Positions 1 through 64,000 of a stretch of DNA of 64,000 nt are shown piece after piece. The position numbers and the translations under genes are program-made. The stretch spans positions 2,294,001 to 2,358,000 of the forward strand of contig CM030332.1 of NCBI GenBank assembly GCA_017654855.1. Direction: 5' to 3'. This DNA comes from Podospora anserina (Eukaryota). Each line of letters starts with the position of its first letter. Position 1 is the stretch's first letter. The notes beneath the pieces are model-generated. The model was given only the letters and a program-made list of their open reading frames with translations. It was not told the DNA's origin and ran no database searches.

Positions 1-1134
<1,134 letters not shown>

Positions 1135-2654
1135 GTTTGCGCGTCAATTGACCTTTTTTTTTTCTTTTGGTTTGGGAGGTTTGTTTAACGGGCAAGCCAC
1201 GGGCGAAATTATTGGCCGCGGGCTGAAAAGGCTCGGATTGCGTTCTTTCGGCAGCCGGGATCGGAGCTAGAAACCGTGGATCTTGATGTTGCCCCGCGGT
1301 TGGTTCCCGAGAAGCTCAAATCATTTGCTTGGCTATTTCCCGTTCGGGTGTAAATGAATGCGATCCAGAATGTGGGGTTGGAGCTCCAACTCGGTTTGCG
1401 TTGGGCCTGGCCGTTTTCCAGATGGCCTGTTGAAACGTTCTCCATGCTTGCCTGCTTGCTGGCAGGGTGCTCCTTGAAGTTCAATATCATATCCCGTACC
1501 CTCTTATCAACAACCCGGAGCTGTAGGGCTGGAAAGGAAGGTGGCCTCAAGCGGAATATCGGGATTATTCCTACCGCTATGCCGTATATGTCTTCTACAT
1601 CGGACGGAGCACAAGCATCTGCGCTTTATATGATGATGCCGCCAGACGCAATGCATGACGGACATCTGAAACACAAGTCAGAAGAAGGCGGGATGGCCTT
1701 CTCGAAAGGGTATCCTGGCGCCAAAGACGGCTGGTCCGGGGAAAGCTGCGTTCTGATGCCCACGGTGGTAGCAAGACCGGCTCTGACAGGTTGTGTGTGT
1801 TAGACAGAGAGGCAAGCGGCGCTTTTCCAACGAAAAAGGCTGACGGCGTGTGGCAATGTATGTAGGAGGATATTTATTAGAGCATCGCGAGTGGTGGACG
1901 GTGGTGGACGACCTGGAGCACAGCCCCTGAAACCCACCTCTCTGCTGGAGCTGTTCCAGCTTTGGGCCAACCGTTGTGCACCCACCTCAACGGCGCTTTG
2001 GCCAAGATCACACCAAGATAAAGACAACAAGAGGCTTTGGCTGTCGGGGTCTCAGGATTATCAACAGAAAATCCCTCGGGGCTTTCGGTGCGCCAAACAG
2101 ATTGATTTGTCTGGACGAAAAGTGCTGCGAGGCATTAGGGGCAGTGTGTGTCCCACCGAACCGCTTGGCAAAGCTCCCCTGAACCAACCCTTCCCCAAAT
2201 TGTTCTCTTAATTTTATGAAGACACCTTCACATTTTTGGTGCCACCACGGTCCGTTGATACTTTATCTGCATCTTTTTCGCATCCTGTTCGCGACACGCA
2301 ACCTCCGACCACCCGTACATTGCTCCCACACCATTGCCCGTTGCGACGCCGCCATATCCCACCTAGTCTGTTGTTGTATTTCCCGGCTTCCTCACATCAG
2401 CTGTTTAATCGAGCGACACGGGCTCTCTTGACCATCCCTCGGGTCACTTGGCGCGGGGGAGCTCAAAGCGCGTCTCTTTCGCAAAGCCCGGCGCGCCGGG
2501 TGCTGCCCTCCAAAGTCGACTTCAACACCACCCCGCGTGACGAAACCTCACACGACTCAGTCAAGATCTCTTTGCGCTTTAGTCATCGCCTTCGGGGCCC
2601 TCCACATATTTGAATTGAAAACCCAAACGGGCAGCTACTGCCACATCCGCCATC

Positions 2655-4534
2655 ATGAGTGCCGTCAAGAACCTTCGCGCCATGTTTGAGCAAAAGGGGG
2701 AAAACAGTCCTCCAGACCGGGGTCGTTCGCCTGGTGTGCCTTTTGGTAAGGATCATCTTGTGCTGTTCCTTTGCGCGCAACACCTGCCGGCGCATTCGGG
2801 TGCCTATGCGCATTCCGTGTGGCAGCTGGCTACGAGGTAAACATGGCTAATTCTGTCGTCATTGTTACAGTTTCCGGCGCCGAGTCCCCACGTCCGCTGG
2901 CCAAAGTCCGAACGAGCTTCATCGCAATCGAAAAAGACGGTAGGATGGGCTTGACACGAGAAGGCAGCCAGGATTCAGTGCCCGGGATTCGAAAGCTCAG
3001 CGGTGGATCTAGCGAAATGACGACGCCGACTGCTGGAAAGGAAATCTCGAATCCGTTCGAGAAATTTGAGAGGCTCACGAGCACGCCAAAAACTTTCCTT
3101 AGAGACCAACCAATTGTGGAATCACCACAGGCGAAGGCAGAAGAGAAGACGGCGACATCGCCGGTCAAGGAAGTGAATGTCGCACAAACACCGACCGCAC
3201 CTATTGTGAAGAAGGAGGAAGTGAAGACCCCAGAGCCAGCCCTGGATGGCACTGCGGAGAAGACAGTCACACCAGCACCAAAGCCGGAGACCAAAGAGCC
3301 AGTAAACGAGACAAGCGGTGCGAATGAGGAGAAGAAGGAGACAACTGCCACCAAGGAAGCCACGAAACCCACCACCACCACCATCACACCACAGTCGACA
3401 GTGAAGCCGATGACAACTTCTTCGACAGGAAAGCTCGATGTAAAGTCTGCGAAATCGCCAGTCACCACCAAGCCCCCGAAGAGCCCAGCTCTGAGACCTC
3501 AGCCGAATTTGGCTGCGCCTAAACAGACGCCCGAAAGGAAAGTGTCCCACACCGAAAAGACAATGACACCAAAAGCAGCCACTCCCGCCGCAAAGGCCTC
3601 TGCTCCTTCCTCGGTGAAGAAGCCACCTCCGCTCCATGCATCCCCCGCAGCCACAGGGTTTGTCAAGCCAAAGGTCAAGTCACCAACAAGACCAGTAAAG
3701 CTTCCTCCAGGCCTCACAACGCATACGGCTGCCTCCGGTTCCAAGGTCCACGGCGACAGCGCACAACACGCCAGTTCCCTCGCACGCTCCGCCAGCAGAA
3801 CAAGCATGTCGGGCACCACTAGCAAAGCCGCGCCGGGTAAAACGCTCAAACGACAGAGTTCGACCGTTGGCCGCTCCCGGCCGAGCATAGGACCCCCTCC
3901 GCCTCAGCCAGCCAAGGACCATGCTCCTAAGAAGGAGAAGCCGGTTGACGAGAGTTTCCTCGCGCGTATGATGCGGCCTACCCAAGCCTCTGCCAACAAG
4001 GTCACACAAAAGGTGCCCATTTCTCCACCCAGACATGGGCCAGCCTCCCGGAGAACATCCCCAGCGTCTAAGCCCCGCGTTAAGAAGGCTGTCTCACGAC
4101 CACATAGTGCCACGTCAGGACATAGCGCACCTTCAGCATCGCAGACCAGCCTGGCTCCAGCCGCCGAGATTGTTCCCGCTTCAAAGTCTGCCGAGGACGA
4201 CGCTAAGCACGCCGCTCTCGATGCCGTGGCTGAGAAGACGGCGGTTCAGGAGGTAGCAGTCCTTGCGGAGCAGGCTGAGACCGCCGAGGAGGCCGTGGAA
4301 GCCGCCAAGGAGGTTGAGGGTGAGATCACTCTGCCAGAGACTTCCCCTGGGGTCAAGGCTGTGACAAACAGCATGGAGCGCATGAGCGTCGGGTCTGCCG
4401 ATTCCAAGGCCGAAGTGAGCGGACATAGCAACGACAATACCTCTTCCCCCTCTCCTTCTGCCACAGAAGAAACCGAGGCTTCCGTCATCGACAACAAGGA
4501 GAGCCATTCCGAAATCTCCGCTATCGCCGCCTAA
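2655..4534 (+). CDS. Conserved-looking fungal hypothetical protein, Pro/Ser/Thr/Lys-rich and low complexity
   Basis: Exon 1 2655-2745 (MSAVKNLRAMFEQK...), intron 2746-2870 (GTAAGG..GCTAAT..CAG) joins in frame to the 587-aa ORF ending at 4534; contains FLARMMRPTQAS. Confidence 0.75.
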
Positions 4535-4757
4535 TTACCTGTCGCGACGGACTCGACACCTTGTTTAATTCTTTGTATTCTTCTTGACCGCGGCCCATGG
4601 TACCGCACTTTGTTACCTTTTAACACCCCCAAAGAGGGATTTTGGCTTGTCGGTTTTGCATTGCTCTTTTAAGCGCTGCTAATGACACCTATTTGTTTGT
4701 ATTGGTTGGAGGGAACGCGAACAAAAAAACTCCCAGCTTCTTCGTATGATACCTTTT

Positions 4758-4783
4758 TGTGTGTGTGTGTGGGGGGGGGGGGG
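4758..4783. repeat. (TG)n microsatellite followed by a poly-G run
   Basis: tgtgtgtgtgtgt then about 13 G, downstream of the 2655-4534 gene. Confidence 0.8.
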
Positions 4784-5488
4784 AGAGGGTGAAAAGAGGA
4801 GGAAAGTGCTTTGCCTTGTTAATTGGGAGAGAGGGAGAGAGCCTGTGGATTCTCATTGTTGGGTTTATGTTTTTATTGGCTTTCCGTTGTTGGTACTTGC
4901 CTCATATTCGGGAGTTGTTTGTTTTTGATAAGCACAGCAGGGAAAGGGAAAGGAGAATGGTAGGGAAATGGGGGGAGAAACATTAAGGAAGGGGGGAGGA
5001 GTTTGTCTATATAGAATAGGGTTTTCGGTATATGTGTGTGGTTTGGTGTTTCGGGGGGGAGGGCAAACAGCACTTTATTGCATAGGACACCGCACGCAAG
5101 ATGCATACAAAAGAGACAGAGGCTGGCAGGCACGCTCGCGCACACACACAGTCAGGCACACAAAGCATGTTAGATTAGTATGAATAACAGTATTCATTGT
5201 ACAATTCCTTTCCGAGGCCATATATGGAAGCTGAATCAACTGGTAGCCTTGTTGCTAAGGGTTGCCTCTGAAATCTGCTTCAGTTACAGTCTGCTCATGT
5301 GTCTTTGATCTTGGTGTATTTAACTTTGATGTACATGTCTTTCGTCTTCTCCCCACTATCTCGTACACTCTCATCGTTGGGTATGATATCCTTTACATCC
5401 TTCCTTCCACATTCCACCACCATCAACGCCCCCTTCTATTTTTTTTCTTCTTGTTTTTTTTAATTTCTTGATTTCTCCCTCATCCACC

Positions 5489-5974
5489 CTACGAAACCCT
5501 CGCCAGAACCAGACCCCCCACCCTCTTCTCCAACGCCTCCCTCACCTCCAACACCCCCTTATCCGTGCACAAAAACAACGTCTCCCCCAGGTTGAGCCCC
5601 TTGATATGCCCCGCCTGGAACCCCCTCGCAATCTTGGACAGCTCCTTGTAATCCGCAGTCACCGGCCTCTTTGGCTTGGACACGGCCTGGAGGTTGGACA
5701 TGACGGGCTTGTTGTTGAAGTACTTGAGCCCCAGCCACAGACGACGGGTGGAGACGTTGGCCGAGGTGACGGGTTCGGTTTCGAAGGTCAGAAGGGCTTC
5801 GGGGGGAGGGGGGGTGAGGCCGGCGCGGGTGACGGAGGAGATGAAGCCCGCGCGGTGGAGGGCGAGGGCGAAGCGGAGGTTGTACTTTGTGTTGGGGATC
5901 GAGGTGAGGCCTAGCTTGGCGCGGGAGGCGTTTTGGAGGTGGGAGAGGGCGTTGCAGATGGAGTGGATGCCCAT
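5489..5974 (-). CDS. MRPS8: Mitochondrial small-subunit ribosomal protein uS8m
   Basis: 161-aa single-exon ORF: SHLQNASRA, LALHRAGFISSV, RLWLGLKY, SKPKR, TDKGVLEVREA..VGGLVLARV, typical of fungal mitochondrial S8. Confidence 0.92.
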   Translation of the reverse strand: MGIHSICNALSHLQNASRAKLGLTSIPNTKYNLRFALALHRAGFISSVTRAGLTPPPPEALLTFETEPVTSANVSTRRLWLGLKYFNNKPVMSNLQAVSKPKRPVTADYKELSKIARGFQAGHIKGLNLGETLFLCTDKGVLEVREALEKRVGGLVLARVS

Positions 5975-6843
5975 TTTGGATGTTGATGAACCTCGGGGGG
6001 AGGGTTTGATATGGAATTGGGTGGGTGCTGGGCCCCGGGTTGGGGAGGGGGGTGATTTGGTTGTTGGCTTTTGGGGGGGTTAGTGGGGACTTGAGAGGAC
6101 GGTTTGAGCCGGGGGATTCGTACCAGAAAGAGAGGGTGAAAAGTGGTGGGCGTGGAGGACGTGGAGGGGTGTCGTCGCTGGAGCTGTCGCCGGTGAGGTG
6201 TCTGTTCGAGTCGATTAACTCAAATCGGCTCTTTCCGTTGTCGCGGTTCCAAATTTTTGGCCAGTCTCCGGGACGGGCACGGTGCGGGCGATGGGAGAGA
6301 TCGCACTGTGTTGGGCAGGGGTTGCAATTGACAATTGGACAGAGCTCTGACCACCGGTACCTACCCCGCTATGAAGGCTTGGCAGTATCTGTTTAAGCGC
6401 CCAGGTGGGAGGGGCACCCACTCATTCACAGCATCACAACCACCCGAGCTGTCCTGACGGCATGTCCAGGGGTAGGATCATCACGCTGTAAAAAAGAGGT
6501 GATTTGTTGACGGGACGGGAGTGATGGGCTTTCAATTGCTCGCTAATGTGCGCGTGGGCCTGCCCAAGGGACGCCTAAGCTCTCTGGGTCATGGTTCCAG
6601 CTCGAGTGTCGCACAGGGGGGAGCTGATGGGCTTGTCTCATAGGAATACCACCGTGATCTTTTTTCTGGCTACTTTTTTTTCCTTTTCTCTGTCTCCTGC
6701 CAGCTTGACTGAACTATCTCCTGTCTTTTCCCTAGTTCTGGGTGGAACTAGAGTTGTGTTGCGCCGCTGTTCTCTTTGTGTTTCTCACCCCTCATCACCA
6801 CCAACTTCCCCTCATCCTGTCGATCGCATCGCGCGTCGCAACG

Positions 6844-8306
6844 ATGGCCGCCCGGCCGGGAGAAGAACTTGTAGCCACGCTGTAAGTATGCTTGCTTTCT
6901 TTGTGCCTCTACGCATTATTGTGAGGTTATATGTCCTAACTTGGAGCATGTGAAGCTTTGGCGACGTTCATTACTTTTACGGGCCACCAACAAATAACCC
7001 GCCTCATCATCGATTCGATAAGGGGTCCTATGTCTACCTCTTCGAGGACCCCAATCAGGGACGCGCCCGTTTAGAGATTGCGAACCAGCCAGGCACAGAG
7101 GATCAAGACGCATTTGATGGCTGTAAGATACCTTGGCTTTGTCGCACAAGCAATGATGGCACTTGCTAACCAAGCATGTTGCCAGACCTCGACAATGTCC
7201 ACCTCCAATACACATACAAGCACACTTGCCTCGTAACCCTCATCGTCGGCCAAGTCAATAACCAAGAAGAATGGCACCTTCCAACCTATGACCCCCACAA
7301 CCAAGCCAAATATCACTACAAACTTCACTCCCTTGACCTCTACTTCTGGACTCACCAAGACGCCCTCGAGTTCGTCAACGGCATCCGCCGCGTCCTTCCC
7401 CATACCCAATGCGAAGTCCTCGATGAACCCGGGCCTCCACCCCGTCAACCCACCGAAGCTAGCTCCCTTGTTCAAAAGCTCGAGAAAGTTGCCATCTCCG
7501 ACTCCTCCCCAGCCCAGCAAGCCAACCCCGGCGTCCCGTCTTTCCCTGGCCCTCCGGTGTCCGCAGTAGATGGCGACCTCCCTCCTCCCCCTCCTCCCCC
7601 AGCAGCCTTCTCACCTATCCCTTACAACCCCGCCGCGCCCGCAGCTCCAGAGCAGCTCCGCCACAGGGAAAAGACTCCCCCTCCTGAAGACGGCGTCGCC
7701 AACCCACTCCATCAAACCCTCGCCTATGACGCCGCCACTCCTTTCTCCCCTGGCCTTCCACCCGGACCAAGCCATCTCAGCCCGTTGAGCCCGGGCATCC
7801 CACCTCCCAACCTCCAACACCCCCCCGGAGCGCCAACATTCCCCGGTCCCCCCGTGGCATCACCCGGCTTCGCCCCCCAAGGCTTCGGCTCCCTCGGTGG
7901 TGTAGGTGCGCCTCCTCATCCAGGCATCACCCGCTCAGTAACCATGCCGGCAGTTGGTACTCCCCTCTCCAGTCCAGGGCTGGTGAGTCCTTACGGAGGC
8001 GTTGGGACATTCCCGGGTCAGCCGCAGGTGTATAACCCCGCTGCTGTGGCGGCCGTGTCTCAGACACCTACACCACCTGCCGTGGGTGGGATCGGGGCTT
8101 CACCCGGCGTTGGGGTCCAAGGGCCGCAGACGGCGCAGGCGGGGCTGCCGCAGCAGAATGAGTATGCTGTGCATCAGCAGTTTTATGTGCCGGAGGAGGA
8201 GTATAGACCGAAGAAGGAGGTGAGGGGGAAGCTGGAGGAGAATGCGGGGAGGTTGGAGAGGGGGGTGTCGGGAATGTTGAAGAAGTTTGAGAAGAAGTTT
8301 GGTTGA
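6844..8306 (+). CDS. Conserved fungal hypothetical protein with a folded N-terminal domain and Pro-rich C-terminus
   Basis: ATG 6844 (MAARPGEELVATL), introns 6882-6955 and 7123-7185 splice in frame (FGDVHYFY..HHRFDKGSYVYLF..YLDNVHLQY) into the 376-aa ORF ending ..GMLKKFEKKFG. Confidence 0.8.
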
Positions 8307-9961
8307 GGCTTGGTGATGTGTTGGAGAGAGGAGTGTTTCTGGGCTAGGCGTGGGGTTAATTAGTTTGGATACAAGGTGTTCGGCAATTGGTTCGTTTCTT
8401 GCTGTTGGGTTAGGCGTATATAGCTTTTTGGTCAAGCACAGCGTTCGTTACACCTTCTCATGGCCCATTGACAGCCTTGTCAGCAGAAGGCACCCTGCTG
8501 CCCATCGCCGGGCCAGTCCAGTTCCTCTACCTGCTTCCAGGTTGTCAGTGGTGTAACTAGGAAGTAAACCCAGCAGAGAAAATGCAGAACATCCTCGGAA
8601 CCGGCCGGCATATTTGACATCATCATCGACAAGACTTATCTTTGCCCCATGATGATATGACCTATCACCATCGGGCCGGCCATCGGCCACACTCACACAC
8701 ACACACCACCGCATCGGTTAGGTCACCCGGAATCCGCAACCCCCGTTCCGACCCGTGAGGAGGACAAGGGCAGCGGCGCCGTGCTTTTTTTGCGGGGGTG
8801 GCTTTTCGCACCACATGGCCCAAATCCCGTGCTTGTCTCACACCATTCTGCCGTTTTGAACGACATCATTCAACATCAATCGTCCGCCTCGCCCCCGTAC
8901 CCCTCCTCTACTGTGCAGAAAGAAGGGAAGATTACTTTTCCAAGCGGTACAAGCAGCCCTGCTTGAGAATTAAACAAGTATTTGCTTGGTAATTGCTCTG
9001 TTTTCTCTTACGTTATGTGCCTGCGTTTTGGCGTTGGTGTTGAGTAATTCCAAAATCCTCCTCGGCACAACCCTAGGTTTCTTGGTGGAGCTGAGATAGC
9101 GGTGATCTGGCCTGGAATCTCTCGGCAGGTATCCATCGTCTTGACGGTGATAAAAAAACGATGAAAAACAAGAAGACAGGTTGAGAGAGTTGACATGGCA
9201 CTGCGAGCTTGATAAATAATCACCTCTCTCGTGCTCCCTCGGTGTTATAAGACGAAAGATTGGTAAATCCCCAACAACAGTGCTAAGCTTTTACTTGACG
9301 TCTCCAAGAAAATATAGCAGGTACCGGAAGCTTTCTCACCTGCGGCGGAGAAGGGGCATGATACCACACACCATCCAACTAACAAACTAGACTAAACCAG
9401 TTGAGTCCACTTCCTACCCCAGACAAGACACAAAGAAAAGGCGGGGTGGGATTCGGCGCCGGTTTGCGAATTCCCATGTGGTTCATTGATCAATTTATTG
9501 GAACAAGCGAATTCTTCTTTTTTCCTTTTTGATGGCTTGTCCCAAAGAAAATTAAGTCCTGGTTATATCCGCTCGACACGGGATGTGGACGATGATTCCC
9601 GAACCTTACCTAGGTACCTTCCTCCTATGAATACTGATCACGGCCCCGCCGCCACTTGCGTATCCCTTCTTTCAAATGCTCTAAAAGGTGAATGAAAAGA
9701 TACGAAGTTGTCCCTACCTAATGCCGTCGATGGCCTCATGATTTGATGTTACTCTAGACCTCGTCCCCCCGACGATTTGAAAGTGGATGCTCAGACCAGA
9801 GACCTCAGCTTATACTTATCCGGACGATATATCCCCACCGCCACCAACCGAAGTCACTTTTTCTTTGGAACAAAACACCGTTATCCTTTCCAACGACAGC
9901 TGAAAGAGCCTGTTGGACTGGAAAGAAACAAAGTCAGAAAAGAGGTCTACGAACACAGACC

Positions 9962-11366
9962 ATGAAGGAGAAAGATTCCACATCCGCCTCCGACTCGGAC
10001 AGAACAGACGGCGAAATCTCAATCCCAAACGACCAGAACATCGCCGGCTTCAAGCCCAGCCACAACACAGAAACAGATCCTGCCTCGAATGTTGACCCAC
10101 CACCAGATGTGGTCCCAGATGGAGGTCTCACAGCTTGGCTCCAAGTCCTAGGCTCGACCGCTATCCTCGTCAACACCTGGGGTCTTATCAACACCTTCGG
10201 GGTCTTCCGTACGTCTTGTTCCATCCCATTCCCCTTTGCGAAATCTAACCCGTTGCACAGAGGCCTACTACGAAACAACCCTCCTATCCTCCCATCCACC
10301 CTCCTCAATCTCATGGATCGGCTCTACCCAAGCCGCCCTCCTCTTCTTGGTCGGCGTGTTCGCCGGTCCTCTCTATGACGCCGGCTACTTCCGCCACCTC
10401 CTCATCACCGGCATGTTCCTCATCGTCTTCGGCCAGTTCATGACCTCGTTATGTACCGAGTACTGGCAAGTCCTTCTCGCGCAAGGGTTTTGCATGGGGA
10501 GCGGCATGGGAATGACTTTCCTACCTTCAGCTGCGATCCTCAGTCAGTACTTTGCCCGCCATCGGGCGTTAGCCTTGGGCATCGCCTCGGCAGGGTCGCC
10601 AGTTGCCGGGACGGTTTTTCCGATCATCTTTTCAAAGTTGGAGAAGAGCCTGGGTTTCGGCTGGGCGACGAGGGTGATCGCCTTCATCCTGCTGGGAATG
10701 TCGGTCATACCAGTTGCGTTCATGAAGACCAGGGTGCCACCTCACAAGGGGAAGAAGTCGCTGGTCGACAAGAGCCTTTTCAAGGATGCTCCATATTTGA
10801 GCTTCACCGCTGGCGGTTTCTTTGCCTTCTTGACGCTCTATGTCCCGTTCTTTTACATCACGCTGTATGGCACATCGCAGGCGTCGGTTACCGAGTCCTT
10901 TGCGCCGTATCTGGTTACGTTGGTGAATGCCGGGTCGATTTTTGGCAGAATTATCCCCAACGCGCTGGCGGATCGGTTTGGGTGCCTGAACCTCATGCTC
11001 GTTTGCATGTCGGGGAGTGCGATTCTCGTCTTCGGCTGGCTGGGAGTTAAGAATCTCGCTGGATCAGTGGTTTTTGTACTGCTGTATGGTGCCTTCTCGG
11101 GCGGCGTGGTCAGCTTGACACCTAGTGTTGTCGTCGAGCTATCTCCTGATCTTTCGAGAGTTGGAACCAGAATGGGTTTTGGGTTCATTGTCTCTGGAAC
11201 TGCGGTTCTGATTGGGACGCCCATTGCGGGTGCGGTCTTGGGTGGTGAGAGTGCCAATGCCAGATGGGTGCCGACGGTCCTGTATGCTGCCTGTGGGCTT
11301 TTGATTGCGACGTTTCTCTACTCGACAGCGAGGTTTTTGCAGTATAGAAAGAAAGGAGGGTGGTAA
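9962..11366 (+). CDS. MFS transporter, monocarboxylate permease (MCH-like) family
   Basis: VPDGGLTAWLQV..NTWGLINTFGVFQ; intron 10209-10260; many hydrophobic helices; GPLYDAGY and ALADRFG loop motifs. Confidence 0.9.
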
Positions 11367-12801
11367 GAAGTGGTCATGGGGGCATCTCATCAATTCATAC
11401 CTGCTACTATATGCATTGGGAGAGACGACATGTGCGTGATGTTTGGGTTTGTCCATGACCACACGAGAGGCTAGAATAGTCAGTTTACATTAGGTATATG
11501 CAACTTACGGATGATGCATGATATAAAGAAAATAAATAGTACCTTGGCCCAAACTACCGCATCATCTCTGATATCAAGACATCCGCAACTGCCGGGAAGA
11601 AGTGTGCCCAGGGAAGTCTGAGTCGCGCTGACACAGTAGTAGATATGCTCGACTGAAACGTGTTTGATGCCAAGCACATGAAACCAAAGTACTCCAGTCT
11701 GGAATGGGCAATCATAACCGAGAAGAGTAAAGAGCTACCAGAAAGACGTTTCGTGATATGTTCGTGGTGTTCCATGGATGGAGAGCTCTTGCGTGCCAAG
11801 CATCACGGACAGGGAGCTTAAGCACGGTTCAACTCCGCAACTTGCAGCGTGCACGGATCCCAGAGTGTCCTCGACCCGTTTGGCTGCATGTGATCCCCTG
11901 CGAAAAAAAAAGTTCCATCATTGTTCCTTCAGAAACGTTACGTCGATGCGGATACGATGTTCTGGTGGCTGGTGGTTCAACTGACAACTGTCATCGGGGT
12001 TTAGTATTTACAAGGCTGCTTTGTCTCGGAAACCCAGCGATTGAAGCAACCCGATTTGTCAGAGGGCAATCTGCAGCCAAAACGCGAGGGCGAGGGCCGT
12101 GAATAATGTCTTACAGCACTTCCGTCAGCCCTTATTCAGCAATGCTAAGGTCAATCTAGAGTGGGGCAGTCCTGGTGTTGAGGGGCAGTTTTGAGAGGGG
12201 CAAGGCCTGGGCGACCAACACAGCTAGCTGAACATCAGCTACGGGCGTGTGGGATACCACTATTTTGCACTCCAGGGTGTCCTAGACGTTGAGTATCCTA
12301 TATTTGGTAATGGATCAATAACTTGTGCAGAGACCGGATGCGGACAATGCTAAGCATGGCATTCGCGATATCGGTTTTGGAAGCATTTCGAACGTGTTGA
12401 CAGGCCCGTCGGGAGGGGGAGCCGGACCAATTTCGGTGCTACACCGACGCCTCTTGGGCGTTGCGTTACTAGACATCGAACCCCTCCGTCGGTCGCCAGC
12501 AATCGTTGATCCAGGGTTGATTATCCGATCATGACGAATGCCGACAAATGCAGATGAGGTACCCGCAACACGGGGGTCTAACCTGAGACCTTCTTTGACG
12601 CGGGATCTTCCCTGGTCAGTACCCCATCCCTTCCCGCTGTCATTTTGACAAGTATGTATATATAGACTTGACTTCCTCCCTCTTCTTTGCCTATCCAGCT
12701 TGTTATCATTCCCAACATCCAGTTGATACCCACGCCTTGATCTTTCCAAGCACCACTTGATACCCATTAGCGTCATATATATACCCACATAACCAGTCAA
12801 C

Positions 12802-13471
12802 ATGGCTCCCAAGATCGCAATTGTTTACTACTCGATGTACGGCCACATCAAGCAGTTGGCTGAGGCTGAGAAAGCCGGTATCGAGAAGGCTGGCGGCACT
12901 GCCGATCTCTACCAGTAAGTTGTCTGCCCTTCAGATCATGAGACATGCTAACAGTGAAACACCTAGGGTCCCCGAGACTCTTTCTGACGAGGTCCTCGCC
13001 AAGATGTACGCTCCTCCTAAGGCCACAGATGTCCCCGTCCTCGAAGACCCAAGCGTGCTCGAGCAATATGACGCCTTCCTCATCGGCATCCCAACAAGAT
13101 ACGGCAACTTCCCCGCTCAATGGAAGGCTTTCTGGGACAAGACCGGCAAGCAATGGAGCTCCGGTGGTTTCTGGGGCAAGTACGCCGGTGTCTTCATCTC
13201 CACTGCCTCTCAGGGAGGTGGCCAGGAGTCCACTGCTCTCGCCGCCATGAGCACCTTCGCCCACCACGGCATCATCTACGTGCCCCTCGGATACGCCAAG
13301 GCCTTCGGCATCTTGACCAACCTGGATGCGGTCCGCGGTGGTAGTGCCTGGGGAGCGGGTACTTTCGCTGGTGGTGACGGTTCTCGCCAGCCTAGTGATG
13401 TGGAGAAAGAGCTGGCCACCATCCAGGGCGAGGAGTTTTACAAGACGGTCGCCAAGGCTTTCAGTGCGTGA
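12802..13471 (+). CDS. PST2: Flavodoxin-like NAD(P)H:quinone oxidoreductase (WrbA/Pst2/Ycp4 family), short isoform
   Basis: [15 protein letters not shown], intron 12915-12966, [40 protein letters not shown]; stop TGA 13469-13471. Confidence 0.92.
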
Positions 13472-13535
13472 AATCACCATCGTGAGTGTTTGTGTGGGAG
13501 AAGTGGGACGGCATGTGGCTAATAGGTGGTGAAAG

Positions 13536-13723
13536 GGGGTTCATCGGGGGGAGAGTCAGTTCCTGCACCGGCTGTCGTTGAGACTCCAGCTCCAGCAGCT
13601 GCCAGTGCCCCTGCAGCTGGGGAAAGGCAAACGAGGGCCGAGCCAGTGCCAGAGCACAAGGAGGAGGATAAGGAGGAGGAAGGAGGACCATGCGGATTGC
13701 CATCCAAATGCGTCATTCTATGA
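13536..13723 (+). CDS. Predicted alternative terminal exon of the quinone reductase gene: Ala/Pro/Glu-rich linker ending in a CaaX box (..GPCGLPSKCVIL*)
   Basis: Phase-1 intron 13464-13535 (GTGCGT..GCTAAT..AAG) removes the TGA and joins in frame to an ORF ending CVIL-stop. Confidence 0.75.
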
Positions 13724-14232
13724 TTTCTGCAAATAGCGTGACAATATTGTTTTTTTCCCAGCGAATACACATATGGATATCAAACACACCACACCTGTCG
13801 ACCACCTCCAATCCCTTGGCCAACCTTGGACCTGCAACCCTGCATAAGGTATGTGAACAGGCAGGACGTAGCACAACATTTCATCCATTAGGCACCCATC
13901 CAGACCATTTCATCGAGATTTCTTTCTTGCATTCTCGGATGAACCTTTCACTCCAAATTCCAACCGCCTCAACTCAATTACAAAGCAATTGACTCACTTG
14001 TGAGAGGGTTAGGGTTATGCATGTAACAAATACATCCTCCACCTGCATCAATTTATTTTAGCTTTTTTGTTTGCCTTCAAGCCGGCTCGCTTTCAACATT
14101 CACTTTGAACTCAAAATTTTCCCCCTTTCCAACTTTTTCCCAACCTTTTCCCAACCTTGAATCCCCCAATCCCATCCCCGTTTTCATCAACCACCCATCT
14201 CACTCATCCTCTCCAACATCAAAAATCTTACC

Positions 14233-15036
14233 ATGCTCCTCCGCCATCCCTCCCTCCACCCCGACGAAACAAGAGCATCAACCGCCAACAACCAAGACAT
14301 CTTCCCCAGCATGTCCTCTCACCCAGCCCCCAGCCCACACCAAGACCAAGACGACACCGAGCCCGAAAACGGTCAGTTCGACGACGTCTGGGGCGACGAT
14401 GAAGACAATGACTTTATCCCCTCTTCCACCACCACCGTCTCATCCTCCTCAGAAAGAGAACGTGACATCAACCGCCTCAAAACCCTCCACTCCAAAACCG
14501 GCTACATCGACGGCATCACCCACGCCAAATCCACCTCCGTCCAAGCCGGCTTCGACGAGGGGTTCACCCTCGGAGCCAACATCGGCTCTCGGGCCGGGAT
14601 CCTCCTAGGCATCATCGAAGGCTTCGTGGCTGCTTTTGGGCTGCAGTCTATTTCCACTTCTCCACCTCAGCCATGGGAAACCGCAGAGTGGGGGCGGTTA
14701 GAGGTCCTTCTCAACGAAGCCAGGCGAGAGCTTGACGTGAGAAGTGTTTTTGCCAAGGACTGGTTTTGTGAGGACGGGACGTGGAACTACCCCGTTGGTG
14801 ACGAGGAAAGCGGCGGGGAGGTGCTCTTCCCGGATGTGGCGGCTTCTCACCCTCTGATCAAAAAGTGGGATGCGATTGTCAGGCGGGAAGGGGAGAGATT
14901 TGGACTTGATTGGAATGTTTTGAGAGATGAGGAGGGTGTTGAGAGGGGACATGAGTACGATCAGGAAGAGGAGAACAGCAGACAAGGGAACCAGCCTGCT
15001 GCAGCAAAGACTGGAAATCAGGCTCTTGCCTGGTAA
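14233..15036 (+). CDS. YAE1: Yae1-family protein (cytosolic Fe-S assembly adaptor)
   Basis: HSKTGYIDGITHAKSTSVQAGFDEGFTLG..G..AG.LLG repeated Gly pattern of the Yae1 N-terminal domain; exact start uncertain. Confidence 0.82.
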   Translation: MLLRHPSLHPDETRASTANNQDIFPSMSSHPAPSPHQDQDDTEPENGQFDDVWGDDEDNDFIPSSTTTVSSSSERERDINRLKTLHSKTGYIDGITHAKSTSVQAGFDEGFTLGANIGSRAGILLGIIEGFVAAFGLQSISTSPPQPWETAEWGRLEVLLNEARRELDVRSVFAKDWFCEDGTWNYPVGDEESGGEVLFPDVAASHPLIKKWDAIVRREGERFGLDWNVLRDEEGVERGHEYDQEEENSRQGNQPAAAKTGNQALAW

Positions 15037-15099
15037 AATTCTTTCAGGGCTGCTACAAAAAGCGTCTCTCAACTCAATACAGACACCGCATCATTCAGC

Positions 15100-17073
15100 T
15101 CAAAACACCCCATCGGCAGCATCTTTACTCCACTTCCCAGCGATTTTGGCAATTTGTTTTTGCACCCTTTCCGCAACCACATCTCTCAACTCCGTCTTGG
15201 GCTTGACATACGGCTTCACCGTCTCCCTCACCTTCGTCTTTTGCTCAAAATCATACGCCAACCCAATCAGTTTCTCCTCGCTGAAACCCTCACCAACAAA
15301 ACTGATACCAAAGGGCAAATTCCCTGCCCAACGCACCAAATCTCCACGTTGGTCCTTTTCCTCAACCACACTTCCATCATTCGGCAGTTTCCCCATCGGC
15401 ACCGTCACAACTGGAGTTCCCAGCATCGCCGGCATGGTAGCGGACCACCAGGTCGGGATAACCAAGGCGTCCAACGAATGGTTTTTGAGCGCTCCCAAAA
15501 TTCCCTGCGAGCCAGCGGCATAGATCTGGGCAGAGTAATTACCCCAGAAGTAAGGCGAGTCGTTTCCGTGGCCGGTATTGGTCAAAACACCCTCCCAGCG
15601 AGCGACATCTCGGTCGGGATAGTGCTCCAGGTGTCCGTGAGATTTTGTCCAGTTTATCAGAGATTGAAGGTCGGTGAGATTGGCTGGATTGCTGGTCAAC
15701 GAGGCAAAGTATCTTGGGAGTGCGGAGATGAATTCGGCGTTTACGACGTGCATTTGATATGGGCCGAGGTTCATCAGGACCTGACCGGGCAAGTACAGGT
15801 CGTCGATTATCGTTGCGTTGGCTTCTCGCAGGACGCCAAGGGCGGTGTTGAAACTCGAGACAATGTATTGGAATGATTGCGGCAGAGGGCTTGGGATCAG
15901 ATTTCTTGGGATGCCGATTCGTTTACCTGACAAGGAGCCGAGTTGGCAGGCGGAGACGTAATCAGGGAGCGTTTCGAAGGGAATAGAACTCGTGTAATTG
16001 TCTTTTGAGTCTTTTCCGGCTATGGCAGCGAGGAGGTATGCGGCGTCCTTGACCGTCCTGGCCATGGGCCCTATGGTGTCCTGGCGTTCACTGATAGGCA
16101 CGACAAGGTGGCGGGAGGTCAGGCCTACAGTCGGCTTGATGCCAACAAGGTTGTTCATCTGAGCCGGGGCGATGATTGAACCATGGGTTTCAGTCCCCAG
16201 GGAGGCAGCTGCCAAACCAATGGAAATGGCCACACCGCTGCCGGAGGAGGAACCGACGGGATCTTGTTTTGGGAAATAAGCCCCTTCTGTTTGCCCACCG
16301 GTCGAGGACCACCCATTGCTCGAGTTGAAACTTCTAAAGTTGGCCCACTGGGACATGTTGGCTTTCCCCAGTATCACCGCACCTGCTTTCCGGAGTTTGG
16401 CCACCACGGTGCTGTCCTCTGGCACTTTTGCTCCAACAAGGGCGTATGACCCGGCGGTATTTTCCATCTTGTCAAAAGTCCCAATACTATCCTTCAATAG
16501 AATCGGGATACCGTGAAGAGGTCCCTTTTTGTCGCCCGCCGCCCGAGCAGCGTCCAGGTCTGCCGCAATGGACAAGGCATCGGGATTAATCTGTGTGACC
16601 GCCTTGAGTGTCGAATTAACCTCGTTGATCCGTGCGATGTAAGCGTTCACCAAGTCAACCGTAGTAAATAGACCCGAATCCAACCCCTTGATCAAATCCG
16701 GAATCTCCGCGTTGAGAAGTGAAGGGAATTTTTTGCCTCCTCCGTTTGAACAAGAAGGCGTAGCACAACTCTGCTGAACCCAGAGAAGTGTCAAAACAAG
16801 AGCGAGCAGCTCGTCAACGGACGCAAGCATGTTGCTGATCTTCCCGAGAGCTTCGAGGTCGTGTATTGCGTTTTGCAAGGTGAAAATACAAACAACGAGA
16901 GAAACGAGAAGGAGGAAGAGACGGGCCTTGAAAGGGAGGAGCGTGGAGGCCTGATGTATCTTTTCTTGCTGCTGTCGTTGTTTACCCCCCGGGGTACCCA
17001 GGAGCGGTTCGACCGCCTCGGATTGACCACCCATGTCGGCGTTGGATTGGATCTCGGTGTTATTCATTGGCAA
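15100..17073 (-). CDS. Amidase signature family enzyme, secreted or membrane-anchored
   Basis: GPLHGIPILLKD, GAVILGKANMSQW, GSSSGSGVA, LGTETHGSI (Lys-Ser-Ser triad motifs); single 657-aa ORF. Confidence 0.9.
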   Translation of the reverse strand: MPMNNTEIQSNADMGGQSEAVEPLLGTPGGKQRQQQEKIHQASTLLPFKARLFLLLVSLVVCIFTLQNAIHDLEALGKISNMLASVDELLALVLTLLWVQQSCATPSCSNGGGKKFPSLLNAEIPDLIKGLDSGLFTTVDLVNAYIARINEVNSTLKAVTQINPDALSIAADLDAARAAGDKKGPLHGIPILLKDSIGTFDKMENTAGSYALVGAKVPEDSTVVAKLRKAGAVILGKANMSQWANFRSFNSSNGWSSTGGQTEGAYFPKQDPVGSSSGSGVAISIGLAAASLGTETHGSIIAPAQMNNLVGIKPTVGLTSRHLVVPISERQDTIGPMARTVKDAAYLLAAIAGKDSKDNYTSSIPFETLPDYVSACQLGSLSGKRIGIPRNLIPSPLPQSFQYIVSSFNTALGVLREANATIIDDLYLPGQVLMNLGPYQMHVVNAEFISALPRYFASLTSNPANLTDLQSLINWTKSHGHLEHYPDRDVARWEGVLTNTGHGNDSPYFWGNYSAQIYAAGSQGILGALKNHSLDALVIPTWWSATMPAMLGTPVVTVPMGKLPNDGSVVEEKDQRGDLVRWAGNLPFGISFVGEGFSEEKLIGLAYDFEQKTKVRETVKPYVKPKTELRDVVAERVQKQIAKIAGKWSKDAADGVF

Positions 17074-17651
17074 TGGGTCGGTTGATCTCAGTCAGTCCTT
17101 GCTTAGAGCCAAGAGAAAGTTGCACGAATCTACCCGATTTTGTCAAAACCTGACCCTAACTAACAACTCTCTTAATCCCCCCTCCCCCACTTTCCTACAA
17201 GATAGGCAGTCGTGGCTTCCCAACTAGCGGAGACAAACGGCAGGTAACTGGCGCGGTAGTAGAGAAGTTGTGTGCTGTGTAACCAATAGTCGAGGCAAGA
17301 GCTCTTAGAGGGAAGGAATCCATGGTTACATGTAACCTGGCGGGGTCCAAAAGCTGCCGTTGGTCCTTCCCGACTCTCGGGACAGAGGCCCAAAGGGAAT
17401 GAAGGTTGATGTAGTGTTCTGATGGTTTCCAATCGGCTGGTGACCCTAGGTACCTTGCAGGTCTCTTATGCCGTTGCCTGCTAGGAACTCGCTCGCAACA
17501 CAAGAGCCATACAGATGGTGTGATTCGGGACTGAAGTTATCATGATGGTGATTGCTTCAGGCATCTACACACCCCAAGCACAAGTCATGTCATGCTTTAT
17601 TCAACTGCCTATCACTATCGCTGCTCACGACTCACACAGTTGTCTAGATAT

Positions 17652-20600
17652 TCACTTCCCCCCCGTGGTCCCAAACCCGCACCCCCCCAACCCATGCATC
17701 CTATAGCCCTGCTCACCCTCAGGATAATCAACCCCAACTCTCCTCTCCCCCGAAACACCAGTCATCCACCCAAACCGATACATCCTCCCCATCCTCTCTA
17801 CCCTCCGATCCCTCTCCCTCTTCCCCAACATAGACAACCTCTCAAAATCCCTCAGCATCGCCGAATCACACACATAGTAAATCTGACACGCCAACGAATC
17901 CGGCGCCGCTGGCATATGCGGCCACTTGACAAGCCACATGTAGCTGACCAGAGTCAACATAAGAACAATAAGCAGCGCAACCGTCGTCCAAGTACATATC
18001 TCATGCGTCTGCCACGTCTGAGCCGAAGAAAATGGAATGCTCGACAGTAAAGCCGGTACAAACTTGGACAGTATCCCGGCAAAGGCAACGGCCCCAGCCA
18101 TCAAATCCTTCTGACGAACCGCTCTCCACAGTCCTGTAAAGACAGTCTTGGGACAGGGCTCAAGAACCGACAGCGCTGCTGGCTGTTGTTTCTGCGCCAT
18201 ACGTTGGTAGATGCGCCTCTTTGAGAATGCTAGCAAGTACCACGCCGTCAGCAACGTTCGCTCTTGAAAGTTGTTAGCAGGCAGGGAGAGACTCAACTCG
18301 TAAACAAATGATCCCACATAAACGAAAGCACCACACCAAGCCCGGTAAACAACATCCTCACGCCAAACCCCTGGCTGTCCATGAACCACTCAAACGCCGA
18401 CTCCTGGAGGTCCTCATACTCGGTGAGCTCGTAGTAAAGGATAAGAATCAGTAAGCCGCAAAAGAAGGCCAAGAGCATTCCCTGGAAAGTCCTTTCCCTC
18501 CCCGGCACATGGAACGTCATTCTCTTCACAGGCAAACCACTCCTGGCCCGCCTCATCTGTCGCAAACCAGCCCTCTCAACCGGCAGAATCATATCACTGC
18601 CATCAATCTCACAGTTAGACCTCATCTTGGTCTTCCCGTTCTTGTGACCCCCTACCGAAACCGACGAAACAACAATCCCATAATCATTCGCCCTCTTTCC
18701 AGTCCAGTTCCCCAACCTCCCAAGCCGAAAGCTCAACCCCTCACAGTTTCTCCTCAACAACTGATCCACCTTTGCCGAATCATCCAATCCATCCTCTGCC
18801 CTTCTTTCCATCCCCCTCATCAACACCTCCCTGGTCCTATCAACCTGCAACAACGCGCAAACCCCAGCCACACTGCTCGGATCCGCCGCAGTCCCAGTCC
18901 TCCACCTGACAAGCATAAACCCCAACACCATCACCAACACAATCAACCCCCCCAGCAAACCCTCCGCCACCCTCGCCGGCACAGGAAAAACCGCCACAGT
19001 CAAAAAACAAGTACTGAGATTCACACTCAGGCAGCTCCCCCGTAGCTTCAGCCCCACCGTCTCTCCCGACACAGAGATCAGCCCTGCCACGCATAAAACA
19101 ACCAGATCGCTCATGAGGGAAATCGGATCGCCATAGCGCCATAGCAACCTCCAGCCGCTTATACGACCAGGTTGCATGACCAAAGCATCTACACCTGCGC
19201 CAGCAGGAGGGTTGTGTTTAGTCAAAAGACGAAAAGGAAGAAGCTGCTTGATCTCGGCGTCAATTGCCTGAGCAGGGATGAGCAAGAAAATCGTAAGCAA
19301 AATAGGCAAAAAGTAAATCGTAAAGTAGCTCGCCCGATTCGGAAGCATGAGATTGGCGGCAGTGGAGTTGGGCAGGTTGGGCCATACCGGAAAGCTGGTT
19401 GCTGTTGCTGTCGGGACGCCATCGGTATCCGTGAGTGTTGTGATGACAGAGGTGGCGGGGACCTGCGTTGTTGCGGTGAGCGTCGGGGAGCCACGAGCGT
19501 TCGTCAGGGTCGTGAGAGTGTTGATGAGATAGAGCTCGCCGTGGAAGTCGGTTTGCGTGCTTGTTGGGACGCCATTAGAGTTTGTCAAAGTTGTTACTGC
19601 TGGAATCACCATCACCGCCGGGACACCGATGAGGATGCTGCTCGTGGACGTATGGACAATGCTTTTTATCCACATCTGACCAGACGTCGTGAACTGGGTC
19701 GTTGACTCAACGTACACGTTGACGGGTACGAGGACATATTTGACAGAGGGTTCTAGTTGATTCGGGACCGGTGACGGTACGCTCATGGTCAAACGTAAAT
19801 CGAATGGTGTTGTGGGGTATGAAGTAGACGTCGAAATTGAAGCTGTAGATTTACTCGGATTTTCCAAGTGCTCCGTTGATGCTGACTGGAGCTGTGTTGG
19901 TTTTAGACTGCTCCAAGATGAGGACAGAAGCGTGCTGGAGTCCCGTATAATGCCCATCTTCGTCTCCAGAGTCGAAGCTGGTTCTGACTGTGAGGTTTGT
20001 TTTGAGCTATGGATGAAGATGGGTGAGGTGACCGAAGCTGGCATGCCATCCGTCTTCGACTCTGAATCCGAGGTTGTTACTGGGAGCACTGCTATGTTTG
20101 AACTCGTGACTGTTTCTGTGGCAGTTGTTTCCGATGTTGAACTCGACTGAGACATGGATGGTTCGGACTGTAAAGTCGATGTATCAACAGACTCAAAAGT
20201 CGATTGCTTTGTACTAGTAGGCGATGGCAATAGCGTCACACTCGAAGTTGTTGATGGCTCGCCAATATTGTGTTCGCCCCAAAGGTACAGGCCCGCGCCA
20301 GGATAAAGCCGTCCCGGGAAGCGAAGCCTGACAATAAGGCGTTCCATCTGCCTCTGAACGTCCCATTCAACGTAGTAATTGAGAAAGGTCTCTGGTAATG
20401 GCTCTTCGACATCGTACCGGGTACTGGTTGTCTCTTCACGCGGCTCGCCATGCCACGAGCACCGTAAGAATCGCTTCATAAAAGCATTTGGGTACGGTAT
20501 CGCTGGACCTGGCGGAGGAGCAGGGATCGTGACTAACTGAGATTTGTACCAATCGTCGTAGCGCTTGACACATTCATCGGAAAACCAGAGACCAGGAATA

Positions 20601-21247
20601 CCTTGACGAGGTGATTTCCAGCCCGGTGGCGGAGTGGTCAAAGGATCAGGTGCAATGATGACCTGGCACGCTGAGCTATTTGTTGTTATGATAACGCCCT
20701 GGTAGTTATACATGCATTCGTTTGGCTTCTCTTCACCTGGGAATACCGCCGTCCTGGCCATTACGTTATCTGGATGGCCGTACCAGCTATTGGCCCAAGT
20801 AACGTAGGTGGTGATCACGTTGGTGTTCACATAGTAGCTGGTATGTGGGCGGGGATCTGGGGCCATTCTTTTGTTGAACTCAGCTGGAAAAGACGTCGTT
20901 GTCGCATCCGGCATTCTTGTCCTGCTTGGAGGGTCATCTTGAAGGGAGGTTTCCACCGGCAGCCCATAGAACTTCTGTCGAGCCTCAGGTGACAATGCAT
21001 TCAGGACATCAAATGCCGGCTTTGGATCTCTCGGATCAGGTATGAAGCCAAATTCTTGGGGTATCTCCGTTCGGCTGCCTTCGTGTGGGAGCGAGTGAAG
21101 TAGCCTCTCCAAGGCAATGATGAGGCCACAGAGGACAAGAACGACTGTAGCCAAAAAAGAAAATCGGAGCGGCAGGGGTTTGTAATCCGGGATATCATTT
21201 TCTGTATTTCGCCGACTTCGAGCTGATTTCTCTGTGGTGGCGGCCAT
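17652..21247 (-). CDS. Large membrane protein: N-terminal TM, Cys-containing luminal region, Ser/Thr-rich stalk and DUF3433-like multi-pass C-terminus
   Basis: 984-aa ORF joined by predicted intron 18297-18230 (GTTGAG..GCTGAC..TAG) to the 245-aa ORF; YKPLPLR, IDAEIKQLLPF, RWRTGTAADPSSVAG, FEWFMDSQGFGVR motifs. Confidence 0.75.
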
Positions 21248-22294
21248 GATGGAGGGTTCTCATCCTGTGGAAGGGTTGAGCGCTCGAAGAGAGGGCACAT
21301 CTTGCTCATTGCATGCCGGGAAGAAACTATACTTAATAACGACGGCATCGTTCCGTCCTCGACAAGGTATGGCTTCCATTCCATGTTAGTCCAAGAACTT
21401 TACAGCTTCAAAAGGGCACCATGTTCTAGACGCCATCATATAGGGTCTGCGGCGCAGGCTGGATTGCCGGGTGGTATAAATTGACTTTTGTACCACCTTG
21501 GGGGCCAACATCCCTGGCGATGTAACTTTCGGTTGTATTGTGATAGATTTGAGCGGCATTTGAACTTGGTCCTACATTTTGCCTGGGATTAGCGAACGGT
21601 CACCAGCCCCCAACTGTTAACAGCGATCCTAACCTGTATGCCCGCTATTTTGCTAACCAGCTGGAGACTGAATTTGGTTTGGCTTTTGGGGTCACCACCA
21701 GCTGTCCTGGCCCCCAATAGCATGTCAGGGGCTGCTGCCCGCAAACGTTTGAGGTCGATGTTGGATGCTTAGGTCCGTCGGTACTACTGGATGTAAAGGT
21801 GAAAATGACGCGTACACCCGCTCCCCTAGAGACGGAATGTGAGCTAACTTGTGGGGGCCAGTTCTTGTTGGAAGGTGCGACTTAACAACCAAGGAGGAAA
21901 GGGTCATGGTCTTACACCTCATAGGCCAACATAGCTTGACGCCTGGAAGCCATCCCCAAAGTCACCTCTCAAATGCACCTAGGTACCTCTGGCCAGGCTC
22001 TTTGTATTAGAAAACAACTCGAGACAATCCTAGCTGAATTTCCAGGTAGCTATCTACATCTACAATCCTAACGCAAATTCTTGTTGCTTTTTTGTCTTGC
22101 TCTCTCCTCTATCTCAATCCAAACAAGGTACTTGATCACAAAACCAACACCAGCAGCAAAGTCATGCTTTACCGCGTATATAAATCAACACAAAGACCAC
22201 CCAATCCTGATAGCCAACCTAGATTCTGAGGGTATTGTTATCGTAAAATATGTTCTTCTTCTCATGGCCCGAAACGTAATAGTCGTTGCGCTGC

Positions 22295-23906
22295 CTACAA
22301 CAAGAACATCCCAGACCCAAGCATCGCAAACACCATCGATAAGCCCACCACCGAGAGCTGTGCTGCTCCAAAAGCAGGTGGTAGACCACACGCGGCATTC
22401 TCGGACCCGTTTACACCCGCACTGTCCGTGAAACCAGCACTGGCCGCATAAGCCGGTGTGGTGACTGACGGACGTATGGTCGCTTGACTCTGGTCTGGAG
22501 CAATAGTCGCCGAAGGGATGTGGGCGCTCAAGCTAGGGAAGGGCACAATGTTGCTTTCGGTTGAGTTGAAGTCGGTGGCAGCAAGCCCAACCTGATTGTT
22601 GACGAGATCGTAGACAACGTACGCCGATCGGAGAAACGTGTCGCCCAGGAGATAGGGAGCAGAGCTGAAGTTCTGGATCCCGAATTCGCAGGCATCCATG
22701 CCCTTGTATGGGCCAGTGTTGAAGACCGGTGCTCGGCCAGATGTGAGATCGAGGACTAGCTCATCCATCGACACATTTATTTGTGGACCACTGGGGCCGC
22801 CGAATCCAAACGAAAAATACCCCTCGCTGTTTTGCATATCGCATGGAAGAACGGCAAGCTCAAATTCAGGCGAATATAAAGCCCCAACCTCCTTCCATAC
22901 TTGCAGGGCAAGGTCAGTAGGCAAGTAAGAGAGGGTGGTGCCGGAGTCAAGAACTACAGGCATGGGAAAGGCCTTCGACGTGAGCGTATCCTGGCCGCTA
23001 GGGCTGACTGCTATCAGGGAAGTCATGGCAACAGCGAAAGAAGTGTAGAGCCCTTGAGTCGTCGGCAGTATATTGATGCGTGTAAGATCCCCTTTGTACT
23101 TTTGGGTGTCAATTCCACCAAAAAGGATGTTGCCCGAGCTCGAGTCTATTACGGTCAGTAGCTGAGCACGTAGACGAGCTGCTGCGATCTGAACCCACCT
23201 AGATCGTTGAGCCATAAACTGTACGCCACAGTGTTAATCAGTTTTTCTTTAACCATGTTGACGGGGAGGTTGGGGTAAACTGAAGCTGTCGATTGCGTGG
23301 TCCCCACGATGGCTTCATTCAACGCATAGCCAACACCAACCAGTCCATAAGCGATGTCTGTGTTGACACCAAGGCCCATAGTCATGTTCTGTAATGTTGC
23401 GCCGCCAATCTGGAAAACATCGGTGAAATAGTCACCCTTCGAAGAGCTGCCGTCGACATAGTTGATGTCAAAGTCGCCCTGTCCAACAACCTTGAATGTG
23501 CTGGAGCGGTCGGGATTAACTGCTCAAAAGGTCAAAATAATGACCGAGAAGTCAGGTCAGGGAGTCCGAGCGTACATGTTCCCAATGCGCAACCCTCAGT
23601 CCCAGATTTGGAACAGACCTTTGCCGTCGGATCCGGAACCCAGATATCGCTGCTTCCTGTGTCCAGCTGGAGCGTGAGGTCTTGACCCGGCGTTCCTAAC
23701 CTGCAGGTAGCGAAATAACCTCCTCTGGCCTCCTCGTTGGTAATGATCTCCTCAAAAGTCGAAGCGCGCTTCCGTACTCTGGTGTAGGTTTCTGGTGGCG
23801 GTTGTCGCCTCTGAATGCCCCATTGAACTACTCCATCCTTTCGTTGTGCCAACGTAGTCGCAGCAAACAATGCACCCGCGGCGATGATGCCAGCCCCCCT
23901 TCTCAT
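22295..23906 (-). CDS. GPI-anchored aspartic protease (yapsin/OpsB-like, pepsin family A1)
   Basis: Signal peptide, catalytic LDTGSSD and LDSGTT, LLGDTFLRSAYVVYDL, hydrophobic C-terminal GPI signal; introns 23575-23520 and 23198-23146. Confidence 0.92.
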
Positions 23907-24899
23907 GACTGCGGTTCGTGACTCCTAGCTATGCGATATACTTGACTCGTTGTAAGAAAGATGTCCCTGGCTCTATGATCGGAATCGTGTACTGAAATAG
24001 TCGCCAAAACAGTTGACCAGAAGAGGGAGCCGCCCAGGAAAGACACAAGCAATGGTGGTGACGCAAACGAGGCGCGCGGGTATCGATCGAGGTTGACTGC
24101 GAATGGCTCAGGGACACAACACAGCCCGCGGCGACACCTGGAGCCGAAACCAAGAGAGCTTAAATCGGGCCAAAATACATCGAAGGGAGCACCAACTCGG
24201 TCTCGGGCAATGTTCGACGAGCCGGATCAGCCGGATCAGCGTTATACAGCTCCAGAAAAGGTGACTAGAAGCAGACCAGAAGAAAAAAGGGGGGAGCTCC
24301 AAGGAAAACGGGCAAAAAGGCGAGCGAGTGACCGAGGTTGACACGCAGCCATTTGATTATGTTGACTGTGACAGGACTTCGTCACCAGGGGTCGGGCTCG
24401 GGAGGGAAAGCGGAAAAACGAACTTCCATTATTCAGCGTGTCAGGCCTCCCCTCGGAGTCAGGAAATGCTGGGAGGGAAGGTCGTCACTGACATCAGCTA
24501 GTCCATGATCAAGCAACAAGAGCGAAGCAAACAAAGCCGTTCCTGGCGTCCGAAATAAAGATGACGGGATGCTTCCACTTACACCGAAAAGCAGGCTTCA
24601 GTGGGGTCGGAGCTTTTTCCAGCGGTGGGAGCCCCTCCCATTTCCCAGTGAAGAATCAAGCAATCCATGGATCTCTTGGCAACAGCGGGGTACGCGGCCT
24701 TAGCGCCCCATGACGTTGCTTGTCTGGGGAATGTGGGGTCTTTTCAGGGATGATGTCTCTGACAGGGGCATTCTTCATCAAGCTTCAACTTCAGGCACAC
24801 GACTCGGGAGACATGAATGACCAAACACCTGATGCTATAAGTACTCCTTCTGATTGACTGCTCTCAGACCCGATGAAAATCTAAACAGCCTCAGCCTAT

Positions 24900-25259
24900 T
24901 CAGCAGTGATCACTCTTCCCATCTCCACCGTCAACACAGCTGCTGCACTTGGCCTGGTATTTGATGTTGCCATTGCTCCCACCCGTGCAATAAAAGAGAG
25001 AATGATTCACATAGGCCGAGGAAGTGGACTTGTCTGCCTTTTTGAGGGCTTCGATAATTTGGTTGTAGTAGTTGCCTAGGTAGGAGAGTGTCAGCGTTGA
25101 ACCTGGGGAATCTGGATACCTCAAGAGGATGGGAAAGGCAATACCTCTGCGAAGAAGGACGTATCCGCAATAGTGCAAGCCGGTCTTGCAATTGGCGGCA
25201 TCCACCGCAGCCGGTGCGACGACTGCGAGGGTGACGGCGAGGATGGAAGAGAGCTTCAT
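24900..25259 (-). CDS. Small secreted cysteine-rich protein (6 Cys, about 96 aa after splicing)
   Basis: MKLSSILAVTLAVVAPAAVDA signal peptide, NCKTGLHYCG..GNYYNQI..LFYCTGG..KCSSCVDGGDGKSDHC*; intron 25144-25076 (GTATTG..GCTGAC..TAG). Confidence 0.85.
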   Translation of the reverse strand: MKLSSILAVTLAVVAPAAVDAANCKTGLHYCGYVLLRRGIAFPILLRYPDSPGSTLTLSYLGNYYNQIIEALKKADKSTSSAYVNHSLFYCTGGSNGNIKYQAKCSSCVDGGDGKSDHC

Positions 25260-25940
25260 TTTTGCGTGATTGAGTAGTTGGGTTTGGGTTGGTTGTGAGA
25301 GTTGTGCCGTCAGTGGTTGTGATGCGATGCGACTGAGCTTGATGGACCTGTCTCCAAGCCAACATCCCTCGACAGATTTTATACTCGCGAGATCATGAAG
25401 CTTCTCTTGCAGTTGAGGCCTCGGCCTTGGTGTCACGCCGTCTTATTGGCATCAACATCAGCACAAGGTAACATCATGGTCTTTACCGAGACTCGCTCCG
25501 TGTGGAGTTGGAACTTTTTACATGACACTAGCACAAGGCTGATGGTTCATAGTTAGGCCGATCTTGTGTTCTCAACTACAGTCTTACGGCTTTCAAAGCC
25601 TCAGTTGCAATAAATGGACCCTGGCTGTTGCATTGTAGTATGCCTGCCGAATCCTGCCCCTTATTAGCTACCCCTTAGGGATGCCTGTTAGCGGCATGAC
25701 ATAACTAGATGCTATATGGTTGGTGGACTCGTAAACACAACATAGCACGCTCAAAGGTTCATGAGACCGGTGGTTCATCTCACCGGATTTCGGCACCTTC
25801 CTCCACAAAAAGGACCTTGAAGGGCTCTTTCTAAAATAACCAAGACATCCATCGCCAATCAAAATACCAGTCAACTCTAGGTAGTCCATGAGCTCGCTTT
25901 CCATTCATCCGTGTCTTCACTCGAGCCAGCTCGGCTTACT

Positions 25941-27222
25941 CTATTCAAGCAAAAACTTCTCCAAATACCCACCGAGCCCCTCCAGGGCCTCCTTCAAGAC
26001 CTCGGTCTCACACACATACCCTATTCTCACAAAACCCTTAAAGTCCCTTGCCAGCCCGAAGCACGGACTCGCTGGCATAAACAGCACCTTTGTCTTGTCC
26101 AACACATCCAAGACAAAGTTTGGGTCATGAACCGGTACCAGGCCTCCTTTGCTGAATTGTACCAGGGCGGTTGTCCCAGCCGTAGGCTTCACCCACGAAC
26201 ACACTGAGTGATACTTCTCGACGAACTTGCTCAGAATCTCGAGGTTTGTCCGGGCAAGGTTCATGTTCCTCTCCAATAGAGGTCCGAGAACTGGCTCCGA
26301 TAGAGCATAGCTCGCGACTTGATCGTCAAGCTGCGAGACGCTAATGGTAGTGTAGTCCCGAGCATGAGCCACGGCTTCGATGATGCTCTCGTCGCGGGAA
26401 GCTACCCATCCTATTCGGATGCCAGCCAGAGAGAAGGCCTTGGACATGGAGCCAGTGGCAACAGCCTTTTTGTACCCCAGGGTGAGAATGGATGGAGGGG
26501 CGGTCTGACCGTCGGGTAGGGAGTGGTAGAGAGGGTTGTAGACCTCGTCGGCGAAGACAATGATGTCCCTTTCTTTTGCGAAAGAAATGATGTCTTCAAG
26601 GACAGACTTGGGGGTGGTGCTACCCATGGGATTGTTGGGATTGTTGAGGACGATCATCTGGCCAGGGTCAGCACGGGTTGGTATCAAGGCGGTCGGGAAC
26701 ACACACCTTGGTGTTCTCCTTTACCAACGATTCCAAGTCCTTCACGTCAGGTACATAATGATTTTCCTTCGTTAACTCCCAGTGTGACACTTCAGCCCCA
26801 AGACTTTCCGGCACAGCGTATAGCTGTTGATACGTCGGGTAGACGCAGACAACATGGTCACCGGGTCCAACGAGGGTGTAGAACAACAGGAAGTTGGCTG
26901 CGATGGCTCCTTGGGTGATGATGATATTCTCGGCAGGAAGAGGCGATGTCAGAGGCGAAGTGGTATCAGCCTGAGGGGAGGACAGGCCACGGTCCAAAAG
27001 TGAGGCAACACGCTGTCGAAGCATTTTAGAGCCGGTGATTGCACCATAGGTCAGTTTCTTGGAGGTGGAAAGTGGACTTGGGAGGTCTTTATCAGTGCAA
27101 AGCTGAACAAGGTCTTTGATGGATACCGAAGCTGCACATGTTTCGGCGATGTTCAAGACACCAGGTGTGTTTTCAAGCCTGTTCATCCATTGCTCGACTT
27201 CGAAGGGTTGAATCTTGACCAT
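25941..27222 (-). CDS. PLP-dependent aminotransferase class I/II (VioD/capreomycidine-synthase-like subgroup)
   Basis: FEVEQWM, LNIAETC, LNNPNNPMG, DEVY, GSMSKAFSLAGIRIGW (PLP Lys), RIGY; intron 26706-26658. Confidence 0.88.
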
Positions 27223-28223
27223 TTTGGACGGGTGGGAGTGGATTGGCGTTTCTTGTGATTCTCTTTGATGTCAAGGTAAGAGTGAGTGTTGATGACTTAT
27301 ATAATTTACTTTCCAAGTTGTCGCTCTGCGCCTTCTCCCATCTCCATGAAGACCTACGCCCTTCAATGACATGCTCTAGTGGAGTTACAGAGTACCTTGT
27401 GCACTTCTCAGAGCCTCATGGCATGGAAGTTTCCATGATCCTAAACACCTGCCGTTCGAAGGTAGGAAGGATCCATAGGAGCCGATATTCAATGCCTGCT
27501 ATCGATATTAATCCCAAGTCTGTTTACTATCGACCCATACATGTGAGGGGAAGCGGAGTTGTTGGAAGTTGATAGCTCCTGATAACGATAAACTCTGTAC
27601 CTAGGGTGACTGTCACCTGAGTCTGCTGACCGTTTCAGCAGCGCCCACTTGTGCGACACCCCTGGGAAGACGTGGCAGGGAAGTGCAGATGAGATCCACA
27701 TTGAAAGCGGTACAGCCAATCGAAGGGCTCGGCTCCGATTCAACCGCTCCAGGCCCGCTCCAGGATGCTCCGTGCCTCTCCACAGCGACATCATCGCCTG
27801 GGGAGCGTTGGACGGCTGAAGGCCGATTACGCCAGACAGACACACAGGAGAGTTCCCTCTTTCAACACTGCCAAGTTCAACATGAGGCTCTATTGACTGA
27901 TGAACACCAGTGCCTTCTTTGGACATTGATGACAGGTACCTGCTGGGACGACCTGTGAAAGAGCATTAGCCTCCCACCAGTCTGGAAGCTCTGCATTGGC
28001 GTTGATCTAAGCTCTGCCAGGGTAGGTGGTTGAGTCTTCGTGGGGTTGGTCTGACGCCCTTGTCGCCTGCCGGCTCAGCATCCGCCGATCTCAACAGCTT
28101 CCATCTCAACACGCACCACAGCTTCGCAAGCTTCTTCCATCGCATTGTTGCAACAGTCCCAGTTGGCATCAAATCTCTGAGTTTCTACTTCATCACGGCC
28201 CGAGCTGGCCTATCTCCGCCATC

Positions 28224-31200
28224 ATGGCATCCAAAATACCACGGGCGCTAGCCTTGCTGCTATCGCTGTCATGCGCTGTCTCGGCCGCCAGCAACTACTC
28301 GTCCATCGACATGCTGCGAGTCCAGGCAGCACTGATGGAGGGACGTCCAAAAGACTGTCCACCATGGTAGGTTTTCGGTCTCAAATGGATTTCCCATTCT
28401 CATCATGTCCAGAATGCTTACGACCTGTCTTCTTGAACAGCTTCAACTGCAACCTCCCAGCCCATTCGTGCGGTCAGTTCGCTCCTTGTAGCGAATACAG
28501 CGGCAAATGCAATTGCCCTGATGGCTTTGGCGGTGACAATTGTCTTGAACCATGTATGCGCCCCTTCGTATCACAACTATTTACGCAATGGCTGTACTCA
28601 CACCATGTGCTCCACAGTATGCGGCTCTCTCTCCAGAGGACCTGATCGACCGAAACGGGAGGGCAAGTCCTGCCAGTGCGATGATGGATGGACCGGCATC
28701 AACTGCAATGTGTGCACCAACGATAGAGCCTGCGACGCCATGACTGAGACTGGTGATGGTGGTGTTTGTTATACCGGCGGTGAGATTGTGAAGGAGAACT
28801 TCCAGATGTGTGATGTTACCAACAAGGCTATTCGTAGCCTGTTGGGCACCCAGATCCCCCAGGTCACCTTCAGCTGCAAAAAGGAGACGAAGCTGTGTGA
28901 TTTCCAATGTGAGTCTGATGTGGCACCTCGTACTTTGAATGCTTGAGCTGACACTTTTACAGTTTGGGTTGATCAGAAGGAGTCTTTCATGTGCCATCTC
29001 GAAGAATGCGATTCGACCGCCGACTATGACCTCTCGGGAACGAAGAATTCGACTTCCTACAAGTGCGAAAAGATCAAGTGCGAGTGTATCCCCGACCGTA
29101 TGCTCTGTGGCGAGAATGGCTCTGTGGACATCAGCGATTTCCTGGTCAACTTGATCAAGGGCCCTGCCAAGTTCGAGTGTGTGCAACGACCGGGCGAGGA
29201 CAAGAAGTGCTCTTTCCAAGAGCCCGAGATGAACAACCTGATCAGCGATATTTTTGGTGACTCGAGCATTCTTCTCAGCTGCGGCGCCGGCGAATGTCTC
29301 TACCACACAGAAGTCCCCGGTTATGCCCCCCAGGTCCCCAAGATCAACACGCCATTGATTGCTGGAGTCATTGCAGGATGCGCACTCTTCTTGGTGGGTG
29401 TCATTCTCCTGACATGGTACTTGTCCAGAAGGCAGTTCAAGTATGGGCCTATCCATCTGGACGATTCAGATGACGAAGCCATCAAGCTCATGGCAGACCA
29501 CAAGCCGGCCTCCCTTTACTTCCAGAACGTGTTCTACAACCTGAACGGAAAGCATATTCTTTCGGGCATCCAGGGTATGGCTCATCCCGGAGAGATCACG
29601 GCGATCATGGGAGCTTCGGGTGCTGGAAAGACCACCTTTTTGGACATCTTGGCCCGCAAGAACAAGCGTGGCCAGGTTTCTGGTGACTTTTATGTCAATG
29701 GTGAAAAGGTCAGCGATGTGGACTACAAGAACGCTGTGGGATTTGTTGATCAGGAAGATACCATGTTACCCACTCTCACGGTTCACGAGACCATCATGAC
29801 CAGCGCACTTCTTCGCCTGCCAAGGGACATGGGAAGGGCCGCAAAGGAACAGAGAGTCGTCGAGGTCGAAAAGCAGTTGGGTATTCACCACATTCGAGAC
29901 TCGTTGATCGGTTCCGAGGAGGGCAAGGGTCGGGGTATTTCGGGCGGAGAGAAGCGCCGTGTCAGCATTGCCTGCGAGTTGGTCACCAGCCCGTCCATCC
30001 TCTTCCTCGATGAGCCTACCAGTGGTCTTGACGCTTACAACGCCTACAACGTCATCGAATGTTTGGTCACATTGGCAAAGACGTACAAGCGGACAGTCAT
30101 CTTCACGATCCACCAGCCTAGATCCAACATCGTTGCCCTGTTTGACCGCCTCATTCTGCTCGCTCAAGGCAAGACCGTCTACTCTGGACCCCTGCACCTG
30201 TGCCAGGAGTACTTCGATCAGATCGGTTACAGCTGCCCTCCCGGTTTCAACATCGCCGACTATTTGGTCGACCTGACGATGCATGCTTCCTCCACCACTT
30301 CCTACGACGACGGTGCCCTGTCTACTGATGGTGGTAGCATCGGCCCCAGCAGCACCCGGGCTGTCAAATCGATCGCTAGTATCTCTGGTAACAGTGTTGG
30401 TGACGAGAGTACAGTTACGGCTGGCTCATCACGTCCCAGAGGCCCGCGTCGGGATTCCGTGAGGTTGAGGCAGGAGCGGGAGCTCTACACTCGGCGCAAG
30501 CAAGCAGCTGATACTGCTGCTTTTTCGGACGCCGGGTACGAGATTGGAGCGTACAAGGTTCAACGCCAGGCACCCGGCCAACAACCAACCCCAATCGCGG
30601 AAGATCCTGATGATTTACCTCCTCCCGCCACCACTGGAACCGATCTGGACATTCTCGTTCACTCTTATATCCAGTCAGATATCGCTGGCAATACGCATGA
30701 CCAAATCGAGCAGGCTGTTGCGGCAGCGACTGCCAGCAACGGCCAAAACGCCAATGGGTATGTGGCAGATGGACCCAACATCAACCTTGGTGCGATGGGC
30801 AGAGGATATACTCGCATCGGATATTGGCGACAGTTTGTTCTTTTGTCCCAGCGTACCTGGAGAAACCTCTACCGGAACCCCATGTTGATGTTGACCCACT
30901 ACGCCATCGCCATCCTCCTCGCCGTTTTCGCTGGCTATCTGTTCTACGGCCTGACGATGGATATTGCTGGCTTCCAAAACAGACTCGGTCTTTTCTTCTT
31001 CGTCCTCGCCCTGTTCGGCTTCAGCACCCTGACCAGCTTGTCCGTGTTCTCCCAGGAGCGGCTTCTCTTCGTCCGTGAGAGAGCAAATGGATACTATTCA
31101 CCCATCACCTACTTTGCGGCCAAGGTTCTTTTCGACATCATCCCTCTCAGAATTATCCCACCAATCCTGCTAGGTGCGATTGTCTACCCAATGACTGGCC

Positions 31201-31652
31201 TCGTTGCCGAGCCAGCCAAGTTTTTGGTGTTCATGCTGGTCCTGGTACTTTTCAACTTTGCTGCAGCAGGCATTTGTCTGTTCATCGGCATTGTCTGCAA
31301 GGACCATGGCGTTGCGAACCTGATTGGCAGCTTGGTCATGTTGTTCAGCTTGCTTTTTGCCGGTCTGCTGCTGAATCACAACGCAATTCCACCAGCAGCT
31401 CTCTGGCTCCAGTGGCTGTCAATCTTCCACTATGGCTTCGAGGCGCTGATCGTGAACGAGGTCGCTGGGCTCACTCTTATCGACCACAAGATTGGTATCG
31501 ATATTACCGTGCCTGGTGCCGCCATTCTCAGCTCGTTCGGTTTCGATAACCTGGCCATGTGGATGGACATCATCAATCTTGGTGTATTTGGTGTTGTGTT
31601 CATCATTCTGGCTTACGCCGCTATGCATCTTCTTTTGGTCGAGAGGAGATAG
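28224..31652 (+). CDS. ADP1: Half-size ABCG transporter with N-terminal EGF-like Cys-rich domain
   Basis: Signal peptide, CPPCFNC and EGF-like Cys repeats, Walker [10 protein letters not shown], signature [21 protein letters not shown]-terminal TM domain; introns 28367-28440, 28554-28617, 28909-28962. Confidence 0.93.
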
Positions 31653-32251
31653 TCGTGGGCGGCAGGCGGAGATGATGTTCCTTGCAGGCTTCGTCTGTTA
31701 CTAAATCTTCAAGAGGCGTCTTGTTTCCGGGAGTTGGTGAGGTAGAGAGTGGTTTTTGTTTTGCGTTGTTGCTGCATGTTTTTTCTTGGATTACTTGAAC
31801 ACATATCATGTACCACTGGTAGTATTGTACACGACGGACGGACGATGAGGGAGCAAAGGACGGGATGGGAATCAGGGGCAATCGGCGTTCTGACAGGCGT
31901 ATAGTCATTTTGAATTTGATCAGCGAAATATGTAGAGTAGGAGAAACATTATGTGATTTCTTTTTTCCTCTCTTCTTTTTGTACATATCCCTGTTCTTCT
32001 TCTTCTTCTTCTCTGTAGAAGCTAAACAGAGTGTGTACAATATTGTAAATAGCTCTTTTCAGTGGCCGGTTAAACATTGGCTCTTTCAAAACAAATTCTA
32101 TTTGTACACGCCTACTTCCACCTAGGCTTTGATACATGATGTAACTAATGTAGTCTCATCGGTTTGCCCGCAACAAACAGGCATCCCCACCTGCTTAAGA
32201 CAGCTTCATCTCTCTACTTGTGCTCTCGAAACTCCCAGATCGCTCATTGTT

Positions 32252-33199
32252 CTAAGCATCGATAACCAGCTTGCCACCCGAAAGCTCCTCGGCCACCAAC
32301 TTCCTCCTGACCGCCGCCTGGGTCGCCGCCCTGGTAGAATCAGACAATCCAGAGGCCATACCTGAAATCTGCGCCTGTCTCGTGGCCACGCTGATCGGCG
32401 GGCCAGAAGCCTCCCAAATGTTCTTAGCGGCGCTGCTAATCCTGTTCTTGAACGTATCCTCCTTGAACAGCTCCTCGACCCTCTCCTCCAGCTGCTTCTC
32501 CGTCACGATGAAGCTCTGCGCGGCAACAAACAGCTGAGCAAGGGCGTCTTTCCTCGCCTCTGACTTTTGCGCAGCCAACTGTTCAGTCTTTTGCCTGGCC
32601 TCTTCGGCCCTCTCGAACCGGAGTGGACTGGGCTCGACCTGGACCTTCAGGGCGGTGGACGCCTTGACTGTCGACCGGGTGAGGATTTCGTCCTCTCGCT
32701 CGGGCTTGTTGGCGCAGGCGATGTTAAATCCGACCTTGTACTGGGAGCGTTCGAGGATTCTCCTGTCGTGGGTGGTCTTACGGCGGTAGAGGCTAAGGGT
32801 GCCTGCTGCGAGGTTCTTGCGGCGGATGGCGGCTGCTTTGCGGTGGGCGGCTTCGGCGGCGGATTTGGGGGGGAGGCCGGCGGCTTCGGATTTGGAGAGG
32901 GGGGTGGCGGCTTTGATGAAGGCGGATGTGGCTTTGCGGTGGCCGCCGCGGGTGGGGAAGAGGTTGCGGGGCTTGGGGAGGTGGCCTTTGACGGGGGGGG
33001 GTTTGACTTCGGAGGATTGGGGGGGTTCGGGGATGGTGATGAACTTGGGGGAGTCGGGGGGGAAGAATTGTTGGAGGTAGGAGGGGGTTGTCGAGAGGGA
33101 GCGAGAGAGTTGCCGGGATACTGGTCTTGGGGTGAGGCGGCAGTTCGTGAGAGCGGCTTCGAGGCCGCTGAGGGCCGGTCGTGGGAGTGATGGAGGCAT
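32252..33199 (-). CDS. Mitochondrial small-subunit ribosomal protein mS26-like
   Basis: Arg/Ser-rich presequence (..RSLSTT), PPDSPKFITIPEPPQSSE..VKGHLP, KSEARKDALAQLFVAAQSFIV, VAEELSGGKL; resembles Neurospora mS26 from memory. Confidence 0.75.
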   Translation of the reverse strand: MPPSLPRPALSGLEAALTNCRLTPRPVSRQLSRSLSTTPSYLQQFFPPDSPKFITIPEPPQSSEVKPPPVKGHLPKPRNLFPTRGGHRKATSAFIKAATPLSKSEAAGLPPKSAAEAAHRKAAAIRRKNLAAGTLSLYRRKTTHDRRILERSQYKVGFNIACANKPEREDEILTRSTVKASTALKVQVEPSPLRFERAEEARQKTEQLAAQKSEARKDALAQLFVAAQSFIVTEKQLEERVEELFKEDTFKNRISSAAKNIWEASGPPISVATRQAQISGMASGLSDSTRAATQAAVRRKLVAEELSGGKLVIDA

Positions 33200-33660
33200 G
33201 TTGTTTGTGGTAGGGGGGGAGCTTCTGTCTGGAGAGACAGGAGTTCGGGCTGGCTTCCTGGACTACTGGGGGATTGTCGACGACGGCGAGGTGCGGGTGG
33301 TGGTGATTCGACTTGGAAATTCTGAAGCTCGCTGGGGCTGGCTGATTGATAGACGCTAAGCCGGTTTGGGAGTAAGGGCGGTTGAGCATTGGGGGTTCTG
33401 CCGTGGCTGACCGCTCTTTTTTCAGAGACTTTTGGAGCTCCACCCCTCCAAAACTTTCCCATTTACTTTGCGCGACTGTTGCTCTTTTGCACCCTTTCCA
33501 ACTTTTCTCTCCTCGTCTTCCACATTCACTTTCCCCCGTGGAAGACCGCAAAACATCAATTTTCAATCCCTCAGATCCTTTCTCGCGGGCGAGGTTCTTG
33601 TTTTGCCTTTTCTTTTTCTTGTCTCCTGGTTTCAGCTTGGCGTTTTAGCATTCCACCAAG

Positions 33661-35970
33661 ATGGGAACTGGTACGTCGCAGCATTCATCGATATCGCAAT
33701 TGACGTCGCCCTCTAACTCTTCATCATAGGGAAGAAGGAAAGGTCCCGCATGGAGCGGCAGGGCAAGCCCACAGGCGACCCCAAGGTGAAGGGTGAAAAC
33801 TTCTACCGCTCCGCCAAAAAGATCAAGACCCTCAATGTCCTCAAGGAGGGCAAGGCGATTCGCAACAAGGATGGCAAGATCATCAAGGCTGCCTCTTTCC
33901 AGAGCAGAGAGCGCCCCAAGGCTGTCATCGAGCCAAACCGAAGATGGTTCAGCAACACCAGAGTCATTTCCCAGGACACACTCACATCGTTCCGGGAGGC
34001 TGTGGAGGAGAACCAGAAGGACCCATACTCAGTACTGCTCAAGAGCAACAAGCTTCCCATGAGCTTGATTCGTGATGACGGACCCAAGCTCGAGGATGGG
34101 TTGAAGAAGCATCAAGCCAAGATGACAATCGAGAGTGCGCCCTTCTCAGAGACCTTTGGACCCAAGGCGCAAAGGAAACGTCCCAAGCTGAGCTTCGCCA
34201 CTGTTGACGAACTGGCGGGCCACACCGAGTCGAGCTTCGATCAGTACACCGCGAGGCAGGAACAGATCAAGCTGCTCAGCGGTACTTCTGGCACGGCTGA
34301 GGTGGAGAACAAGGAGAGTGTCTACCCGGAGATTGACTTCAGTGTCTCAACGGCCAAGGAAGCCATCTTCTTCAAGGGTCAATCCAAGCGCATCTGGAAC
34401 GAGCTCTGTAAGCATACACGCACTCACGTTGGAGGTCAGCATTGTTCTAACCTATTCTCACAGACAAGGTGATTGACTCTTCCGACGTCATCCTCCACGT
34501 TCTCGACGCCCGTGATCCTGTCGGCACAAGATGTCGCCACGTGGAGAAGTATCTTTCTACAGAAGCTCCGCACAAGCATCTCATCTTCGTTCTGAACAAA
34601 ATCGATTTGGTTCCATCCAGCACAGCCGTAAGTACAACCATTTTGTATTGTATCACATCACACATTCTTGGTACTCCTCGATTTTTATTGGGAGTACCCC
34701 AGGGGTTTTGTCAGGATGCTTCCGCACATTCGTGTGCCAGTGCAATGGAAGTTGTGCGTTACATCCCTGGGAGATCGATATCCACCTCCAACTTCTCTGG
34801 CCTGGTCATCAGGTCGGGGATTGTCAGACTCCGTCTTGGGGTTTTGGCGCCGGATACCGGACGTGTTTCATACGAGTTGAAAACCGCCGCGCCCTTCACT
34901 GGGTAATTTTGTTGCGGTTTTCTTAGTGATGTTTCATACATTTCTCTCCCATCATACATCTGCATTTGAAATTGTTGCTTCCAAGACGGACGCTAACAGG
35001 TTTTCAGGCTGCTTGGATCCGTGTGCTTCAAAAGGATCGCCCCACCTGCGCCATGAGATCAAGCATGAAGAACCCGTTCGGTCGTGGTTCTCTGATCGAT
35101 CTTCTCCGCCAATTTAGCATCCTCCACAAGGACCGCAAGCAGATCAGTGTTGGCCTGGTTGGGTATCCCAACGTGGGCAAATCCAGCATCATCAACGCCC
35201 TCCGTGGCAAGCCTGTTGCCAAGGTTGCACCCATTCCCGGTGAGACCAAGGTCTGGCAGTACGTTACTCTGATGAAGAGGATCTACCTGATTGATTGCCC
35301 GGGTATTGTACCACCCAACCAAAATGACACACCACAGGACCTTCTTCTCCGTGGTGTCGTCCGTGTTGAGAATGTCGAGCATCCCGAGCAGTATATCCCT
35401 GCTGTGTTGAGCAAGGTCAAGCCGCATCATATGGAAAGGACATATGAGCTGAAGGGTTGGAAAGACCACATTCAGTTCCTTGAGATGCTGGCTAGGAAGG
35501 GCGGCAGACTGTTGAAGGGTGGTGAGCCAGATGTGGACGGTGTGGCCAAGATGGTCTTGAACGATTTCATGCGAGGCAAGATTCCTTGGTTCACCCCCGC
35601 GCCAGCAATGGAAGGGACCGAGGATGCCGACTCTGAACTCATTGAGGGCCGCCAAGGTCGTCTCGGTGAGATGCGGAAGCGGAAACGCGACCTCGAGGCT
35701 GAAGGCGAAAGTGTTGCCGATACATCCATGGCTGGGTCGACTCTGGCGGCCACCGAGGATCTTGCAGCTTCAGATGACGAAGGTGACGATTTCTCTGGAT
35801 TTTCCAGTGATAGTGACTCTGAGGGTGAGGGTGAAGATAACGAAGACAATGAGGGCGATGATGCCGAGGATATGATATCCCTCGGCGAGTCGAGTGATGA
35901 GGAGGCATCAGATGCTGAGTCGGAGCAAGAGCCAGATCCGCCAGCGTCCAGGAAAAGGAGAAAGGCGTAG
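33661..35970 (+). CDS. NOG2: Nucleolar GTPase Nog2 (circularly permuted; 60S biogenesis)
   Basis: [59 protein letters not shown]; introns 33671-33729, 34408-34463, 34628-35007. Confidence 0.96.
34697..34943 (+). ncRNA. snR191: Intronic H/ACA snoRNA, snR191 orthologue (guides two pseudouridines in LSU rRNA helix 69)
   Basis: In NOG2 intron 3. 5' pocket GTCA(34710-13)/GTTAC(34758-62) with H-box-like AGATCG 14 nt on; 3' pocket GAGT(34874-77)/TAGT(34924-27) flanking stem GAAAACCGC/GCGGTTTTC, ACA 14 nt on at 34938-40. Yeast NOG2 intron hosts snR191. Confidence 0.85.
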
Positions 35971-36644
35971 TCAAGCCACTTCGATTCTGATCTTGTTGCA
36001 GCGAAAAGCACCACGTGTTGATTTTTAGTAATGAAACCGTGGAAGGGTTTGGGCACAACCCGAATGATACCTCTGCCCATATCATACATTTTTCGTTCCA
36101 ATTCTGCTTGCTTGTGTATCTGTGTCGGCAAAGACAACTTTTGTGGCCAGTGGCTGGGAAAGGCCATTGTTGGGCTCGGTCTGTCGGACAAGTCTGGAAA
36201 TGGGATGGTAGATATCTAGTGGTGGATGATCTCGCAGATGCGACGGTGACCTTATCATGGTGTTGCACAGCATGCTCAAGTCGAGATGGGTATCACTGGG
36301 CTGAGGCTCACAGGCGATATGCATGCACGGTCCCTTGTTTTTAGGTGTGAGCCGAGCGGATGAGACCATCACTTCTTTACATCTTGAACTTGCCAACGGT
36401 CTGACGGGCGCTGGGGCGTAGTTGTTCAAGATATTTGGGGCAATATCGCCGTCATGAGAAACAATGAGTCCGTTGCACCAAACGGCACATCTTGCCGTCC
36501 TTGGTGGAAATGATAATTGGAAGCCTGGTGATATAAGTGTTGGGTTACCTCCCCGTTGCTGTGGTCAGTTATGAAGTTGGCAGCTCTTTCACTTGAACCC
36601 AGGATTACCTACCGCCGCTGTCATCTATCACCTACACTTCGACT

Positions 36645-37945
36645 ATGTTTGCTCACATCTTCCTCCTCTTGGTGCTGGGGTTGAGCTTCGTGGTGGCTGA
36701 TGTCGCGGATATAGAAACATGTTTGTTCCACCTATACTCAGTCGATGCCAGTTGCAGCAACAACCTCACAGTTGGCCAATTACCAGGTGGTCAACTTCAG
36801 GGAAGCAAACTCACAGAGCCAGCAACGTGGTTCCGGTTGTTTGATGGTCGTCTTCTAGACCACGCCCTACGGGGGTGCTGGTGGGCTCGTACAGTTGTCC
36901 CTGTCCCCTGTCTTGTCCTTGCTCTGTTCCAGCTAATCTCTTGTTCATTATTCTAGCCGTCTCGACAGTCTTGGTCTGTGACGTTGCCTTTTCCGACGTG
37001 GAAGAACCCGACATGCTTTTCTCTGTCACCACGCACGGCGATGCCCAGGCTCTCAGTTACAATGGAACATTTTCCTTTTTCGCCTGCCGATCTGGCCGCT
37101 ACGACAAGGTGAACTACTACCTCGAGCAGCCGGACGCAACGTGCCCGCAAGTCTTCCTTCACGTCGACCCCGATATGTCATGTTTCGATGAGCCGTTTCT
37201 CACTATGACAACCACACCCGCGCTTCATTTCTCAACGCCAGTCCCCTCTGCCACAGAGAGTACCAGTACGGACGATTTGTTGAGTACGGCGTACGATACT
37301 GAGACAGTCGGCGAGTCAACTTCGACAGCTCACGATACAGAATCTCCCGCCACTTACGACACAGACGGTCCCCGGGTTACTACGTTGATCTTCCAAACCA
37401 CCACACCTACATTAACCATCACGGTAGACGAACCCCCCCCAACCTCAGACTCCTACCCCCCACCTTCCACCCTCCCACTTACATCATCCATCCGCCCCCA
37501 ATACCACTCCCTCAGCACCCTCCTCTCCCCTCCTCTCCCATCCCTGACCGCCCCCTCCATCAACCTCACAGCCTTGCCTCCCACGACCTTCCCATCCCTC
37601 TCCATCCCCAAACCCTTCACAACAGGCCTCTTCTCCTGGACAAACTCCTCTTTCCCCTCCACCCTCAAAACTAAAACCCTCAGCCCGGGCGTTTATGGTA
37701 GCGGAAGGGGTTCTTCCCTCAGCATGCAGACACCAACGGTGTATTACGGCACGGCGGGGTTCAGCCGTCCACCCAGAACTCCTACCCCGTCATACGAACC
37801 AATGCCTTTGGTGACGACGTTGATTTTTCATACGGAACGGGAGGAGGGTGAGGGAAGTGTTACTACCGGGCCGGTGGTGGAGACCTTTACGGTGACGGCG
37901 GAGGGGGGGGTGGTGGTTACCTTTGCTGTGGAGGTTGAGCGTTAA
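36645..37945 (+). CDS. Secreted Ser/Thr/Pro-rich cell-wall protein with PIR-like N-terminal domain
   Basis: Signal peptide, VGQLPGGQL (PIR-repeat-like), D..RGCWW..P.STVLVCD, FFACRSG, then S/T/P-rich tail; intron 36889-36956. Confidence 0.7.
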
Positions 37946-38801
37946 GGGGGGGAAGTTTGTTAAAGGTGCGAAGATGAGAGAGGAAGGAGGAAAGGCAAAG
38001 GAAGAAAAAGGAAGATTTAGTGTAATGGTAGTAATAATAGTACAGGGAAGAGGCTGTTTGGACTTGGCTTGAAAAGGGGTTGTAAAGTGTTGCTTGGTGG
38101 CTATAAGTTAGGGCGGGTGTGCAAAGAGTGTCCCGTAGTTAAACTTGTCGTTAAACGATTAACTAAGGGGGGGTCTTTGAACCCACCATTTTCAAGTAGA
38201 AATTGGGTGTCTTTTGCAGTTCGAGAAAGAATGCAGGATAACCAACCAGTAAGAGAGTAAAAAGCAAAGCAGCGAAAACATACAACACCGGGGATTCCCC
38301 AGTGGTCACCCACCTGAGTACTGGTCTGGCGGTCAGCTGTTTGACTAGGGGAGAGCAGACGGGATCCCGTATTTTCAGCTGCCTATGGTCGTATGTGATC
38401 GTTATGGTTAAGATTCAATATCATGTAGGGAGTGAGGATGAGAAAATAGGGGTTTCACCAGGAGACAGTCTGAGAGACAGAATGACAAAATTCCCCTAGA
38501 GAGGTATTTGGAATTGACCAACGAGCACCGATGCCGAACAAGTATTTCGACGGATCGGGGAGCGATTAAGATTTTCGGAAAAGCGATGATGCAACTGAGC
38601 GCGAGCAGCCCCTCATTCACCCCACTAACACACCCCCTATCTACCTATCTTCATGTGTAACAAGAGCTCCCATCACATCATCCCGAGTCTTTCTGTCGCG
38701 GTCTAATTCTTAATTCTATAAAAGCCTCATTCACTACCCATCGTCCGTTCGTGACTGTCACTCATCAATTCTCAACTTCACAAACAAAGTAAACCACCAA
38801 G

Positions 38802-39518
38802 ATGGCCCTCCCACCCAAATTCAACGCCCACCGCCTCACCTTCTCCTCCTCACTAACCTCAGCCCCCGAACCAAAGCACACCATCGAGCTCTTCCTCGAC
38901 TACGTCTGCCCCTTCTCAGCCAGTCAGTCCCCCCTCAACCCACCCCCCCCCCAAAGCATACACTAACTCCCCCTACCAGAACTCTTCAACCATCTCTACA
39001 ACAACATCATCCCCAAAATCATCTCCCCCAACCCCTCCCTCTCCTCCAAAGTCGACTTCATCATCCGTCAACAAATCCAACCCTGGCACCCCTCCTCCAC
39101 CCTCGTCCACGAAGCCGCTCTCGCCGTCCTCCAACTAACCAACTCCCCCGCCAAATTCTACCAGTTCTCCTCCACCCTTTTCGCCCACCAAAAATCCTAC
39201 TTTGATATCTCCCTCGTGAACGAAACCCGCAACCAGACCTACCGCCGCCTCGCCAAGCTCGCCTCGGACACCATCTCTGACCTGGACGAGGAAGCCGTCT
39301 ACAACCTCCTCGCCATCCCCTCCCAACCGGGCGAGGACGGCGCCCTCAACGCAGGCAACGCCGTCACAAACGACGTGAAGCTGATCACCAAAATCAACAG
39401 ACTTCTCGGTGTTCACGTCACGCCTACTGTAATCTTCAATGGCGTTGTAGCGAATGAGATTTCGAGTGGGTGGACTGAGGAGCAGTGGAAGGAGTGGTTG
39501 GACAAGAATATTGTTTAG
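38802..39518 (+). CDS. Thioredoxin-fold (DsbA-like) protein with CxxS motif
   Basis: MALPPKF..HTIELFLDYVCPFSAK (intron 38923-38979), RQQIQPWHPSST, GVHVTPTVIFNG. Confidence 0.85.
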
Positions 39519-39871
39519 CTTAGGAGAGATAGCATGCACTAAAAAGACTAAAAAAAAACGGTTGATACTGATGCTATGCAGAATGTGAAAAAAAAGAGAC
39601 GGACAATCTGTCTCATGCTACCATCCCTTTAACCGCTCCAAAGTGACTAAAACTACTCCTTCTCTATATGTGGAAACTGCCATGCAACAAACAAAGACCT
39701 CAAGGGAAAAAAGAAAAATCCATCATAACTCTTTCTAGACATTGGTTTGTTCTTGTCAGTTGATCAAAAAGGAAAAGAAAAAAAAGAGAGAGAAGTGGAT
39801 TATGTACAAATACGCCGCCGTCCCCCCCCAATCCCACCCACCATCCCATACATCATAATCCGACAATCTAT

Positions 39872-41000
39872 TTACAATCTATCCAACTTTCTCCTCTCGT
39901 TTCTCGTCCTCTTCTGTAGCTTCTTGTACTTCTTCTTCTTCATCCGCAACTTCCTCTGCCTCTTCACACTAATGGCCTGCATGGCCCGGTCCTGCAGCCG
40001 TCTCGACTCGTCATACTTCAGCTGGCGCAGCGCCATCCTCTCCAGAAACGTCCTCGGCTGAACGCCGCCCTGCTCCGCATTGTCAATGAGCTCCGGGCTG
40101 TGCGCAACAACCTTGTACTGCCCGTCCGCCTCCACCGTCTCCTCGATCGTGACCATGGCCTTGTACACCCTCGTCTGGGGCTCCTCGCTCGCTTCCAGCG
40201 TCGTGCTGGCAAGCTCGTCGACAACAGCATCAACGGCGGCGGCGGCGCCATCGGTCATCGGCTTGGGTGCCGGAGGCGGCGCATAAGGCAGGAACTGGCC
40301 CGCCATGGAGTTGAGCTGAAAATAGACGTTGCTCTCGCCGCTCATCTCAAACGGGGCGCCGTCGGCGCGCCTCGGCGGCTCTCCGGTTTCCTGAATCTCT
40401 TGCTGCATCCGCTCTTGCTGTTTAAAGACACTAGTGTTGGCTTCATCATCATTCAACTTGGAGAGGGGATGTTTTTCAAGGTCATGTACCGTTTGTGACA
40501 GGGTCGACAGGACGTCAGACACCCTGTGACGCGGCGAGCGGGTGTTGAAGATCTCGGCAAAGGCATCCTCGGTCACCGTCTTGGGGAGGAGCTGTGTGAC
40601 GGAGATGGGCCGGTGGAGGGCGAAGAAGGTGGACAGGGCGAGGGCTAGATAGAGGGGTAAGCAAGAGATGTGAGTGATATTGGGGAGGATACGAACCCTC
40701 GTCCTTGATGTGCTTGGTGCTGGGGACGCTGGGGAGCTGGGGGCCGGCGTCCTTGGCCTTTCTTTTGCGCTTCTCGCCGGTCGTCTTGGAGTTGCCCGAG
40801 GCGGGCACGGAGGGCCGGGCGGCGAAATCGCGGGCGCCGTCATCCGGGCTTGAGGGTTTTGAGGACGAGTACCGGCGCTGGTGGAGACCATTGGCCTTGT
40901 AGGCGGCTTTGGGAGCCGACGCAGTCAGGGAGGAAACCACCGTCACAGGCGACTGGGGAGCCGCAGACGCGACAGCCCGTCGCACTGATAACGGCAGCAT
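39872..41000 (-). CDS. COX24: Mitochondrial mS38/Cox24 (DUF1713) protein
   Basis: Presequence with RRYSS; intron 40696-40645; LSTFFALHRPIS; C-terminal MQAISVKRQRKLRMKKKKYKKLQKRTRNERRKL. Confidence 0.82.
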
Positions 41001-41639
41001 GGTTGGCGAGGTGGTGGCGGCTGGTTCTGGGGTGAGAACAAAACTCGCAAGGTCCTCTTCAGAGGTGCCCGATCACAAAGGCTGGCTGCTTTCTGAAAAG
41101 GACAGCGAGAGACGACGTCGAGGTGTCGAGATGTCGAGATGTCGGGAGGTGGCGGGTGGTGCGCTGTCAAAGGCAGACCCTATCCAGGTTTGCAGTCACG
41201 TTTGACGATGACCTGCCAGAGGGATGGAAAGCCTTGTTGGTGGCTCCGGCTCGGCTTGCTTCTTCTCTCGGGCGCTATTTGCCGTGATCGCCTGATGGTC
41301 TGTGCGGCTTCAAACGTCTCGTCTCGATTGGTACCTGGAGTCCGCATTGGGTAATAACCGGGGCATCAAGAAAGTGAAGCTGTCTCTCCGACCCTAACTG
41401 CCTTTCGTCCATGCGGGGAAACACAGAAACGTGGGTTCTACATGCCCCCTGACGGAAGTGCACATGGCATTGAACTACCAGCCATTGATGTTGAGAACAA
41501 TAGGTAACCAATACCGCATATACTCAATCGAACCAAAATTGTCCGCGCCCGCCACTATACCTACAGGAGTTTGGCTCAAGTGCCAAGCCACCTATAACCC
41601 AATCACTGGGTCCAATAACATTTACCATGATTGTTTTTC

Positions 41640-41873
41640 ATTTACTTTTTTACGATAGCTTCAAAACTCTTACTATTAGCCTTAAAAGATTTTGATTTAT
41701 AATAGTAATATTTAATTAATCAATTATATTAATACGTGACTATTTAATATATAAAATTCATCAATAAGAATTTTATTTAAAGTAAAAAAAAATTAAGGTT
41801 TTTTTAAAAAATTAACATAATATTTATAACGATAGTTTTATAAAATACTTTTTAATCAAAATAAATTTACTGA
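41640..41873. mobile_element. Extremely AT-rich, TpA-rich relic, probably RIP-degraded repeat DNA
   Basis: Abrupt switch from roughly balanced base composition to nearly all A/T (tttataatagtaatatttaattaat...), directly abutting solo LTRs. Confidence 0.65.
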
Positions 41874-42265
41874 TGTGACGAACCCCTGTACAGAACCTCT
41901 GAAAGGGATACTGGTTGAAGGTAACTTCTGACAATTAGTTCGGTGCAGCTAAATAGTGCACAACAAGATGTCTCAATCACAACAGCTAAGATACCACGAT
42001 TGTGACTTGTCATTGCATACTGCGGAACTATCTACAAGCTATCTAGTTCCTCCGTATATATAGACCTGTGGATCACCTGGATCGCGTTCCTTAGCGGTGA
42101 TCCGGATCACATCCTCCACTTGAGGCTCACCATGATCACCGTGATCCTGCCGCTCCGCTCACCGGGATTACCATGAGCCTTTCGTTCCTCTTCCGACTGG
42201 TCCGTAATGACTGGCCAGGGGCGCCCCGCGCCCCGTGCGTGGGTTTCCCACCAACGATTGTGACA
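41874..42265 (-). mobile_element. Solo LTR (392 bp) with 5-bp target-site duplication ACTGA; probably Ty3/Gypsy crapaud-like
   Basis: TGTGAC...GTGACA termini; ACTGA at 41869-41873 and 42266-42270; TATATATA at 42055-42062; about 190 bp similar to the inverted LTR at 42311-42720. Orientation and family name are inferred. Confidence 0.88.
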
Positions 42266-42276
42266 ACTGAAGTTAT

Positions 42277-42310
42277 TGTGACGGGCTCCTATTTAGAACC
42301 TCTGAAAAAG
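42277..42310 (-). mobile_element. 34-bp terminal fragment of a third related LTR
   Basis: tgtgacgggctcctatttagaacctctgaaaaag resembles the 41874 terminus tgtgacgaacccctgtacagaacctctgaaaggg. Confidence 0.6.
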
Positions 42311-42720
42311 TGTCACGGTTTTAGAAGACAGTGAGCCACAGGAAACTAATCAGAACTGGACCGGGCAATCGAGCGGTGCTCACGGTCTAGATGGACAGAA
42401 CGGACCAATAAGATAAGGACCGGGGACAGCGGCGGGGCCTACGGTCCACAGTCCAGTATCGGCTAATCAAGAGTAGACCGAGGACCGTCTGTAAGTCAAC
42501 GGTCCACGGTTCTAAGGTCTATATATATATGGAGGAACTGGCTGGTGTAGATAGACAGTTCTGCAGTATGTAATTTACAAGTCACAATCGTGGTATTTTA
42601 GCGATTGTCATTGAGACAAGCTCATTTGTTGTATACTATTTAGCTGTACTGAACTAAGATTGTTTAGAAGTGCTTTTAACTAGTATCCCTTTCAGAAGTT
42701 CTAGATAGAGGTTCGTTACA
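42311..42720 (+). mobile_element. Solo LTR (410 bp), same family as 41874-42265 but inverted and more RIP-mutated
   Basis: TGTCAC...GTTACA termini; reverse complement of 42520-42720 aligns by eye to 41874-42065 with many G>A/C>T differences; TATA tract 42520-42530; no matching TSD (AAAAG vs ATATA). Confidence 0.85.
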
Positions 42721-42746
42721 ATATAATATTCCGTAGCTAAAGTAAT

Positions 42747-43028
42747 TGTAAGATGAAGAAGAAAAGAAAAGTAAGTGTGGAAGGCCTGCTCGCTCCCCCA
42801 GATATTTATTCTCTGCCCTGCCTGTTGCTCCACCTAGCCTATGCTCCTTTTTCCTGCTCTCCCATTAGCCGCATCTTTTTCTGCTCTCCCATTGGCCGCA
42901 GTCCTATCCTCAGCCCTCGTCCTCAGCCCTAGTCCTCCCGACTCTAACCCAGTATCCTACTTTAGGCCATATGCCGTTGCATTACTGCTATAGTACTCCG
43001 TGGCGTCAGTTTTGGCAAAATCGTTACA
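42747..43028. mobile_element. Possible solo LTR of a different family (282 bp)
   Basis: TGTAA...TTACA inverted termini, internal short duplications (ctgctctcccatt x2, tcctcagccct x2); no TSD found. Confidence 0.5.
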
Positions 43029-43610
43029 CTGGTTTGGGGTGCGGCCACAGGCCTGAGAGTATGAGTAAGGAAGCGGGGCTCTCAGAGGACTCAGGGGTTC
43101 AGGGGTCATGTATATAAGCGGTCTGCTTCGGACATTCTATTTTAGACAGGACATCGACTTTTATTCTTTTCTTCGTATTTTGTGCCTTGCACGCGTGCAG
43201 GCAATTCTGGCCCTCTGATCAGGCCAATCCGGTGCTTATTATGTGGCCTGCGAGCCCATAGTGTCTTTTCTTTGTCCTACGTGAAGTGCGGCCTGCGAGC
43301 GAGTCACTGTCACGCAGGTGTGTTCATTCTGAGACCTGTTGAGGGTATATTTGTGGTGTTGTGGTTGTTTTGTGTGTTTTCTCACCATTTCAACACACGG
43401 CAAAAGTATCTCACAAAGCACCTACCCGGCACCTACTCGGCACTACCTAGTGCCTGCTTAGTACCTATCTAGCGCTTATCTGATATTATACAAAGTATTT
43501 ACTTAATATAGCAGAGTGCTGCAAAGCCCTGCATCTACTATTATAGTAAATAAAAACAGGCTTAATTTTATATTTAGGGTATTTAAAGTTCTATAAGTGC
43601 CTGGTATAAT
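43029..43610. mobile_element. Probable further repeat-derived sequence with RIP-like AT-rich tail
   Basis: TATATAA box, duplicated ggcctgcgagc and gcacctac motifs, AT/TpA-rich 43480-43610; no credible ORF. Confidence 0.4.
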
Positions 43611-44530
43611 TTGTGGGGCAATCGACCCATAATAAACTACACTCTCAGTAGGCCCGGTGGCTGAATTCGCCCTGTTTTGTATAGCCGTGACCTATGACCT
43701 ATATTGTATGCAGAATACTATGAAGCTAGATATCGTTATTTCGCTGCTTTGACAGTAAACATCGTTGGATATCGTGGTGTCCCGGTGAAAGCGGGCAGGA
43801 TAGTTATGCAGCGAGGTTTCTCTGAGTGGTTCATCCACCCATGCATCATTATTGTTGCTCCTCGAATAGGATAAATTGAAACTCGTAATTGATGGCGTCA
43901 TGAGCAATAGGAAAACCTGAAAACAGCTCGAAACATGACTTTGGGAGGATGAATGACTGTAATTTCAGATAGTGCCAGGTGCAAAGGGGCAGATAATACA
44001 TGGTGGGGTCCATGTTGGGCTGGGTAAAGTAACGATGGTGACTGAAGATGAACTACGTTAATGTCTGGTGAAGGAGAGGTTTCTGGTTTGACCAACCCAA
44101 AGTCCTCCTCAAGTGTCGTGTTTCTGAACGTGCTTTCCAGCACCCAGGTGTGGGAAAGAAAGACGTGGCATTGCGACTTTCCCAGACCCTGATGCTGGAG
44201 CTGGAACTTTCAAGAGCTTCTCAAGCTGTCAACCTTGAAGCTTCCAAGTATGTAAACGATGACCCAAAGTGTTGCTGGTTGGTGGGGCACTGGCAAAGGA
44301 GTGGCAGGAACGAATCCTAAAGGCGGAATTTGCAATTGGGCGCCAAGAAACGCATAGCTCAAGCACGTGACGCTGGGCCCCGGTGCGCAGCTCTGGCAAA
44401 TTGGCCCGGGCCTTCCCGAGCTTGCCTTGGAAGTGAGGCAAAATCACTGCTGCATAAGTCTGTTTTTTGAGGTTGAGGACATTTTCTTCAACCGCCCTTC
44501 CACCCCCCCGACACACACCCATCCGCGTCC

Positions 44531-46257
44531 ATGGCGTCCCGGAGACTTGCTCTGAACCTCGCCCAGGGCCTGCGTGGCCGCTCTGGAGGTCTTTCTGTCC
44601 CCGTCAGACGAGGCCTTGCGACACCTCACTCGCCCGCCCTCAAGACCCAGACGACGACACTCAAGAATGGCCTGACTGTGAGCTTCCCCCCGGCCCTCCC
44701 GTCCGCCCGTCCACAGCCTGGCCGCCATGACGTCGTGCCAATTGGTCCTTCCTGAGCTTGCTACAGCTTCATATACTGACTGCAACTCTTTCCCACCCCG
44801 CAGGTCGCAACCCAGTACTCTCCCTATGCGCAGACCTCGACGGTCGGCATGTGGATCGATGCCGGCTCCCGCGCCGAGACCGACGAGACCAACGGCACTG
44901 CCCACTTCCTCGAGCACTTGGCCTTCAAGGTACGGTAATCCGGGCTCGCCCTCTGCCGTTCCCGGCTAACATGAATACACTTGGGCAGGGCACATCGAAG
45001 CGGACTCAGCAGCAGTTGGAGCTTGAAATTGAGAACATGGGCGCCCACCTCAACGCGTATACCTCGGTTTGTTGCCGTCTATTCTATTCCGGATACCTTC
45101 ATCGAAGCTAATTCCCGAGTGTAGCGCGAGAACACCGTCTACTTCGCCAGGGCCCTGAACGAGGACGTTCCTCAGTGCGTCGATATCCTCCAGGACATTC
45201 TCCAAAACTCTAAGCTTGAGGAGTCGGCTATTGAGCGGGAACGTGATGTCATTCTCCGTGAGTCGGAGGAGGTTGAGAAGCAGTTGGAGGAAGTTGTTTT
45301 CGATCACCTGCACGCCACCGCTTACCAGCAACAACCCCTCGGCCGCACCATCCTCGGCCCCCGCGAGAACATCCGTGACATCACCAGGACCGAGCTTACC
45401 AACTACATCAAGAACAACTACACTGCCGACCGCATGGTTCTTGTCGGAGCTGGTGGTGTTCCCCACGAGCAGCTCGTCGAGATGGCTGACAAGTACTTTG
45501 CTGGCCTCCCCTCCAAGAGCCCCGAGTCCGCCGCCTACCTCCTGTCCAAGAAGAAGGCCGATTTCATCGGCTCCGATGTCAGAATCCGCGACGACACTAT
45601 CCCCACCGCCAACATCGCCATTGCCGTTGAGGGCGTCAGCTGGAACGACCCCGACTACTTCACTGCCCTCGTCACCCAGGCTATTGTCGGCAACTATGAC
45701 AAGGCTCTTGGCAACGCTCCTCACCAGGGCAGCAAGCTCAGCGGCATCGTTCACAAGAATGATCTTGCCACCAGCTACATGAGCTTCTCCACCAGCTATA
45801 GCGACACTGGGTACGGACCGTTTTGCTATGTTGTGTGTGAAGGTTGACTTGATACTAATACGTCTCTAGTCTCTGGGGCATCTACATGGTCACCGACAAT
45901 CTCGCCAACGTCGATGATCTTGTTCACTTCTCCCTCCGCGAGTGGACCCGCCTCTGCGGCAGCGTCACCCCCGCCGAGGTTGAGCGCGCCAAGGCCCAGC
46001 TCAAGGCCTCCATCCTCCTGTCCCTCGACGGCACCAGCGCCGTTGCCGAGGACATTGGTCGGCAAATCGTCAACACTGGCCGCCGCATGAGTCCCGGCGA
46101 GATCGAGCGCGTCATTGATGCCATCACGGAGAAGGACGTCATGGAGTTTGCCAACAAGAAGATCTGGGATCAGGACATTGCCATCAGCGCCGTCGGCAGC
46201 ATCGAGGGTCTGTTTGACTACGCCAGAATCAGAGCCGACATGAGCAGAAACTTTTAG
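44531..46257 (+). CDS. MAS1: Mitochondrial processing peptidase beta subunit (in Neurospora also core protein I of the bc1 complex)
   Basis: Presequence [10 protein letters not shown].., inverted zinc motif HFLEH..FKG, NAYTSRE; introns 44678-44803, 44930-44988, 45067-45124, 45811-45869. Confidence 0.95.
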
Positions 46258-49200
46258 ACAGCCCCCTTGAGTTGAAAAAAGAGAGCAAGTAAATAAATCT
46301 GATGGGGAGTACGAAGAGCAGATGGTGTTTTTTTTTGCTTCTCCGACAGAGTCTTGAAAGGGGCGTGTCTGTGTGATGAGTGTGGTGTTTGTAAAACGGG
46401 GACGCCGGCGGATTGAAAAAATCACAGTGTATTATACTTCGGTGGTTCGTCTGTTTCAAGCTAGTCCGCCAAAAGGAAGAGAAGGAAAATGGCAAGGGGA
46501 GAGGTGAATGGGTGAAAGGGAAGGAGAAGAGACCTATGAATTGTACTGTAGAGAGAGGGGTTCTGGGTAGACATAGAGCCAATCGACGCTGCTTCTTTGC
46601 TTAAGCCTGACCATCTTGCTGAATGAAAACGTGGGGGTTTGGTGAGGGAGTCCAGATGATGGTGTGTTTGATGGATGTGCAGGGCATTTGTTTGTGAGTG
46701 GTGGGGTGGGTTATCTGATGGGAGGTGAGGTCAATAGGGGTAAGGTGGTGGTGGTTGGTGTTTGTGTATCCTGGGTGATCATGCCTGGTGATTGTGTCTT
46801 TTTTGTGTAAGGGAAGTCGAGATGGTTGTTGGCTGATGGGTGGGTGGTTGGATGAAGTTTTGGGTGAGTTGGGGGTTCCTTCGTTTGTCTGCAAACTTTG
46901 TGAATGTGAGAGGGTGAGCAGTTTGGGGTTGAAAGTGAGGTATGATATGGAGAGATGGAAATGATTCTATGTACGTGCGATGGTGTGGCGGATTCCACAT
47001 TCCAATATTTGTTGCGTAGTTGTGGTCTTGTGTCGGAGAGAGATAGTTTTTCTGATGGGAACGGTTCTGGTGATGAGAATATGGGCTTGTTTAGCTGGGT
47101 GACTAGGTACGTGGGATGATGGCGAGGGCTAGGGTTCTCTTGTGTTATGTTGGAGACTATAACGGATAGGCCAACCTCAAGGTGGCGGATGAGATTGAAC
47201 GCCCATAAAGTTGCTGAACTACTGTGGTATATCCCCCTGATAGGTAATGCAGGTGAGCTCACCCATATACCCACCTATCGATAATGTATCTTGAGACACA
47301 AACACTCTATAAAAGGTTCCTCAACACTCCCGCCTACGTACACCCATACAACATGCTCTCAAATCTTGAGGCCGAAAGGGAATGTAGAGGAGATGTGTTT
47401 ATGGTCTTCATATCTCGTGCGAAATATGCGCGTTACAACTCTGCTCCCTTAGGCAAACAGATACGCGGTAGGTGCCCTTTATGAACACTTGATACCTAAT
47501 CATATCACATACCAGTGGCGTTAAAGAATATCAAGAAATGGGCTTGATTGATTCCTCATGAAACGTTCATCCAATTTCCTTGTTTCCAATGACACGTACC
47601 AACTCCACTAAGCCCTGACTGGCTGACATGATACTACACTTCTCGAGTTGATGAATGAATCACCATCGATGAGCTCAGCATAACCATCGTTGTCGGGATC
47701 GCTCATAACCCTGATGAGCGAGGCAAAAAAAGTCCTGAACCATGTCCCCGTGAAAACGAGAAGAGCCATATGGATTAGTAAACTTTGGTGATGATGAGGT
47801 GATAAGGCCCAGACCGAACTCGGTGTTGGAGCGAAAGGCAAGGTGGCAGTGTAGTAGCAATGTAGATAGACATTGGAAGATCATCTTGGATGTGGGTGGG
47901 ATGCTAACGATCATGAGAGCGGCACGTGCATCTGAATGTACCTACCGACCTGCACGGCGGGAGCAGGCGGAGGGTAGCAGAGATATCGAACGGTGGTGTG
48001 ATCTGAGATGTATAGGTCTTTTGCTTTTACGGTCCATGATAGTCATACTATGTATATAAGGTTTGGTTCTGTGAAGGCAGTTACACAAAGTCCCAGCCAG
48101 TTTAATGACATACCGCCTGTTTAGACAGCCGCCGTAAAGTTCAAGTGCGACCTAGGTATGTGTGATTGATTCGCTTCTTGTGCTCCGTTTCACCGTCTCA
48201 TTAACGGCCGTGGTCAACCACGCGGCCGGGTACAACGAGTGCAACTTCAACCGATTGACTCGACGGTTGTGCAAGTTTCAAAGGTTCGCTGTTTCGACAA
48301 GCCGAGAAATTGCCTTGCTGTTCTCGGCTTGACGGAGGTGACGTCGGTGCCGGCTTGCTCGGGATCGGGTGTCGTATCCAGCAACAAAGAAAACTACACA
48401 CACGCGTCCCTGCATCACTTCGCCCCGTCACTACTACAAGGCTGATCGGGGCGGTGAAAAAAGCTGGTGAAAAAGCCGGAAGCTTCCAGGTTGTTGGTGG
48501 TAGCTTGTGGTCCGCTGGTAGGGCTTTACTTCTCCGTCCCTAGTCTTGGAGTTTGACAAATTCTTGAATCCTTGTCGCTCCCACAGACATTTCGGGGTTT
48601 GGAGGGGTTCTTTGATGCTGACGTTATGCCCCGCAGCTCGACGTGACACTCCGGTCTCGTACATATATCACCCGCAGACGTGTTCGGGCTGTATGTAGGT
48701 AAAACGGTAAAAACACGACTTGGCTGCTTGACGCGTATTATCGATACTGTGCTTGTTGTTATTGTTTCTGCACCTGGAAGTATTCACCACTCACACAAGG
48801 GACAGGAGAGGTGGTGGCAGTGGTCGAGGGCCACGGCTAGAGACCGGGCAACCGCAGCTGGCCTTGCCACCTCATCCTGGTGAGGCGTTCATCTTGAGAC
48901 ATAGTGGGGATAAATAGTATCAATTTCTAGGAAATTCCTACAAAAAAATGCTGTAAAAGAGCAATAGTTGGAATCATCATGATGAATAAGCTAAAAGATT
49001 CATGAAATAACATCGATTTTGCACTTCCTGCATCATTGCCAAGCCGTCCATGAGAGATCAAGTCAGCAGGGATCAGACGATCGGCTTTGCAGATAGAAAA
49101 GTGGATCCGGCTTGGCGGATAACGAAGCTGTGGAGACCCCACCTCTCCGCCTTTCTATCGAAGCCCAAGCGTGCCGCCAACGATCTCGGAAGACGCCTTT

Positions 49201-50836
49201 GAGAATAAAAGATCGATTACTGTACGATACTGACGGATATGGACACGGAAATGCCGCGGTTCATCCGACCATGCGGACGGCCATCTCCCACGCGAGCTTC
49301 CCGTTACTGGCCCGTCCAAGGGAAAATATATTGCTGCCCGTTCTTGGCTGCCAAATTGGCCGCGGCCACCTCTACTCGAGACCAAGAGACCAAGACCAAC
49401 TGTCCAAACCAAGAATTCGTCGCGGCTACCATTGGCGCTACCTGACTGGGCGGGTGGCTTTTCTCAGGCGCGCCGATCGAGTGCCCGTATCGAGGGTTTT
49501 GCCAATGATCATGCAGCGCAGCGTCGGCCCTTGGCTTGTCTTTCTGCTTGCAGCATAGATAGAAACAACTCTACTCGCTGGAAAGGAGCAGCAGTTGCGT
49601 CGTCAGCAAGAAGACTTGGTGATGCCGCCGTCCAATGCGACAGCTAACTTGGCTGATAATATTGCAGGGAGCAATACCTTGATATCAAGCCACATCTTAA
49701 CCGGGCGCCCCGGCACCTAACAGTTAGTGTCCTTCGAGAACGCTTACTGCTGTTATAACCGCCGAAGAATGGGCTCTGGATCAACGATTCAACGCACACA
49801 CGCCGGCAGGGGGCGACAGTTCAATTCCGACTTTCATGATTCAGCGCAATTTGGGCTTCTCAGACTTTTCGAGGAGAGGGCGTGAATTGTCCGATAGTCC
49901 TTCATAAGAGAATGGCCACCACCAGATGTACCAGATAAAGGACGCAGCCGTCCTGCCGAGGCGTGGGTGATGAGGGCGTCTCAGACGAACAAAGCGAAGG
50001 GGTCAAATGGTAGAGGCGGGAAGCAAAGCCGTAATTCGAATAACCGGGAAAAGGTCTAGAGCAGGTGGTATTTTCAAAAGTGAGGGATTGGAGCTGAACC
50101 AGACTGCAAAGTTTCACTTGGAAATCCTCCGTACCTTAATCGTCCATGGATATCAGATTGTGCCATGCTCGGATCAAACCTGTGAATCGTGAGTGGTCTT
50201 CTTCTGTTTCTTCTGTACTGGCCCACAAACCTGAATTCTGTGAAATAAAAACGGCGAAAAAAGGTTGCTCCCGCATTCAGCGGATGACCAAGTTCCAGCT
50301 TCTTTTTCACCAACTCTTGTGAACCTGGAACCCGACGGCACCCCTGCCCTCCCCGCCGAAGGACCCGACCCACTTGGGATTAGCTTGCTGTGTCCACCAT
50401 TAAGCACAGCCCTCCCGCCCCCCTCTCCTGCCTCAAACAGCGAGACATCCCCCCAACCCCAGCGCCCATCTCTCGCCTCGACTCCGCTTCCATCCTTTAA
50501 CATAGCGGTTCGCTCCAACCAACCCTTCCCTTCCTCTTCCACCCCGATTGCCATTAACCGTATCCCTTCTCCACTCATCCGCACGCAGCACACAGTGTTC
50601 GCCGGCCCTTTGAGGGAGTTCACCTTCGACGCAGCTCGAGCCGACTTCTGCTTCCGACCGCGAATGAAGCAGAGCCGTTGCATCCTCGAGGGGTAATCTG
50701 TCGACGACAACACGGGTGCATCTGCTCGCCGCCAGCAATCTGCGATGCTGATGGCCGTCGTGCACCCTTGAAGTTCACCACAGCGCCACTGAGCCTTCAC
50801 CTTCATATCATCTCGTCTCGTCCCGTCTCTCCCAAG

Positions 50837-52423
50837 ATGGCCTTCATTGATCCTGCCTTGGTGTTGCAAGGCGTTCGGATAGTTGCCAGACAAGCAACCG
50901 AGACCGTGGTATCGACCGCATTGTCATCAACAATCAACCCATCGCCCACCACGGACATCACCAACTCACCAGCGGACTCGCCCACGGTCCAACCCTCTTT
51001 GACCTCTCTCACATCATCGACCTCACCCGAAGCGACTCCGAGTCCGTCTCCGCAGCCATCGCCGGGAGGTAACAATTCCTCGCCGCTGCTGTTTTTTGTA
51101 GCGCTGGGCTTTGGTGTCGTCTTCACTAATCTCTGGTAAGCAGGAGAGAAAGGCGATGAGAAATATCTGAACATGGGTGTCTAACGAAGAGGCAGGATTA
51201 TCGTTGGGGTCAAGTACTGCTTCAGATACAATGCCCGTAACCGTCAAATGCGGATGAATGAAGATGGCGAACCAATCAACATGGAGAACATGCCTCGCCC
51301 GCATCGTCGTCGGCGCGAAAAGAAATTGATGACCATCGATGAGGTCAACGAAAAATTTCCGATGCTCAAGTACAAGACGTGGGTTGCAAGCCGAGCGCAG
51401 GAAGGACTACCTACCCGCGGCGGTGTTTCAAGCCCCAGTCGCCCAAACAGTGTCCGCGATGCCGAAGGTGTGATTTCCGAGCTTCCTAATAAGGAGCGCA
51501 TGTCTATCGAGGAGCGACCAACAACGAGCGCAACCGCACCAGCAGCAGAAGCGACAGCGAAAAAGGAAACGGCCGCAACTCCCGAGTCAACGACGGCGGC
51601 TGCCCAGACCGAGAAGCCCGGAAAACATGCTTCAAAGGAAAGCACCTCGAGTTCGATAGGTGGGCCTCAGCCAAGGATATCCACGGATAGGGAACGGGAT
51701 GGGGGCAATGATGGAGCTCGGGATGCTGATGCCGGAACTCTCCATAAAGCGTCGACCCAAGGCGCACATGATGACGATGAGGAAGATGATGAGCACATTG
51801 ATGCTGCCATCCCACCCGAATGCATGGGGACCTCGGGAGACACGTGTGCTATTTGCATCGACACTCTCGAAGACGACGATGATGTGCGCGGCTTGACTTG
51901 TGGCCATGCTTTCCACGCTGTTTGCTTGGACCCGTGGCTCACGAGCAGGAGGGCATGCTGCCCATTGTGCAAGGCTGATTATTACACTCCCAAGCCACGA
52001 CCTCCAGGCGCTGAGGGTCCCGACGGGGCCACATTGATCGCCATCAGCCTCGTTGATTCACGCTCGAACCGGATGAACATGCCCAATCGGCCACGGCGCA
52101 CCTTCTTTGGTCTTCTGGGCTCTGACAACCGGAGCGAGAGAGAAATGTATGCCAGCAACAGACATAGGCATGATAACCGAACACGATCCTCCCGTACTCG
52201 CGATAACAGGCGAGGGAACAGGACTCGTGCGCCAACGAGTCCTGCTCCAGTGTCGGAGAACCAGGCTAGCAGCGGCGGTTGGTTCTCCAACATGAGAACA
52301 GCTATTTCGAGACTTCCAAGAGGGCGGCAGCAAAACACCGACAGCCAGACTACCCCACCAGCATCGGGGGCCAACCCGGCTGTGACACCATCCCAGCTTG
52401 AAGCTGGAGTACAGAGATCATGA
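50837..52423 (+). CDS. Single-pass membrane RING-H2 E3 ubiquitin ligase
   Basis: S/T-rich N-terminus, TM LLFFVALGFGVVFTNLWIIVGVKYCF (intron 51136-51195), RRRREKKLM, CAICIDTLEDDDDVRGLTCGHAFHAVCLDPWL..RACCPLCK. Confidence 0.9.
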
Positions 52424-53541
52424 TCTTCAGCCCATCTTGGAGGGGAGAGGAGCTGTGTGCTCATGGCATCGCTGTTCCCCTCATCTATTGATACCCGTAT
52501 TTCCCACCATGTACATGTAATTTTCTGATGCCGTCATAACGACTGCTTGGGAGTCGCAATTGGCCCATTTCACCAGCCTCTGAAAGTTCCAGTACTGGTG
52601 ACTCGTTATCGGATTCTTGCAATTTATCTCGCAAGCACTTGCGTCTGATAAAGTGGCGGTAATCCCTGAGGCATCAAGAGAAAAATTAGCCGGTAACGAA
52701 GTGGGCGACACAGACTCAGGCATTTGAGCGCCAGGAAGAGGGTAGAAGAGAAGAGCAGGAGAGCGTTGAGCACTAAGCTGCTGGCTGGGATATTGGCTGT
52801 TGTACCTTTCAATTAGTCTGTTTTTCTTCTTTCTCTCGATCTGGCTTTCACTGTCGGTTTGTTTATTATGGGATGTTTGTTTGCGGGTTGCGTCCCCCTT
52901 GTTTTCCTCCCCACATTTGGATTTGCATAGCACCCCTCACCATATTTGGCTTTTTTGTTTCGAAGGACAACGCGAGAGGAGGCTACACTTGACACACACG
53001 ACTCACAACTCTCTATTACAAGGGAAGAAAGGGACAAGCATGGAGTTTACTTGGGATTTGGTTTTGTGTTTTTTTGCTCATGGGTTGGGAAGGGAATGTA
53101 AGCTGGATGGGATGGGATGGGATGGGATAGGGGTGGCGGTTACAACGTGTATATGTTTGCGAAATGGGGAGGGGGGTTGCTGAAAGGACTTTTTGGAGGG
53201 CTTGCCATGTAGTGGAATTTGAACCAGATGAAGCACACGCTAACAAGAATGTTTCAGCTGTTGGTGATGTGATCATTGTGTGGTGTCTATTGCTATGCAC
53301 GCTGTGGATCGTCCAGTGTATATACCATCTGAAATTGAAGGCCAGAAAAGACCTTCTGGGCTGCTGCTCAACTTGAAGCTACTTCCAGTGATATGCTTCA
53401 AACCATCTTTCATATAGCTATCCCTCATCAATGTATGGTGGTGTCGTGGCCCACGTTGGAAATAAAAAACACTAACCGCCATATCCCTTTCATCTTCCTC
53501 AACCTGCCTTCCGTCAAAGTTGTCTCTCTCTCTAAAAGCGA

Positions 53542-54636
53542 TCAGAGGTAACTCCCCTTCTGAAACCTCCCCCCAAAATTCGCCGCCTTGTTCAACAACT
53601 CCCTCTTCTGCTTCCCGCTCACCACCCCACCAACCTTCATGTCCTTCTCCCAGCTAAAAGCCCTCTTGCTCGGGTCATCCTCTTCCTCCTCTTCCTTCCC
53701 ACTCCCACTCTTTGCCTTTCTTTCAGCCTTCCTAGCCTGGTGCTGCTCCACCAGACTCTTACCCCTCGTTTGCTCGGTATAAGACTTGATTCTGGCTTCA
53801 TCCTCCGCCGTCCGTTTTGACGGCCCGGCTGATGGACCGATGGGTTGTTGAGGGGTGTTGGATGGGTCGTCTCTACCTAGCACGGCATTGGCGAGGCGAC
53901 GACGCTTTTCCTCAGGGGTCTCGGTCCATATTGAGGATACCCCGGAGGAAGACTTGGATTCTGTGACGGCGCGGGGGCCCGTGTTGAATTTGCGGGCTTT
54001 GAGCTTGGTTGGGTCTGGGGCGCGGTAAGAGGTTTCTGTTGGAGGGGCTATCATCCAGGAGTCGCGTTTGGGGGCCGCTTCTGGTTCCGTGTAGGCAGGT
54101 AGGGAGGAACCCTGGGGGGTTGGGCGGGAGGGGACGGAGTCGGGGAGGGCGGGGCAGTAGTCGTCGTCGGAGTCCGAGTCGGAATCGGGGTTGGTGGTTG
54201 GGCGAGTTGAGAGGGGTGCTGGGGGAGGAGCGGGGCCGAGGACTCGGCGGGGTGGAGGGGATGTTTTTGATGAGGGTGGGAGGGCTGGGCCTGGGGAGTC
54301 GGAATCGGAGTCGTCGAGGGGGATCTCGTCGTTGTTTGTTGGTGGGAGGGTTGGTCCTACTGGTGGACGGGAGGGACCGATGGATGGCTTTGCGACGGTG
54401 GGATTGAGTGGATTTGATGGGTTTTCTGATGGGGGGAGCGACGGTCCTATTGATGGCTTTGTGGGAGGTGGTGCGCCGGGACCAAACCCATCGTCGGAGT
54501 CGTCATCTAGGGGTATTTCATCATTGTTGTCACGTCGCGAGACTTTGGGTGGAGGAGATGCTAGGAGGCCGTTGTCTTCTGGTATGCGTTTGCGCTTTTG
54601 AAGATGTGGTGGTAACTGGGGTCCGATGGAAGACAT
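53542..54636 (-). CDS. GPALPP-motif protein (DUF3752)
   Basis: MSSIGPQLPPHL, repeated IGP.LPP/GPALPP, RDSWM..PP, SIWTETPEEK, RAFSWEKDM, GRFQKGSYL. Confidence 0.85.
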   Translation of the reverse strand: MSSIGPQLPPHLQKRKRIPEDNGLLASPPPKVSRRDNNDEIPLDDDSDDGFGPGAPPPTKPSIGPSLPPSENPSNPLNPTVAKPSIGPSRPPVGPTLPPTNNDEIPLDDSDSDSPGPALPPSSKTSPPPRRVLGPAPPPAPLSTRPTTNPDSDSDSDDDYCPALPDSVPSRPTPQGSSLPAYTEPEAAPKRDSWMIAPPTETSYRAPDPTKLKARKFNTGPRAVTESKSSSGVSSIWTETPEEKRRRLANAVLGRDDPSNTPQQPIGPSAGPSKRTAEDEARIKSYTEQTRGKSLVEQHQARKAERKAKSGSGKEEEEEDDPSKRAFSWEKDMKVGGVVSGKQKRELLNKAANFGGRFQKGSYL

Positions 54637-55213
54637 GATGACAGTCTCATATGACTGTTGACGAGTGAGTTCTTTGTTTGTGATGGGGTCCAATGCCTGG
54701 TTGAAGTTGAGAATAAGTTCGCGACAGCCAGGGGGATGATGCAAATGGTTCCAGTTGGGGTACTGCTGCTAGCTTATCGATAAGGCTGACAGCACCGCTA
54801 ATTCAGGTGGCTGAGCTCGAGCAGGGATGTTGAACATGGGGGGTTCTCTGGGAGGCCCGGGGAGCTGGGCTGCACGCGCAATGGCTCCACGACTTCCAAG
54901 GTTCCCAGCTCCCGTCGAATGCGCCAACCTTCCGAGGGGCCGCATCTCTTGATTCGCATGTACAGAATAGAGGGGGACTGAAGATTGAGACTGCTTCTTC
55001 CAAATGTACAAACTTTTCAAACTTCTGTCCTCAGCCCTAGAATTCTTTGCGCTGCCCCGCAGGCAACGAGGCGTCGTCCCGCCAAGCTTCCATACCCTGA
55101 TCGAATCTACCCAAGAAAGCGAGTGATAGCCTTTCGGCGTCGAGTACATACTTTTGCGCGACATACACATTTACGAGTCTTTGCGGAGCAATGCATTCAG
55201 CAGCCAGCGCCAG

Positions 55214-58200
55214 ATGAGTTCGAGTCAAGCACAGGGCAGCAATGGCCCGGGAGACAATATGGCCGACATCCCAGAACTGGCCCCAGAAGCAGACGATCAC
55301 AGGCTAGGGTCGAGCTCTAGCGATGAGGAGACAATAAGAGGGGAGCGTGACGAAGACTATGTTGCTGATGCCGCCATACTGGAGGAAGAGGAAGAGAACC
55401 GGCCAGCTGACGTTCCAATACCCACTGTCGAGGTCGATACCTCAGCTTCCATACCCAACCACTATCGTGGAATTGTTGGAGCTTCACAGGAGGCTGCTTC
55501 GGAAGATGGGTCGACCGATGCTATACCCCGGTTGGCGGCAAGCCCTATGGGTTCCAACCTTTCAATTCCAGATGATACTCCGTCTGCTCAGGTGCGTTTT
55601 TGAAGAGTTGCTTGGTCTGGAACTGGTACTGACAGTTGCTGCAGGGCTCCGTCGTTTCCTCAATGGGTAGCAGTGTCTTGCCCTCCTTCGCTCGCCGACC
55701 TGGTATGAGCCCAACGCCATCTTTCAGGCCGTTTGACCAGAGATTCCAATCTCGTATTGCCTCGCCACACCTAAGCTCTCCCCGACCGTCCTCACCTGCC
55801 TTTCTTGCTGGACATAGCCGAACAGTGTCTGTGAGCAGTCAGTTTCTACTCGATTCGGGTGAAACAGAGACGCTGTCTCCGCCATGGGAGGTTGTGAGGT
55901 GGACGAAGCTGAGAAAGCTAAATAGCCAGGCTTTCTCGGAGGCAGGAAAGAGAAATTTTGGAACTCCGACCTGTCTTGCCGTCACAGCAAATATCGTGAT
56001 GGGGACAACAAAGGGCATAATCCTGGTTTTTGACTATAACCAAAATCTCAAGTTGATCATTGGTCCCGGAACAAAAGGTTCGTTTTGAGCCGCTCCTCCG
56101 GTACGAAAATCAAGGGCTAACTGGATGGCAGCTGTTGAGTCGGGTCCTATCACATCGATTGCCATTTCGGCAGACCATAGCACTATAGCTGGTGGACACT
56201 CTAACGGCAATATCTTTACCTGGGACACCACCCGAGCGGCGAGACCGTTTCTTAGCATACCCCATCTGGACTCTACACAAGTCCAACGCAGAACGGCCGA
56301 CGGTCATGTCTCCAATGTTGCTATCACTCACTTAGGATTTCTCGGAACACGCCACACAGCACTCGTTTCGGCCGACGACAGAGGAATGGCCTTTTCACAT
56401 CTCGCAACGCGGGGCACAGGAGCACTGGGAAGGACAGTGAAGACCACTCGCATTCTCGGGCGCTATCCAGACTCAAAACCACCTGTTGGAAAAACCCTCA
56501 AGCCCAGCACTGTACTAGGGTTTTCCCCATGTCCCCTTGGTAACGTCGAGATGGCTACTGACGGTATGGGCCTCACGGCGATGCTCACCCCCTATTTGCT
56601 CGTCATTGTCTCCACAACCCCTATCGCGCAAACTCAACACAAATCCGCCCGTCCAAAAGAGGTTGCAGCACACAGTGCCATGACCGGGTGCCTAGCTTGG
56701 TTTCCAGCTGTGAAGCTGAAGGTGCCGGACCCTGTTACTGGAAGTCAAATTTCCAAAGTGAAATTGGTGTACTGCTGGTCAAATGTCCTCACTGTACTAG
56801 ATGTGGATGAGATACCAGAAGACGACAAAGAAAAACTCCCAAGTCTCAAATTCAGAGCACGGAGCCGATGGACGTGTGAGGAATCAATCGCGGCTGTCCA
56901 ATGGCTCAGCAGATCAGTTCTGACGGTTCTCACGATATCCCAACGGCTGATCGTGCTCGAAGATCGAAGCATGCGCATGACGGAGGCTTTTGACTTGATG
57001 GGCAAGCACATCTATCATGCAGATCTTTTTTCAAAACAGCTGAACCCACTGGTGGAACAACTGGATGAAGATGTCGACTCGATGCATGGTGTCGTTGCTG
57101 ACGCGTTCTACATGAGTTTCAAGGCGTATAAAAGCCGCCTGTTTCTCCTGGGATTCAATGATGTTTCGATAGGCGCTCTGTCCAACTGGGCTGATCGCTT
57201 GATCGCGTTGATGGAATCTGGGGACTATGTGGGGGCCATCCAACTTGCCACGTCCTACTACACAGGTGATGCTAATAAGCTCACCGTCGGACTTCCAGAA
57301 GATGCAAAACTCAGACACTCTATGGTCCAGGACAAGCTGATGGAAATCATGAGCGCCTCGCTCAAGTATGCATTTGGGCAGAGACAGAAGCGGAAAGACA
57401 GCGTTACAGACGCTCATCTGCAAGAGCTGGCCGAAACCTGCTTTGTGGCTTGCCAAAGCGTCGGGGACGAGGACTTTGTCTTTGACGAGATGTGGGAATG
57501 GTACGAAGATGCCGAGGTCGAAGGCATTTTCCTTGAGACTTTGGAGCCATACATCCTCGATGGATCTATTACGACGGTCCCTCCAGTTGTGGTCAAAGGC
57601 ATGGTCACCCACTTTGTGAGCAAAGGGCTCGAAAGCCGCTTGGAGGAACTGATATGTCATCTGAACACCGCGACTCTCGATTTGGACCAAATCACCCTAC
57701 TTTGCAAACAACACAGCCTTTACGACGCCCTCCTCTATGTCTGGAATCAAGCCCTTCAAGATTTCATTACACCCCTCCTCGATTTGCTGGCTTTATTGGT
57801 ACCATTGATGCAAAACGGCCGATATTCAGGCTCAGCAAACCCGATCGAGGATGATATTTATGGGGTCAATGCCCTCAAGATCTTCCCATACCTTTCATAT
57901 GTCCTCACGGGACGGGTGTACCCGACTGGTGAGGCCCTGTCAGAAGAGATCGCGCAGAGGGCAAAGGCTGAGCTTTATTGGCTTCTCTTTTCTGGCAAAA
58001 GCATTACCTGGCCTAAGGGCAGCAACAAGCGACTCCTCACGAAGCCTTCTCAGTCGCAGGAGCCGTCGTTTCCCTACCTACGATTGATCCTTAACTTTGA
58101 TGCGCCCAGCTTTCTGAGTGCCCTCAATGAAGCGTTTGAAGATTCCTTCCTCAACGATTCGCCCGAGAAGCAGGCGGCAACCGGCAGCCGACCACGAGAT

Positions 58201-60216
58201 CTACCAGAAGAGCAAATCTTCGGGTTGACTGTAGACAGACAGTACATTGTCTCCATCCTGATGGAGATCATGAACTCGACCGACTACGAAACGACCGACA
58301 CGATCTACCTTGACATGTTTATTGCGAGAAACCTCCCCAAATACCCACAATATCTGCTGTTTCCAGGCTCAACTCTTACCAAAGTGCTCGCGGGACTCTG
58401 CAAGTTTCCCGGCCGAGACCTGGCCGAGGATGCTCAGCTGAGTGCGGAATACCTGCTTTCGGTATACCATCCACCAGATGTCAATGACTTGATTTCCCTT
58501 TTCAAGGAAGCTGGATTCTATCGCATTTTGAAGCGCATCTACAAGAACGACAAGCAATATGGGAAGCTCATTGAGACTTATTTTGACGACCCCGAAGACC
58601 AAGAAGCTGTGTTTAGCTGCATTGAGGTCTGCTTACGACCGCAAGCGGGCCTTACACGGCGGCAAGTACAGGATGTTCACCAAGTCATCAAACGGCACGC
58701 GGCTCAGTTTGTCGAGATCGACCCTCCCATGGCAGCCAAAACCATTGCAAAGGTTGCGCCCGAGCTGCATCATGATGTCCTTCAAGCATCTGGTGAGCAA
58801 CCGGGACTGCAATATTCGTATCTCAAGGCCATCCTGGAGCCACAGACTGAACAACGTCGTACTGGGTCACCAGATCGGGATTTGGTTGAGCAGTATCTGC
58901 GGCTGATGTGCAGGTTTGATCCAGCACATGTGTCTGACTATGTTGGGCTGGTTCAGTCTACCAATCTACGGCTTGAAAACTTGCTTCCAACGATGGAGGA
59001 GACAGGCGTGATTGATGCGGCTGTCATACTTATGGCCAAGGAAGGTCAGGCTCAGGAGGCAATGGGTCGGTTGGTTAAGCACCTCGGAACACTAGAATCT
59101 GCTCTCCAGGGTCTGCTTGCAGGTTCTGAACCTGAATCGAACACTGAGCAGCTTCATCAGTCTGTCGAGGAGCTGATGGAGGCCTTGAGGAGGTACATCC
59201 TAGTCGGCATCTGGCTTTGCCAGGGACAGACGGAGACTGTGCGGGAAGCCAATGCTGGTCGTCGACGGCAGAAGCCTACTCTTGACGATGCACTGTCTTC
59301 TGATGAGGCTCTCTGGCTTGATCTGATTGATATCGCGGTGCAGATCACCAAGCAGATCTCTACGGCCCTCCGGTTGTCTCCGGCAGAAACTCCCTCCGAG
59401 AACGAGAAGCCCAATCTACCATTAGGCGATAACGACAAAATCACCACTCTTCTCCGCTCTCTGGTGCAAAACACTTTTACCGCACTGCTCACATGTACTT
59501 CAACTCCATCACCTTCCTCGACCACAACTGCCGGCATGGGCAGCAACCTGTCCTTTCTCCGAATCCTCAGGGCGTTCCTCACACGTGCGGCTGCCTCCTC
59601 TCCCAACTTGGCCGACCTTCGCTCCGTCTTGTCGTCCATTTTTGCGGCGTATGCGTATGAAGAGTCGATCCTGCGGCTGTCCAACCGGCTTCTTGAGCGG
59701 AGTTTGTTCGTCAGTGTCAACGAGGCGGTCGCGCTCCGGCAGCGAGGATGGCGACCACGAGGCTCAACCTGCGAGGCTTGCAGTCGGAGAGTGTGGGGTC
59801 CGGGGGTGGCTGGAAATGTGTTTGAAGCTTGGGAGGAGAAGCAAGCGGTGGAAGAGAAGAAGAGGAAATTGAGAAAGGCCCTGATGTCACCGAATGGTGA
59901 TGTCGGTGAGGATGGGACAGGTGGTGACGAGGAAGAGGCTTATGTTGGCAAGGGCAAAGGGAAAGGAAAGGCACCTAGTCCCAGGTTAAGACAGGAAGAT
60001 GGGGCGGTCGGTGATGGCGATGTTCAGACAGCTCAGGATCCCCGAGAGGGACGGTCTGATGAGGCTGGGGCTCCTAGGAGGAGGGAGCAGCCACCGTTGG
60101 GGCCGTTGGTCTTGCTTGCGTGTAGACATATTTACCACAAGAGCTGCTTGGAGGAGCTGTTGGCGAAGGATGGGCAGGTAAAGGAAAATGAGTATAGATG
60201 TCCTATTGACGGGTAG
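55214..60216 (+). CDS. VPS8: CORVET subunit Vps8
   Basis: Beta-propeller region (VRWTKLRKL, ISADHSTIAGGH), Vps8 core (FLETLEPYI..LDLDQ..LYDALLYVWN), C-terminal RING-like C..C/LACRHIYHKSC..CP; introns 55592-55644, 56078-56131. Confidence 0.92.
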
Positions 60217-60491
60217 AAGACTTGGGGAGACTTGGTGGGTGATACCAGGCATTTAGCTGTATATATTATGGATTTAATACCAGCCTGTTGGTTTGAAGAA
60301 AAGGGGGTAAAATACCGTATTGAATGCACGCTGCTGTAACTTACGTTACCCATGTGCAGATCAGTGGGGCGCCCCAGAGTCTTGGCGCTCTTAACAATCC
60401 GCCCAGCTCCTGATCTCAATTCTAGATCTCGCCTTTCTATCTTGCAACAAACACGCCTCACAGCATCTCAATCCCTCCACATGCCGTCAGA

Positions 60492-61463
60492 ATGTCGATA
60501 ACATCCGAAGAAGAAGTCGAAGAGGACGCGCCTCCCCTCTCCGACTCACCCTCCCACAACGACTCTTCCGACTCCAACAACGGCAGCGGCAGTCTACATC
60601 AACACCACAACCACAATCACGACCACAACAATGGCTCAACCTCCCCCTCCGCCACCTCCCACCCAGGCTCCGACTACGAAGGCGAATACCTCTCCCAGTC
60701 AGACCTATCAGAAGAAGACGACGACGACGAAGACGACGGCAACCCAAATTCTTTCCCCCCTGCGGCCCCCTTTTCGCAACACACCTTCGCGCCCCCGTTC
60801 TACGGCCGTCCGCCAACACCCCTACCCCCATCTCCCTCTTTAACATCCCTGTTGCGACCCTCCAGACCAACAACCCCCGACGCCTCGGACGACGAACACG
60901 CCGAACCACTACCTAGGGCGAGGCCAAAAGTGCCGACGTATGAATACTACGGCTTCGTGCTGTATCTCTTCTCCAGCCTCCTGTTCCTCTTTTATCTGCT
61001 CTGGAGCTACCTCCCGTCGCCGTTTCTGCACGCGTTGGGGATATACTACTACCCTAACCGGTGGTGGTCGTTGGCGGTGCCAAGTTTTATCGTCATGTTG
61101 CTGGTGTATATATACGTGGCGTTGGCGGCGTATAATGTGGAGATACTGACGCTGCCGATGGGGAGCATAGAGACCGTGGTTGATGAGGCGGCGCAGGTGG
61201 CGGTTGTGGATAGTCGGGGGAGGATAAGGGCTGTTGGGAAGCGGGGGAGGGATAGGGGGGAGGGGCATAGGAGGAAGGGGTCGGGGAGGAGTAATAGGGA
61301 TGAGGAGGGAGGAGGGGGGCAGCATGGGGGGTTGGATTGGAGGGAGGTTTGGAATGAGGGGACGGATGCGGTGATGGATGTGCCGCTGGCGGGGGTTTGT
61401 GAGGTGCTTTATGGGTATGGGGGGGAAGGAGAAGGGGATGGGGATGTTATTACGAGGGTTTAA
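60492..61463 (+). CDS. GPI19: GPI-GlcNAc transferase subunit PIG-P/Gpi19
   Basis: EYYGFVLY..YLLWSYLPSPFLHALGIYYYPNRWWSLAVP, ..VMDVPL..VCEVLY. Confidence 0.88.
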   Translation: MSITSEEEVEEDAPPLSDSPSHNDSSDSNNGSGSLHQHHNHNHDHNNGSTSPSATSHPGSDYEGEYLSQSDLSEEDDDDEDDGNPNSFPPAAPFSQHTFAPPFYGRPPTPLPPSPSLTSLLRPSRPTTPDASDDEHAEPLPRARPKVPTYEYYGFVLYLFSSLLFLFYLLWSYLPSPFLHALGIYYYPNRWWSLAVPSFIVMLLVYIYVALAAYNVEILTLPMGSIETVVDEAAQVAVVDSRGRIRAVGKRGRDRGEGHRRKGSGRSNRDEEGGGGQHGGLDWREVWNEGTDAVMDVPLAGVCEVLYGYGGEGEGDGDVITRV

Positions 61464-62064
61464 ACAGAGCGGGCGTTTGTTTTTGTAATGATACCCTTTT
61501 GTTTGTGTGGAGCTAGTGGCGTACTTCGGTCTTGGAAGGGGAAGCAACTTGGCGAAGTGCAGAAGGACTTTGATGTTATTGTGGATAATTGGATGCTATT
61601 GAGGATGACATAAAAGTTCTTCTGGGCTTCGATATGTTGCACTTTCCATGCTTTTATAGTTCCAAGGCCGAAGTAGGCTAAAGTTGTCAACCTAGTCAAA
61701 TATATAGCGAGCGTTGATTGAGAAAATAGCGGGAATTGATTACATCGAGTATTTAACGATGATGGTGTAGATGCGGGGCACCCACTACAGCAGCAACACA
61801 ACGTCGTGGAAATAGCAAGGAATAAGCAATTGAACGTCGGCACAAGATTATTCTACATAAAGAGTTTGGGGAATTGTGTATAATACATCACGCAAGGCCG
61901 AACATCCGTAAGTAAGCACGCTGAGGAGTCACAAGTGGGGTACGTTCGATTAGGGAGGAGGGAAGGAGGGCAAGCCGATGAACATCAACTACCTCGTATC
62001 CAGCATTTCCCGCCAAACAGCTAAACCTCGTGAGCCTCACAACCTATTCAAAGACACAAGCAAA

Positions 62065-63637
62065 ATGGATTCACCCACGTCCGATGCCTCCCTCAAGGAG
62101 CAGCTCAAAAGCAGATTCGTGGGCAAGACACTCGACCAAGTCCCCACCCCATCAGTGATCCTCGATCTGGCCAAACTCGAGACGAACTGCAATGGAATGC
62201 TGGAAGCGACGGAGAAACTTGGTCTGCTCTGGCGGGCTCACATAAAGACGCACAAGGTATAAATCGTCGTTGAGAATAAGTCGCCGGTCATGAGCTGACA
62301 TTGTTCAGACAACAGAGCTCACCCGCCTCCAAGTTGGCAATGACAAGTCCACTCCTGTGAACATTGTCGTCTCAACCATCATCGAAGCAGAGAATATCCT
62401 CCCATTGCTGAAAGAATACCAGTCCAAGGGGAGAAAAGTCAACGTGCTCTTCTCCTTTCCCCTCTTCCCTTCCGCGGCCTCTCGACTAGCCGATCTATCT
62501 GCGCAGTTAGGACCGGATTCCATCTCTCTTATGATTGACCACCCTGACCAACTCGTTTCTGCCGCAACTATTGCTCACACAACGGGTGCTTACCCCCCTC
62601 TGGTGTTCATCAAGATTGACGGTGGCTACCACCGAGCAGGCGTACAGCCCTCTCCCAGTTTCGCCACGGGGGAGTCAACCCAGGGGGACAGCAGCCACCC
62701 TTCCGAAGTCCTCATCGACGCCGTTCTCGAAGCGGAGAAACAAAACAAGTGTGTCTTGCACGGGGTGTACATCCACGCAGGCCACAGCTACGGCACCAGG
62801 ACTGACTGGGCTGCATTGGGCTATCTAGCCCAGGAATTCCAAATCTGTCTCGACTTTGCCGAAGCGATCAGGAAACGAAGCCCAGGGCATAAGCTAGTCC
62901 TTTCCGTTGGTGCGACACCTACCGCAACCACCATCCAGCACCCTAGCATCATCTCATCTGGTGACAACAACAACGGTGATAGTTCAGTTCAGAAACTAAA
63001 AGAATTCATCACCGCCCAGTCAAAAAGAGAAAACCCATTCAGCCTTGAAGTCCACGCCGGGGTTTAGTATGTCCCTCCCTGCCCCCTATTCCTAGGTACT
63101 CAGCTAACACCCCCAAGTTCAACCCTCGACCTGCAACAGCTCGCCACCCACGCCCGGGACTCCTCCCTCCTCAAGGCTGACGACATCGCCATCAGTGTCC
63201 TAGCAGAAATAGCCTCCCTCTACCCCTCCCGCGGCAAAAACTCCACCACCGAAGCCCTCATCAACGCAGGCTGCCTCGCCCTCGGCAGAGAACCCGTCAC
63301 CGACAAGGGCAGCATCCCCGGAGTGGATTACTCCGGCTGGGGCTTTCTTATGCCCTGGGGCGGTTACCTCACCTCTAACCCCACCCCAGGTCCTGATTTT
63401 CCCCGTGTTCACCCCGGTTGGCAAGTGGGCAAAGTCTCCCAGGAACATGGCATCTTGGTGTGGGATGGTAAACCCGAAGACGAGATCCCGCTGCAGTATG
63501 GACAGAGGGTGAGAATCTGGCCTAATCACAGCTGCATCGCGGGCGCGTGCTTTGATTGGTATTTGATCGTGGACAGTAGGAGCAAGGGGAGGGAGGACGA
63601 GGTGGTGGATGCTTGGCCTAGGTGGAGGGGATGGTAG
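62065..63637 (+). CDS. DSD1: D-serine dehydratase-like PLP enzyme (fold type III)
   Basis: PTPS.ILDL, RAHIKTHKT (PLP Lys), KIDGGYHRAGV, HAGHSY, EVHAGVY..LDLQQ, SQEHG, PNHSC, WRGW; introns 62257-62308, 63067-63117. Confidence 0.88.
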
Positions 63638-64000
63638 GTAGAGATTGTGATCACGAAACCAAGTGTCGATGAGAGGGAGCATACAATACTTTGCCGTATT
63701 TTTTTCTAAGAACTAAAAACCCAGAACAAGGCTCGTTGAGCACCTGAAATGAAGCAACAGTCAAAACCAGCGCTGGACCTTTTTAGAGACCACGGTCTTT
63801 TCCCCTACGCTGACTCCTCGTTCGATCAAAGAGAGGTGCCCCCGGAATAATCCACCCCCCTTCTTTCACTTGGCTCACTCAAATTTCACATAACGCCAAC
63901 GCATGCCCTACCCTCCCCCTACGCCCTTACGCCACCCCCCCTTGGAGGTGCTTCATCCCTCTACTTCTTTTCCTCCTCCTCAGCTACTTTCTTCCTCTTC

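Follow-up and report, generated by a model that had tools for sequence, protein, structure and literature searches.

A quinone reductase gene of Podospora anserina carries a conserved, unannotated CaaX exon behind a stop-containing last intron

The Podospora anserina gene PODANS_1_6390 (Pa_1_6390) probably yields both a free and a membrane-bound enzyme, by means of an intron that contains a stop codon. Its reference annotation, recognized here by a database protein match, is a short form of 205 aa. The reading that we prefer is a three-exon Ycp4-type gene from which a soluble 205-aa enzyme and a membrane-tethered 265-aa enzyme are both made, with the short form as the major product; we assign it a probability of roughly 0.6. 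The gene lies in a stretch of 64,000 nucleotides (contig CM030332.1, positions 2,294,001 to 2,358,000 of assembly GCA_017654855.1), which is referred to below as the window and to which all coordinates refer.

Results

Structure of the gene

The features of Pa_1_6390 are collected in Table 1. Joining exons 1 and 2 gives a 205-aa protein equal to database entry P0005, which matches exon 2 with 100% identity. The donor of intron 1 contains an in-frame TAA. When 13464-13535 is removed as well, ..AKAF continues via an AGG (Arg) codon into an open frame with the end ..GGPCGLPSKCVIL, and the predicted long form then has 265 aa. Exon 3 encodes a linker rich in Ala, Pro and Glu and a lipidation box, together about 61-62 residues, followed by a stop codon at 13721-13723. 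The CaaX cysteine is residue 262 of the long form, and a second cysteine is residue 256. The last intron is located at the boundary between domain and tail, the same point at which the long and short forms of relatives diverge. Its donor, branch and acceptor are each one step off the consensus seen in intron 1, that is, weaker. The end of the reading frame, the donor, branch and acceptor, the 72-nt phase-1 intron and the frame of the CaaX ending had all been put forward in the original prediction, and each was confirmed in the sequence. A TATATATA run is found about 45 nt upstream of the transcription start.

Table 1. Features of Pa_1_6390 in the window
Feature	Position	Strand	Basis
Transcription start	12711	+	StringTie transcripts of Pa_1_6390 with a 91-nt 5'UTR before the ATG (PMC9801653 Table S1), mapped to the window
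Exon 1, coding part, ending with the first two bases of a Gln codon	12802..12914	+	Sequence; joined product equals P0005
Intron 1, 52 nt, full consensus GTAAGT/GCTAAC/TAG	12915..12966	+	Removal needed for the annotated 205-aa protein
Exon 2, remainder of the WrbA-type FMN quinone-reductase domain	12967..13463	+	Open reading frame, Pfam FMN_red, TIGR01755, 5mp4
Last intron (putative), 72 nt, phase 1, donor GTGCGT (13464-13469), branch GCTAAT (13518-13523), acceptor AAG (13533-13535)	13464..13535	+	Sequence; enumeration of donors and acceptors
TGA that terminates the 205-aa short form (..AKAFSA) if the last intron is retained	13469..13471	+	Open reading frame; stop of the reference model PODANS_1_6390
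Exon 3, coding part, absent from the reference model	13536..13723	+	Spliced frame; homologous tails in 30 relatives
Terminal box E-G-G-P-C-G-L-P-S-K-C-V-I-L	13679..13720	+	Invariant columns in the long-form alignment
Transcript 3' ends at 13755, 13791 and 13811, all downstream of the stop codon of the tail	13755..13811	+	PMC9801653 Table S1, mapped to the window

Each GT donor between 13380 and 13471 was combined with each downstream AG. Within this enumeration, GTGCGT at 13464 is the sole consensus-like donor that leaves the final helix of the domain intact. Past the branch motif, usable acceptors begin with AAG at 13535, and GAG at 13553 and CAG at 13559 are alternatives in the same frame. 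Three other routes were rejected. From the donor GTGAAA at 13468, the CaaX frame is accessible only via acceptors at 13605 or further, where no branch motif was seen. The strong-looking donor GTGAGT at 13482 sits past the stop and therefore cannot rescue the frame. Finally, although the tail shares the frame of the short form, read-through of its stop cannot yield the tail, because two further in-frame stops lie between them (TAA at 13520-13522 and TAG at 13523-13525).

Identity of the enzyme

The domain encoded by Pa_1_6390 is matched by Pfam FMN_red. The short form also matches two more specific family models over residues 4-201, NCBIfam TIGR01755 with 196.7 bits (cut-off 132.5) and NF002999 with 200.5 bits (cut-off 141). 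Among solved structures, yeast Pst2 is the best sequence match (5mp4, E 4.7e-75, residues 3-201), and WrbA structures match too. Judged by these matches, Pa_1_6390 is a WrbA-type NAD(P)H:quinone oxidoreductase (type IV), one of the fungal flavodoxin-like proteins. A flavodoxin-like alpha/beta fold, related to that of the solved members, is predicted: in an AlphaFold model of a relative 90% identical to it, strands and helices alternate over residues 1-202, the mean pLDDT of the model being only 64.

Conservation of the tail

A box of the form K-E-G-P-C-G-L-P-x-K-C-a-a-X stands at the very C-terminus of 30 out of 179 related database proteins (searched as C..P.KC plus three residues). By their source names, the box-bearing relatives include members of four Sordariomycetes orders, Sordariales, Hypocreales, Glomerellales and Xylariales. 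Eight columns of the box (K, G, C, G, L, P, K and C) are invariant in 14/14 aligned long-form relatives. This conservation of GPCGLPxKC is very strong and well exceeds what a CaaX signal needs. Cysteine-rich ends were also seen in 15 of the 149 newly returned representatives at 50% identity, most of them a CaaX box with a second Cys nearby. When the 61-residue tail alone was compared with longer proteins, no match was found among 2,010 candidates, because the tail is short and of low complexity; the tails surfaced via full-length relatives.

Judged by this conservation, exon 3 is a real, conserved and unannotated exon. The original prediction had named the lack of a conserved CaaX exon in relatives as grounds for giving it up; the relatives were checked for this, and the box in 30 of them marks the downstream exon as a genuine feature. 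The predicted long form has the two hallmarks of a Ycp4-type protein, namely a C-terminal extension and a terminal CaaX box with a second Cys nearby. Its linker is probably flexible, as had been proposed: in the AlphaFold model mentioned above, that of the P. australis long form, built from 14 sequences (mean pLDDT 64), residues 206-259 have pLDDT <50 and are predicted to be unstructured. The ending had also been taken for a CaaL geranylgeranyl signal. This holds for P. anserina, which has CVIL, but the signal is not conserved. Among the 30 relatives, CVVQ is found in 17, CVIL in 6, CTVQ in 3, and CVIM, CEIM, CLIQ and CVVL in one each, so that most end in Q or M.

Short and long products

Transcripts of Pa_1_6390 run 286, 322 and 342 nt beyond the annotated stop according to the three 3' ends given in Table S1 of PMC9801653, and the entire exon 3 is therefore covered by transcripts, which the tables consulted list without their splicing state. 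Pa_1_6390 is not among the 2,350 alternatively spliced genes of Table S2 of PMC9801653. In that dataset, retention was scored for annotated introns only, and it is therefore blind to the intron at 13464-13535; 344 genes with 3'UTR introns are mentioned in the same source. No 265-aa protein with 100% identity to the query turned up in a database search over lengths of 91-293 aa, where only the 205-aa form was present. No alternatively spliced flavodoxin-like or Ycp4 gene was found described in the literature searched.

Relatives provide some clues regarding the two products. First, one relative has both forms, a protein of 205 aa (P0041) and one of 250 aa from a 1,058-nt contig (P0054), which are identical over 204/204 aligned residues. 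Second, contigs of <=1.5 kb yield 33 short clusters, all complete proteins of 203-208 aa, versus 1 long cluster. These contigs look like transcripts, to judge from their length and from the missing intron 1. All of the short clusters (33/33) begin at Met1 and span the exon 1/2 junction; therefore intron 1 had been removed and the stop of the last intron retained. Assemblers are able to build contigs out of unspliced pre-mRNA. The short and long gene models in annotated genomes may be choices of gene finders, and hence weak proof. Third, codon usage differs between the two parts of the gene. Four-fold sites of the body carry C in 42/86 cases and A in 8/86, versus 5/33 and 13/33 in the tail (Fisher p 7e-4 and 3e-4), a comparison that rests on only 61 tail codons, and GC3 is 0.46 in the tail versus 0.72 in exon 2. 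The poorer codons of the tail are consistent with its being translated less often than the body. Codon bias is also weaker in unconstrained, disordered regions; non-optimal codons are present even within the conserved last 14 codons. For the claim that both isoforms are made, the relative with both forms, the 33 versus 1 clusters and the tail codons all speak indirectly, and databases hold no spliced product of P. anserina.

Discussion

The short product may have a simpler origin. According to the most serious alternative, Pa_1_6390 is simply a Ycp4-type gene with a constitutively spliced last intron, and the 205-aa form is a gene-model error spread by homology, with assembled pre-mRNA adding to it. 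For many relatives, the long form is the only one annotated. The pipeline behind the P. anserina reference built exons from the conservation of N. crassa ORFs (PMC2441463), and a variable low-complexity tail is easily missed. The in-intron stop fits this alternative as well. Short forms end in ..G or ..GA in 81/92 relatives, the pattern expected from reading into a donor of the type GT(A/G)AGT, as we infer from the protein ends of these relatives. The early stop found in many of them thus probably follows from the splice donor itself: a GT(A/G)AGT donor in phase 2 yields an early stop, and for this reason the stop by itself shows no selection for a short product. The expectation that orthologues would share an in-intron stop together with a downstream CaaX exon is accordingly borne out for the exon, while the stop, probably derived from the donor, says little. 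However, constitutive splicing predicts mostly long forms, and the intron-1-free contigs show the reverse. The non-optimal codons in the last 14, conserved positions also speak against it, as do the three splicing signals of the last intron, all weaker than those of intron 1. We regard constitutive splicing as rather unlikely.

A second alternative is that the tail exon is a decaying relic in P. anserina, with splicing too weak to matter, only the short soluble enzyme made, and the frame open for the time being. Several peculiarities of P. anserina would agree with decay: the junction residue is Ser (AGT) as opposed to Gly in relatives, the second, overlapping donor has the sequence GTGAAA, the acceptor is AAG, the database has no long P. 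anserina protein, and the tail lacks the GC3 bias of exon 2. However, the frame of 62 codons is still open, its phase fits a donor, branch and acceptor that could work, and all eight invariant residues of the box are retained. Moreover, the transcript ends of PMC9801653 Table S1 fall shortly after the stop codon of the tail and not before it. Decay is an improbable explanation. A chance origin of the downstream frame and its CaaX ending within the 3'UTR, as only the low-complexity composition and the empty tail-only search might suggest, is refuted by the conservation of the downstream exon, with the same terminal box in 30 relatives from several orders.

Under the preferred reading of one gene with two products, splicing out the last intron would join the enzyme domain to exon 3, and exon 3 would add a disordered linker of about 60 residues and the conserved end GPCGLPxKC-a-a-X to give the 265-aa protein. 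Prenylation of the long form would take place at its CaaX cysteine, with CVIL pointing to geranylgeranyl, and the second cysteine is a possible site of acylation; a membrane anchor would result from either lipid. With the intron retained, translation would halt 5 nt into it and leave the 205-aa soluble enzyme. Since the intron is the last one and the retained mRNA has, at about 300 nt, an ordinary 3'UTR, both messages are expected to be stable and translatable.

A broader version of this reading is possible and is offered tentatively. In Ycp4-type quinone reductase genes throughout the Sordariomycetes, the last intron might be conserved and deliberately inefficient. Most messages would then retain it and give the soluble enzyme, and a controlled spliced fraction would supply a prenylated, membrane-tethered enzyme by which membrane quinones are kept in the reduced state. 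The roles of yeast Pst2/Rfs1 and yeast Ycp4 would thereby fall to one gene, and stress or the developmental stage would set the ratio of the two products.

Whatever the ratio of the products, a conserved coding exon is missing from the reference model of a well-used model fungus, and the same locus is modelled inconsistently in dozens of fungal genomes, as short, as long or as wrongly fused to the next gene. To our knowledge, there are few well-supported cases in which alternative splicing in fungi gives two useful proteins. If true, a conserved retained intron that sets soluble versus membrane-anchored forms of an antioxidant enzyme would be a clean and easily tested example. Yeast flavodoxin-like enzymes are reported to occupy plasma-membrane eisosomes and to protect from lipid peroxidation by regenerating ubiquinol (bioRxiv 10.1101/2023.04.27.538084). 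A YCP4 gene of Magnaporthe oryzae is cited in a review as required for growth, stress responses and pathogenicity (PMC10055536).

Comparison with known systems

Set against the descriptions of yeast Ycp4, Pa_1_6390 represents, for the Sordariomycetes, the Ycp4 type among the fungal WrbA-type quinone oxidoreductases. Ycp4 of Saccharomyces cerevisiae is palmitoylated and is longer by 49 residues at its C-terminus (PMC7943015; the palmitoylation also in bioRxiv 10.1101/2023.04.27.538084), and Ycp4 of Candida albicans has an extension of about 90 residues with a CAAX box at its end (PMC4556627). With extensions and lipidation described in these sources, the comparison with yeast Ycp4 made at the outset is apt. 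In both yeasts the same enzyme domain is followed by a long extension with a cysteine lipidation signal, as is predicted for Pa_1_6390. In contrast to Ycp4, the extension of Pa_1_6390 is encoded by an exon of its own, which follows an intron with a stop. The position of the second Cys also differs: it is six residues upstream of the CaaX Cys in the Sordariomycete GPCGLPxKC-a-a-X, and adjacent or 2-3 residues away in most other representatives. CaaX tails are widespread among the representatives of the family.

The short form, at 205 aa, comprises a whole WrbA-type domain and resembles yeast Pst2/Rfs1 and bacterial WrbA. However, the short enzymes of yeast are encoded by separate genes, whereas that of Pa_1_6390 would share its gene with the long form. 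In Fusarium there are several paralogues, short and long alike. A precedent for one spliced gene covering two yeast paralogues is SKI7/HBS1, which is described as a single alternatively spliced gene in many fungi and as two duplicates in S. cerevisiae (PMC3597508, PMC7491326), although the proteins are different ones.

There are also parallels in which the 3' end of a message decides where a protein goes, whether in fungi or in animals. In fungi, as reportedly found by Freitag and colleagues in 2012, glycolytic enzymes gain a C-terminal peroxisomal signal via alternative splicing or stop-codon read-through. In these enzymes too, an optional C-terminal signal, decided at the RNA level, divides one enzyme between two places. 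The signal of Pa_1_6390 would be a prenylation box instead of PTS1. In animals, alternative last exons change the lipid-anchor motif of lamin A/C, OAS1 p46 and ZAP-L. The same is described for Cdc42 (PMC4870516). In all four of these animal proteins the alternative 3' end determines the presence of a prenylation box. There, alternative terminal exons or poly(A) sites are used, whereas the retention of a short fungal intron is proposed here. Both the class of the enzyme and the mechanism of its isoforms are of known kinds.

Gene identity and exon structure

The gene in the window is PODANS_1_6390 (Pa_1_6390): in the database protein search, the translation of exon 2 is 100% identical to the 205-aa P. 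anserina protein of that name (P0005). By sequence, its product belongs to the WrbA-type FMN-dependent NAD(P)H:quinone oxidoreductases, matching NCBIfam TIGR01755 (196.7 bits; cut-off 132.5) and Pfam FMN_red, with yeast Pst2 (5mp4, E 4.7e-75) as the nearest solved structure. A TATATATA run is present at 12654-12670 (+), about 45 nt 5′ of the published transcription start, which maps to ~12711.

Coordinates of Pa_1_6390 and its downstream neighbor (window positions)
Feature	Position	Strand	Remarks
Coding start	ATG 12802	+	
Exon 1 end	12914	+	
Intron 1	12915-12966	+	Textbook signals GTAAGT, GCTAAC, TAG
Exon 2 start	12967	+	
Last intron	13464-13535	+	72 nt, phase 1; GTGCGT from 13464, GCTAAT 13518-13523, AAG 13533-13535
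Short-form stop	TGA 13469-13471	+	Frame before it ends ..AKAFSA
Stop of tail frame	13721-13723	+	After intron removal
Yae1-like gene, next downstream	14233-15033	+	Pfam Yae1_N, E 3.4e-10

All the elements of the last intron named in the original prediction, including the stop codon inside it, were found in place. Excision of this intron leaves an Arg codon at the joint, followed by 61 more codons ending ..GGPCGLPSKCVIL. The predicted long product has 265 aa, with the CaaX Cys at residue 262 and a second Cys at residue 256. When every GT donor within 13380-13471 was combined with every later AG acceptor, GTGCGT at 13464 was the sole consensus-like donor sparing the final domain helix, and the AAG at 13535 was the first AG workably distant from the branch motif; GAG 13553 and CAG 13559 are further acceptors that keep the frame. 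The splice consensus is GTRNGT, CTRAY and YAG; intron 1 fits it exactly, and the last intron departs from it by one step in each signal (GTGCGT, CTAAT, AAG). The tail shares the reading frame of exon 2, and three in-frame stops lie between them (TGA 13469, TAA 13520, TAG 13523), so that stop-codon read-through is excluded as a route to the tail.

Conservation of the tail

The tail exon is very probably real and used in this lineage (probability about 0.9). Relatives returned by the database search form two size classes, short (~204-205 aa) and long (241-266 aa), and the long ones all share a terminal box, which reads ..KEGPCGLPAKCVIL in Podospora australis, for instance, and ..KEGPCGLPAKCVVQ in Fusarium. 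Of 179 proteins that two database searches gave, 30 carry the box at the C-terminus; by their source names, these 30 belong to Sordariales, Hypocreales (Fusarium, Neonectria), Glomerellales (Colletotrichum) and Xylariales. A conserved downstream CaaX exon, whose absence from relatives would have spoken against the original prediction, is present, and the tail is not a product of chance. When 14 long forms are aligned, the box residues K, G, C, G, L, P, K and C are invariant, and the linker varies. For the P. australis long form, AlphaFold gives a model of modest quality (mean pLDDT 64) that has no secondary structure from residue 206 to the end (pLDDT <50).

A terminal L favors geranylgeranyltransferase I, and the P. 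anserina tail does end in CVIL, as expected of the geranylgeranyl signal originally proposed; the last residue varies, however, and the 30 box proteins end in CVVQ (17), CVIL (6), CTVQ (3), CVIM, CEIM, CLIQ and CVVL (1 each). The CaaX box is conserved, but the residue choosing between the farnesyl and geranylgeranyl enzymes is not. The box K-E-G-P-C-G-L-P-x-K preceding the CaaX Cys (13679-13708, +) has eight invariant positions over the four orders. It exceeds by far the needs of a prenylation signal and is unlike the ends of the CC-a-a-X type seen in more distant members of the family. Among 1.84 billion 50%-identity representatives, a profile search listed 150 proteins, 149 of which are additional to those above. 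Long Ala/Lys/Ser-rich tails with cysteine-rich ends are found in 15 of these 149, mostly as a CaaX box that has another Cys next to it or 2-3 residues away, and one of the 15 has the Sordariomycete box. Tails of the lipid-anchor type are therefore widespread in this enzyme family.

Fusarium species clearly have several paralogues. At least two of these are long types, P0052/P0061 and P0152/P0163, that differ in their boxes (KEGPCGLPAKC and GGACGLPTKC; ends KEGPCGLPAKCVVQ and GGACGLPTKCVVQ), and the short forms P0048 and P0068 have clearly different domain sequences. Each Sordariales species appears only once among the proteins listed. A class of 193-194 aa (P0006, P0010 and 23 others) starts at Met12 (MYGHI..), crosses the exon 1/2 junction and ends ..GA; its members, mostly on contigs of 1.4-790 kb and one on an 853-nt contig, resemble ORF calls made on genomes whose 5′ intron layout differs. 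Double-length relatives (414-454 aa; P0125, P0127-P0129, P0136-P0140 and others) carry two tandem flavodoxin-like domains; by their names, some come from Symbiodinium and one from a mushroom (Gymnopilus).

Transcripts and database record

Table S1 of Lelandais et al. 2022 (PMC9801653) gives three Pa_1_6390 transcripts, each with a 91-nt 5′UTR and with 3′UTRs of 286, 322 and 342 nt from the annotated stop. These 3′ ends map to ~13755, 13791 and 13811, 32-88 nt past the stop codon of the tail; therefore the mRNA holds the whole third exon, and the three transcripts give no sign of polyadenylation within the last intron. The tables consulted from that paper are silent on the splicing state of 13464-13535. 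Pa_1_6390 is absent from its list of alternatively spliced genes, in which retention was scored for annotated introns only; the last intron falls inside the annotated 3′UTR, and 344 genes with 3′UTR introns are mentioned in the same paper. No long P. anserina protein is in the database, where it would have ranked first in the search with exon 2; this counts against the two-isoform reading.

One product or two

According to the original prediction, retention or splicing of the last intron would yield a soluble and a lipid-anchored isoform, one gene doing the job of two yeast paralogues. This reading is partly supported: the evidence for the exon and for the Ycp4-type long form is solid, and indirect evidence makes a coexisting short form plausible. 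In the database, Podospora aff. communis is represented by P0041 (205 aa, ..AKAFGA) and P0054 (250 aa, ..AKAFG-GIANG..CVIL, from a contig of 1,058 nt), which are identical at 204/204 aligned residues; thus one gene has yielded both forms in this species. Contigs of up to ~1.5 kb, which we infer to be assembled transcripts, carry 33 short-protein clusters (complete, 203-208 aa) from the two database searches and only one long-form cluster, P0054. All 33 start at Met1 and cross the exon 1/2 junction uninterrupted; therefore intron 1 is missing from these contigs and the stop of the last intron is present. The search with the tail-containing profile alone, which should rank close long forms above short ones, found 25 short versus 1 long on such contigs.

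Codon usage is likewise compatible with less frequent translation of the tail than of the body. At four-fold sites, C occurs in 42/86 codons of exons 1-2 versus 5/33 of the tail (Fisher p 7e-4) and A in 8/86 versus 13/33 (p 3e-4); GC3 is 0.72 in exon 2 versus 0.46 in the tail, and even the conserved last 14 codons include GGA (three), CCA (two), TTG, AAA, ATT and CTA. Alternatively, weaker codon bias in disordered regions may explain these values. The splice signals of the last intron, each weaker than its counterpart in intron 1, bear on the same question of one product or two.

The conserved in-intron stop is weak evidence for two isoforms, because TGA or TAA can be part of the donor consensus. 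Full-length short forms end ..G (41/92) or ..GA (40/92), and long models of relatives resume after ..G or ..GA. The simplest reading of these ends is a junction of the type G/GTGC/GTGAGT or GG/GTAAGT, with the stop within the donor; likewise, CA/GTAAGT yields TAA in intron 1. In P. anserina the stop lies at +6 to +8 of the intron and is thus not forced by the donor; it may reflect either selection or inheritance. Gene finders choose arbitrarily at this locus of relatives, which counts against the two-isoform reading. Four relatives (P0148, P0149, P0150 and P0169; 403-446 aa) are also modeled as fusions with the downstream Yae1-like gene, the CaaX exon being skipped or garbled; these look like gene-model errors, and they show that gene order is conserved.

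On balance, we moderately favor the possibility that both proteins are made in meaningful amounts, the short form predominating; regulation of their ratio seems rather doubtful.

Probable mechanism and comparison with known systems

Pa_1_6390 is most likely the Ycp4-type quinone reductase of Sordariomycetes. If its last intron is spliced out, the product would be the 265-aa enzyme, whose disordered tether finishes in a CaaX box. This end would be prenylated, with possible acylation of Cys256 as well, and would keep the enzyme at a membrane. Retention would give the 205-aa soluble enzyme; the retained message would be expected to escape decay and be translated, because there is no exon junction downstream and the 3′UTR is ~300 nt. 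Ycp4 of Saccharomyces cerevisiae has 49 extra C-terminal residues (PMC7943015) and is palmitoylated (PMC7943015; bioRxiv 10.1101/2023.04.27.538084), and that of Candida albicans has a ~90-residue extension with a CAAX box at its end (PMC4556627). The lipid-anchor tails of this family agree with these descriptions.

Neither the enzyme class nor its lipidated long form is new, and the annotation of many relatives already includes the long form; the new element for P. anserina is the exon missing from its gene model. Our literature search found no published description of a stop-containing intron deciding between soluble and anchored forms of an enzyme. In fungi, C-terminal peroxisomal signals are added via alternative splicing or read-through. 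Many fungi have SKI7/HBS1 as a single spliced gene where S. cerevisiae has two duplicates (PMC3597508), and the lipid box of animal Cdc42 is altered by alternative last exons (PMC4870516). A stop-containing intron setting the soluble or anchored form would follow the logic of all three.
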